Shown here: piece by piece, positions 1 to 64,000 of the stretch
How positions within the stretch are numbered: position 1 is the stretch's first letter
Layout: each line of letters starts with the position of its first letter
Assembly (NCBI RefSeq): GCF_050177655.1
Contig: NZ_JBFXGV010000006.1
Span: forward strand, 4,467 to 68,466
Direction: 5' to 3'
Source of the DNA: Paenirhodobacter sp.
GTDB taxonomy: Bacteria > Pseudomonadota > Alphaproteobacteria > Rhodobacterales > Rhodobacteraceae
DNA: 64,000 nt
Position numbers and translations under genes: made by a program
The notes under the pieces: generated by a model
What the model was told of the DNA's origin: nothing
The model's input: only the letters and a program-made list of their open reading frames with translations
Databases searched by the model: none

Positions 1-114
1 GCGCTCGGCATTCTCTGCGGCTCGGGCATCGCGCTTTACTTCGGCCTTGGCGCCGCGGTCGGCGTCTATGGCGCGGGCGAGCTCAAGTCGATGCTGCGCC
101 GCAAGCGGGCGTAA
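1..114 (+). CDS. partial CDS (3' end) of an upstream membrane protein
   Basis: The frame is open from position 1 to TAA at 112-114. It translates to ALGILCGSGIALYFGLGAAVGVYGAGELKSMLRRKRA, a hydrophobic helix followed by a basic tail. Its identity (possibly a MurJ-type flippase C-terminus) cannot be confirmed. Confidence 0.3.
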   Translation, partial: ALGILCGSGIALYFGLGAAVGVYGAGELKSMLRRKRA

Positions 115-117
115 GGA

Positions 118-801
118 TCAGCGGCGGCGCAGCCGGTCGAGCGTGCGCCGCCAGCCCCCCGGCCCGACGAGAAAGCTCATCCCGAAGCCCGCGGCAAAGC
201 CCGCGAATTCGGCAATCCAGTCCGGCGAGGCGCCGAAGATCGCGGCAAAGATCAGCTGCACCGCCGCGAGCATCCCGATCAGCGAAAACGCCTGCGCGCG
301 ATGCTGCGGCGTGCCCCCGACCCGCACCCAGAGGATCCAGGTGAAGGCGCCGATCAGCCCGTAGGCCCCGGGATAGGCGCCGTAAAGCGCGACCTGGGTG
401 AAGGGCATCGCGGCATAGACCAGCGCGCCGACCAGCGCGGAGACGAAGAACACCGCCGCCACCGCCCAGCCGCGGAAGATCTCGCCCACGAACTTGCCGA
501 GCGCGAGGATGAACACCCCCGCCATCGCCGCATGCGTCAGCGAGGCATGCACGAAGGAATAGGTGAAAAGCCGCGCCACCCCGCGCCAGGGCCACTGGTT
601 CTGCGCCACCATCCGGCGCAGCATCTCCGGATCGAAGGCGAAACGCTGCAACGCCTCGAGCCGCCAGGCCGTCGCCGCCTCTCCGGCAAGGCCGGCATGG
701 CCAAGGCCGAACAGGATCTCGCCAAGGATGATCGGCGCGACCAGCAGCCAGACCACGGGCGGCAGCGGGTTGATCGGATGTTCCTGGTAATCGTAGCGCA
801 T
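118..801 (-). CDS. rhomboid-family polytopic membrane protein (possibly catalytically inactive)
   Basis: The 227-aa protein has multiple hydrophobic helices. It has an FVHASLTHAAMAG motif (rhomboid TM2 HxxxxH-like) and GAYPGAYGLIGA where the rhomboid GxSGxxxGLxGA motif is expected. Confidence 0.55.
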   Translation of the reverse strand: MRYDYQEHPINPLPPVVWLLVAPIILGEILFGLGHAGLAGEAATAWRLEALQRFAFDPEMLRRMVAQNQWPWRGVARLFTYSFVHASLTHAAMAGVFILALGKFVGEIFRGWAVAAVFFVSALVGALVYAAMPFTQVALYGAYPGAYGLIGAFTWILWVRVGGTPQHRAQAFSLIGMLAAVQLIFAAIFGASPDWIAEFAGFAAGFGMSFLVGPGGWRRTLDRLRRR

Positions 802-892
802 GGGGCCTCCGGTTCCGGGGGTCCGGTTGACGCCCCGCGCGCTTTAGCGATAAGCCCTCGGCATCCGATTATCCAGCCCGGAGCCTTCCGCC

Positions 893-1936
893 ATGAGCGA
901 CCAGCCTGCAGACATCAACGCCGCCTTCAAACCGCGCATCTTTTCGGGGATCCAGCCGTCGGGTAACCTGACGCTCGGGAACTACCTCGGCGCGCTGAAG
1001 CGCTTTGCCCAGAAACAGGACGAGGGGATCGAGACGATCTATTGCCTCGTCGATCTGCACGCGGTCACCGTCTGGCAGGAGCCCGAGGCGCTCAAACGCC
1101 AGACGCGGGAGGCGGCCGCCGCCTTCATCGCCGCGGGGATCGACCCGGAGCGCTCGGTGCTCTTCAACCAAAGCCAGGTCTCGGCCCATGCGGAAATGGG
1201 CTGGCTCCTCAACTGTGTCGCGCGGATGGGCTGGATGAACCGCATGACGCAGTGGAAGGACAAGACCGCCGGCAAGAATGCCGAGGCGCAGTCGCTTGGC
1301 CTCTTTGCCTATCCGGCTCTGATGGCGGCCGACATCCTCGTCTATCACGCGACGATGGTGCCGGTGGGCGAGGATCAGAAGCAGCATGTCGAACTTACCC
1401 GCGACATCGCGGCGAAGTTCAACCATGACTACAAGGTCGATTTCTTCCCCGCCCCCGCACCGCTGATCGAGGGCGCCGCGACGCGGGTGATGAGCCTGCG
1501 CGACGGCTCGAAGAAGATGTCGAAATCCGACCCCTCGGATGCGAGCCGGATCAACCTGACCGACGATGCCGACACGATCGCGAAGAAGTTCCGCAAGGCG
1601 GTGACCGACCCGGCGCCGCTGCCCGAAACGCTCGAGGGCCTCGCGGAGCGGCCCGAGGCGCGCAACCTCGTGAACATCTACGCCGCGCTTTCGGACCAAA
1701 GCGCCGAGGCGGTGATCGCGGAATTCGGCGGTCAGGGCTGGGGCGTCTTCAAGCCCGCGCTCGCCGATCTCGCGGTGGCGAAGCTCGCGCCGATCTCGGC
1801 CGAGATGTCGCGGCTGATGAACGATCCGGCCGAAATCGACCGGATCCTGGGCAAGGGCGCCGAAAAGGCCGATGCGATCGCGCAGCCGGTGCTCGCGAAG
1901 ACGCTCGACATCATGGGCATGGTGCGCTCGCGCTGA
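893..1936 (+). CDS. trpS: tryptophan--tRNA ligase
   Basis: The 347-aa protein starts [19 protein letters not shown] (a class I HIGH-region equivalent) and has a KMSKS motif. Its length is typical of bacterial TrpRS. Confidence 0.95.
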
Positions 1937-1966
1937 GCGCCCCGGCAAGGGGCGCTGCGGCGCCCC
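1936..1966. terminator. overlapping GC hairpins between convergent trpS and the phosphatase gene
   Basis: AGCGCCCC-GGCAA-GGGGCGCT spans 1936-1956, and the overlapping GGGGCGC-TGCG-GCGCCCC spans 1949-1966. Confidence 0.5.
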
Positions 1967-2488
1967 TCACCGCCCCCGGTTCGAGGGGGTGAAGAATTCG
2001 AGCATCGCGCCCGAGCCGACGGTGACCTCGCGCCAGTCCTCCGCCTGGAACTCGACGATCAGCGTCGCACAGGTCGGATATTTGCGGAAATCGCCACTGT
2101 AGATCGGTTTCGCCGGCAGGCGCGCGGCGAATTCGGCGATCCCCGGGTTGTGCCCGATCATCATCACCGTCGGCGCGCTCGCCTGCGCCAGCGCCGCCAT
2201 CATCGCCTCCGGCGTCGCGTGGTAAAGCTCGGGCAGGTAGCGCAGCTCCGGCCGGGTCTCGAGCGCGGCGCGCGCCACCTCGTCCCAGGTCTCGCGGGTG
2301 CGCCGCGCCGAGGAGCAGAGCACCTCCTCCGGGTCATAGCCGCGCGAGGCGAGGAAATCGCCCAGCTCGCGCGCCGCCGCATGGCCGCGCGCGTTCAGCG
2401 GCCGGTCGATATCGGCCATGAGCGGGTCGTCCCAACTCGATTTCGCGTGCCGCGTGAGGATCAGGCGGCGGTATCCGGAAGGGGTCAT
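1967..2488 (-). CDS. histidine phosphatase family protein (SixA-like)
   Basis: It has the LILTRHAKSSWDD (RHG-type) motif. I chose the ATG at 2488 because it makes an ATGA overlap with the stop of the upstream gene. The track ORF extends to 2575. Confidence 0.75.
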   Translation of the reverse strand: MTPSGYRRLILTRHAKSSWDDPLMADIDRPLNARGHAAARELGDFLASRGYDPEEVLCSSARRTRETWDEVARAALETRPELRYLPELYHATPEAMMAALAQASAPTVMMIGHNPGIAEFAARLPAKPIYSGDFRKYPTCATLIVEFQAEDWREVTVGSGAMLEFFTPSNRGR

Positions 2489-3126
2489 CTGTGGAAGTGC
2501 CTCATGTGCCAGGCCGATTGCACCTCCAGCCTGCCATAGGTTTGCCCGATGGGGCAAGCGCGGCGCGCAAGACAACCGCGTTCAAGGCATTCCGCGCCCT
2601 CGGGCGTATCGAGAAAATCGTGGCAAAGCGGCACGTTGTAGCCCTCGCGCGACATCGCGCCGACCGGGCAGACCCGGGTGCAGGGCGCAGCGCAGGGCGC
2701 GCAGGGATCGGCGGCGGGCGCCACCTGCACCAAGGCCCCGGGCAGCGCCAGCGCGCCCCGGAACGAGGCCCAGAGCCCCATCCGCGCATGCGCCATCAGC
2801 CGCACCGGCGAGGAAACCGCCTGCCCCGAGCGCAGCGCCCAGGCGAAGAAGGGCTGATGCGGCGGCCCGCCAAAGGGGAAAAGCGCCCGCGCGCCCTGCT
2901 CCGCCGCGATCCGCCCGATCACCCGCTCCGACCAGCGGTCTAGCGGATCGGGCGCGCCATCGGCAAATTCCGGCGCCGCGGTGACATGCGCCCAGAAGCC
3001 CGGCTCGTCGGGGGAGAGGAGCGCGATCGTCTCCGCCCCCTCCGCCACCAGTCCCGACACGAAAAGGCGCTCCGCGGCCAGCGCGGCGCGCAGCGGCCCG
3101 GGCAGGCTCATCTCTGGCTGGCTCAC
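2485..3126 (-). CDS. Fe-S cluster-binding (ferredoxin-like) protein
   Basis: The 213-aa protein has Cys clusters [13 protein letters not shown] and [13 protein letters not shown]. The start is either GTG at 3126 (overlapping the argB stop) or ATG at 3111. Confidence 0.6.
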
Positions 3127-4016
3127 CGCCGGCGCGGCTTCACCCGCGGCGAGGTCGATCGGATCATCGAACCCGCGCCATGTTCGGTGAAAAGCTCGAG
3201 CAGACAGGCGTTCGGCACGCGGCCATCAAGGATGACGACGGCGCGCACGCCCTCCTTCACCGCCTTGAGCGCCGTCTCGACCTTCGGGATCATCCCGCCC
3301 GAGATCGTGCCGTCCTCGATCAGCCCCTCGACCTCCTCGGGCGACATCTGGGTGATGACCTCGCCCGTCTTGTTCTTCACCCCGGCCACATCGGTGAGCA
3401 GGAGCAGGCGATCGGCCTGCAACGCCCCCGCGATCGCGCCCGCGGCAGTGTCGCCGTTGACGTTGAAGGTCTCGTTGTCGTTCACGCCGGTCGCGACCGG
3501 GGCGATCACCGGGATCAGCCCGGCGTTGTAAAGGTCGCGGATCACCTCGACGTTCATTTCCACCGGCCGGCCCACGAAGCCAAGCTCGGGATCGTCCGCC
3601 TCGCAGACCATCAGGTCGTCGTCCTTGCCCGAGATGCCGACGGCGCGCCCGCCCTGGTCGTTGATCGCCTGCACGATGCGCTTGTTCACAAGGCCCGAGA
3701 GGATCATTTCGACCACCTCGACGGTGGCCTTGTCGGTGACGCGCTTGCCGCGCACCCAGTCCGACTTGATGCCGAGCTTCGCGAGCATCTCGTTGATCAT
3801 CGGCCCGCCGCCATGCACGACGACCGGGTTCATGCCCACCTGTTTCATCAGCACGACGTCGCGCGCGAATTCCGCCATCGCGTCGTCGTCGCCCATCGCG
3901 TTGCCGCCGAATTTCACGACGACCACGGCGCCGGTGTAGCGCTGCAGGTAGGGAAGCGCCTCGGACAGCGTCCGGGCGGTGGCGATCCAGTCACGGTCCA
4001 TGGTCTGCTTTCTCAT
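3123..4016 (-). CDS. argB: acetylglutamate kinase
   Basis: The protein contains [25 protein letters not shown] and VVVHGGGP motifs. It is 297 aa. Confidence 0.95.
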
Positions 4017-4152
4017 GATCTGCCCCCGGGAAAAGTCGGGAAAGTGTTAGAGCGATTTGCCCCCCCTGCCAAGGCCCGTCCGACCACGCGCGCCCGGGCT
4101 ATTGCCAAGGCCGCGCCGGGGTTTAGGTTGGGGCCAAAGATGAGGTGCGACG

Positions 4153-4884
4153 ATGGACGAACGCAAGGTGATGCTGCTGACGGGGGCGAGCCGGGGGATC
4201 GGCCATGCCACGGTGAAACGATTCGCGCGCGAGGGCTGGCGGATCATCACCTGTTCGCGCCAGCCCTTCCCCGAGGAATGCCCCTGGGGCGGCGGGCGCG
4301 AGGATCACATCCAGATCGACCTCGCCGATCCCTCGCGCACGATCGAGGCGATCGCCGAGATCCGCTCCCGCCTCGACGGCAAGCTGCACGCGCTGGTGAA
4401 CAACGCGGGCATCTCGCCCAAGGGGCCGGGCGGCAGCCGGCTCAACTCGATCGACACCGACCTGCGGACCTGGGGCCAGGTCTTCCACGTCAATTTCTTC
4501 GCGCCGATCGTGCTCGCCCGCGGGCTGAAGGAGGAGCTTTCGGCGACGCAGGGCGCGGTGGTCAACGTCACCTCGATCGCGGGCTCGCGCGTGCACCCCT
4601 TTGCCGGCGCCGCCTATGCCACCTCGAAGGCCGCGCTGAAGGCGCTCACCCGCGAGATGGCGCATGACTTCGGCCCCCTCGGCGTGCGGGTGAACGCGAT
4701 CGCGCCCGGCGAGATCGAGACCTCGATCCTCTCCCCCGGCACCGAAAAGATCGTCGAGACCCTGCCGCTGCGCCGCCTCGGCCAGCCGCGCGAGGTGGCC
4801 GACGTGATCTGGTTCCTCTGCACCGAGGCCTCGAGCTATGTCTCGGGCACCGAGATCGAGGTGAACGGCGGCCAGCACGTCTGA
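4153..4884 (+). CDS. SDR family oxidoreductase
   Basis: It has the TGASRGIG Rossmann motif, NNAG, and YATSKAA (YxxxK). Confidence 0.85.
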   Translation: MDERKVMLLTGASRGIGHATVKRFAREGWRIITCSRQPFPEECPWGGGREDHIQIDLADPSRTIEAIAEIRSRLDGKLHALVNNAGISPKGPGGSRLNSIDTDLRTWGQVFHVNFFAPIVLARGLKEELSATQGAVVNVTSIAGSRVHPFAGAAYATSKAALKALTREMAHDFGPLGVRVNAIAPGEIETSILSPGTEKIVETLPLRRLGQPREVADVIWFLCTEASSYVSGTEIEVNGGQHV

Positions 4885-4889
4885 CCGGC

Positions 4890-6191
4890 TCAGCCCGCCG
4901 CCTTCGCCTCGGCGCGCGGGTAAAGCCGCGCCATCGTCAGCCCCCGCGTCGCGTTGAGCACCATCAGCGCGGCCCAGAGCCCGTGGTTGCCGAAGGCCGG
5001 GATCAGCAGGCCCAGCGCCAGCGCGTAGACCGCGACCGACAGCAGCATCGCATTGCGCATCTCGCGCGTCAGCGTGGCACCGATGAAGATGCCGTCGAAC
5101 ATCCAGCTCGCGATGCCGATCGCGGGGGCGAGGGCGAGCCAGGGCAGGTAGATCCGCGCCGTCTCGCGCACCTCGGGCGCCGTCGTCATCAGGTCGATGA
5201 TCGCGGGCCCGGCGAGGAAGAAGACGGCGCCAAGCAGGAGCGCCCCGCCCACGCCCCATTGCGACGCAAGCCCCGCCGCGCGGCGCAGCTGTCGCACGGA
5301 ACGCGCGCCGACCGCCTGACCGACGAGGCTTTCGGCGGCAAAGGCGAAACCGTCGAGCGCATAGGCGGTGGTCTCGAGGAACTGCATCAGCACCTGGTTC
5401 GCGGCGAGCTTCACATCCCCCTGCCCCGCGCCGAGGAAGAGGAAGGCGGTGAAACTGCCCTGCAACGCGACCGAGCGGATCATGATGTCGGTGTTCACCC
5501 GCGCCATCTGCCTCAGCGGCGCCCGGGCAAGCACCGCGGCGCGGCTCAGCCCGGCGGCGAAGGCCCCGCGCGCCAGCCAGAGTGCCAGCGCAAATCCCGT
5601 CCATTCCGAGATCAGCGTGGCCGCGGCGACGCCCCGCACGCCCCAGCCGAGGCCCAGGACAAAGCCGAGATCGAGCCCCACGTTCAGCCCGTTCATCACC
5701 AGCTGCAGCACCAGCACCGCGCGGGTGCGCTCCACCGCGATCAGCCAGCCGGTGAAGGCGTAAAGCGAGATCGTCGCCGGCGCGCCCCAGATCCGCAGCG
5801 AAAGATACTGCCGCGCGAGGGTTTCCACCTCGGCCGAGGCGGGCGCGAGGCGGAACGCCGCCCAGAAGAGCGGTCCTTGCAACACGATCAGGCAAAGCCC
5901 CGCGGCCCAGGCGACGATCAGCGCGCGGGCAAGACCGGCGGCAACCTCGGTCGCGTCGCCCTGCCCCTTCGCCTGCGCGACAAGGCCGGTCGTGCCCATC
6001 CGCAGAAAACCGAAGACCCAGTAAGCGGAGGCCAGGATCACCGCGCCAAGCCCCACCGCCCCGATCGGCGCCGCCGCCCCGATCTGGCCGACGACGCCGG
6101 TGTCGACCGCGCCCAGAAGCGGCACCGTCGCATTCGACAGCACGATCGGCGCCGCGATGGAGAGCACGCGGCGATGGGTGATCTCAGCCAT
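4890..6191 (-). CDS. MATE family efflux transporter (DinF-like)
   Basis: The 433-aa protein looks like a 12-helix membrane protein. Its N-terminus (RRVLSIAAPIVLSNATVPLLGAVDTGVVG) is typical of MATE transporters. Confidence 0.85.
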   Translation of the reverse strand: MAEITHRRVLSIAAPIVLSNATVPLLGAVDTGVVGQIGAAAPIGAVGLGAVILASAYWVFGFLRMGTTGLVAQAKGQGDATEVAAGLARALIVAWAAGLCLIVLQGPLFWAAFRLAPASAEVETLARQYLSLRIWGAPATISLYAFTGWLIAVERTRAVLVLQLVMNGLNVGLDLGFVLGLGWGVRGVAAATLISEWTGFALALWLARGAFAAGLSRAAVLARAPLRQMARVNTDIMIRSVALQGSFTAFLFLGAGQGDVKLAANQVLMQFLETTAYALDGFAFAAESLVGQAVGARSVRQLRRAAGLASQWGVGGALLLGAVFFLAGPAIIDLMTTAPEVRETARIYLPWLALAPAIGIASWMFDGIFIGATLTREMRNAMLLSVAVYALALGLLIPAFGNHGLWAALMVLNATRGLTMARLYPRAEAKAAG

Positions 6192-6696
6192 GCGCCGCCG
6201 GATCGGGCATCAGGAAATGCCCCGTCGCCTGCGCGAAGGGCCGCGTGCGATTGTCCTGCCAGGCCTCGACATGCACGCTCGCATAGCGCCGGCCCGAGCG
6301 GTTCACCCGCGCCCGCGCATAGGCGTCGCGCGGCAGGCCGGACCGCAGGTAATCGACGGTGAAGTCGATCGTCTTCGGCAGCCGCGGCAGCACCGGCTCG
6401 GGCGCGGAAAGGTCGATCAGCCCGGCCTCGACATCCTCCCAGAGCATCGACCAGCTGAGTTCCACGATCGCCGAAACCTCGAGGAAGGCCGCCGTCACCC
6501 CGCCATGCAGCGCCGGCAGGAACGGGTTGCCGATCAGCTTTTCGTCGAAGGGCAGCACCGCGGTCAGCTCGTCGCCGCGGCGGTCGAATTCGATGCCGAG
6601 AAAGCGGATATAGGGCACGCCGGTGACCAGCGCGCTCAGCGCGGCATCGCGGCGCTGCTTCACCACCTGCACGGGTTCGGGCTTCGGCCGGCTCAT
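6184..6696 (-). CDS. PaaI-family (hotdog fold) thioesterase
   Basis: It has an LHGGVTAAFLEVSA motif and is 170 aa. Its 3' end overlaps the MATE gene start by 8 nt, and its start overlaps the stop of the upstream thioesterase gene (6693..7139) by 4 nt. Confidence 0.7.
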   Translation of the reverse strand: MSRPKPEPVQVVKQRRDAALSALVTGVPYIRFLGIEFDRRGDELTAVLPFDEKLIGNPFLPALHGGVTAAFLEVSAIVELSWSMLWEDVEAGLIDLSAPEPVLPRLPKTIDFTVDYLRSGLPRDAYARARVNRSGRRYASVHVEAWQDNRTRPFAQATGHFLMPDPAAHG

Positions 6697-7139
6697 TTCG
6701 CGCCCCCTTTCGGACGTTCGACGGTAAAGGCGCCGGTGGCGGTGGCGACGGGCAGCCCCGCCTCCTCGTCATGGGCGGTGGCGCGCAGAAAGGCCACGGT
6801 GCGGGTGATGTGATAGACCTCGGCGCGCGCGGTGATGCGCTGGCGCGGCGTCGCGGCGCGCATGTAGTCGATGCGCAGGTCGATCGTCGCGGTGGCGGTG
6901 GGCCCCTCCGGGTGGCTCATCACCGCCGCCCCGCAGCAGGTGTCCATCAAGGCCGAGACCGCCCCGCCATGGATCACCCCGGTGCGCGGATCGCCCACCA
7001 GCACCTCCGACCAGGGCATCGAGATCTCCGCCGCCCCGCCGCCCAGCGCATCGAGCCGCATCTCGAGCGCGCGCGCATGCGGGATCGCCGCGATGAACTG
7101 CCGCGCCGCCGAAAGTTTCAGATCGCCCGTGTCACTCAT
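6693..7139 (-). CDS. PaaI-family (hotdog fold) thioesterase
   Basis: It has a GVIHGGAVSALMDTCCG motif. I chose the ATG at 7139 (MSDTGDLK...). The upstream part of the track ORF is Arg/Gly-rich and unlikely to be coding. Confidence 0.75.
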   Translation of the reverse strand: MSDTGDLKLSAARQFIAAIPHARALEMRLDALGGGAAEISMPWSEVLVGDPRTGVIHGGAVSALMDTCCGAAVMSHPEGPTATATIDLRIDYMRAATPRQRITARAEVYHITRTVAFLRATAHDEEAGLPVATATGAFTVERPKGGAK

Positions 7140-7284
7140 CCTCGCCTCCGTTTGCCCGACGATGCCGCGCCCCGCGCCCCGGCGCAAGCGCCCCGCGCGG
7201 GCTTCGCCGTTACGTCGCCCCGCCCCGATATGCCGGTTGAACCCCTTCGGGCAAGGCGCTAGCTTCGCGCCAGGGGAGACCACC

Positions 7285-7653
7285 ATGCCCGACGTTCTGA
7301 CTTTCAAGGAAATGTGCGCGCGTTTCGACGTGACGCCGCGCACCCTGCGCTATTACGAGTATATCGAGTTGCTTTCGCCGCAGAAGGAGGGCCGCGCCCG
7401 CTTCTACGGCCCGCGCGAGATCGCCCGGATGACGCTGATCCTGCGCGGGCGCCGCTTCGGCTTCTCCCTCGAGGAGCTGCGGCAATGGCTGCAGATCTAC
7501 GACCAGAAGGGCACCGAGGCGCAGAACCGCGCCTGGATCGAGCTCGCCAATCGCCAGCTCGGCGTGCTGACGCAGCAGCGCGAAGACCTCGACGGCACCA
7601 TCGCCGATCTGCGCCAATTGCGTGACGACGTCGCGAAGATGCTTGATTCCTGA
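7285..7653 (+). CDS. MerR family transcriptional regulator
   Basis: The N-terminus [28 protein letters not shown] is a MerR HTH. A coiled-coil C-terminus follows. Start is the ATG at 7285. Confidence 0.85.
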   Translation: MPDVLTFKEMCARFDVTPRTLRYYEYIELLSPQKEGRARFYGPREIARMTLILRGRRFGFSLEELRQWLQIYDQKGTEAQNRAWIELANRQLGVLTQQREDLDGTIADLRQLRDDVAKMLDS

Positions 7654-7771
7654 CCCCGAAAGCGGTTCGAATTCGCCCGCCGGAGGGGAGCGATCCTCCT
7701 CTGCGGCGCCCGAATTTGCGATGGTTGCAGGTCACGAAATTTCTTAACCAGGCGGTCAGTTTTTCCTGACA

Positions 7772-7820
7772 TTACGTCAGCGTCACCGTGACGCCACGTT
7801 ACGGTGACGCGAACGTCAAC
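7772..7820. promoter_or_regulatory. cluster of CGTCA/TGACG repeats (candidate MerR operator)
   Basis: Five CGTCA/TGACG pentamers fall within 47 bp. They include the perfect palindrome GCGTCAC-C-GTGACGC (7780-7794). A second dyad, AATGTC-N6-GACATT, lies at 7830-7847. The cluster is just upstream of the second MerR gene. Confidence 0.35.
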
Positions 7821-7891
7821 TTTACTTGTAATGTCGGGGCGGACATTCGATCTCCCGCTCTGGCTTACGCAAGGAAACCGGGAGGCGCTCG

Positions 7892-8299
7892 ATGAGCGAG
7901 GATGTGATGACGATCCGCGAGATGTGCGATGCGTTCGATGTGACGCCGCGCACCTTGCGGTTCTACGAGGCGAAGGAGCTGCTGTTTCCGATCCGCGAGG
8001 GTCAGAAGCGGCTGTTCACCCGGCGCGACCGGGCGCGGCTGAAACTGATTTTGCGCGGCAAGCGCTTCGGCTTCAGCCTCGAGGACATTCGCCAGCTGCT
8101 GGACCTCTACAACATGGGGGATCAGCAGAAGACGCAATTGGCCGAGACGCTCAAGGTGGCGCGTCATCGGCTCGACGAGATGAAACGCCAGCGCGACGAA
8201 CTCGGTCAGGCGATCGAGGAGCTGGCGGAACAGATTGCCTGGGGCGAAGGCCAGATCGCCGGCGAGGAGCCGGGGGAGGGCGCGCCGCACCAGGCCTGA
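7892..8299 (+). CDS. MerR family transcriptional regulator (paralog of 7285..7653)
   Basis: [28 protein letters not shown] and [17 protein letters not shown] closely parallel the upstream MerR. The RBS is GGGAGG. Confidence 0.85.
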
Positions 8300-8321
8300 G
8301 ACTGGCTCAAGGGAGAGGACT

Positions 8322-10097
8322 ATGACGAGCTATACCGCCAATACCCGCGACATGCAGTTCCTGCTGCACGAGGTTCTGAAGGTTTCCGAGGCCGGGCTGC
8401 CCGGCTACGACGACCTTGAACGCGACTTCACCGAACAGGTGCTCGACGCCGCCGGCAAGGTGGCCTCCGAGGTGCTCGAACCGCTGAACGCGGTGGGCGA
8501 CAAGGAAGGCTGCGTGCTCGAAAACGGCATCGTGCGCACGCCGAAGGGCTTCAAGGAGGCCTTCGAAGCGATGAAGGAGGGCGGCTGGACCGCGCTCGAC
8601 TGCGACCCGGAGTATGGCGGTCAGGGCATGCCCTATCTGCTCAACTGCGCGGTGGGCGAGATCTTCGTCTCGGCCAACATGGCCTTCAACATGTATCAGG
8701 GCCTGACCCATGGCGCCTATTCGGCGATCCACGCCCATGGCACCGCCGAGCAGAAGGCGACCTATCTGCCGAAGATGGTCAGCTGCGACTGGACCGGCAC
8801 GATGAATCTGACCGAGCCGCATTGCGGCACGGATCTGGGCCTCTTGCGCACCAAGGCGGAACCGCAGGACGACGGCTCCTACAAGATCACCGGCCAGAAG
8901 ATCTTCATCTCGGCGGGCGATCACGACATGGCCGAGAACATCATCCACCTCGTCCTTGCCAAGGCGCCCGGCGGCGGCGAGGGCACGAAGGGGATCTCGC
9001 TCTTCATCGTGCCGAAGTTCCTGGTGAACGCGGATGGCTCGCTCGGCGCGCGCAACCCGGTCTCCGTCGGCATGCTCGAAGAGAAGATGGGCATCCACGG
9101 CAATTCGACCTGCGTGATGAACTATGACGGTGCGACCGGCTGGCTCCTTGGCGATCTGCACAAGGGCATGCGCGCGATGTTCACGATGATGAACGAGGCG
9201 CGTCTGGGCGTCGGCCTGCAGGGCTATGCCGTGGGCGAGGCCGCCTATCAGAACGCGCTCGCCTATGCGAAGGACCGCCTGCAGGGCCGCGCCGTGACCG
9301 GTGTCGCCAACCCCACGGGCGCCGCCGATCCGCTGATCGTGCACCCCGACATCCGCCGCTCGCTGATGGATCAGAAGAGCTTCCTCGAGGGCGCCCGCGC
9401 CTTCACCTTCTGGGGCGCCTCGCTGATCGACCGCGCGCATCTCGCCGATGACGCCGCGGCCGAGGGGCTGATCTCGCTGATGACCCCGGTCATCAAGGGC
9501 TTCCTCACCGACAAGGGCTTCGAGACCGCGGTGCTCGCGCAGCAGGTCTATGGTGGCCACGGCTACATCGAGGAACAGGGCATGTCGCAATTCACCCGCG
9601 ACGCCCGGATCACGATGATCTACGAGGGCGCGAACGGCGTGCAGGCGCTCGATCTGGTGGGCCGCAAGCTCGCGCAGGACGGCGGCAAGCATGTGATGGC
9701 CTTCTTCGAGATGGTGAAGGCCGAGTGCAAGGCGCATGACGCCGACGACCGGATGAAGCCCTTCACCGACGCGCTCAAGACCGCCTCGAAGCAGCTGCAG
9801 GCGGCGGGGATGTTCTTCATGCAGAACGGCATGAAGAACCCGAACGCGGCGCTCTCGGGCAGCTACGACTTCATGCATCTGATGGGGCATGTCTGCCTTG
9901 GCCTGATGTGGACGCGGATGGCCGCGGCGGCCCATGCCGCGCTCGACGCCGGCGCCTCGGACAAGGCCTTCTACGAGGGCAAGATCGCGACCGGGCGCTA
10001 CTACATGGCGCGCCAGCTGCCCGCCTGTGCGATGCACCTCGCCCGCATCGAGAGCGGGGCCGAGCCGGTGATGGCGCTCGACGTCGAGCAGTTCTGA
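8322..10097 (+). CDS. large acyl-CoA dehydrogenase (about 590 aa class with C-terminal extension)
   Basis: The N-terminus is [19 protein letters not shown]. It has [14 protein letters not shown] and [16 protein letters not shown] motifs. The ATG at 8322 follows GGGAGAGG. Confidence 0.9.
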
Positions 10098-10122
10098 GAA
10101 CGAGCAGACTGGAAATGAGAGC

Positions 10123-10148
10123 GGCGCCCTAAGGGGCGCCGTTTGGTT
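10123..10148 (+). terminator. rho-independent terminator of the acyl-CoA dehydrogenase gene
   Basis: The hairpin GGCGCCC-TAAG-GGGCGCC is followed by GTTTGGTT. Confidence 0.6.
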
Positions 10149-10323
10149 CGGGGATGGCGTTTCGCGGCCCCACAGTGAAATACGGGAGACAGACAAGAGG
10201 CGTCTCACTAATAGATATAGCGCTGAAAACACTTCGGTGCTTACGGCTTTAGACAAGCACGTCGACGCTGCGCGAATTGCCGAGGGTCATGGTGGAACTG
10301 GTGCAGCCATCAGTTAACGCCTA

Positions 10324-11109
10324 TCAACCCTCTCGCCCCAAGAGGGCCCGGACGACGCCCGACCAGTGCTTATACCGTAGAGCTTCGCGTTGCATTTCAT
10401 TGATCAGCGCGCTGCGATCTTGTCTGAACTCGGCGAGCTTCTTCTTTCTAAGGGTCTCCAATTCATAGAGATTGAGATAGTCCCTCAGAAGGCCATCTAT
10501 CCCTTCGGCCGGGTCGCCGCCCGCCTTCGTTACAATGACCGAAAGTAACGGGATACGCTCTTCAGTCTGCTTGCCCAGATCGAGAAGTGCCCTGCAGATC
10601 AACCCGAGGGGCCGCCCATATGCGGTGCGCGGCCAGACGCGGTGGGTCAGCCCACGTTCCTCCAGCATCGTGGCCGTCTCACCATAAGATATCACGCCGC
10701 CGCCGTGTGCAACTCGCTCGACCAAGAGACGTAGCAAATGCGGGGCAACTTCAGCGCTCCAGCCACCGATGGCGTCACAATTCCTTCTGAAGATATGCTC
10801 GAAGGTCTTTCCATTAAGAAACGCCTCGTCATCCACAGAATGTCGCAACTTGCCATGGCGGTCGCCTGAGACTTCGATGAGCCCACGGACGGCGAGTGCG
10901 AAGTCACGACTGACGACTTCCTCGTCCCGCGCCGCATTGAGGGTGCGCGAATATTTCCTGGGAGACCAACCCAAGGCTTCAGCCATTTCGGAAGGGGTGA
11001 GTGAGAGGCTTTGGCGAGCCTCCTCAATGTCATCTGCCGTGACATCGTCGAACTGACTCACCTTTGTCAGGGCGGATAGTTTAAAGCCTTGATGCGAACC
11101 AGCGGGCAT
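10324..11109 (-). CDS. hypothetical protein with N-terminal HTH, in a low-GC pocket
   Basis: The 261-aa protein has a strong RBS (AAGGAGA 7 nt upstream). The HTH-like segment is LSLTPSEMAEALGWSPRKYSRTL. The C-terminal part (GGVISYGETATMLE...GRPLGLICRAL...IPLLSVIV) weakly resembles an MGMT/ATL-type winged helix without the active Cys. A sampled line (10441-10500) is 42% GC. Confidence 0.6.
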   Translation of the reverse strand: MPAGSHQGFKLSALTKVSQFDDVTADDIEEARQSLSLTPSEMAEALGWSPRKYSRTLNAARDEEVVSRDFALAVRGLIEVSGDRHGKLRHSVDDEAFLNGKTFEHIFRRNCDAIGGWSAEVAPHLLRLLVERVAHGGGVISYGETATMLEERGLTHRVWPRTAYGRPLGLICRALLDLGKQTEERIPLLSVIVTKAGGDPAEGIDGLLRDYLNLYELETLRKKKLAEFRQDRSALINEMQREALRYKHWSGVVRALLGREG

Positions 11110-11172
11110 AAGAATCTCCTTAGTTGATGTCGATATCTTAGCACGACTGATGGCCCGTCAAATTTGGCGTGT

Positions 11173-11206
11173 CAATATTGGCTATCCAATTATGGATTCA
11201 ATATTG
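11173..11206. promoter_or_regulatory. two copies of the palindrome CAATATTG (candidate operators)
   Basis: CAATATTG occurs at 11173-11180 and 11199-11206, 26 bp start to start. Both lie in the AT-rich region upstream of the minus-strand HTH gene. Confidence 0.3.
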
Positions 11207-11291
11207 GGATCTGGAGAATCGTATTTCATTACATGCGTGGAGGGCACAGGCCCTTCCACCCGCCGAACCAACGAGCCCTTGCTCTAGCCCA

Positions 11292-11332
11292 CCCTCAAAA
11301 ATACGCCTTCGGCTCATCCGGCTTGCCACCGG
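11292..11332. repeat. 41-bp direct repeat, copy 1 (orphan copy of a gene 3' end)
   Basis: CCCTCAAAAATACGCCTTCGGCTCATCCGGCTTGCCACCGG matches 11850-11890 at about 37 of 41 positions. On the minus strand it encodes ...GKPDEPKAYF-stop. Confidence 0.8.
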
Positions 11333-11393
11333 ATGGCGCCAGGATGAAACTCGAGATCATCGACGACTGAGCACCACATCCCGAGGCACTCCG

Positions 11394-11834
11394 ATGACCC
11401 GACTTTCCCCCCGGCTCGCGCTTGGCCTGAGGCACTGGATCATCCTGTCCCTTGTCGTCACCCTCGGCGCCTTGCTCAACAACGAGCTGCAGGCCCGGAT
11501 CTGGAACGACACGTCCTCGCTCCTTGGCGCAGGAAGCCCCGAGGACATCTTCCTCTTCGTCGCCTTCTGCTTCCTCGCCGCCCTGATCTACGCCGCATCC
11601 GTTCCGGTGATGAGCCTCTTCACCGCGAAACGCCTGCGCCTCGGCATCGTGCTGGCCTATGGGCTGCCCTGGCTCGCCTATTGGCTTTTCATCACCGTCC
11701 CGATCGCCCTGCGCACCGGAAGCTTTGTCAACGGCGAGGGAAACGCCCGGATTCACCTGGCGCTGCTGATCGGCGATCTGGTCCTTGCAGTCCTGCTGGC
11801 ATCGCGCCCGCCGAAAGCGCCCGCGGCGCCCTGA
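11394..11834 (+). CDS. hypothetical integral membrane protein
   Basis: The 146-aa protein has about 4 hydrophobic helices (WIILSLVVTLGALL, IFLFVAFCFLAALIYAASV, and others). Start is the ATG at 11394. Confidence 0.5.
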   Translation: MTRLSPRLALGLRHWIILSLVVTLGALLNNELQARIWNDTSSLLGAGSPEDIFLFVAFCFLAALIYAASVPVMSLFTAKRLRLGIVLAYGLPWLAYWLFITVPIALRTGSFVNGEGNARIHLALLIGDLVLAVLLASRPPKAPAAP

Positions 11835-11849
11835 GACGAAGCGACACCC

Positions 11850-11890
11850 CCCTCAGAAATGCGCCTTCGGCTCATCCGGCTTGCCCGCGG
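11850..11890. repeat. 41-bp direct repeat, copy 2 (true 3' end of gene 11853..12221)
   Basis: CCCTCAGAAATGCGCCTTCGGCTCATCCGGCTTGCCCGCGG encodes ...GKPDEPKAHF-stop on the minus strand. Confidence 0.8.
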
Positions 11891-12221
11891 CAAGCGCCAG
11901 CAAACCGCCCACCAGACAGAACCCGATCGGGAACATCGTGAAGACGCCAAAGCCGAAGGCGTAATACATCAGCCCGCCGCCCGCGAGCATCAGCACCCCG
12001 CCCCAGAGCGCGCGGATCTTCGCCATCGCCCCGCCGGCAATCGCCAGAAGCGGCGAAAGGAAGCTCGCGAAGCGGATCAGGCCGGGGTCTTCGACCCGCC
12101 CGAACATGTCGCCCACCTCGGCATGGGCGCGCACCACCTCGGTGTAGCCATAGCCGAAAAACCCCACGATCAGGGCGATCAGCCCGCCGATGATGCCCAG
12201 CACCAGCGCTGCATTGCGCAT
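11853..12221 (-). CDS. small integral membrane protein
   Basis: The 122-aa protein MRNAALVLGIIGGLIALIVGFFGYG... has 4 predicted helices. I chose the ATG at 12221 because the upstream part of the track ORF is Arg/Gly/Pro-rich. Confidence 0.6.
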   Translation of the reverse strand: MRNAALVLGIIGGLIALIVGFFGYGYTEVVRAHAEVGDMFGRVEDPGLIRFASFLSPLLAIAGGAMAKIRALWGGVLMLAGGGLMYYAFGFGVFTMFPIGFCLVGGLLALAAGKPDEPKAHF

Positions 12222-12345
12222 TGCCCGTCTCCCGGGCCGGCACGGCCCTGCGCCTGACATAGGGCCTCGCCCCCGGCCGCCGCAAGGGGCTGGCATCCGT
12301 GCCCCGCGCGCAATAGGCTTTGCGCGATCGGCAACGGAGGCCCCG

Positions 12346-12795
12346 ATGCACCCGCATGAACGCGACTTCCCCGAGGCCCGCGGCGGCTGCCAGTGCGGCG
12401 CGGTGCGCTTCACCATCTCGGCGGGGCCGGCCGAGCCCGGCCTGTGCCATTGCCGGATGTGCCAGCGCGCCACCGGCAATGCCTTCGCGCCGCTCTACAA
12501 GGTGCCGAACGGGCGCGTCAGCTGGCAGGGCAGGCCCGCGGAATGGGCGTCGTCAAACCTCGCCTGGCGCGGCTTCTGCCCGACCTGCGGCACGCCGCTT
12601 TATTACCGCGACGCCGAGGGGATCGAGATCATGGCCGGCTGCCTCACCCTCGATTTCCCCTTCGCCCCGCTCGAGAACGAGGGCGTGCAATCGCGCGTGC
12701 CCTGGCTTGCCGGCATCGGCGCGCTGCCCGACCGCGCGACCGACCCCGCCCTCGCCGCGGCCGTCCTCAGCCATCAAGCCCCCGAGGTTCCGTAA
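12346..12795 (+). CDS. GFA (glutathione-dependent formaldehyde-activating / CENP-V) family protein
   Basis: It has GGCQCGAVRF, CHCRMCQRATG and FCPTCGTPL zinc-binding Cys motifs. Confidence 0.8.
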   Translation: MHPHERDFPEARGGCQCGAVRFTISAGPAEPGLCHCRMCQRATGNAFAPLYKVPNGRVSWQGRPAEWASSNLAWRGFCPTCGTPLYYRDAEGIEIMAGCLTLDFPFAPLENEGVQSRVPWLAGIGALPDRATDPALAAAVLSHQAPEVP

Positions 12796-13007
12796 TGCCC
12801 AAGCGCCTGCGCCTGACCCGCCGCTTTCCGGTTTCGCTCACGAACGACGCCTATCGCACCCTGCACCGCTTCGCCGCGGAGGCCGAGATCACCCCGGACG
12901 AGGCGCTCACCTTCCTTTTCGAGCATTTCGGCTCGGTCACCAACCGCGACAACCTCGTGGCGCGGCTGCGCCTCTTCAAGGCGGAGCTCGCGGCGCGCAA
13001 GGCCTGA
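12795..13007 (+). CDS. small hypothetical protein, ribbon-helix-helix-like
   Basis: The 70-aa protein is joined by a TAATG overlap to the GFA gene stop. RRFPVSLTNDAYRTLHRFAAEAEITPDEALTFLFE fits a strand-helix-helix pattern. Confidence 0.45.
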   Translation: MPKRLRLTRRFPVSLTNDAYRTLHRFAAEAEITPDEALTFLFEHFGSVTNRDNLVARLRLFKAELAARKA

Positions 13008-13033
13008 GCGCGGCGCTTGCGGCGCCGTCGCAT

Positions 13034-13233
13034 GAGTATTTGGACCAAGAAGAAGACAGAAGGCGCGCCCCGGCCCCGGAGGCCGGTCCAGCCCCGCAGT
13101 GAGAGCTTCACACGCGGCCGGGGCGACTTCTCCTTGGGCGGTCATCGGCTCTCCAGCCTGTACCGCGAAATCAGCCTCGCATGGCGTGGTTAACTTTGCC
13201 TTACGCGCTATCTTCTTCTTGGCAAAAATACTC
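13034..13233. repeat. split copy of the REP-like hairpin family (arms separated by 156 bp)
   Basis: The left arm GAGTATTTGGACCAAGAAGAAG spans 13034-13055. The right arm CTTCTTCTTGGCAAAAATACTC spans 13212-13233. Confidence 0.75.
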
Positions 13234-13349
13234 AAATCCCCACGATGGACGCAGCGTCCCGGTGCGATGACGTTGCGCCACATCGTCCGCAGGGGCCTTA
13301 CGCGCACGTCAATTCGTGCCAATATGCAATCGGGATCTGGGAGGACCAC

Positions 13350-13976
13350 ATGACGGCGAAACTCTATTGCTTCGGCGAGTCCGGCAATGCCTACAAGGCT
13401 GCGCTGACGATGTCGCTCGCGGGCTACGACTGGGAGCCGGTCTATGTCGATTTCTTTCACGGCGGCTCGAAGACGCCCGAGTTCCTCGCGATCAACGAGA
13501 TGGGCGAGGCGCCGGTCTTCACCGAAGGCGATCTGACGCTGACGCAAAGCTGCGTGATCCAGCTCCATGTCGCGGAAAAGACCGGGAAATTCCTTGCCGA
13601 GGATCGCGCCGAGATGATGCGCTGGCTGTTCTGGGACGCGCAGAAGGGCTCCGGTCAGCAGGGCAGCCTGCGCTTCCTGATGAATTTCGTGCCGCTGGAA
13701 AAGCGCCCGGCCGAGGCGATCCGCTGGCTCTCGGGCCGGGTGCAGACCGCGCTCGCCACGCTCGAACATCACCTGACGGGGCGCGACTGGATCGTCGGCA
13801 CCGCCCCTTCCCTCGCCGATTTCGCCTGCTGCGGGTATCTCTACTACCCCGAGCCCTTCGGCTTCGAGCGCGCGAAATCCCCTGCCATCGACGCCTGGCT
13901 GAGCCGCATTTCCGCGCTGCCCGGCTGGAAACACCCTTACGAGATGATGCCCGGCAATCCATCGGATCGGGCCTGA
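13350..13976 (+). CDS. glutathione S-transferase family protein
   Basis: MTAKLYCFGESGNAYKAALTMSL...PEFLAINEMGEAPV is a thioredoxin-like GST N-domain. A helical C-domain follows. Confidence 0.85.
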   Translation: MTAKLYCFGESGNAYKAALTMSLAGYDWEPVYVDFFHGGSKTPEFLAINEMGEAPVFTEGDLTLTQSCVIQLHVAEKTGKFLAEDRAEMMRWLFWDAQKGSGQQGSLRFLMNFVPLEKRPAEAIRWLSGRVQTALATLEHHLTGRDWIVGTAPSLADFACCGYLYYPEPFGFERAKSPAIDAWLSRISALPGWKHPYEMMPGNPSDRA

Positions 13977-13985
13977 GGAGGAAAG

Positions 13986-15197
13986 ATGACCGAAGCCTAT
14001 ATCTATGACGCCTGCCGCACGCCCCGCGGCAAGGGCCGCGCCGACGGCAGCCTGCACGAAGTGACCTCGGTCGCGCTCTCCGCGCGGCTGCTCAACGCGG
14101 TGAAGGAACGCAACGGGCTCGAGGGCCACGCCGTCGAGGACGTGATCTGGGGCAACGTCACCCAGGTCGGCGAACAGGGCGGCTGCCTCGCGCGCTCCGC
14201 CGTGCTGCTCTCGGATCTCGATGAATCGATCCCGGGCCTCGCGATCAACCGCTTCTGCGCGAGCGGCATGGAGGCGGTGAACCTCGCCGCGAACCAGATC
14301 AAGGGCGGCGCCGGCCAGGCCTATATCGCCGGCGGCGTCGAGATGATGGGCCGCGTCGCGATGGGCTCCGACGGCGCCGCGATCGCGGTCGACCCGAGCC
14401 TTGCGATGAAGACCTATTTCGTGCCGCAGGGCATTTCGGCCGACATCATCGCCACCGAATACGGCTTCACCCGCGAGCAGGCCGACGCGCTTGCCGTCGA
14501 AAGCCAGCGCCGCGCCGCCGAGGCCTGGGCCGAGAAGCGTTTCGCCAAGTCGATCGTGCCGGTGAAGGACCAGAGCGGCCTGACCATCCTCGACCACGAC
14601 GAATTCATGCGCCCGCAGACCACGATGGAAAGCCTCGGCGCGCTGAAACCCTCGTTCAAGGACATGGGCGAGGTGATGCCGGGCTTCGACAAGGTGGCGA
14701 TGCTGAAATATCCCCATCTCGACCACATCAACCACATCCACCACGCCGGCAACTCTTCGGGCATCGTCGACGGCGCGGGCGCCGTGCTGATCGGCTCGAA
14801 GGAATTCGGCATTGCCCACGGGCTGAAGCCGCGCGCGCGTATCCGCGCCACCGCGAAGATCGGCACCGATCCGACGATCATGCTCACCGGCCCCGTCCCG
14901 GTGACCGAGAAAATCCTGAAAGACAGCGGCATGTCGATCAAGGATCTCGACCTCTTCGAGGTGAACGAGGCCTTCGCCGCCGTGGTGCTGCGCTTCATGC
15001 AGGCCTTCGACGTCTCGCCCGACAAGGTCAACGTCAACGGCGGCGCGATGGCCTTTGGCCACCCGCTCGGCGCGACCGGCGCGATCATCATCGGCACGCT
15101 GCTCGACGAGCTCGAACGCCGCGATCTGAACGCCGGCCTCGCCACGCTTTGCATCGCGTCCGGCATGGGCGCCGCCACCATCATCGAACGCGTCTGA
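13986..15197 (+). CDS. fadA: acetyl-CoA C-acyltransferase (3-ketoacyl-CoA thiolase)
   Basis: The 403-aa protein contains INRFCASGMEAV (active Cys), NVNGGAMAFGHPLGATG and LCIASGMG. Confidence 0.93.
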   Translation: MTEAYIYDACRTPRGKGRADGSLHEVTSVALSARLLNAVKERNGLEGHAVEDVIWGNVTQVGEQGGCLARSAVLLSDLDESIPGLAINRFCASGMEAVNLAANQIKGGAGQAYIAGGVEMMGRVAMGSDGAAIAVDPSLAMKTYFVPQGISADIIATEYGFTREQADALAVESQRRAAEAWAEKRFAKSIVPVKDQSGLTILDHDEFMRPQTTMESLGALKPSFKDMGEVMPGFDKVAMLKYPHLDHINHIHHAGNSSGIVDGAGAVLIGSKEFGIAHGLKPRARIRATAKIGTDPTIMLTGPVPVTEKILKDSGMSIKDLDLFEVNEAFAAVVLRFMQAFDVSPDKVNVNGGAMAFGHPLGATGAIIIGTLLDELERRDLNAGLATLCIASGMGAATIIERV

Positions 15198-15213
15198 GTC
15201 CGGGGAGAGACAA

Positions 15214-17403
15214 ATGACTGATTTCACCTACGATCTCGGCGCCGACGGCGTCGCCATCATCACCTGGGACGTGCCCGGAAAGTCGATGAACGTGATGAGC
15301 ATGGAGGGTTTCGCCGCCCTCGACGGCTTCATCGACCAGGCCCTCGCCGATCCGGCCGTGAAGGGCGTGATCATCACCTCCGGCAAGAAGGATTTCGCCG
15401 GCGGCATGGACCTCAACGTCATCGCGAAGATGCGCGAGGGCGGGCCCGAGGCGATTTTCGCCGGCGTGATGCAGATGCATGCCGTGCTGCGCAAGATCGA
15501 ACGCGCGGGGATGGATCCGAAGACGCTGAAGGGGGCCAAGCCGATCGTTTCGGTGCTGCCGGGCACCGCGCTCGGCATCGGGCTCGAGCTGCCGCTTTCC
15601 ACCCATCGCATCTTCGCCGCCAACAATCCGAAGGCGAAGATCGGCCTGCCCGAGATCATGGTCGGCATCTTCCCGGGCGGCGGCGGCACCACGCGGCTCG
15701 TGCGCAAGATGGGCGCGATGATGGCGGCGCCCTTCCTGCTCGAAGGCAAGCTTTCCGACCCGATGAAGGCGAAGGCCGCGGGGATCGTCGACGAGGTCTC
15801 CGATGACCCGATGGCCGCGGCGCGCGCCTGGGTGCTCGCCGCGAAGGACGCGGATCTGGTGAAACCCTGGGATGCGAAGGGCTACAAGATGCCCGGCGGC
15901 GCGCCCTATCACCCCGCGGGCTTCATGACCTTCGTCGGCGCCTCCGCGATGGTGCATGGCAAGACGATGGGGGTTTATCCCGCCGCGAAGGCGCTGCTTT
16001 CCGCGGTCTACGAAGGCGCGCTCGTGCCCTTCGACCAGGCGCTGAAGATCGAGGCGCGCTGGTTCACCAACCTGCTGCTGAACCCCTCATCCTCCGCGAT
16101 GATCCGCTCGCTCTTCATCAACAAGGAGGCGCTGGAAAAGGGCGCGAACCGCCCGAAGGTCGCCGATCAGACGGTGAAGAAGGTGGGCATCCTCGGCGCT
16201 GGCATGATGGGCGCGGGCATCGCCTATGTCTCGGCGAAGGCCGGCATCGAGGTGGTGCTGATCGACAGCACGATCGAGGCGGCCGAGCGCGGCAAGAGCT
16301 ACTCGACCGGGCTGATGGACAAGGCGATCAGCCGCAAGAAGACGACCGAGGAGGCGAAGGAAGCGCTGCTTGCGAAGATCACCGCGACGACCGATTACGC
16401 CGCGCTCGCCGGCTGCGATCTGATCGTCGAGGCGGTGTTCGAGGATCCGAAGGTCAAGGCCGGCGTCACCGCCCAGGCCGAGGCGGTGATCCCCGAAGAT
16501 GCGATCTTCGCCACCAATACCTCGACGCTGCCGATCTCGATGCTGGCGAAGGCGTCGAAACGCCCCGAACAGTTCATCGGCATCCACTTCTTCTCGCCCG
16601 TCGACAAGATGCTGCTGGTCGAGATCATCAAGGGCGAACAGACCGGCCCGGTCGCGGTGGCGAAGGCGCTCGATTTCGTGCGCCAGATCCGCAAGACGCC
16701 AATCGTCGTCAACGACGCGCGCTTCTTCTACGCCAACCGCTGCATCATCCCCTATATCAACGAGGGGATCCGGATGCTGGCCGAGGGCGTCAGCCCGACG
16801 CTGATCGAGAATGCGGCAAAGCTTGTCGGCATGCCGCTCGGGCCCCTGCAGCTCGTCGACGAGACCTCGATCGACCTCGGCGTGAAGATCGCGAAGGCGA
16901 CCAAGGCCGCGATGGGCGATGCCTATCCCGACGAGGCCGTCGACGAGGTGATCTTCTGGATGGCCGATCAGGGCCGTCTTGGTCGCAAGAACAAGGCGGG
17001 CTTCTACACCTACGACGAGGCCGGCAAGCGCGGCGGGTTCTGGGACGGGCTTGCGCCCAAATACCCCGAGGCCGCCGAACAGCCCGATCTCGCCGAGGTG
17101 CAGCATCGCCTGCTGATGGCGCAGGTGCTGGAAGCGGTGCGCGCGTTTGAGCAGGGCGTGCTCGAGGACATCCGCGAGGGCGACGTCGGCGCGATCCTCG
17201 GCTGGGGCTTCGCGCCCTGGTCCGGCGGCCCGTTCAGCTGGCTCGACATCCTCGGCGCCCCGCGCGCGGTCGAGATCTGCGACGAGCTCACCACCCGCTT
17301 CGGCGCCCGGTTCGAGACCCCGGCGCTGCTGCGCGATCTCGCCGCGACGGGGGAAACCTTCTACGGCCGCTACGGGTCGGGTCAGGCGGCCAAGGCGGCC
17401 TGA
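15214..17403 (+). CDS. fadB: multifunctional enoyl-CoA hydratase / 3-hydroxyacyl-CoA dehydrogenase
   Basis: The 729-aa protein has an N-terminal crotonase fold (FAGGMDL, PGTALGIGLELPL). The central motif VGILGAGMMGAGIA is an NAD Rossmann fold. Confidence 0.93.
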   Translation: MTDFTYDLGADGVAIITWDVPGKSMNVMSMEGFAALDGFIDQALADPAVKGVIITSGKKDFAGGMDLNVIAKMREGGPEAIFAGVMQMHAVLRKIERAGMDPKTLKGAKPIVSVLPGTALGIGLELPLSTHRIFAANNPKAKIGLPEIMVGIFPGGGGTTRLVRKMGAMMAAPFLLEGKLSDPMKAKAAGIVDEVSDDPMAAARAWVLAAKDADLVKPWDAKGYKMPGGAPYHPAGFMTFVGASAMVHGKTMGVYPAAKALLSAVYEGALVPFDQALKIEARWFTNLLLNPSSSAMIRSLFINKEALEKGANRPKVADQTVKKVGILGAGMMGAGIAYVSAKAGIEVVLIDSTIEAAERGKSYSTGLMDKAISRKKTTEEAKEALLAKITATTDYAALAGCDLIVEAVFEDPKVKAGVTAQAEAVIPEDAIFATNTSTLPISMLAKASKRPEQFIGIHFFSPVDKMLLVEIIKGEQTGPVAVAKALDFVRQIRKTPIVVNDARFFYANRCIIPYINEGIRMLAEGVSPTLIENAAKLVGMPLGPLQLVDETSIDLGVKIAKATKAAMGDAYPDEAVDEVIFWMADQGRLGRKNKAGFYTYDEAGKRGGFWDGLAPKYPEAAEQPDLAEVQHRLLMAQVLEAVRAFEQGVLEDIREGDVGAILGWGFAPWSGGPFSWLDILGAPRAVEICDELTTRFGARFETPALLRDLAATGETFYGRYGSGQAAKAA

Positions 17404-17426
17404 TCGCCCGGCCCGGGCCCGGGCAT

Positions 17427-17476
17427 GAGTATTTGGACCAAGAAGAAGCCCCGGTTTCTTCTTGGCGAAAATACTC
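17427..17476. repeat. REP-like intergenic hairpin element
   Basis: The sequence is GAGTATTTGGACCAAGAAGAAG-ccccgg-TTTCTTCTTGGCGAAAATACTC, followed by a CCGCCGGAGGC tail. It lies between convergent genes. Confidence 0.85.
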
Positions 17477-17562
17477 CCGCCGGAGGCAAAAGAAGAACGC
17501 CGGGCCACTGGCCCGGCGTTGCGCGTGAGTGGGGCTTCACGCGTGCAGGGGTGATCCGCGGA

Positions 17563-18222
17563 TCAGACCCCGAGCGCCTCGGCGTCGATCATCGAGGCGA
17601 CGATCGCCTGCGCCATGTCGAGCGGCAGCACCGAATAGGTGCCTTCCTCCTCCATCATCGTGTCGAAGCCGATGCCATGGACCGAAGCGCAATGGATCAT
17701 GCCGGTGCCATTGGCATAGATCACCTCGTCCTCGTCGAACTGCAGCACGACGATCTCGACCTTCTGATGCGGGGTGATCCGCGCGATGCCGCGATACCCG
17801 TCAAGCGCGGCGGCCGGGATCAGCGCGAAGGGGTCGCCGAAGACCGCCTCGGCGAGATCGCTTTCGACGAGCACGCTCTGCTCGGGCAAAAGCAGCATCG
17901 GCGTGGCATTGCCCAGCGCGCCGGCCGGCACCGCAAGCGGCATCAGGTGGCGCGGGCAGCTGTTGCGGCCGGCAAAGAGATGCGTGCGCTTCACCGCGAC
18001 GACCGGGCGCAGACCGTGATCGAAGGTCATCACCATGTCACCCGCCGCGATCGCCTCGACCGGGCGCCAGCCGAAGCCGGTCGCGATCCGGGTGCCGGCG
18101 ACGATGCCTTCGGACTCGCCCGCGCCGGAAATGGGTTCGAACCGTTGCGACGCGAAGAACCCTTCGAAGGCGCTCTCGTCATCCCATTCCGCAGCACGCC
18201 GGGGGGTATTCAGTCCGAACAT
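17563..18222 (-). CDS. Hint (Hedgehog/intein) domain-containing protein
   Basis: The 219-aa protein contains GTRIATGFGWRPVEAIAAGDMVMTFDHGLRPVVAV, typical of the bacterial Hint_2-type proteins that are abundant in Rhodobacterales. Start is the ATG at 18222. Confidence 0.75.
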   Translation of the reverse strand: MFGLNTPRRAAEWDDESAFEGFFASQRFEPISGAGESEGIVAGTRIATGFGWRPVEAIAAGDMVMTFDHGLRPVVAVKRTHLFAGRNSCPRHLMPLAVPAGALGNATPMLLLPEQSVLVESDLAEAVFGDPFALIPAAALDGYRGIARITPHQKVEIVVLQFDEDEVIYANGTGMIHCASVHGIGFDTMMEEEGTYSVLPLDMAQAIVASMIDAEALGV

Positions 18223-18416
18223 CGCTTTTCCCTTTCGCTCCCGGCCGCTTCGCGTTCCGGCGTTTCCTTGAGACCAGTTCGGGTGATTCCAAGGAAGATT
18301 CGGCGGCAGGTTTGCGGCGCAAAAAAGGCACTGTTCACGCTGCACCGCGTGATCTTCCCGCCTGCCCCGCATTGTTGCCCGCACCCGCGGCAATCAGGCG
18401 GGTGTCGGTAAATTTC

Positions 18417-19061
18417 TCAGAAAGAATAGTGAAAGCGGGCGATGTCTTCGGCGCAAATTCGGGCGACGATCCCGGCGGAGGCCGCGTCGTAATAGCGCCG
18501 CCAGTCGCGATCGCGCTCCGAAACGTTGGCCCGGGCCAACGGCGTGACGCGAAAGCCCAGATGCGCCTCCAGCGGCGCGGCATCTTCCTCGAGATGCTCG
18601 AGCCGCAGGAAGGCGGAGGCCGCGTCCGCCCCGCCAAGCCGCAGATAGCTGCCATAGGGCGCGCCACCGACCGAGGCCTGCGTCTGCGGATGCGCGAGGA
18701 ACCCCGCAAAATCGAGGTTCTTCGCCAGCGTCACCGCCGGATGCGCGAAACTCTGCCCCCGCAGCCAGTGATAATAGCTCACCATCCGGTCCCAGGGATT
18801 GCGCACCAGCGCAAAGGTGAACCAGTCGCGCGCCTGCGCCTCGGTATAAAGCCCGACCCCCTCGGCGAGGGTGGAATGCTTCCACAACCGCCCCGCCGTC
18901 TTCGCCTCCTTCAGCCGCCCCCGCCGGCGCTGGGCCTTCGGCGTGTCGCCGACGAGGATGTCATCGGCCATCGCCCGCGCCTCGAGCGCAAGCGCAAGCG
19001 CGGTCCCCCCCGTCTTCGGGATATGGACGAAGATGTAACGGCGGCCCGGCGACACGATCAT
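18417..19061 (-). CDS. sulfotransferase family protein
   Basis: The N-terminus IFVHIPKTGGTAL is a PAPS 5'-phosphosulfate-binding loop. The protein is 214 aa. Confidence 0.7.
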   Translation of the reverse strand: MIVSPGRRYIFVHIPKTGGTALALALEARAMADDILVGDTPKAQRRRGRLKEAKTAGRLWKHSTLAEGVGLYTEAQARDWFTFALVRNPWDRMVSYYHWLRGQSFAHPAVTLAKNLDFAGFLAHPQTQASVGGAPYGSYLRLGGADAASAFLRLEHLEEDAAPLEAHLGFRVTPLARANVSERDRDWRRYYDAASAGIVARICAEDIARFHYSF

Positions 19062-19288
19062 GGCGCAAGACTAGCGCCGCGGCCCGCCGATCAGAAGCCC
19101 CGATCGCCGCCCTGCCCTGCCGCGCCCCGGGTTAGCGATAACAACCCGCGGGCGAGTGCCGCGGCGACCGGATCGCCACGGATGACGTAGCGTAAACCAT
19201 TTGTGACAAGTCCCCGCCCCCCCTTTTCTTTCCCCGCGCCGATGCCGATTATCGCCGGGACAGGACATAGCCATCAGGGGGGAGTACC

Positions 19289-20914
19289 ATGGGTTGGCTT
19301 CGCGATGAAACCGGGCTGGACAAGTGTGCCGCGAATTTCGTGCCGCTGACGCCGCTTTCGCATCTCAACCGCGCGCTGGAGGTGTTTCCCGAGCGGACCG
19401 CCGTCGTCTACGGCTCGATCCGGCGCAATTACGTCGAGTTCCACGCCCGGGTGAGCCAGCTCGCCTCGGCGCTGAAGGAGCGCGGGATCGAACCGGGTGA
19501 CGTCGTCGCCGCGATCCTGCCGAACTCCGCCCCTCAGGTCGAGGCGCATTTCGGCGTGCCCGCCTGCGGCGCGATCCTGAACGCGATCAACACCCGCCTC
19601 GACGTCGACACCGTCTCCTATATCTTCGAACATTCCGAAGCGAAGATGGTGCTGGTCGACACCCAGTTCCTGAAACTCGCCGAGGCGGCGATCAAGCAGA
19701 TGCACGGCACCCCGCCGCAGATCATCGAAGTCGGCGACCCCGAGCACGGCTTCAAGGCGGGCGGGCATTACCTCGAATACGAGGAACTCGTCGCGATGGG
19801 CGATCCGATGTTCGACTGGATCATGCCGCAGGACGAATGGGAGAGCATCGCGCTCAACTACACCTCGGGCACCACCGGCAAGCCGAAGGGCGTCGTCTAT
19901 CACCACCGCGGCGCCTATCTTGCCACGATGGGCAACGCGATCTCCTGGCAGATGGGGCAATATCCGGTGCTGCTCACCATCGTGCCGCTGTTCCACTGCA
20001 ACAGCTGGACGCATCCCTGGATGATCCCGATGCTCGGCGGCACCACCGTCTGCTGCCGCGACGTGACCGCGAAGGCGATCTATGACGCGATCGCCGACGA
20101 GGGCGTGACCCATTTCGCCGGCGCGCCGATCGTGCTCAACACGATCATCAACTGCAAGGAAGAGGATCGCCGCCCCTTCGACCATGTCGTCGAGGTCTTC
20201 ACCGCCGGCGCCCCGCCGCCCGCCGCGACCCTTGCCGCGATCGAGCCGCTCGGCTTCAACGTGACCCAGGTCTATGGCCTGACCGAGGTCTACGGCCCCG
20301 CCACCGTCTGCACCTGGAAACCGGAATGGGCCGGCATCGAGGGCGAGGAACGCGCCGCGATCAAGGCGCGCACCGGCGTGCTGATGCCGATGATGGAAAC
20401 CGTCACCGTGCATGACCGCGGCCACGAGGTCTCGCGCGACGGCGTCCACCTGGGCGAGATCGTGATGCGCGGCAACTCGGTGATGAAGGGCTATTTCAAG
20501 AACGTGCAGGCCACGCAGGAGGCCTTCGAGGGCGGCTGGTTCCGTTCCGGCGACATCGCCTTCATGCACACCGACGGCTATATCAAGATCACCGACCGCG
20601 CGAAGGACATCATCATCTCGGGCGGCGAGAACGTCTCCTCGGTCGAGGTCGAGGGCGTGATCGCGGCGCATCCGGCCGTCTCGCTCTGCTCGGTGGTGGC
20701 CAAGCCCGACGAGAAATGGGGCGAGGTGCCCTGCGCCTTCGTCGAACTCAAGGACGGCGCCACGGTCACCGACAAGGAGATCATCGCCTTCTGCCGCGAG
20801 CGCCTCGCCGGGTTCAAAACGCCCAAGCGCATCGTCTTCGCCGACCTGCCGAAGACCTCCACCGGCAAGATCCAGAAATTCGAGCTGCGCGCCGTCGCGA
20901 AGCTGCTCGACTGA
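19289..20914 (+). CDS. AMP-dependent acyl-CoA synthetase/ligase
   Basis: It has YTSGTTGKPKGV (AMP-binding motif), GYGLTE-like YGLTEVYGP, and a C-terminal PKTSTGKIQK. Confidence 0.9.
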   Translation: MGWLRDETGLDKCAANFVPLTPLSHLNRALEVFPERTAVVYGSIRRNYVEFHARVSQLASALKERGIEPGDVVAAILPNSAPQVEAHFGVPACGAILNAINTRLDVDTVSYIFEHSEAKMVLVDTQFLKLAEAAIKQMHGTPPQIIEVGDPEHGFKAGGHYLEYEELVAMGDPMFDWIMPQDEWESIALNYTSGTTGKPKGVVYHHRGAYLATMGNAISWQMGQYPVLLTIVPLFHCNSWTHPWMIPMLGGTTVCCRDVTAKAIYDAIADEGVTHFAGAPIVLNTIINCKEEDRRPFDHVVEVFTAGAPPPAATLAAIEPLGFNVTQVYGLTEVYGPATVCTWKPEWAGIEGEERAAIKARTGVLMPMMETVTVHDRGHEVSRDGVHLGEIVMRGNSVMKGYFKNVQATQEAFEGGWFRSGDIAFMHTDGYIKITDRAKDIIISGGENVSSVEVEGVIAAHPAVSLCSVVAKPDEKWGEVPCAFVELKDGATVTDKEIIAFCRERLAGFKTPKRIVFADLPKTSTGKIQKFELRAVAKLLD

Positions 20915-21055
20915 CCTTCCGGGCGGGGGAACCCCCGCGCCGCGAACACCGATCTGGCCGGGGGGCTGACCGCCTCCCGGCCGTCTTCTGTCGGGCGCCG
21001 ATTGACCCGGGGGCGCGATCCGCTATCCTGCCCGAAACAGAGCAGAAACGGACGG

Positions 21056-22069
21056 ATGACCGCACTTCCCCAATACGAGAGGCTCGAAGCCCCGGGCATC
21101 TGGCGCGAGACGCCGGAGGCGCAGCGGCGCGAGGTGATCGTCTCCTTCGGGGATGCCACGCTGGTGATCGCCGACGACCGTTCCGCCCGCGCCCTCACCC
21201 ATTGGTCGCTGCCCGCGATCGCGCGGCGCAATCCGGGCCGGCGCCCCGCGCTCTACGCCCCTTCCGAGGAGGAGGGCGAAGAGCTCGAGATCGACGATCC
21301 GACGATGATCGAGGCGATCGAGAAGGTGCAGGCCGCGATCGAGGCGCGCCGCCCCCATCCCGGAAGGCTGCGCCGCTTCGCCACGCTCGGCACCGGCGCC
21401 GTGGTCGTGCTCGCCGCGCTCGTCTGGCTGCCCGGCGCGCTCGTCGATCAGGCCGCGCGCGTCGCCCCCTACGAGACCCGCGCCGCGATCGGCCGCGCCA
21501 TGCTCGACGATCTCGCGCGCACGACCGGCACCCCCTGCCATTCGACCGCGGGCGATGCCGCGCTCGAGGCCCTGGCCGAGCGCCTCGTCGAGCCAAGCCG
21601 GATCGTCGTCGTGCCCCGCGCGCTCAAGGGCGCACGGCTGCTGCCCGGCCAGATCGTCGTGCTCGGCGCCGATGTGCTCGACGGCCCCGACACGCCCGAG
21701 GTCGCCGCGGGCGAGATCATCGCGGCCGAGGTCGCCGGTGCGGGCAACGACCCGCTGCGCGCGCTCCTGCACCGCGCCGGGGCGATGGCAGCGCTGAAAC
21801 TGCTCACCACCGGCGATCTGCCCGACGATGCGGTGACCGGCTCCGGCGCCGCCCTGATCGCGACGCCGCCCGCCGCGCCGGAGGCCGAGCCGCTGCTCGC
21901 CGCCTTCGCCAGGGCCGGGGTCTCCGCGACCCCCTATGCCTATGCGCGCGATCCCTCGGGCGAAAGCGTGCTCGGCCTGATCGAGGCCGATCCGTTCAAG
22001 GGCGCCCCGGCGCCGCGCCCGGTGCTCACCGATGCCGACTGGCTCGCGCTGAAGGACATCTGCAACTGA
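21056..22069 (+). CDS. hypothetical protein with one predicted TM segment
   Basis: The 337-aa protein has third-position GC-rich codon usage consistent with coding. FATLGTGAVVVLAALVWLPGAL looks like a TM helix. I recognise no family. Confidence 0.5.
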   Translation: MTALPQYERLEAPGIWRETPEAQRREVIVSFGDATLVIADDRSARALTHWSLPAIARRNPGRRPALYAPSEEEGEELEIDDPTMIEAIEKVQAAIEARRPHPGRLRRFATLGTGAVVVLAALVWLPGALVDQAARVAPYETRAAIGRAMLDDLARTTGTPCHSTAGDAALEALAERLVEPSRIVVVPRALKGARLLPGQIVVLGADVLDGPDTPEVAAGEIIAAEVAGAGNDPLRALLHRAGAMAALKLLTTGDLPDDAVTGSGAALIATPPAAPEAEPLLAAFARAGVSATPYAYARDPSGESVLGLIEADPFKGAPAPRPVLTDADWLALKDICN

Positions 22070-22072
22070 AAC

Positions 22073-22090
22073 GGCGCCCCGGAGGGCGCC
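22073..22090. terminator. GC hairpin between convergent genes
   Basis: GGCGCCC-CGGA-GGGCGCC lies immediately after the stop at 22069. Confidence 0.45.
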
Positions 22091-22113
22091 GCGAAACCAC
22101 CGCGTCTCCGCGC

Positions 22114-23745
22114 TCAGTGCAGGATCGCGTCGCCGAAGCCCGCCGCCCGCACCGCGCCCAGCGCCTGGCCGGCATCGGCGAAGGGGCCGGACAGCACCAC
22201 CGACAGCAGCTTGCCGCCCTTGCGCAGGGTCGAGCTCGCCACCGGCAGGCCCGCGGCGCGCAGCCGCGCCTTCGCGGCCTCGGCATTCTGCGCCACGCCG
22301 AAGATGCCGACCTGCACGAAGCGCCCGCCCGCGGCCGCCTGCGGCTGCGCCAGCGCCGGGCGCGCCGGCGCGACAAGCGCCGCGGCATTCGGCGATTTCG
22401 ACGAGACCCGCGCCTGCAGCACCGGCTGCGGCACGTAATAGACCGGGACCGGCGCGGCCCCCGGCGGCACCCATTTCGACGGCACCGTGTTCGACCAGTA
22501 TTGCGCCTGCTGCGCATCGCCCGCCGCCGTGCGCGGCCCGCGATAGGGGTTCAGCCGCCCGTCCTGGAACGCCGGGCGATAGCCCGTCGGGCCGACCTCG
22601 GTCGAGACCACCACCGGCGCAAGCGTCACCGGCGCCCCGGCGCGCGGCCGGACATAGACCTCCTTCGGCGCGTTCTGCGAGGACATGGTGACGCTGTAGC
22701 CGGTGCCGCCGACCAGCGGCGCGCCCGTGTTCGCGCCGGCGTAATTCGTCGCCGAGGCGCCATAGCCGGTGCCCCCCACCAGCGGCGCCCCGGAATAGCC
22801 CGAAACGGCATAGGGCGAGACATAGCCCGAGCGCGTCATCGCCGGCGCGGCGGCGGCCACGGTCAGCCCGGGCACCGCGGCCTGGTTGATGAAGGCGGCC
22901 GGGTCTTCGGCGGGTGCACCACAGCGCACCACGCGGCGCCCGTCGGAAAGCTGGTAGCGCGTCGCGACCGGCGTCTCGGGCGGGCAGGAGGTGACACCAA
23001 CCGGCACCGCCTCGGCGGCGAGGATCGTCACCGGGCCGAGCGCGGCCTGCGGTGCGGCCGGCAGCGCAACGGTATTGTGGTAGCGCGGCACCGCCGCCCC
23101 GGCGAGCGCATAGGGCGAGACGTAATCGGCACGCGACAGCGCCGCGGCGGTTTTCACCGGGGCGGCCGGCGCGACCGGCGCGGGGGCCGGCACGACGACA
23201 GCCGGCGCAGCGGCGGCAACGGCGACCGGGGCGGCCGGTGCCACCGGGGCCATGCGGCCGATCTGCGGCGGGGTCTCGGTCAGCGCGATCGTCGCCATCG
23301 GCTTGCCCACGCCGGGGGTCGGCGCGAAGGGCGAGACCGGGCGCGTCGCTGCGGTGCGGGCCGGGGTCGGGGCGGGCATCGGCGCGGGCGCGGCCTTCGG
23401 CGCCACGCGCGCCACCTGCGCGGGGGCCGCGGCCGGAGCCGGGGCAACCGGCCCCGCCTTCGCCACCTCGAGCACCTTCTCGCCGTTCTGGAAGGTCGGC
23501 TTGTAGCCGCAAAGCTGCTTCTTGTCGCGCCCGACGCGCGGGATCCAGTTCACGTTGCCCGCAAAGCCGCCGCGCACGAAGACACAACCGGCGCTGTCGA
23601 CATATTGCCGGCCCTTGAAGGAGGGCGGCGGCACCTCCGCCGGGCCGTTGATATTCAGCTCAGCCCGGGCCCCCGAAGCGCCCAGGACCGCCATCATCAG
23701 CGCCGTCGTCAGAACCCCGCCAAACCGCATCTTTTTCCCCATCAC
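22114..23745 (-). CDS. SPOR domain-containing protein (secreted, Ala/Pro-rich linker)
   Basis: There is a signal peptide (MMGKKMRFGGVLTTALMMAVLGASGARA) and long AP-rich low-complexity stretches. The C-terminus RFVQVGIFGVAQNAEAAKARLRAAGLPV...LSGPF is SPOR-like. Confidence 0.8.
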   Translation of the reverse strand: MMGKKMRFGGVLTTALMMAVLGASGARAELNINGPAEVPPPSFKGRQYVDSAGCVFVRGGFAGNVNWIPRVGRDKKQLCGYKPTFQNGEKVLEVAKAGPVAPAPAAAPAQVARVAPKAAPAPMPAPTPARTAATRPVSPFAPTPGVGKPMATIALTETPPQIGRMAPVAPAAPVAVAAAAPAVVVPAPAPVAPAAPVKTAAALSRADYVSPYALAGAAVPRYHNTVALPAAPQAALGPVTILAAEAVPVGVTSCPPETPVATRYQLSDGRRVVRCGAPAEDPAAFINQAAVPGLTVAAAAPAMTRSGYVSPYAVSGYSGAPLVGGTGYGASATNYAGANTGAPLVGGTGYSVTMSSQNAPKEVYVRPRAGAPVTLAPVVVSTEVGPTGYRPAFQDGRLNPYRGPRTAAGDAQQAQYWSNTVPSKWVPPGAAPVPVYYVPQPVLQARVSSKSPNAAALVAPARPALAQPQAAAGGRFVQVGIFGVAQNAEAAKARLRAAGLPVASSTLRKGGKLLSVVLSGPFADAGQALGAVRAAGFGDAILH

Positions 23746-23796
23746 AAGTTATAGGGAAAATGCCGCAGTATTGTCTCCGAGTAAAGAATAAACGGC

Positions 23797-24435
23797 CTAT
23801 TTTGTGCCGAACATGCGGTCTCCCGCATCCCCTAGCCCGGGCACAATATATCCGTGATCGTTGAGGTGATCGTCCACCGCCGCTGTCACGATCGGCACGT
23901 CGGGATGGGCCTCGCGCATGCGCGCAATCCCCTCGGGCGCGGCCAGCAGGCAGAGGAAGCGGATGTTCTTCGCGCCCTTCTCCTTCATCAGCTGCACCGC
24001 CGCGGCCGAGCTGTTGCCGGTGGCCAGCATCGGGTCGACGATGATCACCATCCGCTCGTCGAGCATCGGCGGCACCTTGCAGTAATACTGCACCGGCTGC
24101 AGCGTCTCCGGGTCGCGGTAAAGCCCGACGAAGCCCACGCGCGCCGCCGGGATCAGCTCGAGGATACCATCGAGCAGCCCGTTGCCCGCCCGCAGGATCG
24201 AGATCAGCGCCAGCTTCTTGCCCTCGAGGATCGGCGCATCCATCGCGCAAAGCGGCGTCTCGATCGTCTTCGTCGTCAGCTCGAGCCCGCGGGTGACCTC
24301 ATAGGCCAGAAGCAGGCTGATCTCGCGCAGAAGCTGCCGGAAGGACGCGGTCGAGGTATCCTTCTCGCGCATCAGCGTCAGTTTGTGCTGCACCAGCGGG
24401 TGGTCCACCACCGTCACGAATTCGTCCATAGCCAT
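23797..24435 (-). CDS. upp: uracil phosphoribosyltransferase
   Basis: It contains [15 protein letters not shown], plus the PRPP loop [12 protein letters not shown]. Confidence 0.95.
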
Positions 24436-24456
24436 CCCCGTTTCGTCTTTCGTTTC

Positions 24457-25671
24457 TCAGATGAAGGAGCGCCCCGGCCCTTGCGCCGGCACGCCCAGAT
24501 GCGCCGCGACCGAGGCCGCGACATCGACATAACCCACTTGCCCGATCGCCTTCGGCCCAAGGCCATGGCCCAGCACCGGCACCCGCTCGCGGGTGTGGTC
24601 GGTGCCCGACCAGGTCGGATCGTTGCCGTGATCGGCGGTGAAGATCGCAAGATCGCCCGGCCGCAACCGCGCCAGAAACCGCCCCGCCGCCGCGTCGAAC
24701 CATTCGAGCGCGCGCGCATAGCCCGCGACATCGCGCCGGTGGCCATAGAGGCTGTCGAATTCGACGAAATTGGCGAAGGTGAGCGAACCCTCCTCCGCCT
24801 CCTGGCCCAGGCGCAGCAGGTGATCCATCAGATCGGCGTCGTTCTTGCCCTTGTGCAGATGCGTCACGCCGCGATGCGAGAAGATATCGCCGATCTTGCC
24901 GATCGCATGGGTGACGCGCCCCGCGCCCTCGACCCAGTCGAGCAGCGTCGGACGCGGCGGCTCGATCGCGAAATCGCGCCGGTTCGGGGTGCGCACGAAG
25001 CTGCCCGGGCGCCCGACGAAGGGGCGCGCGATCACCCGGCCCACCTTCATCGCATGCAGCCTTGGCGCGATGTCGCGGCACAGCTGCAAGAGCCGCGCGA
25101 GGCCGAAGCTCTCCTCATGCGCGGCGATCTGAAAGACGCTGTCGGCCGAGGTGTAGCAGATCGGCCAGCCGCTCGCGATATGCTCGGCGCCGAGCCGTTC
25201 GATGATCGCGGTGCCCGGCGCGTGGCAATTGCCCAAGATCCCCCCGGTCCCCGCCTGCTCGGCGACGAAGGCGACGAGATCGGGCGGAAAGCTGTTCTCC
25301 TTTTCGGGGAAGTAATGCCACTCCCAGGGCACCGGCACGCCGGCGAGCTCCCAATGGCCCGAGGGCGTGTCCTTCCCGCGCGAGACCTCGCTCGCAGCCC
25401 CCCAAAGCCCGTGCGGCGTCGCCTCCATCCCCGCGGGCCTTGCGCCCGAGGCCAGCTCTGCCGCCGCCGAAAAGCCCAGCGCATCGAGATGCGGCAGTTT
25501 CAGCGGCCCGCAGCGGCCGACATCGGCCCGCCCCGCGGCGCATTCCGCCGCGATATGGCCAAGCGTATTCGCCCCGGTATCGGGCAGCCCGTCGTTGAAG
25601 AACTGCGCCGCATCCGGCGCGCCGCCGATGCCGACGCTATCCATCACGATCAGAAAGGCACGCGGCATCAT
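24457..25671 (-). CDS. deoB: phosphopentomutase
   Basis: MMPRAFLIVMDSVGIGGAPDA and TADHGNDPT motifs are present. The ATG at 25671 makes an ATGA overlap with the deoA stop. The track ORF's upstream extension is spurious. Confidence 0.93.
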   Translation of the reverse strand: MMPRAFLIVMDSVGIGGAPDAAQFFNDGLPDTGANTLGHIAAECAAGRADVGRCGPLKLPHLDALGFSAAAELASGARPAGMEATPHGLWGAASEVSRGKDTPSGHWELAGVPVPWEWHYFPEKENSFPPDLVAFVAEQAGTGGILGNCHAPGTAIIERLGAEHIASGWPICYTSADSVFQIAAHEESFGLARLLQLCRDIAPRLHAMKVGRVIARPFVGRPGSFVRTPNRRDFAIEPPRPTLLDWVEGAGRVTHAIGKIGDIFSHRGVTHLHKGKNDADLMDHLLRLGQEAEEGSLTFANFVEFDSLYGHRRDVAGYARALEWFDAAAGRFLARLRPGDLAIFTADHGNDPTWSGTDHTRERVPVLGHGLGPKAIGQVGYVDVAASVAAHLGVPAQGPGRSFI

Positions 25672-26990
25672 GCAACATCCTCCGGCCCGATCCGGCCATG
25701 CAGCAGCGCCGGCTCCTCCGGCGCCTCCTCGGCCAGCCGATAGGCCGCGCGCACCGCCGCCACCGCCGCCGCGCCCTTCGCGGCATCCGGCGCATGGACC
25801 AGCGCGAGCGGCTCGCCCGCGGCCATCTCCTCGCCGATCGTGGCCAGCCCGGTCAGCCCGACCGAGGGGTTGATCCGGTCGGTGCCGACCAGCCGCCCGC
25901 CGCCCAGATGCACCACCGCCTCGCCCAGCGCGCGCGCGTCGACCGTGGCGACGAAGCCCGCTCGCGGCGCCGGCACCGCGAGGATCACCGGCGCCGAGGG
26001 CAGCCGGTCGGGGTAGCGCTCGACGAAATCCATCGGCCCGCCCAGCGCCGCGACCATCTTGCCGAAACACTCCGCCGCGCGCCCGGTTTCCAGCGCATGG
26101 TCGATCATCGCCGCGCCGTCGTCCATGTTCGCGGCCTTGCCCACCAGCGTCAGCACCTCGCCGCCCAGCGCCGCGGTCACATCCCAAAGCGCCTCGTTCA
26201 CCGAGGAGCCGGTCAGCGTCTCCATCACCTCGAGCACCTCAAGCGCATTGCCCGCCGAATGGCCAAGGCTCTGGCTCATGTCGGTGATCAGCGCCGAGGT
26301 CTTGCACCCCGCCCCGTTCGCGGTGGCGACGAGCGAACGCGCGAGCGCCTCGGCCTCAGCCATCGACGCCATGAAGGCACCGGAGCCGACCTTCACGTCG
26401 AGCACCAACGCATCGAGCCCGGCGGCGAGCTTCTTCGACAGGATCGAGGCGGTGATGAGGTCGATGCTCTCGACCGTGCCGGAAATGTCGCGGATGCCGT
26501 AAAGCCGCTTGTCGGCGGGCGCGATCTCCTCGGTCGCGCCGACGATCGCACAGCCGACCTCGCCCACCACCTTGCGCAGCGCCTCGACGCCGGGCAGCGC
26601 GCGATAGCCCGGGATCGCCTCCATCTTGTCGAGCGTGCCGCCGGTATGGCCCAGCCCCCGCCCCGAGATCATCGGCACATAGACACCACAGGCCGCGAGC
26701 GCCGGCGCGAGCAAAAGCGAAACGCTGTCGCCGATGCCGCCCGTCGAATGCTTGTCGACCACCGGCCCGGGCAGATCCCAGTGGATCACCTGGCCAGAGT
26801 CGCGCATCGCCCGGGTCAGCGCGACGCGCCCCTCGGTGCCGATGCCCTTGAGCAGCACCGCCATCGCGAAAGCCCCGGCCTGCGCGTCCGACACCGCCCC
26901 ATCGGCAAGCCCCGTCGCGAACCAGCGCGCGGCCTCCTCGCTCAGCCCGGCCCCATCGCGCACCGCCCGGATGACACTGCGCGCATCCAT
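25668..26990 (-). CDS. deoA: thymidine phosphorylase
   Basis: The 440-aa protein contains DKHSTGGIGD and ISGRGLGHTGGTLDK motifs. Confidence 0.95.
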   Translation of the reverse strand: MDARSVIRAVRDGAGLSEEAARWFATGLADGAVSDAQAGAFAMAVLLKGIGTEGRVALTRAMRDSGQVIHWDLPGPVVDKHSTGGIGDSVSLLLAPALAACGVYVPMISGRGLGHTGGTLDKMEAIPGYRALPGVEALRKVVGEVGCAIVGATEEIAPADKRLYGIRDISGTVESIDLITASILSKKLAAGLDALVLDVKVGSGAFMASMAEAEALARSLVATANGAGCKTSALITDMSQSLGHSAGNALEVLEVMETLTGSSVNEALWDVTAALGGEVLTLVGKAANMDDGAAMIDHALETGRAAECFGKMVAALGGPMDFVERYPDRLPSAPVILAVPAPRAGFVATVDARALGEAVVHLGGGRLVGTDRINPSVGLTGLATIGEEMAAGEPLALVHAPDAAKGAAAVAAVRAAYRLAEEAPEEPALLHGRIGPEDVA

Positions 26991-27382
26991 CAGGCGCGAT
27001 CCATGTGGCCCGCGTCGAAGCGCCCCGGAAGCAGCTCGCCGATCGTCGTCTCCAGCCGGTCGCCGTCGGTGGTGGCCAGCGTCACCGGCGTCTCGCCGCG
27101 GCCGAATTCCGCAAGCTTCTGGCGGCAGCCCCCGCAGGGCGGCACCGGCGTCGGGCTGTCGGCGATCACCGCGACCTCGACGAGCTCGGTCTCCCCCGCC
27201 GCGACCATCGCCGCGATCGCGCCGGCCTCGGCGCAGGTGCCCTCGGGATAGGCGACATTCTCGACGTTCACGCCGACATAGACGGCACCCGACTTGCCCC
27301 GCACCGCCGCCCCGACCTTGAACCGCGAATAGGGCACATAGGCATTCTCGCGCACACGGCGCGCGGCTTCGAGCAGGGACAT
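26990..27382 (-). CDS. cdd: cytidine deaminase
   Basis: It has the CAEAGAI (CAE) and PCGGCRQ zinc motifs. The ATG at 27382 gives 130 aa. Confidence 0.9.
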   Translation of the reverse strand: MSLLEAARRVRENAYVPYSRFKVGAAVRGKSGAVYVGVNVENVAYPEGTCAEAGAIAAMVAAGETELVEVAVIADSPTPVPPCGGCRQKLAEFGRGETPVTLATTDGDRLETTIGELLPGRFDAGHMDRA

Positions 27383-27602
27383 CGGGGCCTCCGGAGTGAT
27401 TTGTCCAAGTGGTTCAGTTTCGGACTCTGCGCCGGGCCGCGCGCCGATGCAAGCGGTGGCGCGGCGAGGCCCGCGCCCTGCGCACCCGTCAAACGCCCTT
27501 TGCACCCACCGGGACGGGCGTGGGGACCACGGGCTATTTCCTCTGGCGAGCATCTAGTTTAAGGCTAAACCAGTTTCGGGGAGAGACCCCAGGGAGAGAC
27601 TC

Positions 27603-29882
27603 ATGTCCGAGGACCGCCACGATCCGGCGCGCCATCCGGCGCTCGATTACCACGAATTCCCCAAGCCCGGGAAGCTCGAGATCCGGGCGACGAAGCCGCT
27701 CGCGAACGGGCGCGACCTGAGCCGCGCCTATTCGCCCGGTGTCGCCGAGGCCTGCCTCGAGATCAAGGCCGATCCCGCCACCGCGGCGCGCTACACCGCG
27801 CGCGGCAATCTCGTCGCGGTCGTGACGAACGGCACCGCGGTGCTTGGGCTGGGCAACATCGGCCCGCTCGCCGCGAAACCGGTGATGGAGGGCAAGGCCG
27901 TCCTCTTCAAGAAATTCGCCAATATCGACGCTTTCGACATCGAGCTGAACCAGCCCGACCCGGAAAAGCTCGCCGAGATCGTCTGCGCGCTCGAACCCTC
28001 CTTCGGCGCGATCAACCTCGAGGACATCAAGGCCCCCGACTGTTTCATCGTCGAAAAGATCTGCCGCGAGCGGATGAACATCCCGGTCTTCCACGACGAC
28101 CAGCACGGCACCGCGATCGTGGTGGGCGCCGCGGCGACCAATGCGCTCGCCATCGCCGGCAAGAAATTCGACGAGATCAAGGTGGTCTCGACGGGCGGCG
28201 GCGCGGCGGGCATCGCCTGCCTCAACATGCTGCTCAAGCTCGGCGTGAAACGCGAGAATGTCTGGCTGTGCGACATCCACGGCCTCGTCTACGAGGGCCG
28301 CGCCGAGGACATGAACCCGCTCAAGGCGGCCTATGCGCAAAAGACCGACAAGCGCAGCCTCGGCGAGGTGATCGACGGCGCCGACCTGTTCCTCGGCCTT
28401 TCCGGCCCCGGCGTGCTGACGCCCGAACATGTCGCGCGCATGGCGCCGCGCCCGATCGTCTTCGCGCTGGCGAACCCGACGCCGGAGATCCTCCCCGACG
28501 CCGTCCGCTCGGTCGCCCCCGAGGCGATCATCGCCACCGGGCGCAGCGATTTTCCCAATCAGGTCAACAACGTCCTGTGCTTCCCCTTCATCTTCCGCGG
28601 CGCGCTCGACGTCGGCGCGACGGAGATCAACGACGCGATGTCGGTGGCCTGCGTCGAGGGGATCGCGGCGCTCGCCCGCGCCACCACCTCGGCCGAGGCC
28701 GCCGCCGCCTATCACGGCGAGAAGATGACCTTCGGCCCCGATTACCTGATCCCGAAACCCTTCGATCCGCGGCTGATCGGCGTCGTCTCCACCGCCGTCG
28801 CCAAGGCCGCGATGGAAACCGGCGTCGCCACCCGCCCGATCGCCGACCTCGCCGCCTACAAGCGCAAGCTCGAGGGCTCGGTGTTCAAATCCGCCCTGCT
28901 GATGCGCCCGGTCTTCGAGGCCGCCGCCACCGCCTCGCGCCGGATCATCTTCGCCGAGGGCGAGGATGAGCGCGTGCTGCGCACCGCCAATGCGATGATC
29001 GAGGAAACCACCGATCGCCCGATCCTGATCGGCCGCCCCGAGGTGATCGAGGCGCGGCTCGAACGCATCGGCCTGCCGCTGCGCCCGGGCACCGATTTCG
29101 AGGTGGTCGACCCGAACAACGACCCGCGCTATCGCGACTATTGGGAGACCTATCACCGGCTGATGGCGCGCCGCGGCGTGACCCCCGACCTCGCCCGCGC
29201 GATCCTGCGCACCAACACCACGGCGATCGCCGCGCTCGCCGTGCATCTGGGCGACGCCGACAGCATGATCTGTGGCACCTTCGGCCAATATCTGTGGCAT
29301 CTCAACTACATCCGCCAGGTGCTCGCGCGCGACGGGCTGCATCCGCAGGGCGCGCTTTCGCTGATGATCCTCGAGGACGGGCCGCTCTTCATCGCCGATA
29401 CCCATGTCCATCACGAGCCGACGCCGGAGCAGATCACCGCCACCGTGCTCGGCGCCGCGCGCCACGTCCGCCGCTTCGGCCTGGTGCCGAAGGTCGCGCT
29501 CTGCTCGCACAGCCAGTTCGGCAATCTCGACACCGACTCGGGCCGGCGGATGCGTGCCGCGCTCGAACTGCTCGACCAGCGCCAGCCCGATTTCGGCTAT
29601 GAGGGCGAGATGCATATCGACGCCGCGCTCGACCCCGCGATCCGCGCGCGCCTGATGCCCGAAAGCCGGCTCGAGGGCGCGGCGAACGTCCTCGTCTTCG
29701 CCAATACCGATGCCGCCTCGGGGGTGCGCAACATCCTCAAGGTGAAGGCCGGCGGGCTCGAGGTCGGGCCGATCCTGATGGGCCTGGGCAACCGCGCCCA
29801 TATCGTCACCCCCTCGATCACCACCCGCGGCCTGCTCAACATGTCGGCGATCGCCGGCACCCCGGTCGCCAGCTACGGCTGA
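27603..29882 (+). CDS. maeB: NADP-dependent malic enzyme (malic enzyme plus PTA-like C-terminal domain)
   Basis: The 759-aa protein contains [25 protein letters not shown] and [11 protein letters not shown]. The C-terminal half is phosphate-acetyltransferase-like. Confidence 0.95.
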
Positions 29883-29890
29883 CCCGCCCG

Positions 29891-29923
29891 GCGTCGCGAA
29901 GATTTGCAAAACCTTCGCGACGC
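29891..29923 (+). terminator. 11-bp-stem hairpin just after maeB
   Basis: The hairpin is GCGTCGCGAAG-(11 nt loop ATTTGCAAAAC)-CTTCGCGACGC. The loop contains a TTTGCAAA box. Confidence 0.5.
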
Positions 29924-29948
29924 CGCGTCACATTGAATAATTTCAGCG

Positions 29949-30003
29949 TGTTTGCAAAAATTTGCGTCACGTTCTCGCGAAGATCTGCAAATATTTCGCA
30001 ACA
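29949..30003. promoter_or_regulatory. TTTGCAAA-type boxes upstream of the prpE-like gene
   Basis: TTTGCAAA-AA-TTTGCGTC spans 29951-29968 and TCTGCAAA spans 29984-29991. An 18-nt direct repeat, TCGCGAAGAT(T/C)TGCAAA(A/T), occurs at 29894-29911 and 29975-29992. Confidence 0.4.
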
Positions 30004-30083
30004 ATGCCCCCTCACCCCCCGCAAGAATCTTGCGGGAATCTTTCAGGCTTTTTAACAAGCCTACAGTCTGGAGGAGGCATGTG

Positions 30084-31976
30084 ATGGGATACAAAGAGGT
30101 TTACGACGCCTGGATGCAGGATCCGAACGGTTTCTGGATGGAAGCCGCCGAGGAAATCGACTGGGTGCAGAAACCGACCAAGGCGCTGTTCGACGACAAC
30201 GCGCCGCTTTACGAATGGTTCTGCGACGCCCAGGTCAACACCTGCTGGAACGCGGTGGACCGTCACGTGCTGGCCGGCCGCGGCGATCAGATCGCGATCA
30301 TGCACGAAAGCCCGATCACCCATTCGACCAAGGGCATCACCTACAAGGAATTGCAAAAGCGGGTGGCCTCGCTCGCCGGCGCGCTGCGCATGCGCGGCGT
30401 TGAAAAGGGCGACCGCGTCATCATCTACATGCCGATGATCCCCGAGGCGCTCGAGGCGATGCTCGCCTGTGCCCGCATCGGCGCGATCCATTCGGTGGTG
30501 TTCGGCGGTTTCGCGGCGCATGAACTCGCCGTGCGCATCGACGACTGCACGCCGAAGGCGATCATCGCGGCCTCCTGCGGCCTCGAGCCGAACCGCGTCG
30601 TGCATTACAAGCCGCTCCTCGACGAGGCGATCGAACTCGCCGCCCACAAGCCCGAATTCTGCGTGATCTTCCAGCGCGAGCAGGAAGTGGCGAAGCTGAT
30701 CGAAGGCCGCGACTTCTCCTGGCACGGCTTCCAGTATGGCGTGAAACCGGCCGAATGCGTCGCGGTCGAGGGCGATCACCCCGCCTATATCCTCTACACC
30801 TCCGGCACCACCGGCCAGCCGAAGGGCGTCGTGCGCCCGACCGCGGGCCATCTCGTCGCCCTGCAATGGACGATGAAGAACATCTACAACATCGAACCGG
30901 GCGACCGGTTCTGGGCCGCCTCCGACGTGGGCTGGGTCGTCGGCCACAGCTACATCTGCTATGGCCCGCTGCTCGCCGGTGCGACCACGATCGTCTTCGA
31001 GGGCAAGCCGATCGGCACGCCGCATCCGGGCGTGTTCTGGCGCGTGATTCAGAACAACCGGGTGAAGAGCTTCTTCACCGCCCCCACCGCGCTGCGCGCG
31101 ATCCGGCGCGAGGATCCGAACGGCGACTGGATCAAGCGCTACAAGCTGCACGAGATGCAGGCGCTGTTCCTCGCCGGCGAACGCGCCGACCCGGACACGG
31201 TGAAATGGGCGCAGGAACATCTGAAGGTGCCGGTGATCGACCACTGGTGGCAGACCGAAACCGGCTGGGCGATCGCGGGCAACCCGCTTGGCATCGAACT
31301 CCTGCCGATCAAGCTCGGCTCGCCCTCGGTGCCGATGCCCGGCTATGACGTGCAGATCCTCGACGAGGGCGGCCATCCGCTGCCCGATGGCGAGCTCGGC
31401 GCGATCGCGATCAAGCTGCCGCTGCCCCCCGGCACGCTGCCCACGCTCTGGAACGCCGAGGAGCGCTACAAGAAGAGCTATCTGAGCCATTTCCCCGGCT
31501 ATTACGAAACCGGCGATGCCGGCTACAAGGACGAGGACGGCTATCTCTACATCATGGCGCGCACCGATGACGTGATCAACGTCGCCGGCCACCGGCTTTC
31601 CACCGGCGCGATGGAGGAGGTGCTCGCCTCGCACCCCGACGTCGCCGAATGCGCGGTGATCGGCGCCGCGGACGAGCTCAAGGGCCAGATGCCGCTCGGC
31701 TTCCTGTGCCTGAACAAGGGCTGCACCCGCGACCACCGCACGATCATCAAGGAATGCGTCGGCCTCGTGCGCGACCAGATCGGCCCGGTCGCGGCCTTCA
31801 AGGACGCGCTCGTCGTCGATCGCCTGCCGAAGACCCGCTCGGGCAAGATCCTGCGCGGCACGATGGTGAAGATCGCCGATGGCGAAAGCTACAAGATGCC
31901 GGCGACGATCGACGATCCCGCGATCCTCGACGAGATCACCGCCGCGCTGAAGGCCGTGGGCCTGCCGCGCAGCTGA
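30084..31976 (+). CDS. prpE: propionate--CoA ligase / acyl-CoA synthetase (ACS family)
   Basis: The 630-aa protein starts YKEVYDAWMQDPNGFWMEAAEEIDW, an ACS/PrpE-type N-terminus. It has YTSGTTGQPKGV and a C-terminal PKTRSGKILR. The RBS is GGAGGAGG. Confidence 0.8.
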   Translation: MGYKEVYDAWMQDPNGFWMEAAEEIDWVQKPTKALFDDNAPLYEWFCDAQVNTCWNAVDRHVLAGRGDQIAIMHESPITHSTKGITYKELQKRVASLAGALRMRGVEKGDRVIIYMPMIPEALEAMLACARIGAIHSVVFGGFAAHELAVRIDDCTPKAIIAASCGLEPNRVVHYKPLLDEAIELAAHKPEFCVIFQREQEVAKLIEGRDFSWHGFQYGVKPAECVAVEGDHPAYILYTSGTTGQPKGVVRPTAGHLVALQWTMKNIYNIEPGDRFWAASDVGWVVGHSYICYGPLLAGATTIVFEGKPIGTPHPGVFWRVIQNNRVKSFFTAPTALRAIRREDPNGDWIKRYKLHEMQALFLAGERADPDTVKWAQEHLKVPVIDHWWQTETGWAIAGNPLGIELLPIKLGSPSVPMPGYDVQILDEGGHPLPDGELGAIAIKLPLPPGTLPTLWNAEERYKKSYLSHFPGYYETGDAGYKDEDGYLYIMARTDDVINVAGHRLSTGAMEEVLASHPDVAECAVIGAADELKGQMPLGFLCLNKGCTRDHRTIIKECVGLVRDQIGPVAAFKDALVVDRLPKTRSGKILRGTMVKIADGESYKMPATIDDPAILDEITAALKAVGLPRS

Positions 31977-32110
31977 CCGATCGGCGGAGGCCCCCGGGCC
32001 TCCGCCCCGCCCTCCCGCACGGCGCCGGAAACGGTTAATTTCTTCCGCCGCTTTCATCAATTTCTTGATTTGCGCCCGCCATGTCGGAATGATCCGACAA
32101 AGGTTCGGTC

Positions 32111-33643
32111 ATGAGCAATTCTTTCACGGTTTCAGGCGCCTCGCAGCCCGCCCCCCTCTCCGACGAAAAGGCGCAACTGGCGCGGGTCATCCTGCTTGGC
32201 CACGATCTGCGCGCGGCCGTCTCCGACATCCTCGGCGGGCTGCGGATGATCTCGCACGAGACGCTCGACGACACCACCCGGCTGCAGCTCGAACGGATGC
32301 GTGCCGCGGGCGAGGTGATGGCGCGGCTGATCGAGGAAGGGCTCGACATCGTCGCCGAACAAACCACCTGCCGGCAGGCGATCCAGACCGCGCGGCTGCT
32401 TTATGACCTCGAGATGCGCTGGTCGGGGCGGGCGCAGGAAAAGGGGCTCGACTTCCACGTCGCCCTCGCCCCCGACGTGCCGCCGATGCTCGAGATCGAC
32501 CGGCTCGCGCTCGAGCGGATCCTCGCCAACATGCTCTCGAACGCGATCAAATACACCGATCGCGGCCGGGTGCGGGTGATCGCCACGCTCGACACGCCCG
32601 AGCGGATGCGGATCACCGTGCTCGACGACGGCCCCGGCTTCTCCCCCGCCGCACTCGAGCGGCTCTTCGAATATGGCGGGCGCGGCGAGGATACCGGCAA
32701 GCCGGGCTACGGGCTCGGCATGTTCATCTCGCGCGACATGGCGGGGCGGCTCGGCGGGCTGATCGAGGTCGAGAACCGGCCCTCAGGCGGGGCGCGCGTC
32801 GCGCTCACCCTGCCGCTGGGCGCCCTGCCGCCCCCCGCGCCGGAGGAGGGGCCGCTGCCCGATCTCGCCGGTTGCCGCGTGCTGATCGCCGATGACAGCG
32901 CGGTCAATCGCGCGGTGCTGCATCACATGCTCACGACGCTCGGCGCCAGTTGCGATTTCGCGGTCGACGGGCTCGAGGCGCTGCGGCTGTGCGAGGCGCT
33001 GCCCTACGATCTCGCCGTGCTCGACGTCGAGATGCCGCGGCTCTCCGGGATCGAGCTGATGCGCCGGCTGCGCGCGGGCCCCGGGCCGAACCGCGCGCTG
33101 CCGATCGTCGCCTGCACCGCCTATGTGCTGCGCGCCAATCGCGAGGCGCTGCAGGATGCGGGGGCCGATGCGATCGTGGCGAAGCCGCTCACCCGGGTCG
33201 AGCCGCTCGCCCGCGCGATCGTGCTGGCCACCGGGCGGGGCGCGCCGCAGCCGCCCGAACGCGCCGCGACGGCCGCTCTCGCCGAGCTCGACATCGGCCG
33301 TTTCGAGCGGCTGATCGAAATCGCCGGGCCGGAGGGCGCCCCCGATCTGGTCGAGCGCCTCGCCAGCGATCTCGCCCGGGTCGAGCGCAACCTCGTCACC
33401 GCGCTCACCCAGATCGACCGCGACGCGATCCGCGCCGAGACGCATACGCTCGTGGCGATCGCCGGGGCGGTGGGCGCCGATCGGCTGCGCGCGCGCAGCG
33501 AGGCGCTCAACGCCTGCGCCCATGGCGACGACCTCGTGCTGCTGCGCCCGCTCGGCCGCGAGGTGCTCTCGCAGCTCGACCGTCTGATCCATTTCACCGC
33601 CCAGCGCCGCAGCGCGCTCACGCCGCCCGGGGGGCTGCCATGA
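32111..33643 (+). CDS. hybrid sensor histidine kinase / response regulator with C-terminal HPt, no TM or obvious sensor domain
   Basis: The motifs are an H-box (LGHDLRAAVSDILG), N-box (LSNAIKYT), G-boxes (DDGPGF, GYGLGM), a REC domain (VLIADDSAVNR...LDVEMP) and an HPt-like segment (ETHTLVAIAGAVGA). Confidence 0.9.
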   Translation: MSNSFTVSGASQPAPLSDEKAQLARVILLGHDLRAAVSDILGGLRMISHETLDDTTRLQLERMRAAGEVMARLIEEGLDIVAEQTTCRQAIQTARLLYDLEMRWSGRAQEKGLDFHVALAPDVPPMLEIDRLALERILANMLSNAIKYTDRGRVRVIATLDTPERMRITVLDDGPGFSPAALERLFEYGGRGEDTGKPGYGLGMFISRDMAGRLGGLIEVENRPSGGARVALTLPLGALPPPAPEEGPLPDLAGCRVLIADDSAVNRAVLHHMLTTLGASCDFAVDGLEALRLCEALPYDLAVLDVEMPRLSGIELMRRLRAGPGPNRALPIVACTAYVLRANREALQDAGADAIVAKPLTRVEPLARAIVLATGRGAPQPPERAATAALAELDIGRFERLIEIAGPEGAPDLVERLASDLARVERNLVTALTQIDRDAIRAETHTLVAIAGAVGADRLRARSEALNACAHGDDLVLLRPLGREVLSQLDRLIHFTAQRRSALTPPGGLP

Positions 33644-35022
33644 CCCTCGCCACACCCATCCCCCCGCCGCCGCCGCGCCCCGATATCCTGCTGATCGAGG
33701 ACACCTCCTCGATGCGCGCGATCTACGAGGCGCATCTGCGCCGCGCGGGTTTCACCACGGTTTCCGCCGCAAGCGCGGCAGAGGGGCTTGCGCTGTTTCG
33801 CCAGCACGAGGCGCCGGTGGTGCTGCTCGACCTCATGCTGCCCGACCGCGACGGCATCGAATTGATGAGCGATTTCTTTGCCTTGCGCCCCGCAACGGCG
33901 GTGATCGTGCTGACCGCCGACCGCTCGATCGACCGCGCAGTGACGGCGATGCGGGCGGGCGCGCAGGATTTCCTCGTGAAGCCGGTGAGCGAACACCGGC
34001 TGATGTCGGCGATCGAGAACGCCTTCGCCGCGGTGAACCTCACGCCCGCGGGCGATGGCGCCGAGCCCGCCGGGCCGCTCGGCGCCTTCATCGGCGGCTC
34101 GCCCGCGATGCGCGCGGTCTATGCCCGCATTCGTGCCGCGGCGCGCTCGATGGCGCCGGTCTGCATCATGGGCGAAAGCGGCTCGGGCAAGGAGCTCTGC
34201 GCCCAGGCCGTGCATCAGCTGTCGCTGCGCGGCTGCGGCCCGTTCATCACCTTCGACTGCGGCGCGATCCCCTCCGAACGGCTCGATTCCGAGCTTTTCG
34301 GCCATCGCCGCGGCGCCTTTCCCGGCGCGCTCGGCGACCGTCCGGGCGCCGCCGAACGCGCCGAGGGCGGCACGCTCTTCCTCGACGAGATCTGCGAGCT
34401 CGACCCCGCGCTGCAGCCGAAACTGCTGCGATTCCTGCAAGATGGTGCGATCCAGCCGCTTGGCGCCGACCGCCCGCAACGCGTGGATGTGCGCATCATC
34501 GCCGCCTCGACGATGCCGCCGCTCGAGGCGGTGCGCGCCGGGCGGCTGCGCGAAGACCTCTATTATCGGCTCGTGGTGGTGCCGATCACCATGCCGCCGC
34601 TGCGCGCGCGGCGCGAGGACATCCTGCCGATCGCCGAGGATCTGCTGCGCCGCTACGCCGCGCTCGAGGGGCGCAGCTTCGAGCGGATCGCCCCCGAGGC
34701 GCAGGCGGTGCTTTGCGCGCAGGACTGGCCGGGCAATGTGCGCGAGCTGATGAATGTGCTGCGCGCCGCGGTGGTGATGCATGACGGGGTCGCGCTCGAG
34801 GCCGGGATGCTGCCCCTCGACGGGCACAGCGGCCCGCCGGAGGCGGAGCCCGCCGCGCCGCCGCCCGGCACCGGCACGCCGCGCAGCCTCGCGCAGATCG
34901 AGCGCGAGGCGATCGAGGCGGCGCTCGCGCGGCACGGCGGTTCGGTGCCGCGGGCGGCGCGCGATCTCGACGTCGCGCCCTCGACGCTTTATCGCAAGCT
35001 GGACAGCTGGCGGAAGGATTAG
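33640..35022 (+). CDS. NtrC/LuxO-type response regulator (REC, AAA+ and Fis-type HTH) with a variant GAFPGA loop
   Basis: Its start makes an ATGA overlap with the kinase stop. The motifs are REC (ILLIEDT...LLDLMLPDRDG), Walker A (GESGSGKE), DSELFGHRRGAFPGA, and the HTH VPRAARDLDVAPSTLYRKL. Confidence 0.9.
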   Translation: MTLATPIPPPPPRPDILLIEDTSSMRAIYEAHLRRAGFTTVSAASAAEGLALFRQHEAPVVLLDLMLPDRDGIELMSDFFALRPATAVIVLTADRSIDRAVTAMRAGAQDFLVKPVSEHRLMSAIENAFAAVNLTPAGDGAEPAGPLGAFIGGSPAMRAVYARIRAAARSMAPVCIMGESGSGKELCAQAVHQLSLRGCGPFITFDCGAIPSERLDSELFGHRRGAFPGALGDRPGAAERAEGGTLFLDEICELDPALQPKLLRFLQDGAIQPLGADRPQRVDVRIIAASTMPPLEAVRAGRLREDLYYRLVVVPITMPPLRARREDILPIAEDLLRRYAALEGRSFERIAPEAQAVLCAQDWPGNVRELMNVLRAAVVMHDGVALEAGMLPLDGHSGPPEAEPAAPPPGTGTPRSLAQIEREAIEAALARHGGSVPRAARDLDVAPSTLYRKLDSWRKD

Positions 35023-35058
35023 CGCCGCTTCATCGGCGCGCCGGAAATTCAGAAGAAC

Positions 35059-35883
35059 TTACGCGAACTGCTCGCGCATCAGCCGCTCCTCGAGCCCATG
35101 GCCCGGATCGAAGAGGATGTGATGTTCGACCTTCGGCTCCGAGCGCACCTCGACCCAGAGCACCGGCTTGACCGAGGCGCGGCCATCGGCATCGGCCATC
35201 ACCGGGCGCTTCTCCGCCTCGAGCACGTCGAAGCGCACCACCGCCGAGGAGGGCAGGATCGCGCCCTGCCAGCGCCGCGGCCGGAAGCTCGCGATGCCGG
35301 TGAGTGCGAGCACGTCCGAGCCGATCGGCAGGATCGGCCCGTGCACCGAGAAATTGTAGGCGGTCGAGCCCGCGGGGGTGGAGACGATCGCGCCGTCGCA
35401 GACCAGCTCCTGCAGCCGCACCTTGCCATTGACCGAGATCCGCAGCTTCGCCGCCTGCGGCCCCGCGCGCAGAAGCGAGACCTCGTTGATCGCGAGCGCC
35501 TCATGCACCACGCCATCGTCGGTCTCGGCCCGCATCGCGAGCGGCTTGATCACCGCCGACTCGGCCGCGGCGAGACGCTCGGGCAGATCCTCGGCGACAT
35601 AGTCGTTCATCAGGAAGCCGACCGAGCCGCGGTTCATGCCATAGACCGGCAGGCCGGTCCCCTCGTGCAGGCATTGCAGCATGAACCCGTCGCCGCCCAG
35701 CGCCACGATCACGTCGGCCGCATAGCGCGGCACCTGACCGTAACGCGCGATCAGATCCTCGCAGGCGGCCTGCGCCGCCGGCGCCCGCGCTGCGGCGAAA
35801 TGGATATGGCTGGTTCCGGTCACGCCCCGCCCCCCGATTTTCCCCAGATGTGACAAGCGCGGATCGGAAACACAAGACGTCAA
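35059..35883 (-). CDS. nadK: NAD kinase
   Basis: It has VIVALGGDGFML (GGDG) and NRGSVGFLMN motifs. The start codon is uncertain; the track ORF begins at a TTG. Confidence 0.85.
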   Translation of the reverse strand: MTSCVSDPRLSHLGKIGGRGVTGTSHIHFAAARAPAAQAACEDLIARYGQVPRYAADVIVALGGDGFMLQCLHEGTGLPVYGMNRGSVGFLMNDYVAEDLPERLAAAESAVIKPLAMRAETDDGVVHEALAINEVSLLRAGPQAAKLRISVNGKVRLQELVCDGAIVSTPAGSTAYNFSVHGPILPIGSDVLALTGIASFRPRRWQGAILPSSAVVRFDVLEAEKRPVMADADGRASVKPVLWVEVRSEPKVEHHILFDPGHGLEERLMREQFA

Positions 35884-35991
35884 TCGTCACCGCCCACGCC
35901 GCTGCAAATTGACCTTTGGTCGTTTTGGGCGCTTTCGGGCCGTGGATTTCTGCGATAAACGACCCGCGACCACATCCTTCAGGAGACGCCC

Positions 35992-37284
35992 ATGACCGCC
36001 CAACGCGACGCTGGCTTCTTTACCGAGAGCCTCGCCACCCGTGACCCGGAGCTTTACGGCTCGATCCGGAACGAACTCGGTCGTCAGCGCGACGAGATCG
36101 AACTCATCGCCTCGGAAAACATCGTCTCGAAGGCGGTGATGGAGGCCCAGGGTTCGGTGATGACGAACAAATACGCCGAGGGCTATCCGGGCAAGCGCTA
36201 CTACGGCGGCTGCCAATTCGTCGACGTGGCGGAGAACCTTGCGATCGACCGCGCGAAGCAGCTCTTCGGCTGCGAATTCGCCAACGTGCAGCCGAACTCG
36301 GGCAGCCAGGCGAACCAGGGCGTGTTCAACGCGCTCTTGAAGCCCGGCGACACGATCCTTGGCATGAACCTCGCCTCGGGCGGTCACCTGACCCATGGCG
36401 CCGCGCCGAACCAGTCGGGCAAGTGGTTCCATGCCGTGCAATACGGCGTGCGCAAGCAGGACAGCCGGATCGACTATGACGAGGTTCGCGCGCTTGCGAA
36501 GGAGCATCAGCCGAAGCTGATCATCGCCGGCGGCTCGGCGATCCCGCGGCAGATCGACTTTGCCGAATTCCGCAAGATCGCTGACGAAGTCGGCGCGATG
36601 CTGATGGTCGACATGGCGCATTTCGCCGGTCTCGTGGCCGGTGGCGCGCATCCCTCGCCCTTCCCCTATGCCGATGTGGCGACCACGACGACGCACAAGA
36701 CGCTGCGCGGCCCGCGTGGCGGCATGATCCTGACGAACAACGAAGAGATCGCGAAGAAGGTCAACTCGGCGATCTTCCCGGGGATCCAGGGCGGCCCGCT
36801 GATGCATGTCATCGCCGCGAAGGCCGTGGCCTTCGGCGAGGCGTTGCGCCCCGAGTTCAAGGTCTATGCGCAGATGGTCATCTCCAACGCGCAGGCGCTG
36901 GCCGATGAGCTGATGAAGGGCGGCCTCGACATCGTCACCGGCGGCACCGACACCCATGTCATGCTCGTCGACCTGCGCCCGAAGGGCGTGAAGGGCAATG
37001 CGACCGACAAGGCGCTTGGCCGCGCGCATATCACCTGCAACAAGAACGGCATCCCCTTCGATCCGGAAAAGCCGACGGTGACCTCGGGCGTGCGTCTGGG
37101 CACCCCGGCCGGCACCACCCGCGGCTTTGGCGAGGAAGAGTTCCGCCAGATCGCGCGGATGATCATCAAGGTCGTCGACGGTCTCGCCGCCAATGGTGAG
37201 GACAACAACGACGCGGTCGAGGCCGAGGTCCGCAAGGAAGTCGCCGAGCTCTGCGCGAAGTTCCCGCTCTATCCGGGCATGTGA
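35992..37284 (+). CDS. glyA: serine hydroxymethyltransferase
   Basis: The 430-aa protein contains [10 protein letters not shown], and [14 protein letters not shown] (PLP lysine). Confidence 0.97.
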
Positions 37285-37304
37285 TCCGATCCAAAGTACT
37301 GACG

Positions 37305-37331
37305 AAAGGCCCCCCGCGCGGGGGCCTTTTG
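37305..37331. terminator. bidirectional rho-independent terminator
   Basis: AAAGGCCCCC-(CGCG)-GGGGGCCTTTT has A and T tracts on both sides. It lies between convergent glyA and the gene at 37336..37707. Confidence 0.7.
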
Positions 37332-37335
37332 CATG

Positions 37336-37707
37336 TCAGATCAGACCGCGCAGCCGCGCCACGATCAGCGCGAGCGCGCCGATCACCACGATGCCGAGCG
37401 CGCTCGCCGTCACCACGGAAAGCGCGAAGCGGCGCAGCCGCGCCCCGGCGCCGAGCGGCGCGAGATGGTGCACGCAGGTGTCGTAGGCGCGCGCGACCGC
37501 CGCCGCATCGAGCTGGCGGATCATCTTCGGCGAGGCGGCCTGCGCCTGGGCCGCGATCAGCACCTGCGCCGCGCGGCGCACCTTGCGCGGCAAGACCCGC
37601 GCGCGGCTTTCGACCCGCTCGCGCAGCGAATGGCCCCGCGCGCCGAGCCGCTGGGCCAGGAGCTGCGAGACGCGCTCGTTCATCTGGGAGAGGGTGACGG
37701 GATCCAT
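37336..37707 (-). CDS. hypothetical protein with C-terminal TM anchor
   Basis: The 123-aa protein runs from the ATG at 37707 (MDPVTLSQMNER...). Its C-terminus is SVVTASALGIVVIGALALIVA. Confidence 0.4.
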   Translation of the reverse strand: MDPVTLSQMNERVSQLLAQRLGARGHSLRERVESRARVLPRKVRRAAQVLIAAQAQAASPKMIRQLDAAAVARAYDTCVHHLAPLGAGARLRRFALSVVTASALGIVVIGALALIVARLRGLI

Positions 37708-37813
37708 GCCGGCCTCCGCTGCGATCGGGGCGAGCCTAGCGGTGCACCCCGGGCAGTGCAACCTGTGCGCGCGGGCACTGGAACCCGGCGCGCGAAGGCG
37801 TTACCTCTTGCCC

Positions 37814-38596
37814 ATGCTGAATTTCATCGCCCATGGCTCCGACACCGCCCTGCCGCCGCTCCTGATCGTTCCCGGCCTTTTCGGTTCGGGGCGCAACTGG
37901 GGCGTGATCGCGAAACATCTGAGCACGACGCGCCGCGTGCTCGCGCTCGACATGCGCAACCACGGCGACAGTTTCTGGTCGGACGCGCATAATTATCCGG
38001 CGATGGCCGAGGATCTGGCCGCGGTGATCGAGGCGGAGGGCCGCGCCTGCGATCTGCTGGGCCATTCGATGGGCGGCAAGGCGGTGATGATGCTGGCGCT
38101 GACGCATCCGGGCCTCGTCGAGCGCATCGTCGTGGCCGACATGGCGCCGGTGCGCTATCGCCACGGGGCGGCGCATGGCGGGCTGATCGCGGCGATGAAG
38201 GCGCTGAAGATCGACGATCTGACGAGCCGGATGGAGGCCGACCGGCGGCTGAGCGAGACGGTGGAGGATGCCGGCACCCGCGCCTTCCTGCTGCAATCGC
38301 TCGAGCTGCGCGAGGGGCCGGTGCGCTGGAAGTTCAACCTCGACGCGCTGCAGGCCAATCTCGAGACGATCCTCGACTGGCCCGAGCCGCTGCCGCAGGG
38401 CGCGCATCCCTTCGGCGGGCCGGCGCTCTTCCTGTATGGTGGCGCCTCTGACTACATGCGCCCCGAATATCAGCCGGCGGTGCGTGCGCTGTTCCCGCAG
38501 GCGGCCTTCGAGGCGATCGCCGGGGCCGGCCACTGGCTTCATGCGGAAAAGCCGCGCCTCGTCGAGGCGGCGGTCGCCGCCTTCCTCGCGCGATAA
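37814..38596 (+). CDS. alpha/beta hydrolase (YbfF-like esterase)
   Basis: It has LLIVPGLFGSGRNW, the nucleophile elbow GHSMGG, and a C-terminal GHWLHAE. Confidence 0.8.
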   Translation: MLNFIAHGSDTALPPLLIVPGLFGSGRNWGVIAKHLSTTRRVLALDMRNHGDSFWSDAHNYPAMAEDLAAVIEAEGRACDLLGHSMGGKAVMMLALTHPGLVERIVVADMAPVRYRHGAAHGGLIAAMKALKIDDLTSRMEADRRLSETVEDAGTRAFLLQSLELREGPVRWKFNLDALQANLETILDWPEPLPQGAHPFGGPALFLYGGASDYMRPEYQPAVRALFPQAAFEAIAGAGHWLHAEKPRLVEAAVAAFLAR

Positions 38597-38649
38597 AAAG
38601 GCCGCGCCGGTCGCCCGGCACGGCCCTGTCGCCCTCGTCGAAGGTTGGA

Positions 38650-39141
38650 TCAGAGGCGCGGCGTGCGCATCCGGTCGAGGATATTCGTCTTCAGCACGAA
38701 TTGCTGGTACAGCGCGCCCAGGACATGCAGGCCGATCAGGATCAGCAGCACCGTGGTCAGCGCCTCATGCACCCCGCCGGCGAAGCCCAGCCCGCCGAAC
38801 CAGGCCATGCCGCCCGAAACGACGATCAGCGCGAGCACCGCGTAAAGCCCCCAATGGGTGAGATTGGCGACGAGTTTCAGCGCCGGCGCCTCCTCTTCGG
38901 GGAGCGGCGGCACGCCGTTCTTCGCGCGCAGCACCAGACGCCAGATCACCAGCGCGAGGATCGCGATCCCGGTGAAGACGTGCTGCGGCACGAGCAGGCT
39001 GGTTTCCGCCGTCTCGCCGCGCATCGCCGCGCGGAAAGCGCCGCCGATGCCGTCGTTGAGCAGGAACTGGGGAATGATGAGCACGGCGACGAGCCAGTGC
39101 AGGATGATGTGCAGACGGGAATAGCCCGCGGGCGATGTCAT
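38650..39141 (-). CDS. cytochrome b561 family protein
   Basis: There are four helices with conserved His residues (LHIILHWLVAVL, LTHWGLY, GVHEALT..LIGLHVLGALY). Confidence 0.75.
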   Translation of the reverse strand: MTSPAGYSRLHIILHWLVAVLIIPQFLLNDGIGGAFRAAMRGETAETSLLVPQHVFTGIAILALVIWRLVLRAKNGVPPLPEEEAPALKLVANLTHWGLYAVLALIVVSGGMAWFGGLGFAGGVHEALTTVLLILIGLHVLGALYQQFVLKTNILDRMRTPRL

Positions 39142-39256
39142 GATGACCTCTGATGGATGAAAATGCCGTTCGGGGGCAGACAATCACGCCCGCCCCCGAA
39201 CCGCAAGACGCCCGGCCCGCGCTCTACGCCCCGGGGGGCGAAGCGCGGAACCCTCC

Positions 39257-39442
39257 TCAGGCGTTCTGGTCGATCTGCCGCGCCACGATCCAGGCGATCG
39301 GCAGGGCCGCGACGAAGCCCACGACGGCGGCATAGATCATGGACTTGGTGTCGACCATGTTCATGGTGAGCGCCGCGGTGATCAGGATCCCGGCAAGGGT
39401 GGGCCCGGCGAGCGCGTAGATGATGCCGAAAAGACGATACAT
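39257..39442 (-). CDS. small two-helix membrane protein
   Basis: The 61-aa protein is MYRLFGIIYALAGPTLAGILITAAL...AAVVGFVAALPIAWIVA. Confidence 0.4.
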   Translation of the reverse strand: MYRLFGIIYALAGPTLAGILITAALTMNMVDTKSMIYAAVVGFVAALPIAWIVARQIDQNA

Positions 39443-39569
39443 TAAGGAGCCTCCGTTGGGCGCGTTTCATGCATCGTTCAATCATCTTTACACATCGCAA
39501 GACTTTGATCTGAGTCAGATCGCCGAGCCCCGCGCCCCCGCACCCCCGCGGCGCGCTGTCGCAGCCCCC

Positions 39570-39914
39570 TCAGGCGCCGGGGCAGTCGAGCTCGAACCGG
39601 GCCTCGCCGGTGTCGCCGGGCAGCGACGGAGAGCGGCCGATGCCGCGCGCCGGCCGCTTCACCCGGCAACCGGTGGTGCGCTCCGCCGCCTCGACCATCA
39701 GCGCCGGCACCCGGTCGCGGTCGCGCAGCGAGAGATAGTCGAGCCGGATCACCTCGGCGCGGCCGTCCTTTTCCAGCACCGCGAAGCGGATGCCCTGCAA
39801 GGTGACGTCATGGCGGGTCGCGCCGAAGAAGGCGGGCGCCGGCGAGGCGCCGCAGGCGGCCAGCGCGAGCGTCAGACGTAGAAATGGCAAAGGCCGGAAA
39901 AGACTGCGGAACAT
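39570..39914 (-). CDS. putative lipoprotein
   Basis: It has a signal peptide with the lipobox LALAAC-G. It is 114 aa. Confidence 0.5.
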   Translation of the reverse strand: MFRSLFRPLPFLRLTLALAACGASPAPAFFGATRHDVTLQGIRFAVLEKDGRAEVIRLDYLSLRDRDRVPALMVEAAERTTGCRVKRPARGIGRSPSLPGDTGEARFELDCPGA

Positions 39915-39980
39915 GGAACCCTCCGGCCCCGAGCTTCGCGACTCGTGGTTAACGGGGGGTTAACGGATCGCGAAAACCCC

Positions 39981-40313
39981 TCAGAGCGGCCAGATCGACC
40001 AGGTCGGGCCGCGGTCGCCGAGACGCTGCACATTGCCCGAGGTATAGCGGCCGATCGTGCTCATGCCGGCATGCATCGCGCGCGCGGGGCTCAGCCCGCT
40101 CAGCGTCGCCTGGGTGGCGGCACTGCCCGCCTCGACCACGGCGACGGCCTTTTCCGCGACCATCCGGTGCATCTCGTCGGGCGGGGAATCCCAGAGCCCG
40201 GCCATCCCCGCGAGCCGCATCGCGATCACCGTCTGCGCCTCCATCCCGATCCTCGTGGCCTGCGCGGCCAGCAACAACGGCAGGAAGGCTTCGTCGAACA
40301 TCGCAATCTCCAC
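39981..40313 (-). CDS. hypothetical protein
   Basis: The 110-aa ORF has coding-like codon bias. I recognise no motif. Confidence 0.35.
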   Translation of the reverse strand: MEIAMFDEAFLPLLLAAQATRIGMEAQTVIAMRLAGMAGLWDSPPDEMHRMVAEKAVAVVEAGSAATQATLSGLSPARAMHAGMSTIGRYTSGNVQRLGDRGPTWSIWPL

Positions 40314-40543
40314 TGGAGGTGCGCGCAGTGCATTGACGCGCGCAGGGCCACCGGCCAGTCTAGCCGGTGAGGGTAAAGGGCAAGTTACCGCGCTCCCGCC
40401 CTCGAAAAAATAGACAATATCGCACTAAGCAAGCCACCTTTGCGCATCGGCGCACACAAACTTTGCAATGCGTGGCCGCGCCGCACCTTGTCTTTTCCGA
40501 CTGCACGACAGAGTTTGATGTGCGATTGACACTCTCGCGGTAG

Positions 40544-40563
40544 TCTGAACTGATCGGTTCAGA
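40544..40563. promoter_or_regulatory. 7-6-7 palindrome upstream of the RND operon
   Basis: TCTGAAC-TGATCG-GTTCAGA lies 53 nt upstream of the adaptor-subunit start. TTGACA at 40526-40531 sits just upstream. Confidence 0.25.
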
Positions 40564-40615
40564 ACAGTACGGAGACCGGCCCGGCGCCGGACCAGCAGGA
40601 ACGATCGGAAGCCTC

Positions 40616-41743
40616 ATGATCAAGCGTTTCATCATTGCGATCCTCGCACTCGCCCTCGTCGGCGGCGGCATCGTCGGGTTCAACCTCTTCAAGGCGAAGA
40701 TGATCGCGCAGTATTTCGCGACGATGAAGCCCGCGCCCTCCCCCGTCTCGGTGACCGAGGTGGTGCCGGTGCGCTGGACGCCCGGGATCGAGGCGATCGG
40801 CACCGCCACCGCCGCGCAGGGCACCGACATCGCCACCGAGGCCTCCGGCGTGGTGCGCGAGATCCGCTTCAAGTCGAACGACGTCGTCGCGAAAGGCCAG
40901 GTGCTGGTGCAGATCGACGACCGCCAGGAGCGCGCCGATCTCGCCGCCGCGCAGGCCGCGCTCGACCTCGCCGAGGTCACGCTGAAACGCGCCCGCGAGC
41001 TCGCGCAGCGCGGCGTCTCGGCGACCACCACGCTCGACAGCGCAGAGGCCTCGGCGACCGAGGCGCGCTCGAACGTCGCCAAGATCGAGGCGGTGCTGAC
41101 CACGAAGCAGCTCACCGCGCCCTTCGACGGCACGATCGGCATTCCGCAGATCGAGGTCGGCCAATATGTCACCACCGGCACCACCTATGCCACGCTGCAG
41201 GACCGCGGCCATATGCGCGCCGATTTCACCCTGACCGAACAGCAGGCGAACCAGGTCGGCCCGGGCATGCCCGTCACCGTGACGACCGAGGTCGGCGATC
41301 TCTCGCTTTCCGGCACGGTCACCGGCATCGAGCCGAAGATCGACCCGAATTCGCGCCTCGTCACGCTGCGCGCCGACATGCCCAACGACGGCGACAAGCT
41401 CACCCCCGGCCAGTTCGTCCATGTCCGCGTCGACCTGCCCGCCGAGGAAGGCGTGATCGCGCTGCCGCAGACGGTGGTTTCCTCGAGCCTTTACGGCGAC
41501 AGCGTCTTCGTCGTGCGCGAAGAGACGCCCGAGGGCGCCGATGCCGCGCAGCTGATCGCGAAGCAGGTCTTCGTCAAGCTCGGCCGCCGCTCGGGCGAGA
41601 AGATCGAGATCACCGAGGGGCTGAAGGCGGGCGACAAGGTCGTCAACGCCGGGCAGAACAAGCTGACCTCGGGCGCGCCGGTGGTGATCGACAACAGTCT
41701 CAGCCCCGATGCCGCCCCCGCGGCGGACGCGGCCGGCAACTGA
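40616..41743 (+). CDS. efflux RND transporter periplasmic adaptor subunit
   Basis: The 375-aa protein has an N-terminal TM anchor, a coiled-coil hairpin (ADLAAAQAALDLAEVTLKRARELAQRG) and a TAPFDGTIG lipoyl-like motif. Confidence 0.9.
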   Translation: MIKRFIIAILALALVGGGIVGFNLFKAKMIAQYFATMKPAPSPVSVTEVVPVRWTPGIEAIGTATAAQGTDIATEASGVVREIRFKSNDVVAKGQVLVQIDDRQERADLAAAQAALDLAEVTLKRARELAQRGVSATTTLDSAEASATEARSNVAKIEAVLTTKQLTAPFDGTIGIPQIEVGQYVTTGTTYATLQDRGHMRADFTLTEQQANQVGPGMPVTVTTEVGDLSLSGTVTGIEPKIDPNSRLVTLRADMPNDGDKLTPGQFVHVRVDLPAEEGVIALPQTVVSSSLYGDSVFVVREETPEGADAAQLIAKQVFVKLGRRSGEKIEITEGLKAGDKVVNAGQNKLTSGAPVVIDNSLSPDAAPAADAAGN

Positions 41744-41753
41744 GGACGCCCCG

Positions 41754-44700
41754 ATGCATTTCACGGAAATCTTCATCCGCCGCCCGGTGCTGTCCACCGT
41801 TCTCGGCGCCTTCATGCTGCTTCTGGGCATCCAGGCCTTCTACAACCTGCCGGTGCGACAATATCCCGAGGTCGACGAGACCGTGGTGACGATCACCACG
41901 ACCTATGCCGGCGCCTCGCCCGAGCTGATCCAGGGCTTCATCACCGCGCCGATCGCCGAGGCGGTCGCGACGACGGAAAACATCGACTACGTCACCTCGA
42001 CCTCGCGGCCCTCGGCCTCGGTGGTCTCGGTCAACATGAAGCTCGGCTCGAACCCCGACTCGGCGCTGACCGAGGTGCTTTCGAAGGTGCAGCAGGTGCG
42101 CGGTGACCTGCCCACCGACGCGAAGGATCCGGTGATCGTCAAGGGCACCGGGCGCAGCTTCGCGCTGATGTATCTCGCGGCGCAGAACCCGAACATGACG
42201 CCCGAGCAGCTGACCGAATATCTCAACCGGGTGATCAAGCCGCGGATGTCGACGATCCAGGGCGTGGCCGAGGTGAGCGTGATCGGCGCGGCGGATTACG
42301 CGATGCGGGTCTGGCTCGATCCGAACAAGCTCGCGGCGCGCAAGGTGACCGCGGCGGAAGTGCTGGCCGCGATCAAGGCCTCGAACTTCCTCTCCGCCCC
42401 CGGCAAGACGGAAAACGAATATGTCGCCCAGGCGATCACCCTGAAATCGACGCTGCAGACGCCCGAGGCCTTCGGCGCGCTGCCGATCCGTTCGGATACC
42501 GACGGCGTGGTGCGGCTGCGCGATGTGGCGCGGGTCGAGCTCGCCTCCGACGACTCGGGCGAGATCGTCACCTTCAACGGCTCGCGCGGCACCTTCATCG
42601 GGATCTCGCAGACGCCCTCGGCGAACCCGCTCGACACCGCCTCGGCGGTGCGCGCGGAGCTGCCCGCGATCAATTCCACCCTGCCCGAGGGGATGAAGAT
42701 CACCCTCGTCTACGACACCACCGAACAGATCTCGGCCTCGATCGACGAGGTGTTCAAGACGATCGGCGAGGCGGTGGCGATCGTGGTCGTCGTGATCCTG
42801 CTGTTCCTCGGCTCGATCCGCTCGGTGCTGATGCCGATCGTGACGATCCCGCTTTCGCTGATCGGCGTGATGGCGGTGCTGCTCGCGCTTGGCTATTCGA
42901 TCAACCTGCTCACGCTGCTGGCGATGGTGCTGGCGATCGGCCTCGTCGTCGACGATGCGATCGTGGTGGTGGAGAACATCCACCGCCACATGGAGGACGG
43001 GATGAAGCCGATCCCCGCCGCCGTGCAGGGGATGAAGGAGATCACCGGCGCCGTCATCGCGATGACGATCACGCTTGCCGCGGTGCTTTCGCCGCTGGGC
43101 TTCACCGGCGGGCTGACCGGTGCGCTCTTCAAGGAATTCGCCTTCACCCTTGCGGGGTCGGTGGTGCTTTCGGGGATCATCGCGCTCACGATCACGCCGA
43201 TGATGTCGGGGCGGATCCTGAAGGAGGGGCATGCCACCGGCTTCGCCGCCTTCGTCGACCGCACCTTCGAGCGCTTTGCCGGCTGGTATGAGCGGCGGGT
43301 GAATTCCTCGCTCGATTATCGCCCGGTGACGGTGCTGATCGTGGTGGTGCTGATCGGCGTGATGGGCTTCATGTTCACCCATACCTCGACCGAGCTCGCC
43401 CCCGAGGAAGACCAGGGCGCGGTGATCGCGATGCTGACCGCACCGCGCTATGCGACCTCGGATTACACCGCGCGCTATATCGACGGGATCGGTCAGGCGA
43501 CGAAGGACATCCCCGAGGTGCGCACGAATTTCTCGATCGCCGGTTTCGGCGGGGCGGACAATTCGGGCATCTACATCTGGGCGCTGAAGGACTGGGCCGA
43601 TCGCGCGCGTTCGCAAAAGGAGATCCAGACCCAGATCCAGGGCTCGATCGACGCCTCGACCGGGCTCAAGGGCTTCGCCTTCGCGCCGCCCACCCTGCCG
43701 GGCACCGGCGGCGGGCTGCCGATCGCGGTGGTGATCCAGTCGATCCACTCGCCCGACCGCGTGGCGGAAGTGGCCGAGGAGATCCGGCTGAAGGCGCAGA
43801 AATCGGGCAAGTTCATCATCGTGCAGAACTCGATGAGCTATGACGCGCCCGAGGTCCGGGTGACGATCGACCGCGACCGCGCCGCGGCGCTGAACGTGCC
43901 GGTTTCCGATGTCGGCACCACGCTCGGCCTGCTGGTCGGCGGCGCCTCGATCGCGCAGTTCGACCGCGACTCCAACAGCTACGACATCATCACCCAGGTG
44001 CCGAAACAGTATCGCGCCAACCCCGAGGAGCTGGGCAATTACTTCGTGCGCGCCTCGACCGGCGACATGGTACCGCTGTCCTCGGTGGTGAAGATCACCA
44101 CGGGCGTCGCCGCCGCCGCGGTGGAACAGTTCAACCAGCTGAACTCCGCCACGATCTCGGCGCTGCCGATGCCGGGGCAGTCGACCGGCGACGGGCTGGC
44201 CGAGATCGTCTCGGTGGCGAAGGAAGTGATGCCCGAGGGCTTCTTCATCGACTATTCGGGGCAGAGCCGGCTCGAGGTGACGCAGGGCAATACGATCATG
44301 CTCGCCTTCGGCGCCGCGGTGCTGGTGATCTACCTCGTGCTCGCCGCGCAGTTCGAAAGCTTCCGCGATCCGTTCATCATCATGATGGCGGTGCCGCTGA
44401 CGATCTTCGGCGCGATCGTGCCCCTGAACCTCGGCCTCGGCACGCTGAACATCTATAGCCAGGTGGGGCTGATCACCCTCGTCGGTCTGATCACGAAACA
44501 CGGCATCCTGATGGTGGAATTCGCCAATCAGCAGCGCGAGGAGCATGGCCACACCCGGCGCGAGGCGATCGTGCTGGCGGCCAAGACCCGTCTGCGCCCG
44601 ATCCTGATGACGACGGCGGCGATGGCGCTTGCGGTGGTGCCGCTGGTGCTCGCCAAGGGGGCGGGTGCCGCCGCGCGCGAGGCGATGGGGATCGTGATGT

Positions 44701-44822
44701 TCTCGGGCCTCTTGATCGGCACGATGTTCACGCTCTTCGTGGTGCCGATGTTCTACACCTTCATCTCGCCCTCGGATACGGCGATGCGGGAGGCGCGGGA
44801 AAAACGGCTCGCGGCGGGCTGA
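41754..44822 (+). CDS. efflux RND transporter permease (AcrB/MdtB-like)
   Basis: The 1022-aa protein starts MHFTEIFIRRPVLSTVL and contains AIGLVVDDAIVVVENI. It has the 12-TM architecture. Confidence 0.95.
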   Translation: MHFTEIFIRRPVLSTVLGAFMLLLGIQAFYNLPVRQYPEVDETVVTITTTYAGASPELIQGFITAPIAEAVATTENIDYVTSTSRPSASVVSVNMKLGSNPDSALTEVLSKVQQVRGDLPTDAKDPVIVKGTGRSFALMYLAAQNPNMTPEQLTEYLNRVIKPRMSTIQGVAEVSVIGAADYAMRVWLDPNKLAARKVTAAEVLAAIKASNFLSAPGKTENEYVAQAITLKSTLQTPEAFGALPIRSDTDGVVRLRDVARVELASDDSGEIVTFNGSRGTFIGISQTPSANPLDTASAVRAELPAINSTLPEGMKITLVYDTTEQISASIDEVFKTIGEAVAIVVVVILLFLGSIRSVLMPIVTIPLSLIGVMAVLLALGYSINLLTLLAMVLAIGLVVDDAIVVVENIHRHMEDGMKPIPAAVQGMKEITGAVIAMTITLAAVLSPLGFTGGLTGALFKEFAFTLAGSVVLSGIIALTITPMMSGRILKEGHATGFAAFVDRTFERFAGWYERRVNSSLDYRPVTVLIVVVLIGVMGFMFTHTSTELAPEEDQGAVIAMLTAPRYATSDYTARYIDGIGQATKDIPEVRTNFSIAGFGGADNSGIYIWALKDWADRARSQKEIQTQIQGSIDASTGLKGFAFAPPTLPGTGGGLPIAVVIQSIHSPDRVAEVAEEIRLKAQKSGKFIIVQNSMSYDAPEVRVTIDRDRAAALNVPVSDVGTTLGLLVGGASIAQFDRDSNSYDIITQVPKQYRANPEELGNYFVRASTGDMVPLSSVVKITTGVAAAAVEQFNQLNSATISALPMPGQSTGDGLAEIVSVAKEVMPEGFFIDYSGQSRLEVTQGNTIMLAFGAAVLVIYLVLAAQFESFRDPFIIMMAVPLTIFGAIVPLNLGLGTLNIYSQVGLITLVGLITKHGILMVEFANQQREEHGHTRREAIVLAAKTRLRPILMTTAAMALAVVPLVLAKGAGAAAREAMGIVMFSGLLIGTMFTLFVVPMFYTFISPSDTAMREAREKRLAAG

Positions 44823-44848
44823 GCCCCGCCGTCGGAGGCCTCCGGCGG

Positions 44849-44890
44849 GAGTATTTGCACCAGGAAAAGCCTTTTCCTTGGCAAAATACT
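44849..44890. repeat. REP-like intergenic hairpin element (inverted orientation, variant arms)
   Basis: The sequence is GAGTATTTGCACCAGGAAAAG-cc-TTTTCCTTGGCAAAATACTC. It is preceded by GCCTCCGGCGG, the reverse complement of the CCGCCGGAGGC tail. Confidence 0.8.
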
Positions 44891-44945
44891 CCGCAGGGGT
44901 GAATGGCGACAGCCAGAGGGGGGCGCGCAGCCCCCCTTTCGCGTT

Positions 44946-46541
44946 TCAGCCCTTCGCGTCCTCGAGGATCATCCGCGCCGCCTTCTCCGCGATCATCATC
45001 GCCGGCGCGTTGGTATTGCCCGAGGGAATCGCGGGCATCACCGAAGCATCGGCGATCCGCAGCCCCGTGAGCGCGCGCAGCCGCAGCCGCGGGTCGACCA
45101 CGGCCCCCGGATCCGCGCCCATCCGGCAGGTGCCGACCGGGTGAAAGATCGTGGTGCCGATGTCGCCCGCCGCGCGCGCAAGCTCGTCCGCGCCGGTGAG
45201 TGCGGCGCCGGGTTTCACCTCCTCGGGGTGGAAGCGGGCGAAGGCGGGCTGCGCCGCGATCTCGCGCGTTTTGCGGATCGCCTGCACCGCGACGCGGCGG
45301 TCGCCCTCGGTGGCGAGGTAATTCGGCGCGATCGCGGGGGCGGCGCGGAAATCCGGCCCCTTCAGGTGGACCGAGCCGCGGCTTTCGGGGCGCAGGTTGC
45401 ACACGCTCGCCGTCATCGCCGGGAAGCGGTGCGGCGCCTCGCCGAACTTGTCGAGGCTGACCGGTTGCAGGTGCCATTCGAGATCGGCGGTTTCCTTTTC
45501 GGGGAAGGAGCGCGCGAAAATCCCGGCCTGGCTCGGTGCCATCGCCATCGGCCCGCTGCGGAAAAGCGCATATTCCGCGCCGATCCGCGCGCGCCCGATC
45601 AGCGAATGCGCCATGGTGTTGAGCGTCTTCACCCCCTGCACGCCGAAGATCAGCCGCAGTTGCAGATGGTCTTGCAGGTTCTCGCCCACGCCGGGCACCT
45701 CGGCCACCGGCGCGATGCCGTTCGCGGCGAGCAGATCGCCCCGCCCGATGCCCGAAAGCTCGAGGATCTGCGGCGAGCCGATCGCGCCCGCGGCCAGCAC
45801 CACCTCGCCCGCGGCAACCTCGAAAGGCGCGTTGTCGCGGAGGTAGCGCAGCCCGGTGACGCGCCCCTCGGCGATCGTCAGCCGCTCGACCTGGGCCTCG
45901 GTGACGAGGCGCAGGTTCGGCCGGCCGAGCGCCGGTTTCAGGAAGGCCGTCGCCGCCGACCAGCGCCAGCCCTTTTTCTGGGTGACGTGGAAATAGCCCG
46001 AGCCCGCATTGTCGCCGCCGTTGAAATCGGCGCTGCGCGGGATGCCCGCCTGCTCCGCCGCCTCGAGAAAGGCGTCGAGCACCTGCCAGCGCACGCGCGC
46101 CTCCTCGACCCGGAGGCCACCGCCCGCGCCATGCGTCGCGCTTGCGCCGCGGAAGAAATCCTCCTGCGCGCAGAAGAGCGGCAGCACCTCATCCCAGCCC
46201 CAGCCGGTGCAGCCCGCCTGCGCCCAGAGGTCGTAATCGCGCGCCTGCCCGCGCATGTAGATCATGCCGTTGATCGCCGAACAGCCGCCAAGAATGCGCC
46301 CGCGCGGATAGGCGAGGCTTCTCCCGTTCAGCCCCGGTTCGGGCTCGGTGGCAAAGCCCCAGTCGGTGCGCGGATTGCCGATGCAATAGAGGTAGCCGAC
46401 CGGGATATGCACCCAGTGGTAATTGTCGCGCCCGCCCGCCTCGAGCAGGAGCACCCGGTTGCGCGGATCGGCGCTGAGCCGGTTCGCAAGCACCGATCCC
46501 GCCGAGCCCGCGCCGACGATGACGTAATCGTAACGTTCCAT
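44946..46541 (-). CDS. GMC family oxidoreductase (choline dehydrogenase-like)
   Basis: MERYDYVIVGAGSAGSVLANRLS is the FAD-binding GxGxxG region. The C-terminus contains HPVGTCRMG. Confidence 0.9.
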   Translation of the reverse strand: MERYDYVIVGAGSAGSVLANRLSADPRNRVLLLEAGGRDNYHWVHIPVGYLYCIGNPRTDWGFATEPEPGLNGRSLAYPRGRILGGCSAINGMIYMRGQARDYDLWAQAGCTGWGWDEVLPLFCAQEDFFRGASATHGAGGGLRVEEARVRWQVLDAFLEAAEQAGIPRSADFNGGDNAGSGYFHVTQKKGWRWSAATAFLKPALGRPNLRLVTEAQVERLTIAEGRVTGLRYLRDNAPFEVAAGEVVLAAGAIGSPQILELSGIGRGDLLAANGIAPVAEVPGVGENLQDHLQLRLIFGVQGVKTLNTMAHSLIGRARIGAEYALFRSGPMAMAPSQAGIFARSFPEKETADLEWHLQPVSLDKFGEAPHRFPAMTASVCNLRPESRGSVHLKGPDFRAAPAIAPNYLATEGDRRVAVQAIRKTREIAAQPAFARFHPEEVKPGAALTGADELARAAGDIGTTIFHPVGTCRMGADPGAVVDPRLRLRALTGLRIADASVMPAIPSGNTNAPAMMIAEKAARMILEDAKG

Positions 46542-46735
46542 CGGTCTCCCCCGTCGCCCCTCCCCGGGCGTCTCAGCTTTGATGGTCTCAAGGGACGCGC
46601 CCCCTCGCAAGGGGGCGCGCAGGCGCATTTTCGCAAAACGACTTTGCGCCCGGTCGCGAATGCGCGCGCAGCATCGCGGGTGCTTGCATCCGCCCGCCGC
46701 CCCGGCTTTGATGCCGCCGAACCCGGGAGCCCCGC

Positions 46736-47962
46736 TTGATCCTCTATCGCCTTCTTCTGTCGCTCGCCCTGCCGGTGCTGCTTGCGCGGCTTCTGGGCCG
46801 CGTGCTGCGCGGGGGCGAGCCCGCCGCGATGCTGGCCGAGCGGCTTGGCGGCGGGGAGGCTGCCGCGCCCGGGGCGCTCTGGCTGCATGCCGCCTCGAAT
46901 GGCGAACTCGCTTCCGCGCGCCCGCTGATCGCGGCGCTGCAGGCGGCGCGGCCCGATCTGCGCCTCCTCGTCACGGTGAACACGGTGACGGCGCGGGCGA
47001 TGGCGCAGGGCTGGGGCGATCCCCGGATCGCGGTGCGCGCAGCGCCGCTCGACGCGCGCTGGAGCGTGGCGCGGTTTCTGGCGCGCCACCGCCCCGCCGC
47101 GCTGATCGGGATCGAGAACGAGCTTTGGCCGAACCGTTTCGCGATGGCGGCGGCGCGGGGGCTGCCGGTCTTTGTCATCGGGGCGCGGATGTCGGCGCGC
47201 TCGGCCGCGCGCTGGCGCAAAACCGGCCTCGGCCCGCGGCTGATGGCCACGATCACCGCGCTTTCGGCGCAGGACGAGGCCTCGGAAGCGGCCTTCCAGA
47301 GCCTTGGCCTGCCCGCGGCGCGGCTGCTGCCCCGGCTCAACCTGAAGACCGAGATCAGCGCGCCGCCGCCCGGCTTCGCCCTGCCCTGGCCGCGGGAAAA
47401 GACGCTGCTCGCCGCCTCGACCCACGAGGGCGAGGAGGAGATCGTGCTTGAAGCCTTTGCCCGGGCGCGCGCGCATGACCCGGAACTGCGGCTGATCCTC
47501 GCGCCGCGCCATCCGCGCCGGGCGGAGGAGATCGCGCGGCTGATCGCGGCGCGGGGGCTCGCCCATGTCAGCCGCACCAGTGGCGCCGCGCCCGGGGCGC
47601 CGGTGCTGCTCGCCGATACGATGGGCGAGATGGCGAACTGGTATGCGGCGGCGGGGATCTGTTTCATCGGCGGCACGCTTGCGCCGAAGGGGGGGCATAC
47701 GCCCTTCGAGCCGGTGGCCTATGGCTGCGCGCTGGCGCATGGCCCCTCGGTCGCGAACCATGCGGCGGCCTTTGCCGCGCTCGATGCGGGCGGCGCGGCG
47801 CTGGCGGTGCGCGATGCCGCGACGCTGGCGGCGGCCTTCGAGACCGCGCCCGCCGGGCAGGCCGATCTCGCCGCGCGGGCGCAGGCGGCGCTTGCCGCGC
47901 TGCGCGACGGGGCCGGGCCGGCAACACTTGCGCGCGAAATCCTTGCGCAAAGCCGGCTCTGA
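46736..47962 (+). CDS. waaA: 3-deoxy-D-manno-octulosonic acid (Kdo) transferase
   Basis: The N-terminal anchor is LYRLLLSLALPVLL. It contains WLHAASNGE and FIGGTL..KGGHTPFEP. The start codon is TTG. Confidence 0.8.
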   Translation: MILYRLLLSLALPVLLARLLGRVLRGGEPAAMLAERLGGGEAAAPGALWLHAASNGELASARPLIAALQAARPDLRLLVTVNTVTARAMAQGWGDPRIAVRAAPLDARWSVARFLARHRPAALIGIENELWPNRFAMAAARGLPVFVIGARMSARSAARWRKTGLGPRLMATITALSAQDEASEAAFQSLGLPAARLLPRLNLKTEISAPPPGFALPWPREKTLLAASTHEGEEEIVLEAFARARAHDPELRLILAPRHPRRAEEIARLIAARGLAHVSRTSGAAPGAPVLLADTMGEMANWYAAAGICFIGGTLAPKGGHTPFEPVAYGCALAHGPSVANHAAAFAALDAGGAALAVRDAATLAAAFETAPAGQADLAARAQAALAALRDGAGPATLAREILAQSRL

Positions 47963-48096
47963 ACGCCCAAAACACCGCCTTTTCGTGAATTGTCACAGTT
48001 CCGGCGCGGTGACGCGGTGGAAACTTGCGGCATTTTGCCTTATATTGCGGGCATCAAGGGAGCAAGAACCGGCCGAACGGCCGATCAGGCGAGGTT

Positions 48097-48549
48097 ATGA
48101 AGTTTGAACGAAAGCTGGCGCTGCTGCGGGATTCCCGCGGGGTCGTGCCGGTTCAATTCGCGGCATTGTGCACCCGCAAGAAGGCGGGAAAACGTGAGGT
48201 TCTCTTGATCACCTCGCGCGATACCGGACGCTGGGTTCTGCCCAAGGGCTGGCAGATGACCGACCGTTCGGGCGGCGAGACCGCGCTCACCGAGGCTTGG
48301 GAAGAGGCCGGGGTGATCGGCGCGCTGACCGGCCCGGCGATCGGCTGCTATCTTTACCCGAAGATGATCGCCCCGGGCCGCGTGCATACCTGCCGGGTCG
48401 AGGTGCATCCGGTGCGCGTCGACCGGCTCGAGGCGCGGTTTCCCGAACGTGGCCAGCGCCGGCGCAAATGGATGTCGGCGAAGAAGGCCGCGAAGGCGGT
48501 GCAGGAGCCCGAGCTTGCGGTGATGCTGCGCAACCTGCCGCGGACCTGA
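48097..48549 (+). CDS. NUDIX hydrolase
   Basis: PKGWQMTDRSGGETALTEAWEEAGV is Nudix-box-like. The protein is 150 aa from the ATG at 48097. Confidence 0.7.
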   Translation: MKFERKLALLRDSRGVVPVQFAALCTRKKAGKREVLLITSRDTGRWVLPKGWQMTDRSGGETALTEAWEEAGVIGALTGPAIGCYLYPKMIAPGRVHTCRVEVHPVRVDRLEARFPERGQRRRKWMSAKKAAKAVQEPELAVMLRNLPRT

Positions 48550-48620
48550 GCCACGGGCGGCGGTGCTTGCTTTTCCCGCCCCATGGCCTATGTCTGGGCG
48601 ATCCCACCGATGGCGCAACG

Positions 48621-49085
48621 ATGATCCGCTACACGCTCAAATGCGACCAGGACCATGTCTTCGAGAGCTGGTTCGCCTCGGCCGAGGCCTATGAGAAGCT
48701 GCGCGCCGCGGGGATGGTGAGCTGCACGCAGTGCGGCTCGACCCGGGTCGAGAAGGCGCTGATGGCGCCCGCCGTGCGCCCCGCGCGCAAGGCCGGCGCG
48801 GCGCCGGAGGCCGTGGACGCAGAGGCCCCGCCGTCCGGGGCGCCGCATCTTTCCGCGCCCGAGGGGGCGCTGGAGGAGGCGATCGCCGCGATGCGCCGGG
48901 CGGTGGAGGAGAACTCCGATTACGTCGGCGAGGATTTCGCACGCGAGGCGCGGGCGATGCATGCGGGCGAGGCGCCCGAGCGCGCGATCCATGGCGAGGC
49001 CAATCCGCAAGAGGCGCGCGCGCTGATCGAGGAGGGGGTGCCGGTCACCCCCCTGCCCTTCCCGAGCCGGCGCAAGACGAACTGA
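48621..49085 (+). CDS. DUF1178 family protein
   Basis: MIRYTLKCDQDHVFESWFASAEAYEKL...CTQCGS is the characteristic N-terminus. Confidence 0.7.
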   Translation: MIRYTLKCDQDHVFESWFASAEAYEKLRAAGMVSCTQCGSTRVEKALMAPAVRPARKAGAAPEAVDAEAPPSGAPHLSAPEGALEEAIAAMRRAVEENSDYVGEDFAREARAMHAGEAPERAIHGEANPQEARALIEEGVPVTPLPFPSRRKTN

Positions 49086-49164
49086 TCGCCCGACGGATCC
49101 CGTTGAAATCGCCCTTGAACTCGCCCGGCGCAGCGCCATCATGGCGGCGAGGCAAGGAGGGAAA

Positions 49165-49809
49165 ATGACCATTCTCATCACCGGCGCGAGCCGCGGCATC
49201 GGCGCGGCGCTTCTCGCGCATTACCGCCACACCAGCACCCCGGCCTTCGGCACCACGCGCCACGCCGAGGGCGACCTGATCCCCTATGACGTCACCGATG
49301 CGACGAGCGCGAAGGCGCTGGCGCGGCGGCTGAACGGGCTGCCGATCGACCTCCTCGTCTGCAATGCCGGGGTCTATGCCGACAAGGGGCAGGCGCTCGA
49401 ACAGGGCTATGCCCCCGCGCTTTGGGAGCGCAGTTTCGCCACCAATGTCACCGGCGTATTCCTGACGGTGCAGGCGCTTTTGCCGAACCTGCGCGCGGCG
49501 CAGGGGAAGATCGCGATCATCTCCTCGGCGATGGCCTCGGATGCGCGGGCGCCGGGCGGCAGCTATATCTACCGCGCCTCGAAGGCGGCGGCGCTGAACC
49601 TCGGGCGCAATCTGGCCGCCGATCTGAAACCCGAAGGGATCGCGGTGGGGATCTATCACCCGGGCTGGGTGAAGACGGAGATGGGCGGGCCGCAGGCGGA
49701 GATCACGCCGGCGCAATCGGTCGCGGGGCTGAGCGCACGCTTTGCCGCGCTCGACCTTGCCACCACCGGCTGTTTCGAGAGCTACGACGGCACCGCGATT
49801 CCGTTCTGA
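49165..49809 (+). CDS. SDR family oxidoreductase
   Basis: It has MTILITGASRGIG, NAGV and YRASKAA motifs. Confidence 0.8.
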   Translation: MTILITGASRGIGAALLAHYRHTSTPAFGTTRHAEGDLIPYDVTDATSAKALARRLNGLPIDLLVCNAGVYADKGQALEQGYAPALWERSFATNVTGVFLTVQALLPNLRAAQGKIAIISSAMASDARAPGGSYIYRASKAAALNLGRNLAADLKPEGIAVGIYHPGWVKTEMGGPQAEITPAQSVAGLSARFAALDLATTGCFESYDGTAIPF

Positions 49810-49850
49810 TGGCAGAGGGGGCGCTGCCCCCGCTGCTTGCGCAGCCCCCC

Positions 49851-49908
49851 GAGGTATTTCCGGCAAGATGAAGGGATGCGAGCGCTTTCATCTTGCCCGA
49901 AATACCTC
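49851..49908. repeat. REP-like intergenic hairpin element (variant arms)
   Basis: The sequence is GAGGTATTTCCGGCAAGATGAAG-(loop)-TTTCATCTTGCCCGAAATACCTC. It is flanked by C5 and G5 runs and lies between convergent genes. Confidence 0.75.
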
Positions 49909-49952
49909 GGGGGAGCCGGCCCTGGCCGGCGGGGGCGGAGCCCCCTCCCCGT

Positions 49953-51506
49953 TCAGAAATCGTGCCAGAGGCCGAGCGCGCCGAGCCGCGGCGATTTCTT
50001 GTTGTTATGCCGGTCCATCCGCACCAGCACGTCGCGCAGGAAGGTCACCGCCGCGCCGAGCTGCGCCCCCTTGTTCAGCATCACGCATTCGGCGCGCTGG
50101 CTCATCGCGGCATCGGTCATCTCGGCGCGGCTCGCCTGGCCGTCCTTGACCATGTTTTCCAGAACCTGCGTCGCCCAGACCACCGGCACCTCGGCCGCCT
50201 CGCAGAGCCAGAGGATCTCCTCCTGAATCTCGGAGAGCCGCTCGAAGCCGATCTCGACGGCAAGATCGCCGCGCGCGATCATCACGCCGACCGGCATCCG
50301 CCCGCCCGCCTCGACGATCAGCGCGGGCAGGTTGCGCAGCGCGAGCGGGGTCTCGATCTTGAGCATCAGCGAGGGGCCGGAGCGTTCGCCCACCGGCTCC
50401 GCCCGCGCCTCGAGCTCGGCGAAGAGGGCGCGCAGGTCGGCCCCGGTCTGCACGAAGGAAAAGCCGATGATATCGGCGTGGCCCAGCACGAAATCGAGAT
50501 GGCCGAGGTCTTCCTCGGTCAGCGCCGGCACCCGCAGATCGACGCCGGGCAGGTTCACGCCCTTCTCGACCTTGATCTTCGCGCCCTTGCTCGGCGTGCT
50601 GGTGATCTCGGCCAGAACCCGGCCCGGATGCGCCTCGAGGATCTTCGCGCGGATCTTGCCGTCGTTGATCCAGAGCGCGCCGTCGACCTCCAGCGCGGCG
50701 ATCAGCGCCGGATGGCTGAGCGTGATCTGCGGCAGCTCGGCTTTCGCCGAGAGCACGTCGACCACCTCGAACCTGTCCCCCTCGAAGAGGCGGCCGGTCT
50801 CGCCCGGGTCGGTCTTTTCCTTCTTCGCGGCCTTGCCGGGGGCGACCTCCTCGACCCGCAGCTTCGGCCCGGGCAGATCCATCTGCACCGGCACGCGCCG
50901 CCCGGCCTCGGCCGCGGCGCGGCGCACATGGCCAATCATCGCCGACCAGGCATCGGGGCCGTCATGGGCGCAGTTGATGCGCATGCAATCGGCGCCCTCG
51001 GCGATCAGCCCGGCGACAAGCTCGGCGCTGGTCGCCGCCTCGGAGGGCAGCGTGACCATGATCCGCGTGTTCGGATGGCCCCGGCGCGCGCCGAAAAGCG
51101 CATCGCGCCGCGCCGCGAGCCGTGCGGGACCGGCGGCGAAGATCTCGACCGGCGGATATTCCGCCACGCCCTCGCCGCCAATGAGCGCGAGCGAGGCGAG
51201 CACCGCGTCGAGCGAGGGGCGCACATGGCTTTCGGCGCGCCCGAGTGAGCTCAGCCCGAGCGAGGCGAGCGGCGCCTGGAACGGCACCAGATCGCCCCGG
51301 CGCAGCGCCAGATAATCGGCGAGATTGCGCGCCGAGGGCATGAATTCGGGGCGCCGGATCAGCTCGTCCCAGCCCTCGAGCGTTTCCCCCGCACGCCGCG
51401 CCATATCCGCGCGCAGCACCTCGAGCGCGCGAAACAGCCCCCGCGCCTGCGCCCGCCGCTCCCGTGCCTCGACCTCAGCCAGACTCATCTTCCCCTCCGC
51501 AACCAT
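49953..51506 (-). CDS. pyruvate kinase-family protein with atypical N-terminal extension
   Basis: The PK barrel motifs are present: RIMVTLPSEA, MRINCAHD, MDLPGPKLR, MIARGDLAVE, VVWATQVLENM. About 130 aa of helical sequence precede them. No canonical C-terminal regulatory domain is obvious. Confidence 0.7.
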   Translation of the reverse strand: MVAEGKMSLAEVEARERRAQARGLFRALEVLRADMARRAGETLEGWDELIRRPEFMPSARNLADYLALRRGDLVPFQAPLASLGLSSLGRAESHVRPSLDAVLASLALIGGEGVAEYPPVEIFAAGPARLAARRDALFGARRGHPNTRIMVTLPSEAATSAELVAGLIAEGADCMRINCAHDGPDAWSAMIGHVRRAAAEAGRRVPVQMDLPGPKLRVEEVAPGKAAKKEKTDPGETGRLFEGDRFEVVDVLSAKAELPQITLSHPALIAALEVDGALWINDGKIRAKILEAHPGRVLAEITSTPSKGAKIKVEKGVNLPGVDLRVPALTEEDLGHLDFVLGHADIIGFSFVQTGADLRALFAELEARAEPVGERSGPSLMLKIETPLALRNLPALIVEAGGRMPVGVMIARGDLAVEIGFERLSEIQEEILWLCEAAEVPVVWATQVLENMVKDGQASRAEMTDAAMSQRAECVMLNKGAQLGAAVTFLRDVLVRMDRHNNKKSPRLGALGLWHDF

Positions 51507-51732
51507 GACGCGAACGGGCTACTCCGCCTGCGTGACAGTCGCATGACGATCGCACGACGTCCCCGTCACGGCGAGAACAAGCTTTCGCGGCGGGCAAAAG
51601 GGCGCCGGAACGGGCGCCAGGACCGCCGATCGCGCGATTGCGACGCAGCCGCACTCTTGCAAGCGTCGCCCCCTTCCGCTAGCAGGGGCGCACCGTCCGG
51701 ACAGGGGGTCCGGCGCGACTTTGGAGGGGAAT

Positions 51733-52995
51733 ATGCCGCTTCTCGTCATGAAATTCGGCGGCACCTCGGTGGCCGACCTCGACCGCATCGCCAATGCGGC
51801 CGCGAAGGTCAAACGCGAGGTCGAGCGCGGCTATGACGTCATCGTGATCGTCTCGGCGATGTCGGGCAAGACCAACGAGCTCGTCGGCTGGGTCGAACAG
51901 ACTTCCCCCCTCTATGACGCGCGCGAATATGACGCCGTCGTGTCCTCGGGCGAGAACGTGACCGCCGGGCTGATGGCGCTGCGCCTGCAGGAGATGGGCG
52001 TGCCGGCGCGCAGCTGGCAGGGCTGGCAGGTGCCGATCAACACCACCTCGGCGCATAGCGCGGCGCGTTTCGTCTCGATCCCGCGCGACAATATCGACGC
52101 GAAATTCTCCGAAGGGATGAAGGTCGCGGTCGTCGCCGGCTTCCAGGGGCTGTCGCCCGAGGGCCGGATCACCACGCTCGGCCGCGGCGGCTCGGACACG
52201 ACCGCGGTGGCTTTCGCCGCCGCCTTCGGTGCGGAGCGTTGCGACATCTATACCGACGTCGACGGCGTCTATACCACCGATCCGCGGATCTCGTCGAAGG
52301 CGCGCAAGCTCGACAAGATCGCCTTCGAGGAAATGCTCGAACTCGCGAGCCTCGGCGCCAAGGTGCTGCAGACGCGTTCCGTGGAACTGGCGATGCGCTA
52401 CAATGTGCGCCTGCGGGTGCTGTCCTCCTTCGAGGATACCGACGAAAATTCTGGAACCCTTGTCTGCGGTGAGGAAGAAATCATGGAATCGAAAGTCGTC
52501 TCCGGCGTCGCCTATTCGCGCGACGAAGCCAAGATCACCCTCTTCACCATCGAGGACCGCCCCGGCGTCGCGCAGGCGATCTTCGGGCCGCTTTCCGAGG
52601 CGGGCGTAAACGTCGACATGATCGTGCAGAACATCTCGGAGAAGGACTATGACGAGCGTCACCCGGGCGCCGTCACCGACATGACCTTCTCCTGCCCGAT
52701 CAATCAGGTCGCCCGCGCGCAAAAGGCGCTCGAGGAAGCGAAGGCCGAGGGCAAGATCCGCTATGACGAGCTGATCATCGACACCGACGTCGCCAAGGTC
52801 TCGGTCGTCGGCATCGGCATGCGTTCGCACGCCGGCGTCGCCGCGCGCATGTTTGAATCGCTCGCCGCGGAAAACATCAACATCAAGGTCATCGCGACTT
52901 CCGAGATCAAGATTTCGGTCCTGATCGACCGGAAATATATGGAACTGGCCGTGCAGGCCCTCCATGATGCATTCGAGCTGGAGAAAACGGCCTGA
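51733..52995 (+). CDS. lysC: aspartate kinase
   Basis: It contains MPLLVMKFGGTSVAD and TLGRGGSDTTAVA. The C-terminal half has ACT repeats. Confidence 0.95.
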   Translation: MPLLVMKFGGTSVADLDRIANAAAKVKREVERGYDVIVIVSAMSGKTNELVGWVEQTSPLYDAREYDAVVSSGENVTAGLMALRLQEMGVPARSWQGWQVPINTTSAHSAARFVSIPRDNIDAKFSEGMKVAVVAGFQGLSPEGRITTLGRGGSDTTAVAFAAAFGAERCDIYTDVDGVYTTDPRISSKARKLDKIAFEEMLELASLGAKVLQTRSVELAMRYNVRLRVLSSFEDTDENSGTLVCGEEEIMESKVVSGVAYSRDEAKITLFTIEDRPGVAQAIFGPLSEAGVNVDMIVQNISEKDYDERHPGAVTDMTFSCPINQVARAQKALEEAKAEGKIRYDELIIDTDVAKVSVVGIGMRSHAGVAARMFESLAAENINIKVIATSEIKISVLIDRKYMELAVQALHDAFELEKTA

Positions 52996-53042
52996 GCTGA
53001 ACGGGATCAGGCCCTTGTCAGGAGTCGGGGGCAGTTAGGGCC

Positions 53043-55283
53043 ATGGTCGATCGCAGCGAAAGCGACAGTCGCACCCTGTTGCGACGCCTGCGCGACACGC
53101 TTGCCACGGGCGGCGGCGCGCAGGACCGGCTCGACCGGATCACGGCGCTGATCGCCGATTCGATGCGCACCCATGTGTGCTCGATCTACCTCTTCCGCGA
53201 CCCCGAGACGCTCGAACTTTGCGCGACCGAGGGCCTCAACCGCGAGGCCGTGCACCAGACGCGGATGCGGCTGGGCGAGGGTCTCGTCGGCCGCGTCGCG
53301 CGTTCGGGCCAGCCGGTGAACACCGGCAACGCCCCCTCCGAACCCGGCTTCCGCTACATGCCCGAGACCGGCGAAGAGATCTATTCGAGCTTCCTCGGCG
53401 TGCCGATCCAGCGCGTGGGCGAAAGGCTCGGCGTGCTGGTCGTGCAGTCGCGCGAGGCGCGGGAATTCTCCGACGACGAGCTTTACGGGCTCGAGGTCGT
53501 GGCCATGGTGCTGGCCGAAATGACCGAGCTTGGCGCCTTCACCGGCGAGCAGAACGGCATCGGCGCGACGCATCGCTTTCCGGTCATGTTCCGTGGCGCC
53601 ACCGGGCAGGAAGGCGCGGCGGAGGGCCATGTCTGGCTGCACGAGCCGCGGGTGGTGGTGACGAACCCGGTCGGCGACGATCCGGAGGCGGAGAAGGCGC
53701 GGCTGGAACAGGCGGTCTCCTCGCTGCAGGCGCAGATCGACGACATGCTGATCGGCGCCGCGCAGATGGACAAGGAGCAGCGGCAGGTTCTCGAGGCCTA
53801 CAAGATGCTCGCGCATTCGCGCGGCTGGGTGCGGCGGATGGGCGAGGACATCGCGCTTGGCCTTTCGGCCGAGGCGGCGGTGGAAAAGGAACAGTCGACC
53901 GCGCGGGCGCGGCTCGAGCTGTCGACCGACCCCTATCTGCGCGAGCGGCTGCACGATCTCGACGACCTCTCGAACCGGCTGTTGCGGCTGCTTACCGGGC
54001 AGGGCAGCGACACCGGGGCGGAGCTGCCGCTCAACCCGGTGCTGGTGGCGCGCAACATCGGGCCCGCCGAGCTCCTCGATTACGGGCGCAAGCTGAAGGG
54101 CGTGGTGCTCGAGGAGGGTTCGGTCGGCTCGCATGCGGCGATCGTCGCGCGGGCGCTGGCGATTCCGCTGGTGATCCATGCCACGCGGATCACGATGGAG
54201 GCGCTGAACGGCGATCAGATCCTCGTCGACGGCGATCAGGGCTTCGTGCATCTGCGCCCCGAGGAAACGGTCGCGGCGGCCTTCCGCGACAAGATCGCGA
54301 TGCAGGCGGTGGCGCAGAAGCGCTATGCCGATCTGCGCGAGCTGCCGGCGACGGATCTCTCCGGGCAGACGATCTCGCTGATGATGAATGCCGGGCTGAT
54401 GGCGGATCTGCCCTCGCTGCAGGGGTCGGGCGCCGATGGCGTCGGCCTCTTCCGCACCGAGCTGCAGTTCCTGATCCGCACCCGGGTGCCGCGGCGCTCG
54501 GAGCTCGCCGCGCTTTACAAGCGGGTGATGGATGCCGCGGGCGAAAAGCGCGTGCAGTTCCGCACCCTCGACATCGGCTCCGACAAGGTGCTGCCCTATA
54601 TGAAGCCGCAGGACGAGCCGAACCCGGCGATGGGCTGGCGCGCGATCCGCGTCGGGCTCGACAAGCCGGGCGTGCTGCGGATGCAGTTGCAGGCGCTCCT
54701 GCGCGGCGCCGAGGGGCGGCCGCTGTCGGTGATGTTCCCCTTCATCGCCACCCCCGACGAGTTCCACGCGGCGAAGGCCTCGCTTTTGCACGAGCGCGAC
54801 CGAGAGGCCTCGCTTGGCCGGCCGGTGCCCTCCGAGCTGAAGATCGGCGCGATGCTGGAGACGCCGAGCCTCGGCTTTGCGCCCGACAGCTTCTTCGAGG
54901 CCTGCGATTTCATCTCGATCGGCGGCAACGACCTGAAGCAGTTCTTCTTCGCCGCCGACCGCGAGAATGAGCGCGTGCGGCGCCGCTACGACACGCTCGA
55001 CACCGCGTTTCTGACCTTCCTCGAGCGGATCATCGCGCGCTGCGAGGTGAACCACACCGCGCTGAGCTTCTGCGGCGAGGATGCCGGCCGCCCGATCGAG
55101 GCGCTGACCTTCGCCGCGCTCGGCATCCGTTCGCTGAGCATGCGCCCCGCCTCGATCGGCCCGGTGAAACACCTGATCCGCCGCGCCAATCTCGACGATC
55201 TGCGCCACCTCATCCTCGAGGCGCGCAAGCAGGGCGCACAAAGCGTGCGCCCGGTGGTGACGCATTACCTCGCCGGGCTCTGA
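53043..55283 (+). CDS. ptsP: phosphoenolpyruvate--protein phosphotransferase, nitrogen PTS (GAF plus enzyme I)
   Basis: The 746-aa protein has an N-terminal GAF domain (VCSIYLFRD...GLVGRVA) and GSVGSHAAIVARALAIP (active His). The C-terminus contains SIGGNDL. Confidence 0.95.
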   Translation: MVDRSESDSRTLLRRLRDTLATGGGAQDRLDRITALIADSMRTHVCSIYLFRDPETLELCATEGLNREAVHQTRMRLGEGLVGRVARSGQPVNTGNAPSEPGFRYMPETGEEIYSSFLGVPIQRVGERLGVLVVQSREAREFSDDELYGLEVVAMVLAEMTELGAFTGEQNGIGATHRFPVMFRGATGQEGAAEGHVWLHEPRVVVTNPVGDDPEAEKARLEQAVSSLQAQIDDMLIGAAQMDKEQRQVLEAYKMLAHSRGWVRRMGEDIALGLSAEAAVEKEQSTARARLELSTDPYLRERLHDLDDLSNRLLRLLTGQGSDTGAELPLNPVLVARNIGPAELLDYGRKLKGVVLEEGSVGSHAAIVARALAIPLVIHATRITMEALNGDQILVDGDQGFVHLRPEETVAAAFRDKIAMQAVAQKRYADLRELPATDLSGQTISLMMNAGLMADLPSLQGSGADGVGLFRTELQFLIRTRVPRRSELAALYKRVMDAAGEKRVQFRTLDIGSDKVLPYMKPQDEPNPAMGWRAIRVGLDKPGVLRMQLQALLRGAEGRPLSVMFPFIATPDEFHAAKASLLHERDREASLGRPVPSELKIGAMLETPSLGFAPDSFFEACDFISIGGNDLKQFFFAADRENERVRRRYDTLDTAFLTFLERIIARCEVNHTALSFCGEDAGRPIEALTFAALGIRSLSMRPASIGPVKHLIRRANLDDLRHLILEARKQGAQSVRPVVTHYLAGL

Positions 55284-55316
55284 CCCACCGACCGCGCGCG
55301 GGTGGCGGGGGCAGAT

Positions 55317-55369
55317 GAGTATTTGGGCCAAGAAGAAATCCCTGCGTCTTCTTCTTGGTTAAAATACTC
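55317..55369. repeat. REP-like intergenic hairpin element
   Basis: The sequence is GAGTATTTGGGCCAAGAAGAA-atccctgcgt-CTTCTTCTTGGTTAAAATACTC, followed by a CCGCCGGAGGC tail. It lies between convergent genes. Confidence 0.85.
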
Positions 55370-55387
55370 CCGCCGGAGGCGGAAAAC

Positions 55388-56149
55388 TCACTTTTTCCGG
55401 GTGATCCGCGCGACCAGTTCCTCGCGTAGGAGGCCCTCGTCCTCGCCGCTCTCGCGAGCGAGGCGTTTCAACCCGAAATGCACCCGCGCGATCTCCTGAT
55501 AATAGCTGGTGAAGGCGTAGTTCACCGCGGCGCCCGCCACCGCGCCCAGCACCGGCGCGGTCTGCGCGGCGAGCTTCTGGCCGAGCACGGCGGAAAGCCG
55601 CGGCGCCACGCGCGCGATCAGGTTCGACAGGCCCGAGCCGGTGATCGTGACCTTGGCGGTGACGAAGCCCATGTCGGAACCGTCGTCCTTCGCCAGCGGC
55701 CCGGCGGAGGCGAAGACGCGCAGGCATTCGATCCGCACCTCCTCCGAGGCCGGATCGAAGCCGTGCTCCGCCGCGATGCCCTGGATCGCGCGCAAAAGCA
55801 TCGTCACCGTGAGCGGCAGTTCCGCCAGCGCCCCGGGCAGACCGCCGAAGCCCCCCGCCGCGCCCATCGCGGTGGTGAGCAGCTTGTTCACCCAGTCGGG
55901 CCGGTCGGCGACCACGCCGCGCGAGCGCGCCGCCGCCCCCATCGCGGTATCGAGCGCGCGTTCGGTCGCGCCTTCGAGCCCGTCGCGCACCGGCTGCGGC
56001 AGTTTCGCGAGCAGCCCCTCGGCGGAACCGCCGACGAAATTCAGCACCTGCATCACCGGCCCCGCGGCCGCGCGATGGCGTTTCGCCAGCGCGTCGAGTT
56101 CGGAGACGACCGTCGGATCGGTCACGGGCAACAGGATCTCGGGGGTCAT
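55388..56149 (-). CDS. EcsC family protein
   Basis: The 253-aa protein has a GAAGGFGGLPGALAELPLTVTMLLRAIQGIA pattern and an overall layout typical of EcsC. Confidence 0.65.
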   Translation of the reverse strand: MTPEILLPVTDPTVVSELDALAKRHRAAAGPVMQVLNFVGGSAEGLLAKLPQPVRDGLEGATERALDTAMGAAARSRGVVADRPDWVNKLLTTAMGAAGGFGGLPGALAELPLTVTMLLRAIQGIAAEHGFDPASEEVRIECLRVFASAGPLAKDDGSDMGFVTAKVTITGSGLSNLIARVAPRLSAVLGQKLAAQTAPVLGAVAGAAVNYAFTSYYQEIARVHFGLKRLARESGEDEGLLREELVARITRKK

Positions 56150-56213
56150 GGCATCCTCGCGACGGGGGTATCCCGCCCTGCGAATATGGGCCGGCGCCCC
56201 GGTGCGCACCAGA

Positions 56214-56699
56214 TCAGGCGGTGAACTTTTCGACGCGCCCGCGCACGCCGTCCCAGGCGCCCGGCTGCAGTTCGAGCGCGAGGATGCGGTCGGGGTTCGT
56301 CGGCGGCGGCATCTCGACACCCTCGATCTTTTCGAAACCGAAGCGGTTGTAATAGGGCGCGTCGCCGACGAGCAGCACCCGCTCCCAGCCGAGGCGGCGC
56401 GCCTCGGCGAGGCTTTCGTGCATCAGAAGGCCGCCGAGCCCTTCGCCCTGGCGCGTCGGGTGCACCGCGACCGGGCCCAGAAGCAGCACGCGCTGCCCGC
56501 CGACCTTCACCGGCCAGTAGCGGATCACCGCGGCAAGCACCCCGTCCTCGCGCAGGGTGAGGCAGAGCGGATGGACCTTTTCCACCCCGTCGCGTAGCCG
56601 GTAGGACGACAGCGCCGTGCGCCCGGGCGCGAAGCAGAGGTCATAAAGCGCCTCCACTTCCCACCAGTCGGCCTCGGTCTCTTCCTCGAGCTGATACAT
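56214..56699 (-). CDS. GNAT family N-acetyltransferase
   Basis: VAVHPTRQGEGLGGLLM is the acetyl-CoA-binding Q/RxxGxG motif. The protein is 161 aa from the ATG at 56699. Confidence 0.75.
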   Translation of the reverse strand: MYQLEEETEADWWEVEALYDLCFAPGRTALSSYRLRDGVEKVHPLCLTLREDGVLAAVIRYWPVKVGGQRVLLLGPVAVHPTRQGEGLGGLLMHESLAEARRLGWERVLLVGDAPYYNRFGFEKIEGVEMPPPTNPDRILALELQPGAWDGVRGRVEKFTA

Positions 56700-56769
56700 G
56701 CCGCCCCCGAATCCCTCGCATGACGCGCCTAACACGCGCTAATGTCAGGTTCAAATCAAAGGAGTAGCG

Positions 56770-57369
56770 ATGTTCTACCGCCCCGGAGACGGCCATGGCC
56801 TGCCGCATAACCCGTTCAACGCGATCGTGGCGCCGCGCCCGATCGGCTGGATCTCGACGCGGGGCACGCTGGGGGACAACCTCGCGCCCTATTCCTTCTT
56901 CAACGCGGTGGCCTATGTGCCGCCGCAGGTGGTCTTTGCCTCGACCTCGGCGAAGCCCGATCGCGGCGACACCAAGGACAGCTGCGCCCAGATCCGCGAA
57001 AGCGGAGTGTTCTGCGTCAATCTCGTCACCTCGGCGCTGATTGACGCGATGAACGCCTCCTCGGCGCCGCTCGCCGCGGGGGAGGACGAATTCGCCCATG
57101 CGGGCCTCGAAAAGGCGGACTGCATCACGATCGACTGCCCACGGGTGGCGGCGGCGCCGGCGAGCCTCGAATGCCGGCTGGTGCAGGTGATCCCGCTGCT
57201 CGGCCGTTCGAATTTCCTGATCCATGGCGAGGTGACCGGGGTGCATATCCGCCCCGATTGCCTGCGTGAGGGCCGCTACCTGCCGCCCGACCGGCTCAGC
57301 CGGCTGGGCTATAAGGATTACGCCGCCGTCTCGGAGACCTTCGAACTCGATCGCCCCCCGGGCGGCTGA
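56770..57369 (+). CDS. flavin reductase family protein
   Basis: The 199-aa protein contains VAPRPIGWISTR...NLAPYSFFN, typical of the flavin reductase-like FMN-binding fold. Confidence 0.8.
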   Translation: MFYRPGDGHGLPHNPFNAIVAPRPIGWISTRGTLGDNLAPYSFFNAVAYVPPQVVFASTSAKPDRGDTKDSCAQIRESGVFCVNLVTSALIDAMNASSAPLAAGEDEFAHAGLEKADCITIDCPRVAAAPASLECRLVQVIPLLGRSNFLIHGEVTGVHIRPDCLREGRYLPPDRLSRLGYKDYAAVSETFELDRPPGG

Positions 57370-57401
57370 GGAGGGGGCCCCGCCCCCGCTGCGCTCCCCC
57401 G

Positions 57402-57449
57402 GGATATTTGAGCTCTGTAGAAACCCGTTTCCAAAGTGGCCAAATATCC
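57402..57449. repeat. degenerate REP-like hairpin element
   Basis: GGATATTTG...CAAATATCC termini are flanked by a C5 run on the left and a G6 run on the right (57396-57456). The internal arms are poorly paired. Confidence 0.5.
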
Positions 57450-57483
57450 CGGGGGGAGGCCGAAGGCCGGGGGGCAGCGCCCC

Positions 57484-58347
57484 CTAGAGCCCCTGTTTGC
57501 GCGCGCCACGCAGGAGCGTGTAGACGCCCGAGGCCACCACCAGTGCCGCGCCGAAGAGGGTCGCCGCATCGGGGCGCTCGGCGAAGACCAGCATGCCGAG
57601 GATCAGCGCAAAGATGAGCCGGGTGTAGCGGAAGGGGGTGATGACCGCGACCTCGCCCAGGCGCATCGCGCCGGTGAGGCAGGCATAGGCGATCACGCCG
57701 ACGACGACGGCGCCGCCGATCGGGGCGAGCGCCGCGGCCGGGGGCGGTGCGGCCCCGCCGGTGACGGCGAGGATGATCGCGCCGGCCGGGATCAGCGCGG
57801 CGAAACCGTAGATGCCGAGCTGGAAATTGGTCAGCACCTTCGGCGCCGCACGGGTCGAGAGATCGCGCCCGGCAAAGCCCAGAAGCCCGAGCACCGTCCA
57901 CATCGCGGCGGGCACGAAGCCCTCGAGCCCGGGGCGCAGGATCACCAGCACGCCGAGAAAGCCAAGGCCGATCGCCGCCCAGCGCCGCGGCCCGACCCGC
58001 TCGCGAAAGAGGATCGCCGCCCCCGCGACGACGACGAGCGGCGTCGCCTGCAAGATCGCCGAGGCGTTCGACAAGGGGGTCAGCGCGATGCCGAGCGTAT
58101 AGCCGATGCGGCCGAGGATCTCGAACACCGCCTTTATCAGCATCAGCCGGCTCGCCACCGCGGCATGCCAGAGCGGCTGCCCCTTCGCCAATGCGAGCGC
58201 CGCAAAGGCGATCATGCCCCCTGCCCCGAAGAGCATCAGCACCTCGCCCACCGGCAGATGCCCCGCCGCGCGTTTCACGAACATGTCCTCGAGCGCGAAA
58301 AGCGCCATCGCCACGGTCATCAGCGCCGCGCCGCGGATATTCTCCAT
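57484..58347 (-). CDS. DMT (EamA) family transporter
   Basis: The 287-aa protein has about 10 hydrophobic helices. Start is the ATG at 58347 (MENIRGAALMTVAMALFALED). Confidence 0.85.
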   Translation of the reverse strand: MENIRGAALMTVAMALFALEDMFVKRAAGHLPVGEVLMLFGAGGMIAFAALALAKGQPLWHAAVASRLMLIKAVFEILGRIGYTLGIALTPLSNASAILQATPLVVVAGAAILFRERVGPRRWAAIGLGFLGVLVILRPGLEGFVPAAMWTVLGLLGFAGRDLSTRAAPKVLTNFQLGIYGFAALIPAGAIILAVTGGAAPPPAAALAPIGGAVVVGVIAYACLTGAMRLGEVAVITPFRYTRLIFALILGMLVFAERPDAATLFGAALVVASGVYTLLRGARKQGL

Positions 58348-58458
58348 TCCGTCCTCCCCCGGATGCCTCCGCCGGGGCGGACGGACGAGTTTAATACGCC
58401 CTTTCCTCCGCCGTCCACCACGCCTAATCTCGCCCCGCAAAACAGCATGGAGAGGGCG

Positions 58459-59325
58459 ATGGATCGGATCATCGGGGTGATCGGCGGCTCGGGCGTCTAT
58501 GACATCGCCGGGCTCGAGGGGGCCATGTGGCAGGCGGTCGACACGCCCTTTGGCGCGCCCTCGGACGATCTGCTCAGCGGCACGCTTAACGGAGTGAAGA
58601 TGGTCTTCCTGCCGCGCCACGGGCGGGGCCATGTGCATACGCCGACGACCGTGCCCTATCGCGCGAACATCTGTGCGATGAAGGCGATGGGGGTCACCGA
58701 TCTGGTCGCGGTTTCCGCCGTGGGCTCGCTGAAGGAGGCCTATGCGCCGGGCGATTTCCTGATCGTCGACCAATATATCGACCGCACCTTCGCGCGGGAG
58801 AAATCCTTCTTCGGCCCCGGGCTCGTCGGCCATGTGCCCTTTGCCCATCCGACCTGCGCGCGGCTCTCGGCCGCCTGCGCGGCGGCGGCGCGCACCACCG
58901 GCACCGCGGTGCACGAGGGCGGCACCTATGTCGCGATGGAGGGGCCCCAGTTTTCCACCCTCGCCGAAAGCCGGCTTTACCGCAGCTGGGGCGCGGACGT
59001 GATCGGCATGACCGGCATGCCGGAGGCGAAGCTCGCCCGCGAGGCGGAGCTTTGCTATGCCTGCGTGGCGATGATCACCGATTACGATTGCTGGCACCCC
59101 GAGCATGACGCGGTCGATGTGGCGCAGGTCGTCGCCACCGCGATGGCGAATGCCGACAAGGCGCGCGCGCTGGTCGCCGCGCTGCCCGGGCTGCTGGCCG
59201 AGCCGGCGCAGGATTGCGAAGCGGGCTGTGGCCATGCGCTCGACAGCGCGATCATGACGGCGCCCGCGAAACGCGACCCGGAGCTGATGGCGAAGCTCGC
59301 GCCGGTGATGGGCCGGGTGCTGTGA
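58459..59325 (+). CDS. mtnP: S-methyl-5'-thioadenosine phosphorylase
   Basis: It contains IGVIGGSGVYD and FLPRHGRGH, plus MTGMPEAKLAREAELCYA. The start could instead be the ATG at 58447. Confidence 0.9.
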   Translation: MDRIIGVIGGSGVYDIAGLEGAMWQAVDTPFGAPSDDLLSGTLNGVKMVFLPRHGRGHVHTPTTVPYRANICAMKAMGVTDLVAVSAVGSLKEAYAPGDFLIVDQYIDRTFAREKSFFGPGLVGHVPFAHPTCARLSAACAAAARTTGTAVHEGGTYVAMEGPQFSTLAESRLYRSWGADVIGMTGMPEAKLAREAELCYACVAMITDYDCWHPEHDAVDVAQVVATAMANADKARALVAALPGLLAEPAQDCEAGCGHALDSAIMTAPAKRDPELMAKLAPVMGRVL

Positions 59326-59396
59326 GTGCCCGCTGCCCCGTCCGCCCCGCGGCTTTGCCGCCGATGACCGTCAAACCCACTTTCGGAGCCTGACAG

Positions 59397-59936
59397 ATGA
59401 CCCCCCGCAAGACCGTCAAGGACTACATCCGCACCATCGTCGATTTCCCGCACGAAGGGATCCTGTTTCGCGACGTGACCACGCTTTTCGCCGATGCGCG
59501 GGGTTTCCGCATGGCGATCGACGAGATGCTGCACCCCTGGGCGGGGGAGGAGATCGACAAGGTCGTCGGCCTCGAGGCGCGCGGCTTCATCCTTGGCGGG
59601 GCGATCGCGCATCAGCTCTCGAAAGGGTTCGTGCCGATCCGCAAGAAGGGCAAGCTGCCCGGGCAGACGATCTCGCAGGCCTATAGTCTCGAATATGGCG
59701 AGGCGGTGATGGAAATGCACGAGGATGCGATCGCGCCGGGCGAGAAGGTGCTGATCGTCGACGACCTGCTGGCGACGGGCGGCACCTGCAGCGCGGGGAT
59801 CAAGCTGATCGAGCGGCTGGGCGGCGAGATCGTCGGCTGTTCCTTCATCGTCGATCTGCCGGAGCTTGGCGGGCGCAAGCTGCTCGAGGATCTCGGGATG
59901 GAGGTCTCGGTGCTCTGCGAATTCGAGGGCGCCTGA
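59397..59936 (+). CDS. apt: adenine phosphoribosyltransferase
   Basis: It contains [13 protein letters not shown] and the PRPP loop [13 protein letters not shown]. Confidence 0.95.
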
Positions 59937-60050
59937 GCGCCGGAAATGCGTGAGGGCCTTAACGGCGTTAACGAAGCGGAAACCCGAATCGCGCTACCCA
60001 GAACGGGCCTGATGGTTCGGCTGCTTGCAAACACGTGAACCAAAAGTGCC

Positions 60051-60076
60051 GCGCCCTGCCGCCCCCGGCAGGGCGC
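60051..60076. terminator. strong 11-bp-stem hairpin at the GC-shift boundary
   Basis: GCGCCCTGCCG-CCCC-CGGCAGGGCGC is followed by ATTCATTT. Confidence 0.5.
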
Positions 60077-60322
60077 ATTCATTTGGGCCGGGGGGCGGGG
60101 GGGCGTGTTTGGCGATGGGCAGACAGGGGGCGTGAGTGACGCAGGGCCGAAGGGGCATATGATCGCTTCCGGCCCTTTGCTGCCGTTCAGCCCTGCCGCA
60201 TGCTGTGCGACGGCATTCCCGCAAGCAGCCGTTCAGAGGGCGAGCAGCGAAGCGCTCGTCGCGACTGAAGTTGTGCGAAGCGAAGTATGGGGGTTTCTTG
60301 CCCGTCATCGGAGAACAGGATT

Positions 60323-60401
60323 GAAGCGGGTATGATGCCCGTTTACACTCCGCAAAGTGGGTCTCATACCCGCTTCGTCGCAGCAAGAGGGTATCATACC
60401 C
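60323..60401. promoter_or_regulatory. inverted repeats upstream of the HTH/MTase/PIN cassette (candidate operators)
   Basis: A perfect 13-bp inverted repeat pairs GAAGCGGGTATGA (60323-60335) with TCATACCCGCTTC (60364-60376). The related palindrome GGGTAT-C-ATACCC spans 60389-60401, 20 nt before the ATG at 60421. Confidence 0.45.
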
Positions 60402-60420
60402 ATTCAGGAGCATAGCGATC

Positions 60421-60876
60421 ATGATCCCTGCGGGGCGGGTGCAGACATTGACAGGCCTGACCGCCAATCAGCTAAGGGAGTGGGCTCATCGGCGCGATCT
60501 CGTTCCGCCCGATATCGAGGCCGGCGGTCCGGGTCGGCCCGCGCTCTATAGCTGGCAAACAGTCTTACTGCTGCGCATTGCTATGGTTCTGCGCGAGCGG
60601 TTCAGAATTGAGTTGCAGGCGCACAAGGATCTGCTGCACGCGCTGCACGACCTTCTTTCGGGTGTGCCCTTTCCAGCTTTGCGCGGCTGCGTGTTGGCAT
60701 TGCGTGCCATGGAACATGGCGAGCTACTTTCTGAAGGCATAGTCCATGTCGGGGTGAATGAGCCCGATACCTTGTTTCTGCATCTTGACCCACATCTTGA
60801 CGTGCTCGAAGTGGAATTCGCACCCCAAGATCAGAGCGGGCAGCTTCCACTGTTTCGCGCGGTGCGGATCCGATGA
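60421..60876 (+). CDS. MerR/excisionase-like HTH protein, first gene of the cassette
   Basis: The 151-aa protein has an AGGAG RBS. RVQTLTGLTANQLREWAHRRDLVPP...GRPALYSWQTVLLLRIAMVLRE follows the MerR-type HTH and wing pattern. I do not recognise the C-terminal half. Confidence 0.65.
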   Translation: MIPAGRVQTLTGLTANQLREWAHRRDLVPPDIEAGGPGRPALYSWQTVLLLRIAMVLRERFRIELQAHKDLLHALHDLLSGVPFPALRGCVLALRAMEHGELLSEGIVHVGVNEPDTLFLHLDPHLDVLEVEFAPQDQSGQLPLFRAVRIR

Positions 60877-63368
60877 GCGTGCTTGTCTCGATCGAGCGGG
60901 AGCTCTTGGGTTTGGGCTATAGTGCCGACGCGCTGCACCGCGCCTATAGCTTCGCGGATGTCCTCGATTCCGCTACGCAGACGCGCACCGTTGCGCTGGC
61001 CGCTTTCACCCAGACGCCGGAATCCTTCCGGTCCGCCGCCTTCGGGGTCGTTGAAGGCGAGCCTGACAGTGCTGCCGCAGTAATGGCCAATCGCGCCTTG
61101 GGCGCCCCGATCTTCTTTTCGATCGACAGTAGCGATGTCGGCGTTTGGGCAGTTGGCGCCCAGGCGCCACGCCTGCTTGAGCGAATTCCTGTCGATCAGC
61201 TTTCCGACCTGTTTGGCCGTTACCGCGATAGCTGGACTCCGCGGGCACTCCACCGCGCCAAGTCGCTCGATCTGCCGCGTGGTCCGATCCAAGTTGATTT
61301 CATCGATCTGGGGCTGTTGCCGGCGATCGAGCAGGAGGTCCAGCACAAGCTCCATCGGACCATGGCGGAAGTGCTCGATCTGCTTCTGCCGTCTGACGCG
61401 GGGCAAGAAAGGCAGAAGGATGCTTTCCGCCTGACTTTCCGCTTGCTCGCTGCCAAAATCTTGATTGATCGAGAGCATCCAGCCGCTGCGGACTGGGCGC
61501 ACGATGATGCCAGTGCCGTCCTTAGCGGAATTCAAGGCTATTATAGCCTTGGCCTCCTCGGCAGCGACGTTGCCGCGGTATCTGCCGACGATATAGAATC
61601 TGCGTGGGCGCGCCTTCGGTCGTCGATCACGCTACGGAATATCTCGTCTGACAGCTTGGCATTCGTTTACGAAAATACGCTCGTCACAGCCGATACCCGC
61701 AAGCTCTTCGGGACACATAGCACGCCCCGCCCCTTGGCTGAGTATGTGCTGAGCCAGATCGATCTTTCGCGCTGCGATCCAGAAACAGTGCGGATTGCTG
61801 AACCTTTCGCCGGCGCGGGGATTTTCTTGGTCGCTGCGCTTCGCGAACTCCGCGACTTGCTGCCGCCGGATTGGCCGGCCGAACGACGTCATCAATTCTT
61901 GGTTGATCGTCTGGTGGGTGCAGAACTCGACGCATTCGCTTGCGAGGTGGCGACGCTCTCGCTGATCCTGGCCGATTATCCCAATGCGAATGGCTGGCAC
62001 ATCCGCTCAACCGATCTTTTCAAGGTCGGCGCCCTCGGCACTTTCCTCGAAGGTGCAACGCTCATCCTATGCAATCCGCCGTTCGAGGATTTTACGGTGG
62101 AGGAGCGGCAGGACTATCCGGAGGCCTTCGCCGTTTCGCCGTCAAAGGCGATGGTCGCGCTTCATGCCTCTATAGATGCAGGCCCCGAGGCGCTGGGCTT
62201 CGTGTTACCACGTGGCGTCCTGCAACAGACTCAATATCGTAATCTCCGAGCACGACTTGCGGCCACCTATGACAGGATCGAGCTTGTCTCGCTTCCCGAT
62301 CGCATCTTCGAGAAGGCGACCTATCCATGCGCTCTCGTGATCGCGACCGATCGGCGTCCCGTGGAAACGTTGACTAAGCCCGTTCGGTTAATTGCCAAGA
62401 CTGTTGTCGATGCGGACAGAGAACGGTTTCTCGCTCATGGCTCCGTCACTTCCCAGCGTCACTCGGTTCGGGCTGCGCCCGCTGGTAACATCTGGATTGG
62501 TGAACTCGACGCGCTTTGGTCCTATCTCGAAGACGCACCCCGGCTAGGTAACTGTGCGGACATTGGCCGAGGACTTCAATGGAGGTCGCAGCGTGCTGGC
62601 GTGTTTAATGCGCCTGGCCCGATGCGCGAACGAGGAATCTACAAGCCTGCCGATAGCCTTATCCCGTTTCATTTGATGAACACGGTGTGGCTCAGCATCG
62701 ATCCCGAGCTTAGCTATCGCCAAGGGCCGCTACAAAGACTCTGGGACAACCCCAAGGTTCTGATCAACAACCAGCGCTCGTCTCGGGGCCCATGGCGGCT
62801 CTCGGCGGCGGCCGATGACAGTGGGCTTTGGGCGTCGCAGCAATTTACTGGGATCTGGCCTACTGGCGACTATGACATCCGAGCGCTGGCCGCGATCTTA
62901 AACGGGCCGCTCGCCAATGCTTTCGTCACTGAACATTCGACCGATCATGATTTCACCAACGTCATGCTCGGCAGTATGCCGCTTCCACGCAAATTGGATA
63001 TGATTAAGCTTGGTGCGGCCGTGCGGGAATATGAAGCTCTTCTTGATGAGAAGCACCATGCCGTGCTCGTAGGCAATGAGTATGATTCGCGTCTTGATCG
63101 CCTGCTCGTCTGGATCGATGCACTCGTGCTTGACGGTTATGATCTGCCGCCACGTCTTGAACGCCAGCTATTTTCCTATTTCGAAGGTCGTAAGCGACCG
63201 GTGCAGCATGGCTTCTCTGGCTGGCTGCCGGCGGACCTGAAGGGATATGTGCCACTTTACGAATGGCTGACCCGAGATCATGCATCCAACCAAGGCGCTT
63301 GGGTGCTCGATGTATTCAAGCCCGCACCAGCTGAGGAAAATGATGCACTCGCAAGGTTCCTTGACTGA
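60873..63368 (+). CDS. N6-adenine DNA methyltransferase-like protein (gamma-class motif order, Eco57I/TaqI-C-like C-terminal region), no recognisable nuclease domain
   Basis: The 831-aa protein's start makes an ATGA overlap with the upstream gene. Its motifs are FGTHSTPRPLAEYV (motif X, aa 279-292), AEPFAGAGIF (motif I, aa 309-318, nt 61797-61826) and NPPF (motif IV, aa 401-404, nt 62073-62084). The N-terminal roughly 270 aa match nothing I recognise. Confidence 0.75.
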   Translation: MSVLVSIERELLGLGYSADALHRAYSFADVLDSATQTRTVALAAFTQTPESFRSAAFGVVEGEPDSAAAVMANRALGAPIFFSIDSSDVGVWAVGAQAPRLLERIPVDQLSDLFGRYRDSWTPRALHRAKSLDLPRGPIQVDFIDLGLLPAIEQEVQHKLHRTMAEVLDLLLPSDAGQERQKDAFRLTFRLLAAKILIDREHPAAADWAHDDASAVLSGIQGYYSLGLLGSDVAAVSADDIESAWARLRSSITLRNISSDSLAFVYENTLVTADTRKLFGTHSTPRPLAEYVLSQIDLSRCDPETVRIAEPFAGAGIFLVAALRELRDLLPPDWPAERRHQFLVDRLVGAELDAFACEVATLSLILADYPNANGWHIRSTDLFKVGALGTFLEGATLILCNPPFEDFTVEERQDYPEAFAVSPSKAMVALHASIDAGPEALGFVLPRGVLQQTQYRNLRARLAATYDRIELVSLPDRIFEKATYPCALVIATDRRPVETLTKPVRLIAKTVVDADRERFLAHGSVTSQRHSVRAAPAGNIWIGELDALWSYLEDAPRLGNCADIGRGLQWRSQRAGVFNAPGPMRERGIYKPADSLIPFHLMNTVWLSIDPELSYRQGPLQRLWDNPKVLINNQRSSRGPWRLSAAADDSGLWASQQFTGIWPTGDYDIRALAAILNGPLANAFVTEHSTDHDFTNVMLGSMPLPRKLDMIKLGAAVREYEALLDEKHHAVLVGNEYDSRLDRLLVWIDALVLDGYDLPPRLERQLFSYFEGRKRPVQHGFSGWLPADLKGYVPLYEWLTRDHASNQGAWVLDVFKPAPAEENDALARFLD

Positions 63369-63865
63369 TGGAGCAGATTCTTCTCGACACAAATTTCGTG
63401 TCCGTCCTGTTCGATCCGCGCCGCCCCAATTTCGCGGCGGTTCATGGGCGGGCGCAGGCCTTTGCCCAAAGCGACCTCGTCTATCTCTCGGCCGTCGTGT
63501 TAGCCGAACTTCGCTACGGGATGGAAGCAGCCCAGCGTGCCGGACAGGACGTCTCCCATATCCGTCACACGCTCACTCAGGCAGCAGCGTATCCACTTGC
63601 AGAAGTCGGTCGCCATACAGCCGAAGCATATGGCCACGTCAAGGCGCTCCTAGCTGAGCATTACCTCGACCTGTCTCGTCGCACTCCCCGATGGCTGGAG
63701 AACTGGCAAGATCGGGCCTCAGGTCAGATTCTCCAAGTCGATGAGAACGACCTCTGGATCGTAGCCCAAGCTGTAGAGCGTGATTATCTTCTGGTGACGA
63801 GCGATCAGCGACTTGCGGATCGCTTCGTCCCAGCGATTGCCGAACTCCGTTTGTCGGTCGTTTGA
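63368..63865 (+). CDS. PIN domain (VapC-like) nuclease
   Basis: The 165-aa protein's start makes a TGATG overlap with the MTase-like gene. The acidic residues sit in the PIN pattern: LLD7TN, LAE47L, END128LWIVAQA and VTSD146. Confidence 0.75.
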   Translation: MEQILLDTNFVSVLFDPRRPNFAAVHGRAQAFAQSDLVYLSAVVLAELRYGMEAAQRAGQDVSHIRHTLTQAAAYPLAEVGRHTAEAYGHVKALLAEHYLDLSRRTPRWLENWQDRASGQILQVDENDLWIVAQAVERDYLLVTSDQRLADRFVPAIAELRLSVV

Positions 63866-63919
63866 TCTTAAGAAATGGCCGCTCACTGAAGTGTAATCAG
63901 ACAGCTAGGCGGAATTCGG

Positions 63920-64000
63920 ATGACCGCTCCAGTGGGAAACTACTTCCGCCATACTGCAACTGCCGCAATTGGCTCCCGGCCCCTTGTGGTTAAACCAGCC
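63920..64000 (+). CDS. possible 5' end of a further gene (truncated by the window edge)
   Basis: The ATG at 63920 is followed by 26 sense codons open to the window end (MTAPVGNYFRHTATAAIGSRPLVVKPA). It is too short to judge. Confidence 0.2.
   Translation, partial: MTAPVGNYFRHTATAAIGSRPLVVKPA

Follow-up and report, generated by a model that had tools for sequence, protein, structure and literature searches.

A mobile HTH-methylase-PIN cassette in Paenirhodobacter sp. as a candidate toxin-antitoxin-type module

What is a large methylase-like protein doing between an HTH protein and a PIN protein in a single operon? The question is raised by three translationally coupled genes, here called g1, g2 and g3, which form a low-GC islet of ~4 kb in the window (the whole stretch of 64,000 nucleotides that was analysed). 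The coordinates originally predicted for the three open reading frames are exact (Table 1), and both overlaps, ATGA at 60873-60876 between g1 and g2 and TGATG at 63366-63370 between g2 and g3, are present in the sequence. The lower GC content is likewise confirmed, at 0.56-0.61 in the final four 1-kb bins compared with ~0.65-0.75 over most of the window. We find that the three-gene cassette is real, self-contained and mobile, and suggest that it most likely serves defence or addiction in the manner of toxin-antitoxin systems, with the toxin restrained by the C-terminal tail of the methylase.

Table 1. Features of the cassette and of its left flank, in window positions
Feature	Position	Strand	Basis or remark
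apt-like ORF, upstream neighbour of the islet	59397-59936		
GC-rich terminator-like hairpin	60051-60076	+	3' of the apt-like gene; left edge of the low-GC islet
Candidate promoter	60321-60349	+	TTGAAG 60321-60326, 17-nt spacer, TACACT 60344-60349; read from the sequence
Three predicted 13-bp palindromic operators	60328-60401	.	GGGTATGATGCCC 60328-60340, GGGTCTCATACCC 60359-60371, GGGTATCATACCC 60389-60401
g1, MerR-like winged-HTH protein, 151 aa	60421-60876	+	Pfam MerR_1; C-terminal domain of ~75 aa
g2, methylase-like protein, 831 aa	60873-63368	+	
g2 residues 1-120, nuclease-like (PD-(D/E)xK-like) alpha/beta domain	60873-61232	+	AF2 model pLDDT 81, Foldseek
g2 residues 121-250, helical connector	61233-61622	+	AF2 secondary structure
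g2 residues 251-500, gamma-class N6-adenine methyltransferase domain	61623-62372	+	Pfam MmeI_Mtase, N6_Mtase, Eco57I; PADLOC generic models
g2 motif I, EPFAGAG	61800-61820	+	residues 310-316
g2 motif IV, NPPF	62073-62084	+	residues 401-404; NPP(F/W) in the family
g2 residues 501-700, TaqI_C/CamA-like target-recognition domain	62373-62972	+	TaqI_C in homologues; Foldseek
g2 residues 701-786, C-terminal helical region ending at FSGWLP	62973-63230	+	last segment common to PIN-type and RES-type
g2 residues 787-831 and stop, effector-specific tail	63231-63368	+	proposed PIN-neutralising (VapB-like) segment
g3, VapC/FitB-like PIN protein, 165 aa	63368-63865	+	Pfam PIN; predicted toxin effector

The cassette is complete inside the window. 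On its left side the GC drop in the window profile begins at the terminator-like hairpin, and the sequence shared with further copies starts only at 60169 (compared with locus L009) or at 60321 (compared with plasmid and ICE copies). On its right side, unrelated and visibly GC-rich DNA resumes ~200 nt beyond the end of the window, as seen in an identical 4.2-kb contig. The earlier worry that further genes might follow past the window end was not borne out, and clustering of the flanking ORFs of related loci gave no fourth conserved gene.

The adjacency of the methylase and PIN genes, whose conservation elsewhere had been in question, holds widely. In 81 of 85 related loci the PIN gene lies directly 3' of the methylase gene and starts 0-40 nt past it, over a range of methylase identity of 42-98%. 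Loci with this pair are found in Alpha-, Beta- and Gammaproteobacteria, Syntrophales and Acidobacteria; one of the related loci (L083) belongs to a Thiohalocapsa genome. Among further loci from metagenomes a PIN reading frame occurs just downstream in 12 of 13, with a frameshift in two and displacement in one, and a Chloroflexi-type clade at ~35% identity shows the methylase-PIN pairing again. The cassette is widespread. Some copies are carried on conjugative elements, between coupling-protein and T4SS genes, and others on plasmids or as lone islets beside IS or integrase genes. Many are chromosomal and adjoin other defence genes, several sit amid housekeeping genes, and some have Shedu, TIR, type I RM, integrase or IS genes as neighbors; the defence-island context is anecdotal. 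No copy was found among 2.9 million viral contigs, a result that argues neither way. A classical restriction endonuclease adjoining the cassette, which could have accounted for the methylase, is not conserved in the inspected flanks of related loci; one plasmid has a BseRI-like gene upstream.

The product of g3 was predicted to be a PIN protein, in agreement with the Pfam match (PIN, E = 3.6e-10). Comparison with structures gave weak VapC and FitB matches, and NCBIfam a sub-threshold VapC match only. Residues D7, E47, D128 and D146 are conserved in at least 97% of 66 unique homologues, and the active site, as predicted from the sequence, is intact; the family also has motifs of its own, PRWxExWxD and DENDLW. 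The PIN gene has decayed beside an intact methylase gene in a few loci, by an IS66 insertion (L009), a truncation (L026) or a frameshift (L102 and L103). In one MAG (L075) the methylase gene may be frameshifted and the PIN gene is intact, where an assembly or sequencing error is possible.

For g2, the proposed likeness to gamma-class N6-adenine methyltransferases is supported by the Pfam match to MmeI_Mtase in the window protein and by N6_Mtase, TaqI_C and Eco57I matches in homologues. No variation is seen in motifs I and IV among 64 unique homologues, and the methylase looks functional at the level of sequence. A TaqI_C match was obtained for 14 of 31 homologues, and in Foldseek the target-recognition region resembles CamA, M.BseCI and MmeI. 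Residues 501-600 within this region are mosaic, with 65-66% identity to the proteins of L001 and L009 compared with 87-98% in the other segments, a pattern as expected if the DNA specificity were changing. The statement that g2 contains no PD-(D/E)xK motif stands at the motif level but does not extend to the fold, as a nuclease-like alpha/beta domain is predicted for the first 120 residues and matches the N-terminus of DrdV (E = 6e-4) and the HsdR nuclease fragment 3h1t (probability 0.91). This domain carries the signature FTQxPxS(F/Y)RSAA and defines a family of 458 clusters at 50% identity (E <= 1e-10), whose members carry several distinct types of C-terminal tail. When conserved positions were mapped by inspection across the 64 unique homologues, no conserved acidic-x-Lys (E-x-K) was found in the domain; only G15, Y16, F45, T46, P49, S51, R53, A55, A56, L76, A78, P79 and W92 are conserved, and D29 mostly. 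The nuclease domain of g2 appears to be dead.

The observation that bears most directly on the role of g2 comes from a small set of loci in which the effector has been replaced. Two divergent lineages supply three such loci, L046 and L042 (Chromatiaceae) and L114 (a Rhizobium plasmid), and in all of them the HTH gene is kept and the methylase is collinear with g2 to about residue 780-786 (BLASTP collinearity with the L046 protein ends at residue 786). Beyond this point a tail of 140-170 aa replaces the 45-aa tail, and a RES gene (domain match, E = 1.5e-19) replaces the PIN gene downstream. Such variants are rare, comprising the three loci and a few cluster representatives. Homologues of the long tail also occur as free-standing proteins encoded immediately 5' of homologous RES genes, the place where an antitoxin is classically found. 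The long tail gave HTH_17/excisionase-like matches and had no match to a curated antitoxin family; what likens it to the antitoxin domains of RES systems is solely its gene position and a faint Rv2175c_C match. The predicted effector, PIN or RES, is exchangeable, and the C-terminal tail of the methylase changes along with it. We infer that residues 787-831 of g2 would neutralise the PIN protein, presumably through physical binding. The 45-aa tail matches none of the known VapB families, and its residues 801-831 are modelled with mostly lower confidence (55-82). In a mirror-tree comparison of distance matrices the tail gave the highest correlation with PIN (r = 0.88, compared with 0.76-0.85 for other segments of g2), which is only suggestive.

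The MerR-like HTH assignment of g1 agrees with the Pfam result (MerR_1, E = 3.5e-6), and we predict that g1 is an autoregulator of the operon. Its position is filled by two divergent families, A and B, that can be aligned over their full length (hhalign E = 1.6e-5). It is kept over its full length in RES as well as PIN variants, and it is absent from the Chloroflexi-type clade, in which the methylase-PIN pair is still present. As g1 is unchanged when the effector changes, it would be a regulator rather than an antitoxin. What had been described as paired inverted repeats before g1 turned out to be three copies of a 13-bp palindrome, GGGTATSATRCCC. Inspection of ~40 distinct upstream regions of family A showed two to four palindrome copies 5' of the g1 homologue in nearly every one, in sequence variants specific to each locus, and for this reason we do not regard them as chance. 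The first operator is situated within the spacer of the candidate promoter, and a TTGAA hexamer abutting the first palindrome is kept in the closer related loci. As the candidate scored under the threshold of the consensus scan, its promoter function is putative.

Taken together, these features lead us to propose that the methylase tail is the antitoxin, the PIN or RES protein the effector and the HTH protein the regulator, a joint reading to which we assign a probability of roughly one half. The mobile operon would then act as a three-part toxin-antitoxin or abortive-infection module. In such a module g3 would be a VapC-type PIN ribonuclease toxin and g2 a type-IIL-like DNA N6-adenine methyltransferase with an apparently dead nuclease domain. 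The last ~45 residues of g2 would be an antitoxin keeping PIN inactive, while g1 would be a MerR-like repressor that sets the expression level through the three palindromic operators. The methylase body could serve as the sensor, such that an event on the methylase frees or exposes the toxin and leads to cell arrest; as candidate triggers, the methylase might engage foreign DNA that is unmethylated, a phage might attack it with an anti-restriction protein, or the element encoding it might be lost. We infer the toxicity of the PIN protein, the nature of the trigger and an anti-phage or anti-plasmid role. The original prediction, in which a toxin system is linked to methylation and PIN acts as its effector, agrees with the evidence and is made more specific by it. 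A bolder form of our proposal, which we offer tentatively, is a sensor of self and non-self in the style of restriction-modification that is connected to a suicide effector. Here the methylase would mark host DNA, and its tail would release the toxin (PIN, RES or others) upon unmethylated incoming sites or an anti-restriction hit, so that the cell shuts down and the invader DNA is left uncut. If this were true, the family with its many tail types would be a general-purpose adaptor through which epigenetic sensing is coupled to toxins that can be exchanged for one another.

The same tail-toxin logic would hold equally in a pure addiction cassette that acts by post-segregational killing and senses no invader. 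In that case an orphan or anti-restriction methylase would benefit the mobile element, and fusion of the antitoxin to it would make loss of the methylase gene lethal. The copies on conjugative elements and plasmids and the lone islets beside IS or integrase genes speak for this explanation, as does the classic role of toxin-antitoxin modules in stabilising mobile elements (PMC2701414). However, it leaves unexplained why the nuclease-like domain and connector (~250 aa) are the most family-specific part of g2 and highly conserved, and why a segment of the recognition domain is mosaic among close relatives; the many chromosomal copies that adjoin other defence genes also count against it. We consider addiction alone possible but rather unlikely.

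A different arrangement would be a split type IIL/IIG-like RM system, in which g2 has lost its nuclease and PIN cuts DNA in trans as the restriction endonuclease. The domain order that g2 has in common with DrdV, MmeI and BpuSI, the absence of the conserved E-x-K and the presence of a nuclease gene 3' of g2 (PIN, in 81 of the 85 loci) would all agree with this, and the HTH protein with its operators resembles an RM controller protein. On the other hand, the partner in three loci is a RES-domain protein, which is no nuclease, with the methylase body and HTH gene retained; g3 groups with the VapC/FitB-type RNase toxins, and to our knowledge no restriction enzyme has a PIN domain. We find the split system quite improbable. 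The exchange of effectors weighs in a similar way on the notion of an ordinary MerR-PIN toxin-antitoxin pair, with g1 as the antitoxin and g2 as an inserted, unrelated cargo methylase, since g1 is unchanged with a RES toxin and it is the methylase tail, not g1, that varies with the toxin. Moreover, the HTH-methylase-PIN order is fixed in all proteobacterial and acidobacterial loci examined, and g1 is missing from the Chloroflexi-type clade where the methylase-PIN pair persists. That MerR-like antitoxins with PIN toxins were predicted in 2009 by comparative genomics (PMC2701414), and that the extra ~75-aa C-terminal domain of g1 could bind a partner, is in its favor, but we regard it as very improbable.

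The cassette matches no named system in the libraries and literature searched, consistent with the earlier failure to place it. PADLOC v2 gave only generic methyltransferase models for g2 and nothing for g1 and g3, and no named HTH-methylase-PIN system was found in the literature. In its single chain of nuclease-like fold, connector, methylase and TaqI_C-like domain, g2 resembles the type IIL/IIG enzymes MmeI, DrdV and BpuSI, which it matches across its full length in Foldseek, as well as PglX/BrxX of BREX. In the Foldseek ranking, type IIL/IIG enzymes and PglX are among its best matches and come just after the orphan methylase CamA. The methylase domain with motifs I and IV and the C-terminal target-recognition domain are shared with type IIL/IIG enzymes, which cleave DNA a set distance away from unmethylated sites, whereas the N-terminal domain of g2 is without their conserved D...E-x-K. 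Unlike both these enzymes and PglX, g2 has an effector-specific C-terminal tail and a toxin gene 3' of it, and it is shorter than PglX. BREX itself does not fit, as the PglX model reached E = 0.035 only and the inspected flanks contain no PglZ, BrxC, BrxL or other core genes; nor does MADS, for the mad2 model covers the methylase core only (E = 5.8e-13), g1 and g3 have no PADLOC match, and there are no other conserved neighbours.

On the toxin side the cassette is like VapBC in having a PIN protein with four acidic residues, a toxin start codon that overlaps the upstream stop codon, and an operon with palindromic operators. It differs in that the gene upstream encodes not a small VapB (70-90 aa) but the methylase-like g2, and in that the first gene encodes the DNA-binding regulator on its own; g2 and g3 overlap at their stop and start codons, with no small ORF between them. 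The PIN-MerR toxin-antitoxin pairs that Makarova et al. predicted in 2009 (PMC2701414) likewise combine MerR-like HTH and PIN genes in one operon, with a truncated MerR-like antitoxin that adjoins PIN and is specific to it. In our cassette g2 (2.5 kb) separates g1 from PIN at each locus, and g1 shows no co-variation with the toxin. In the Xre-RES systems (ParST, MbcTA), where the RES toxin follows an antitoxin that has an HTH and a toxin-binding domain, the likeness lies in the homologues of the RES-variant tail that stand alone in the antitoxin position upstream of RES, and the difference in the fusion of this antitoxin-like module to the C-terminus of a methylase body of ~780 aa.

Links between RNase toxins and DNA methylation have been noted before. 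In Thiohalocapsa, vapC and hicA genes without antitoxins lie beside RM or methylase genes (PMC9296519), and these genes and PrrC-EcoprrI have in common with our cassette an RNase toxin that lacks its usual antitoxin and is linked to DNA-methylation machinery, for which a fail-safe role has been proposed (PMC9296519). PrrC, encoded inside a type Ic hsdMSR operon, combines a HEPN anticodon nuclease with an NTPase domain; the present cassette is no such system, as its predicted toxin is PIN (or RES) and its surroundings have no conserved HsdS or HsdR genes. VapKSC (kinase, STAS antitoxin, VapC; EMBO J 2026, PMC13373217) is a three-gene operon that gives phage protection; there a sensor-linked protein other than VapB restrains VapC by way of a short C-terminal region (PMC13373217). 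It has in common with our cassette the three-gene operon and the control, here proposed, of a VapC-like PIN protein by a short C-terminal segment of a non-VapB protein. In VapKSC a kinase activated by ssDNA acts on the STAS protein, whereas here the candidate sensor would be a DNA methyltransferase that carries the tail itself.

We find that the cassette near the 3′ end of the window is built as the original prediction described it: the genes for a MerR-like HTH protein (g1), a methylase-like protein (g2) and a PIN protein (g3) are co-directional, they are coupled in the raw sequence by an ATGA overlap between g1 and g2 and a TGATG overlap between g2 and g3, palindromes precede the first gene, and the GC content is 0.56–0.61 across the final 4 kb as against about 0.65–0.75 through most of the window. 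Upstream of the cassette there is also a reading frame that we take, from its translation, to encode a 5′-methylthioadenosine-phosphorylase-like protein. The candidate promoter was missed by a consensus promoter scan, for which it is too weak. Palindromic operators recur, in 2–4 copies with locus-specific variants, in nearly all of the about 40 distinct upstream regions inspected for g1 family A, one of two HTH families found at the g1 position. A degenerate fourth operator palindrome, GGGGGTTTCTTGCCC, lies about 37 nt 5′ of operator 1 (window 60289–60303); it is kept in the Paracoccus panacisoli locus (L009) and not in the plasmid copies.

Features of the cassette and its upstream flank, in window coordinates
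Feature	Position	Strand	Remarks
apt-like gene	59397–59936		upstream of the cassette; ORF listing
GC-rich hairpin	60051–60076		3′ of the apt-like gene
Candidate promoter	TTGAAG 60321–60326; TACACT 60344–60349		17-nt spacer, with the first palindrome inside it
13-bp palindrome GGGTATSATRCCC	between 60328 and 60401		three copies; upstream of g1
g1	60421–60876	+	151 aa; ORF listing and raw sequence
g2	60873–63368	+	831 aa; ORF listing and raw sequence
g3	63368–63865	+	165 aa; ORF listing and raw sequence

Homology to other cassette copies begins no earlier than 60169 in the genome of the window, and an identical 4.2-kb contig has unrelated, visibly GC-rich DNA about 200 nt past the window end, so the islet consists of the triad and nothing else. 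The tRNA and Rfam scans returned no tRNA gene and no Rfam family anywhere in the window, and the islet is thus not tRNA-associated and is without a known RNA element. A second stretch of low GC content (0.59–0.60), in a pocket at window 10001–12000, holds an uncharacterized 261-aa ORF (10324–11109, minus strand) and, after it, small ORFs that resemble membrane-protein genes; it may be another small inserted islet.

In a protein search g2 had over 1,900 relatives, with a length close to 830 aa in nearly every case. We retrieved 80 genome loci with g2 identities of 42 to 88% from Alpha-, Beta- and Gammaproteobacteria, Syntrophales, Acidobacteria and Blastocatellia, which together with seven earlier loci made 87, of which 85 were informative. 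A g3 homologue starts 0–40 nt after the methylase gene in 81 of these 85, the four exceptions being two loci with a different toxin (RES), one contig end and one PIN gene cut down to about 25 codons (L026). Twelve of 13 added metagenome loci have a PIN reading frame just 3′ of the methylase gene, frameshifted in two and in a third displaced behind stop codons. When flanking ORFs were clustered, three gene families were conserved, and T4SS genes, in only 10 loci, came next. Decay hits the PIN gene and leaves the methylase intact: the PIN gene of L009 is still there but shortened by an IS66 insertion, that of L026 is truncated, and those of L102 and L103 are frameshifted. L075 may run counter to this, with the frameshift in the methylase and the PIN gene intact, but this locus comes from a MAG, so an assembly or sequencing error is possible. 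In L009 (9833–10700) the break in the PIN gene comes after about codon 73–82, and TnpA- and TnpB-like reading frames are visible in the IS66-family element.

The g2 protein matches MmeI_Mtase, and its homologues also match N6_Mtase, Eco57I and TaqI_C. For g2, PADLOC v2, on which our comparison with named systems rests, returned no more than generic methyltransferase models plus the MADS methylase component, and it gave no match for g1 or g3. We modelled g2 with AlphaFold2 from 31 homologues (pLDDT 80.7), and the model had its best structural match in the orphan methylase CamA, and also matched the type IIL/IIG enzymes DrdV, MmeI and BpuSI, BrxX/PglX of BREX, and M.BseCI. Residues 1–252, modelled separately (pLDDT 81), matched the N-terminus of DrdV (E = 6e-4, probability 0.99) and, more weakly, a type I HsdR nuclease fragment (probability 0.91). 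The domains of g2 are thus those of a complete single-chain restriction-modification enzyme, in the same order. A profile search of the N-terminus against solved structures gave only chance matches to mitochondrial ribosomal protein S10, and for this part of the protein fold comparison alone is informative. No acidic-x-lysine is conserved in the N-terminal domain among 64 unique family members, the invariants being FTQxPxS(F/Y)RSAA together with G15, Y16, L76, A78, P79 and W92; on this basis, which is one of inspection and not of residue-level superposition, the nuclease-like domain is probably inactive or repurposed. Motif I (EPFAGAG) and motif IV (NPPF/W) of the methylase do not vary across the family, and close relatives that are 88–90% identical overall share 65–66% identity over residues 501–600 of the recognition domain versus 87–98% elsewhere, a mosaicism typical of the specificity regions of active sequence-specific methylases. 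Model confidence is mostly lower (55–82) at tail residues 801–831, which would fit a segment that becomes ordered upon binding.

For g1 the match is to MerR_1 (E = 3.5e-6) and for g3 to PIN (E = 3.6e-10), the latter with a weak resemblance to the solved VapC and FitB toxins and a match to the NCBIfam VapC model below the model cutoff. The g3 acidic residues D7, E47, D128 and D146 and the family-specific motifs PRWxExWxD and DENDLW are conserved in at least 97% of 66 unique sequences. The position 5′ of the methylase is always taken by an HTH protein of about 150–180 aa from one of the two divergent families, A and B, which can be aligned from end to end (hhalign E = 1.6e-5).

Which part of the cassette goes with the toxin is indicated by the RES variants. 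The g1 homologue is retained, with 44–47% identity over its full length, in Thiocystis violacea (L046) and in a MAG of the Chromatiaceae (L042). There the methylase follows g2 collinearly, with 50% identity, through residue 786, in the FSGW(L/D)P motif, after which it extends for about 140 residues instead of 45 and its gene is overlapped at the 3′ end by one that encodes a protein with a RES domain (Pfam E = 1.5e-19) in place of PIN. As these variants keep g1 and swap the tail, the element that changes with the toxin is the methylase C-terminus and not g1. Free-standing homologues of the long tail (118 and 236 aa) are found directly 5′ of RES genes that are 43–71% identical to the RES gene of L046, which is where an antitoxin gene classically lies. 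Compared with curated families, the long tail gave only excisionase/HTH_17-like and faint Rv2175c-like matches and the 45-aa tail none; compared with solved structures, the long tail gave only spurious armadillo-repeat matches. A third, very divergent RES case is on a plasmid of Rhizobium sp. Q54, with a family-B HTH gene and a gene for a 945-aa methylase whose end is overlapped by the annotated RES gene; its tail is 26% identical to that of L046 (E = 8e-5) and the RES proteins are 28% identical. Directly 5′ of this cassette there is a type IIG-like gene of about 1000 aa (L114:397–3402, plasmid 8) annotated as restriction endonuclease BseRI, a neighbour that no other annotation-inspected locus has. 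A metagenome scan seeded with the RES-variant methylase returned no RES variants but PIN variants only, so RES variants are rare. In a mirror-tree comparison PIN distances correlated highest with tail distances (r = 0.88; partial r 0.65 with the methylase domain controlled, against 0.27–0.54 for other segments), a signal that we regard as suggestive only.

The most economical reading is that of a toxin-antitoxin-like module in which the antitoxin role would lie with the C-terminal tail of a DNA methyltransferase-like sensor, the effector would be PIN, RES or possibly another toxin, and the MerR-like protein, where present, would serve as transcriptional regulator. A simple MerR-PIN pair with g1 as the antitoxin was rejected, as g1 does not co-vary with the toxin, and the substitution by RES argues strongly against the PIN protein being a restriction nuclease or a DNA-restriction subunit. 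Membership in BREX or MADS, to both of which g2 has matches, was likewise rejected, as the partner genes are absent. The original prediction of an undescribed defence or addiction module is in this way supported and sharpened, in that the methylase-PIN adjacency is conserved and the effector is exchangeable. As to the role of the proposed toxin-antitoxin-like module, we favor defence, by abortive infection triggered through the methylase, over addiction, because the nuclease-like sensor domain is conserved, the specificity region is mosaic and defence genes lie nearby.

With clustering at 50% identity, a profile of the N-terminal domain matched 593 representatives, 458 with E ≤ 1e-10, and wherever the protein was full-length the domain was at the N-terminus of an 820–1050-aa protein. 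Past about residue 770–800 the C-termini diverge into several tail types that are unrelated to one another. The one further tail type whose neighbourhood we looked at, from a Chloroflexi-type clade about 35% identical to g2, is again followed by an overlapping PIN gene, 31.5% identical to g3; its locus adjoins a type I RM operon and an integrase, and the MerR-like gene upstream of the methylase is absent. Since this pair occurs without the MerR-like gene, the conserved core is the methylase-toxin pair, with the HTH regulator as an accessory of the proteobacterial and acidobacterial clades. Between hsdR and hsdS of the adjoining type I RM operon a DUF2281-PIN pair is inserted (L116:1–4423, L117:1–5459), so that this island links RM and PIN genes a second time, independently of the first.

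Some copies of the cassette lie in conjugative elements, flanked by the coupling-protein and T4SS genes; others are lone islets amid housekeeping genes, next to IS or integrase genes; and one is within an island of Xre-peptidase, MazG-like, UDG and caspase-like genes; an Agrobacterium copy adjoins a TIR-domain gene and helicases, and an Agrobacterium plasmid copy a Shedu gene. Relatives were present in only three records of the plasmid database, with any tail type as query, and none were found in viral contigs. Identical 3725-bp cassette contigs (L064, L066–L070, L072 and L073) come from MAGs of at least five genera (Sedimentitalea, Henriciella, Erythrobacter, Nisaea and Parasphingorhabdus), which points to a small element of high mobility or else to contamination in binning across samples.

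Full-text literature searches gave no description of the triad, though with system catalogues covered up to PADLOC v2 a very recent naming is possible, and annotated records label the cassette only "N-6 DNA methylase" plus "PIN domain protein". The closest reports include the prediction of PIN-MerR and RES-Xre systems of two genes each (PMC2701414) and, in Thiohalocapsa, the remark that antitoxin-free vapC and hicA genes border RM/methylase genes, with a proposed PrrC-like fail-safe role (PMC9296519). Such antitoxin-less RNase toxin genes beside methylase or RM genes are a long-noted puzzle that is here made testable, in that the tail of the methylase may itself be the antitoxin that is lacking. 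If our reading is right, epigenetic DNA marking is wired directly to toxin-antitoxin killing inside one protein. The family is large, with hundreds of clusters at 50% identity in several phyla, and mobile on conjugative elements, and the exchangeable tail-toxin pairs suggest a modular platform open to experimental use. In conclusion, the cassette is widespread, with a predicted function, and is an added candidate for defence-system catalogues. Its putative MerR-like regulator would be comparable to the third component of omega-epsilon-zeta-type systems, and, judged from its sequence, the locus is best filed as a hybrid, with some features of type IIL-like methylases and others of type II toxin-antitoxin systems.
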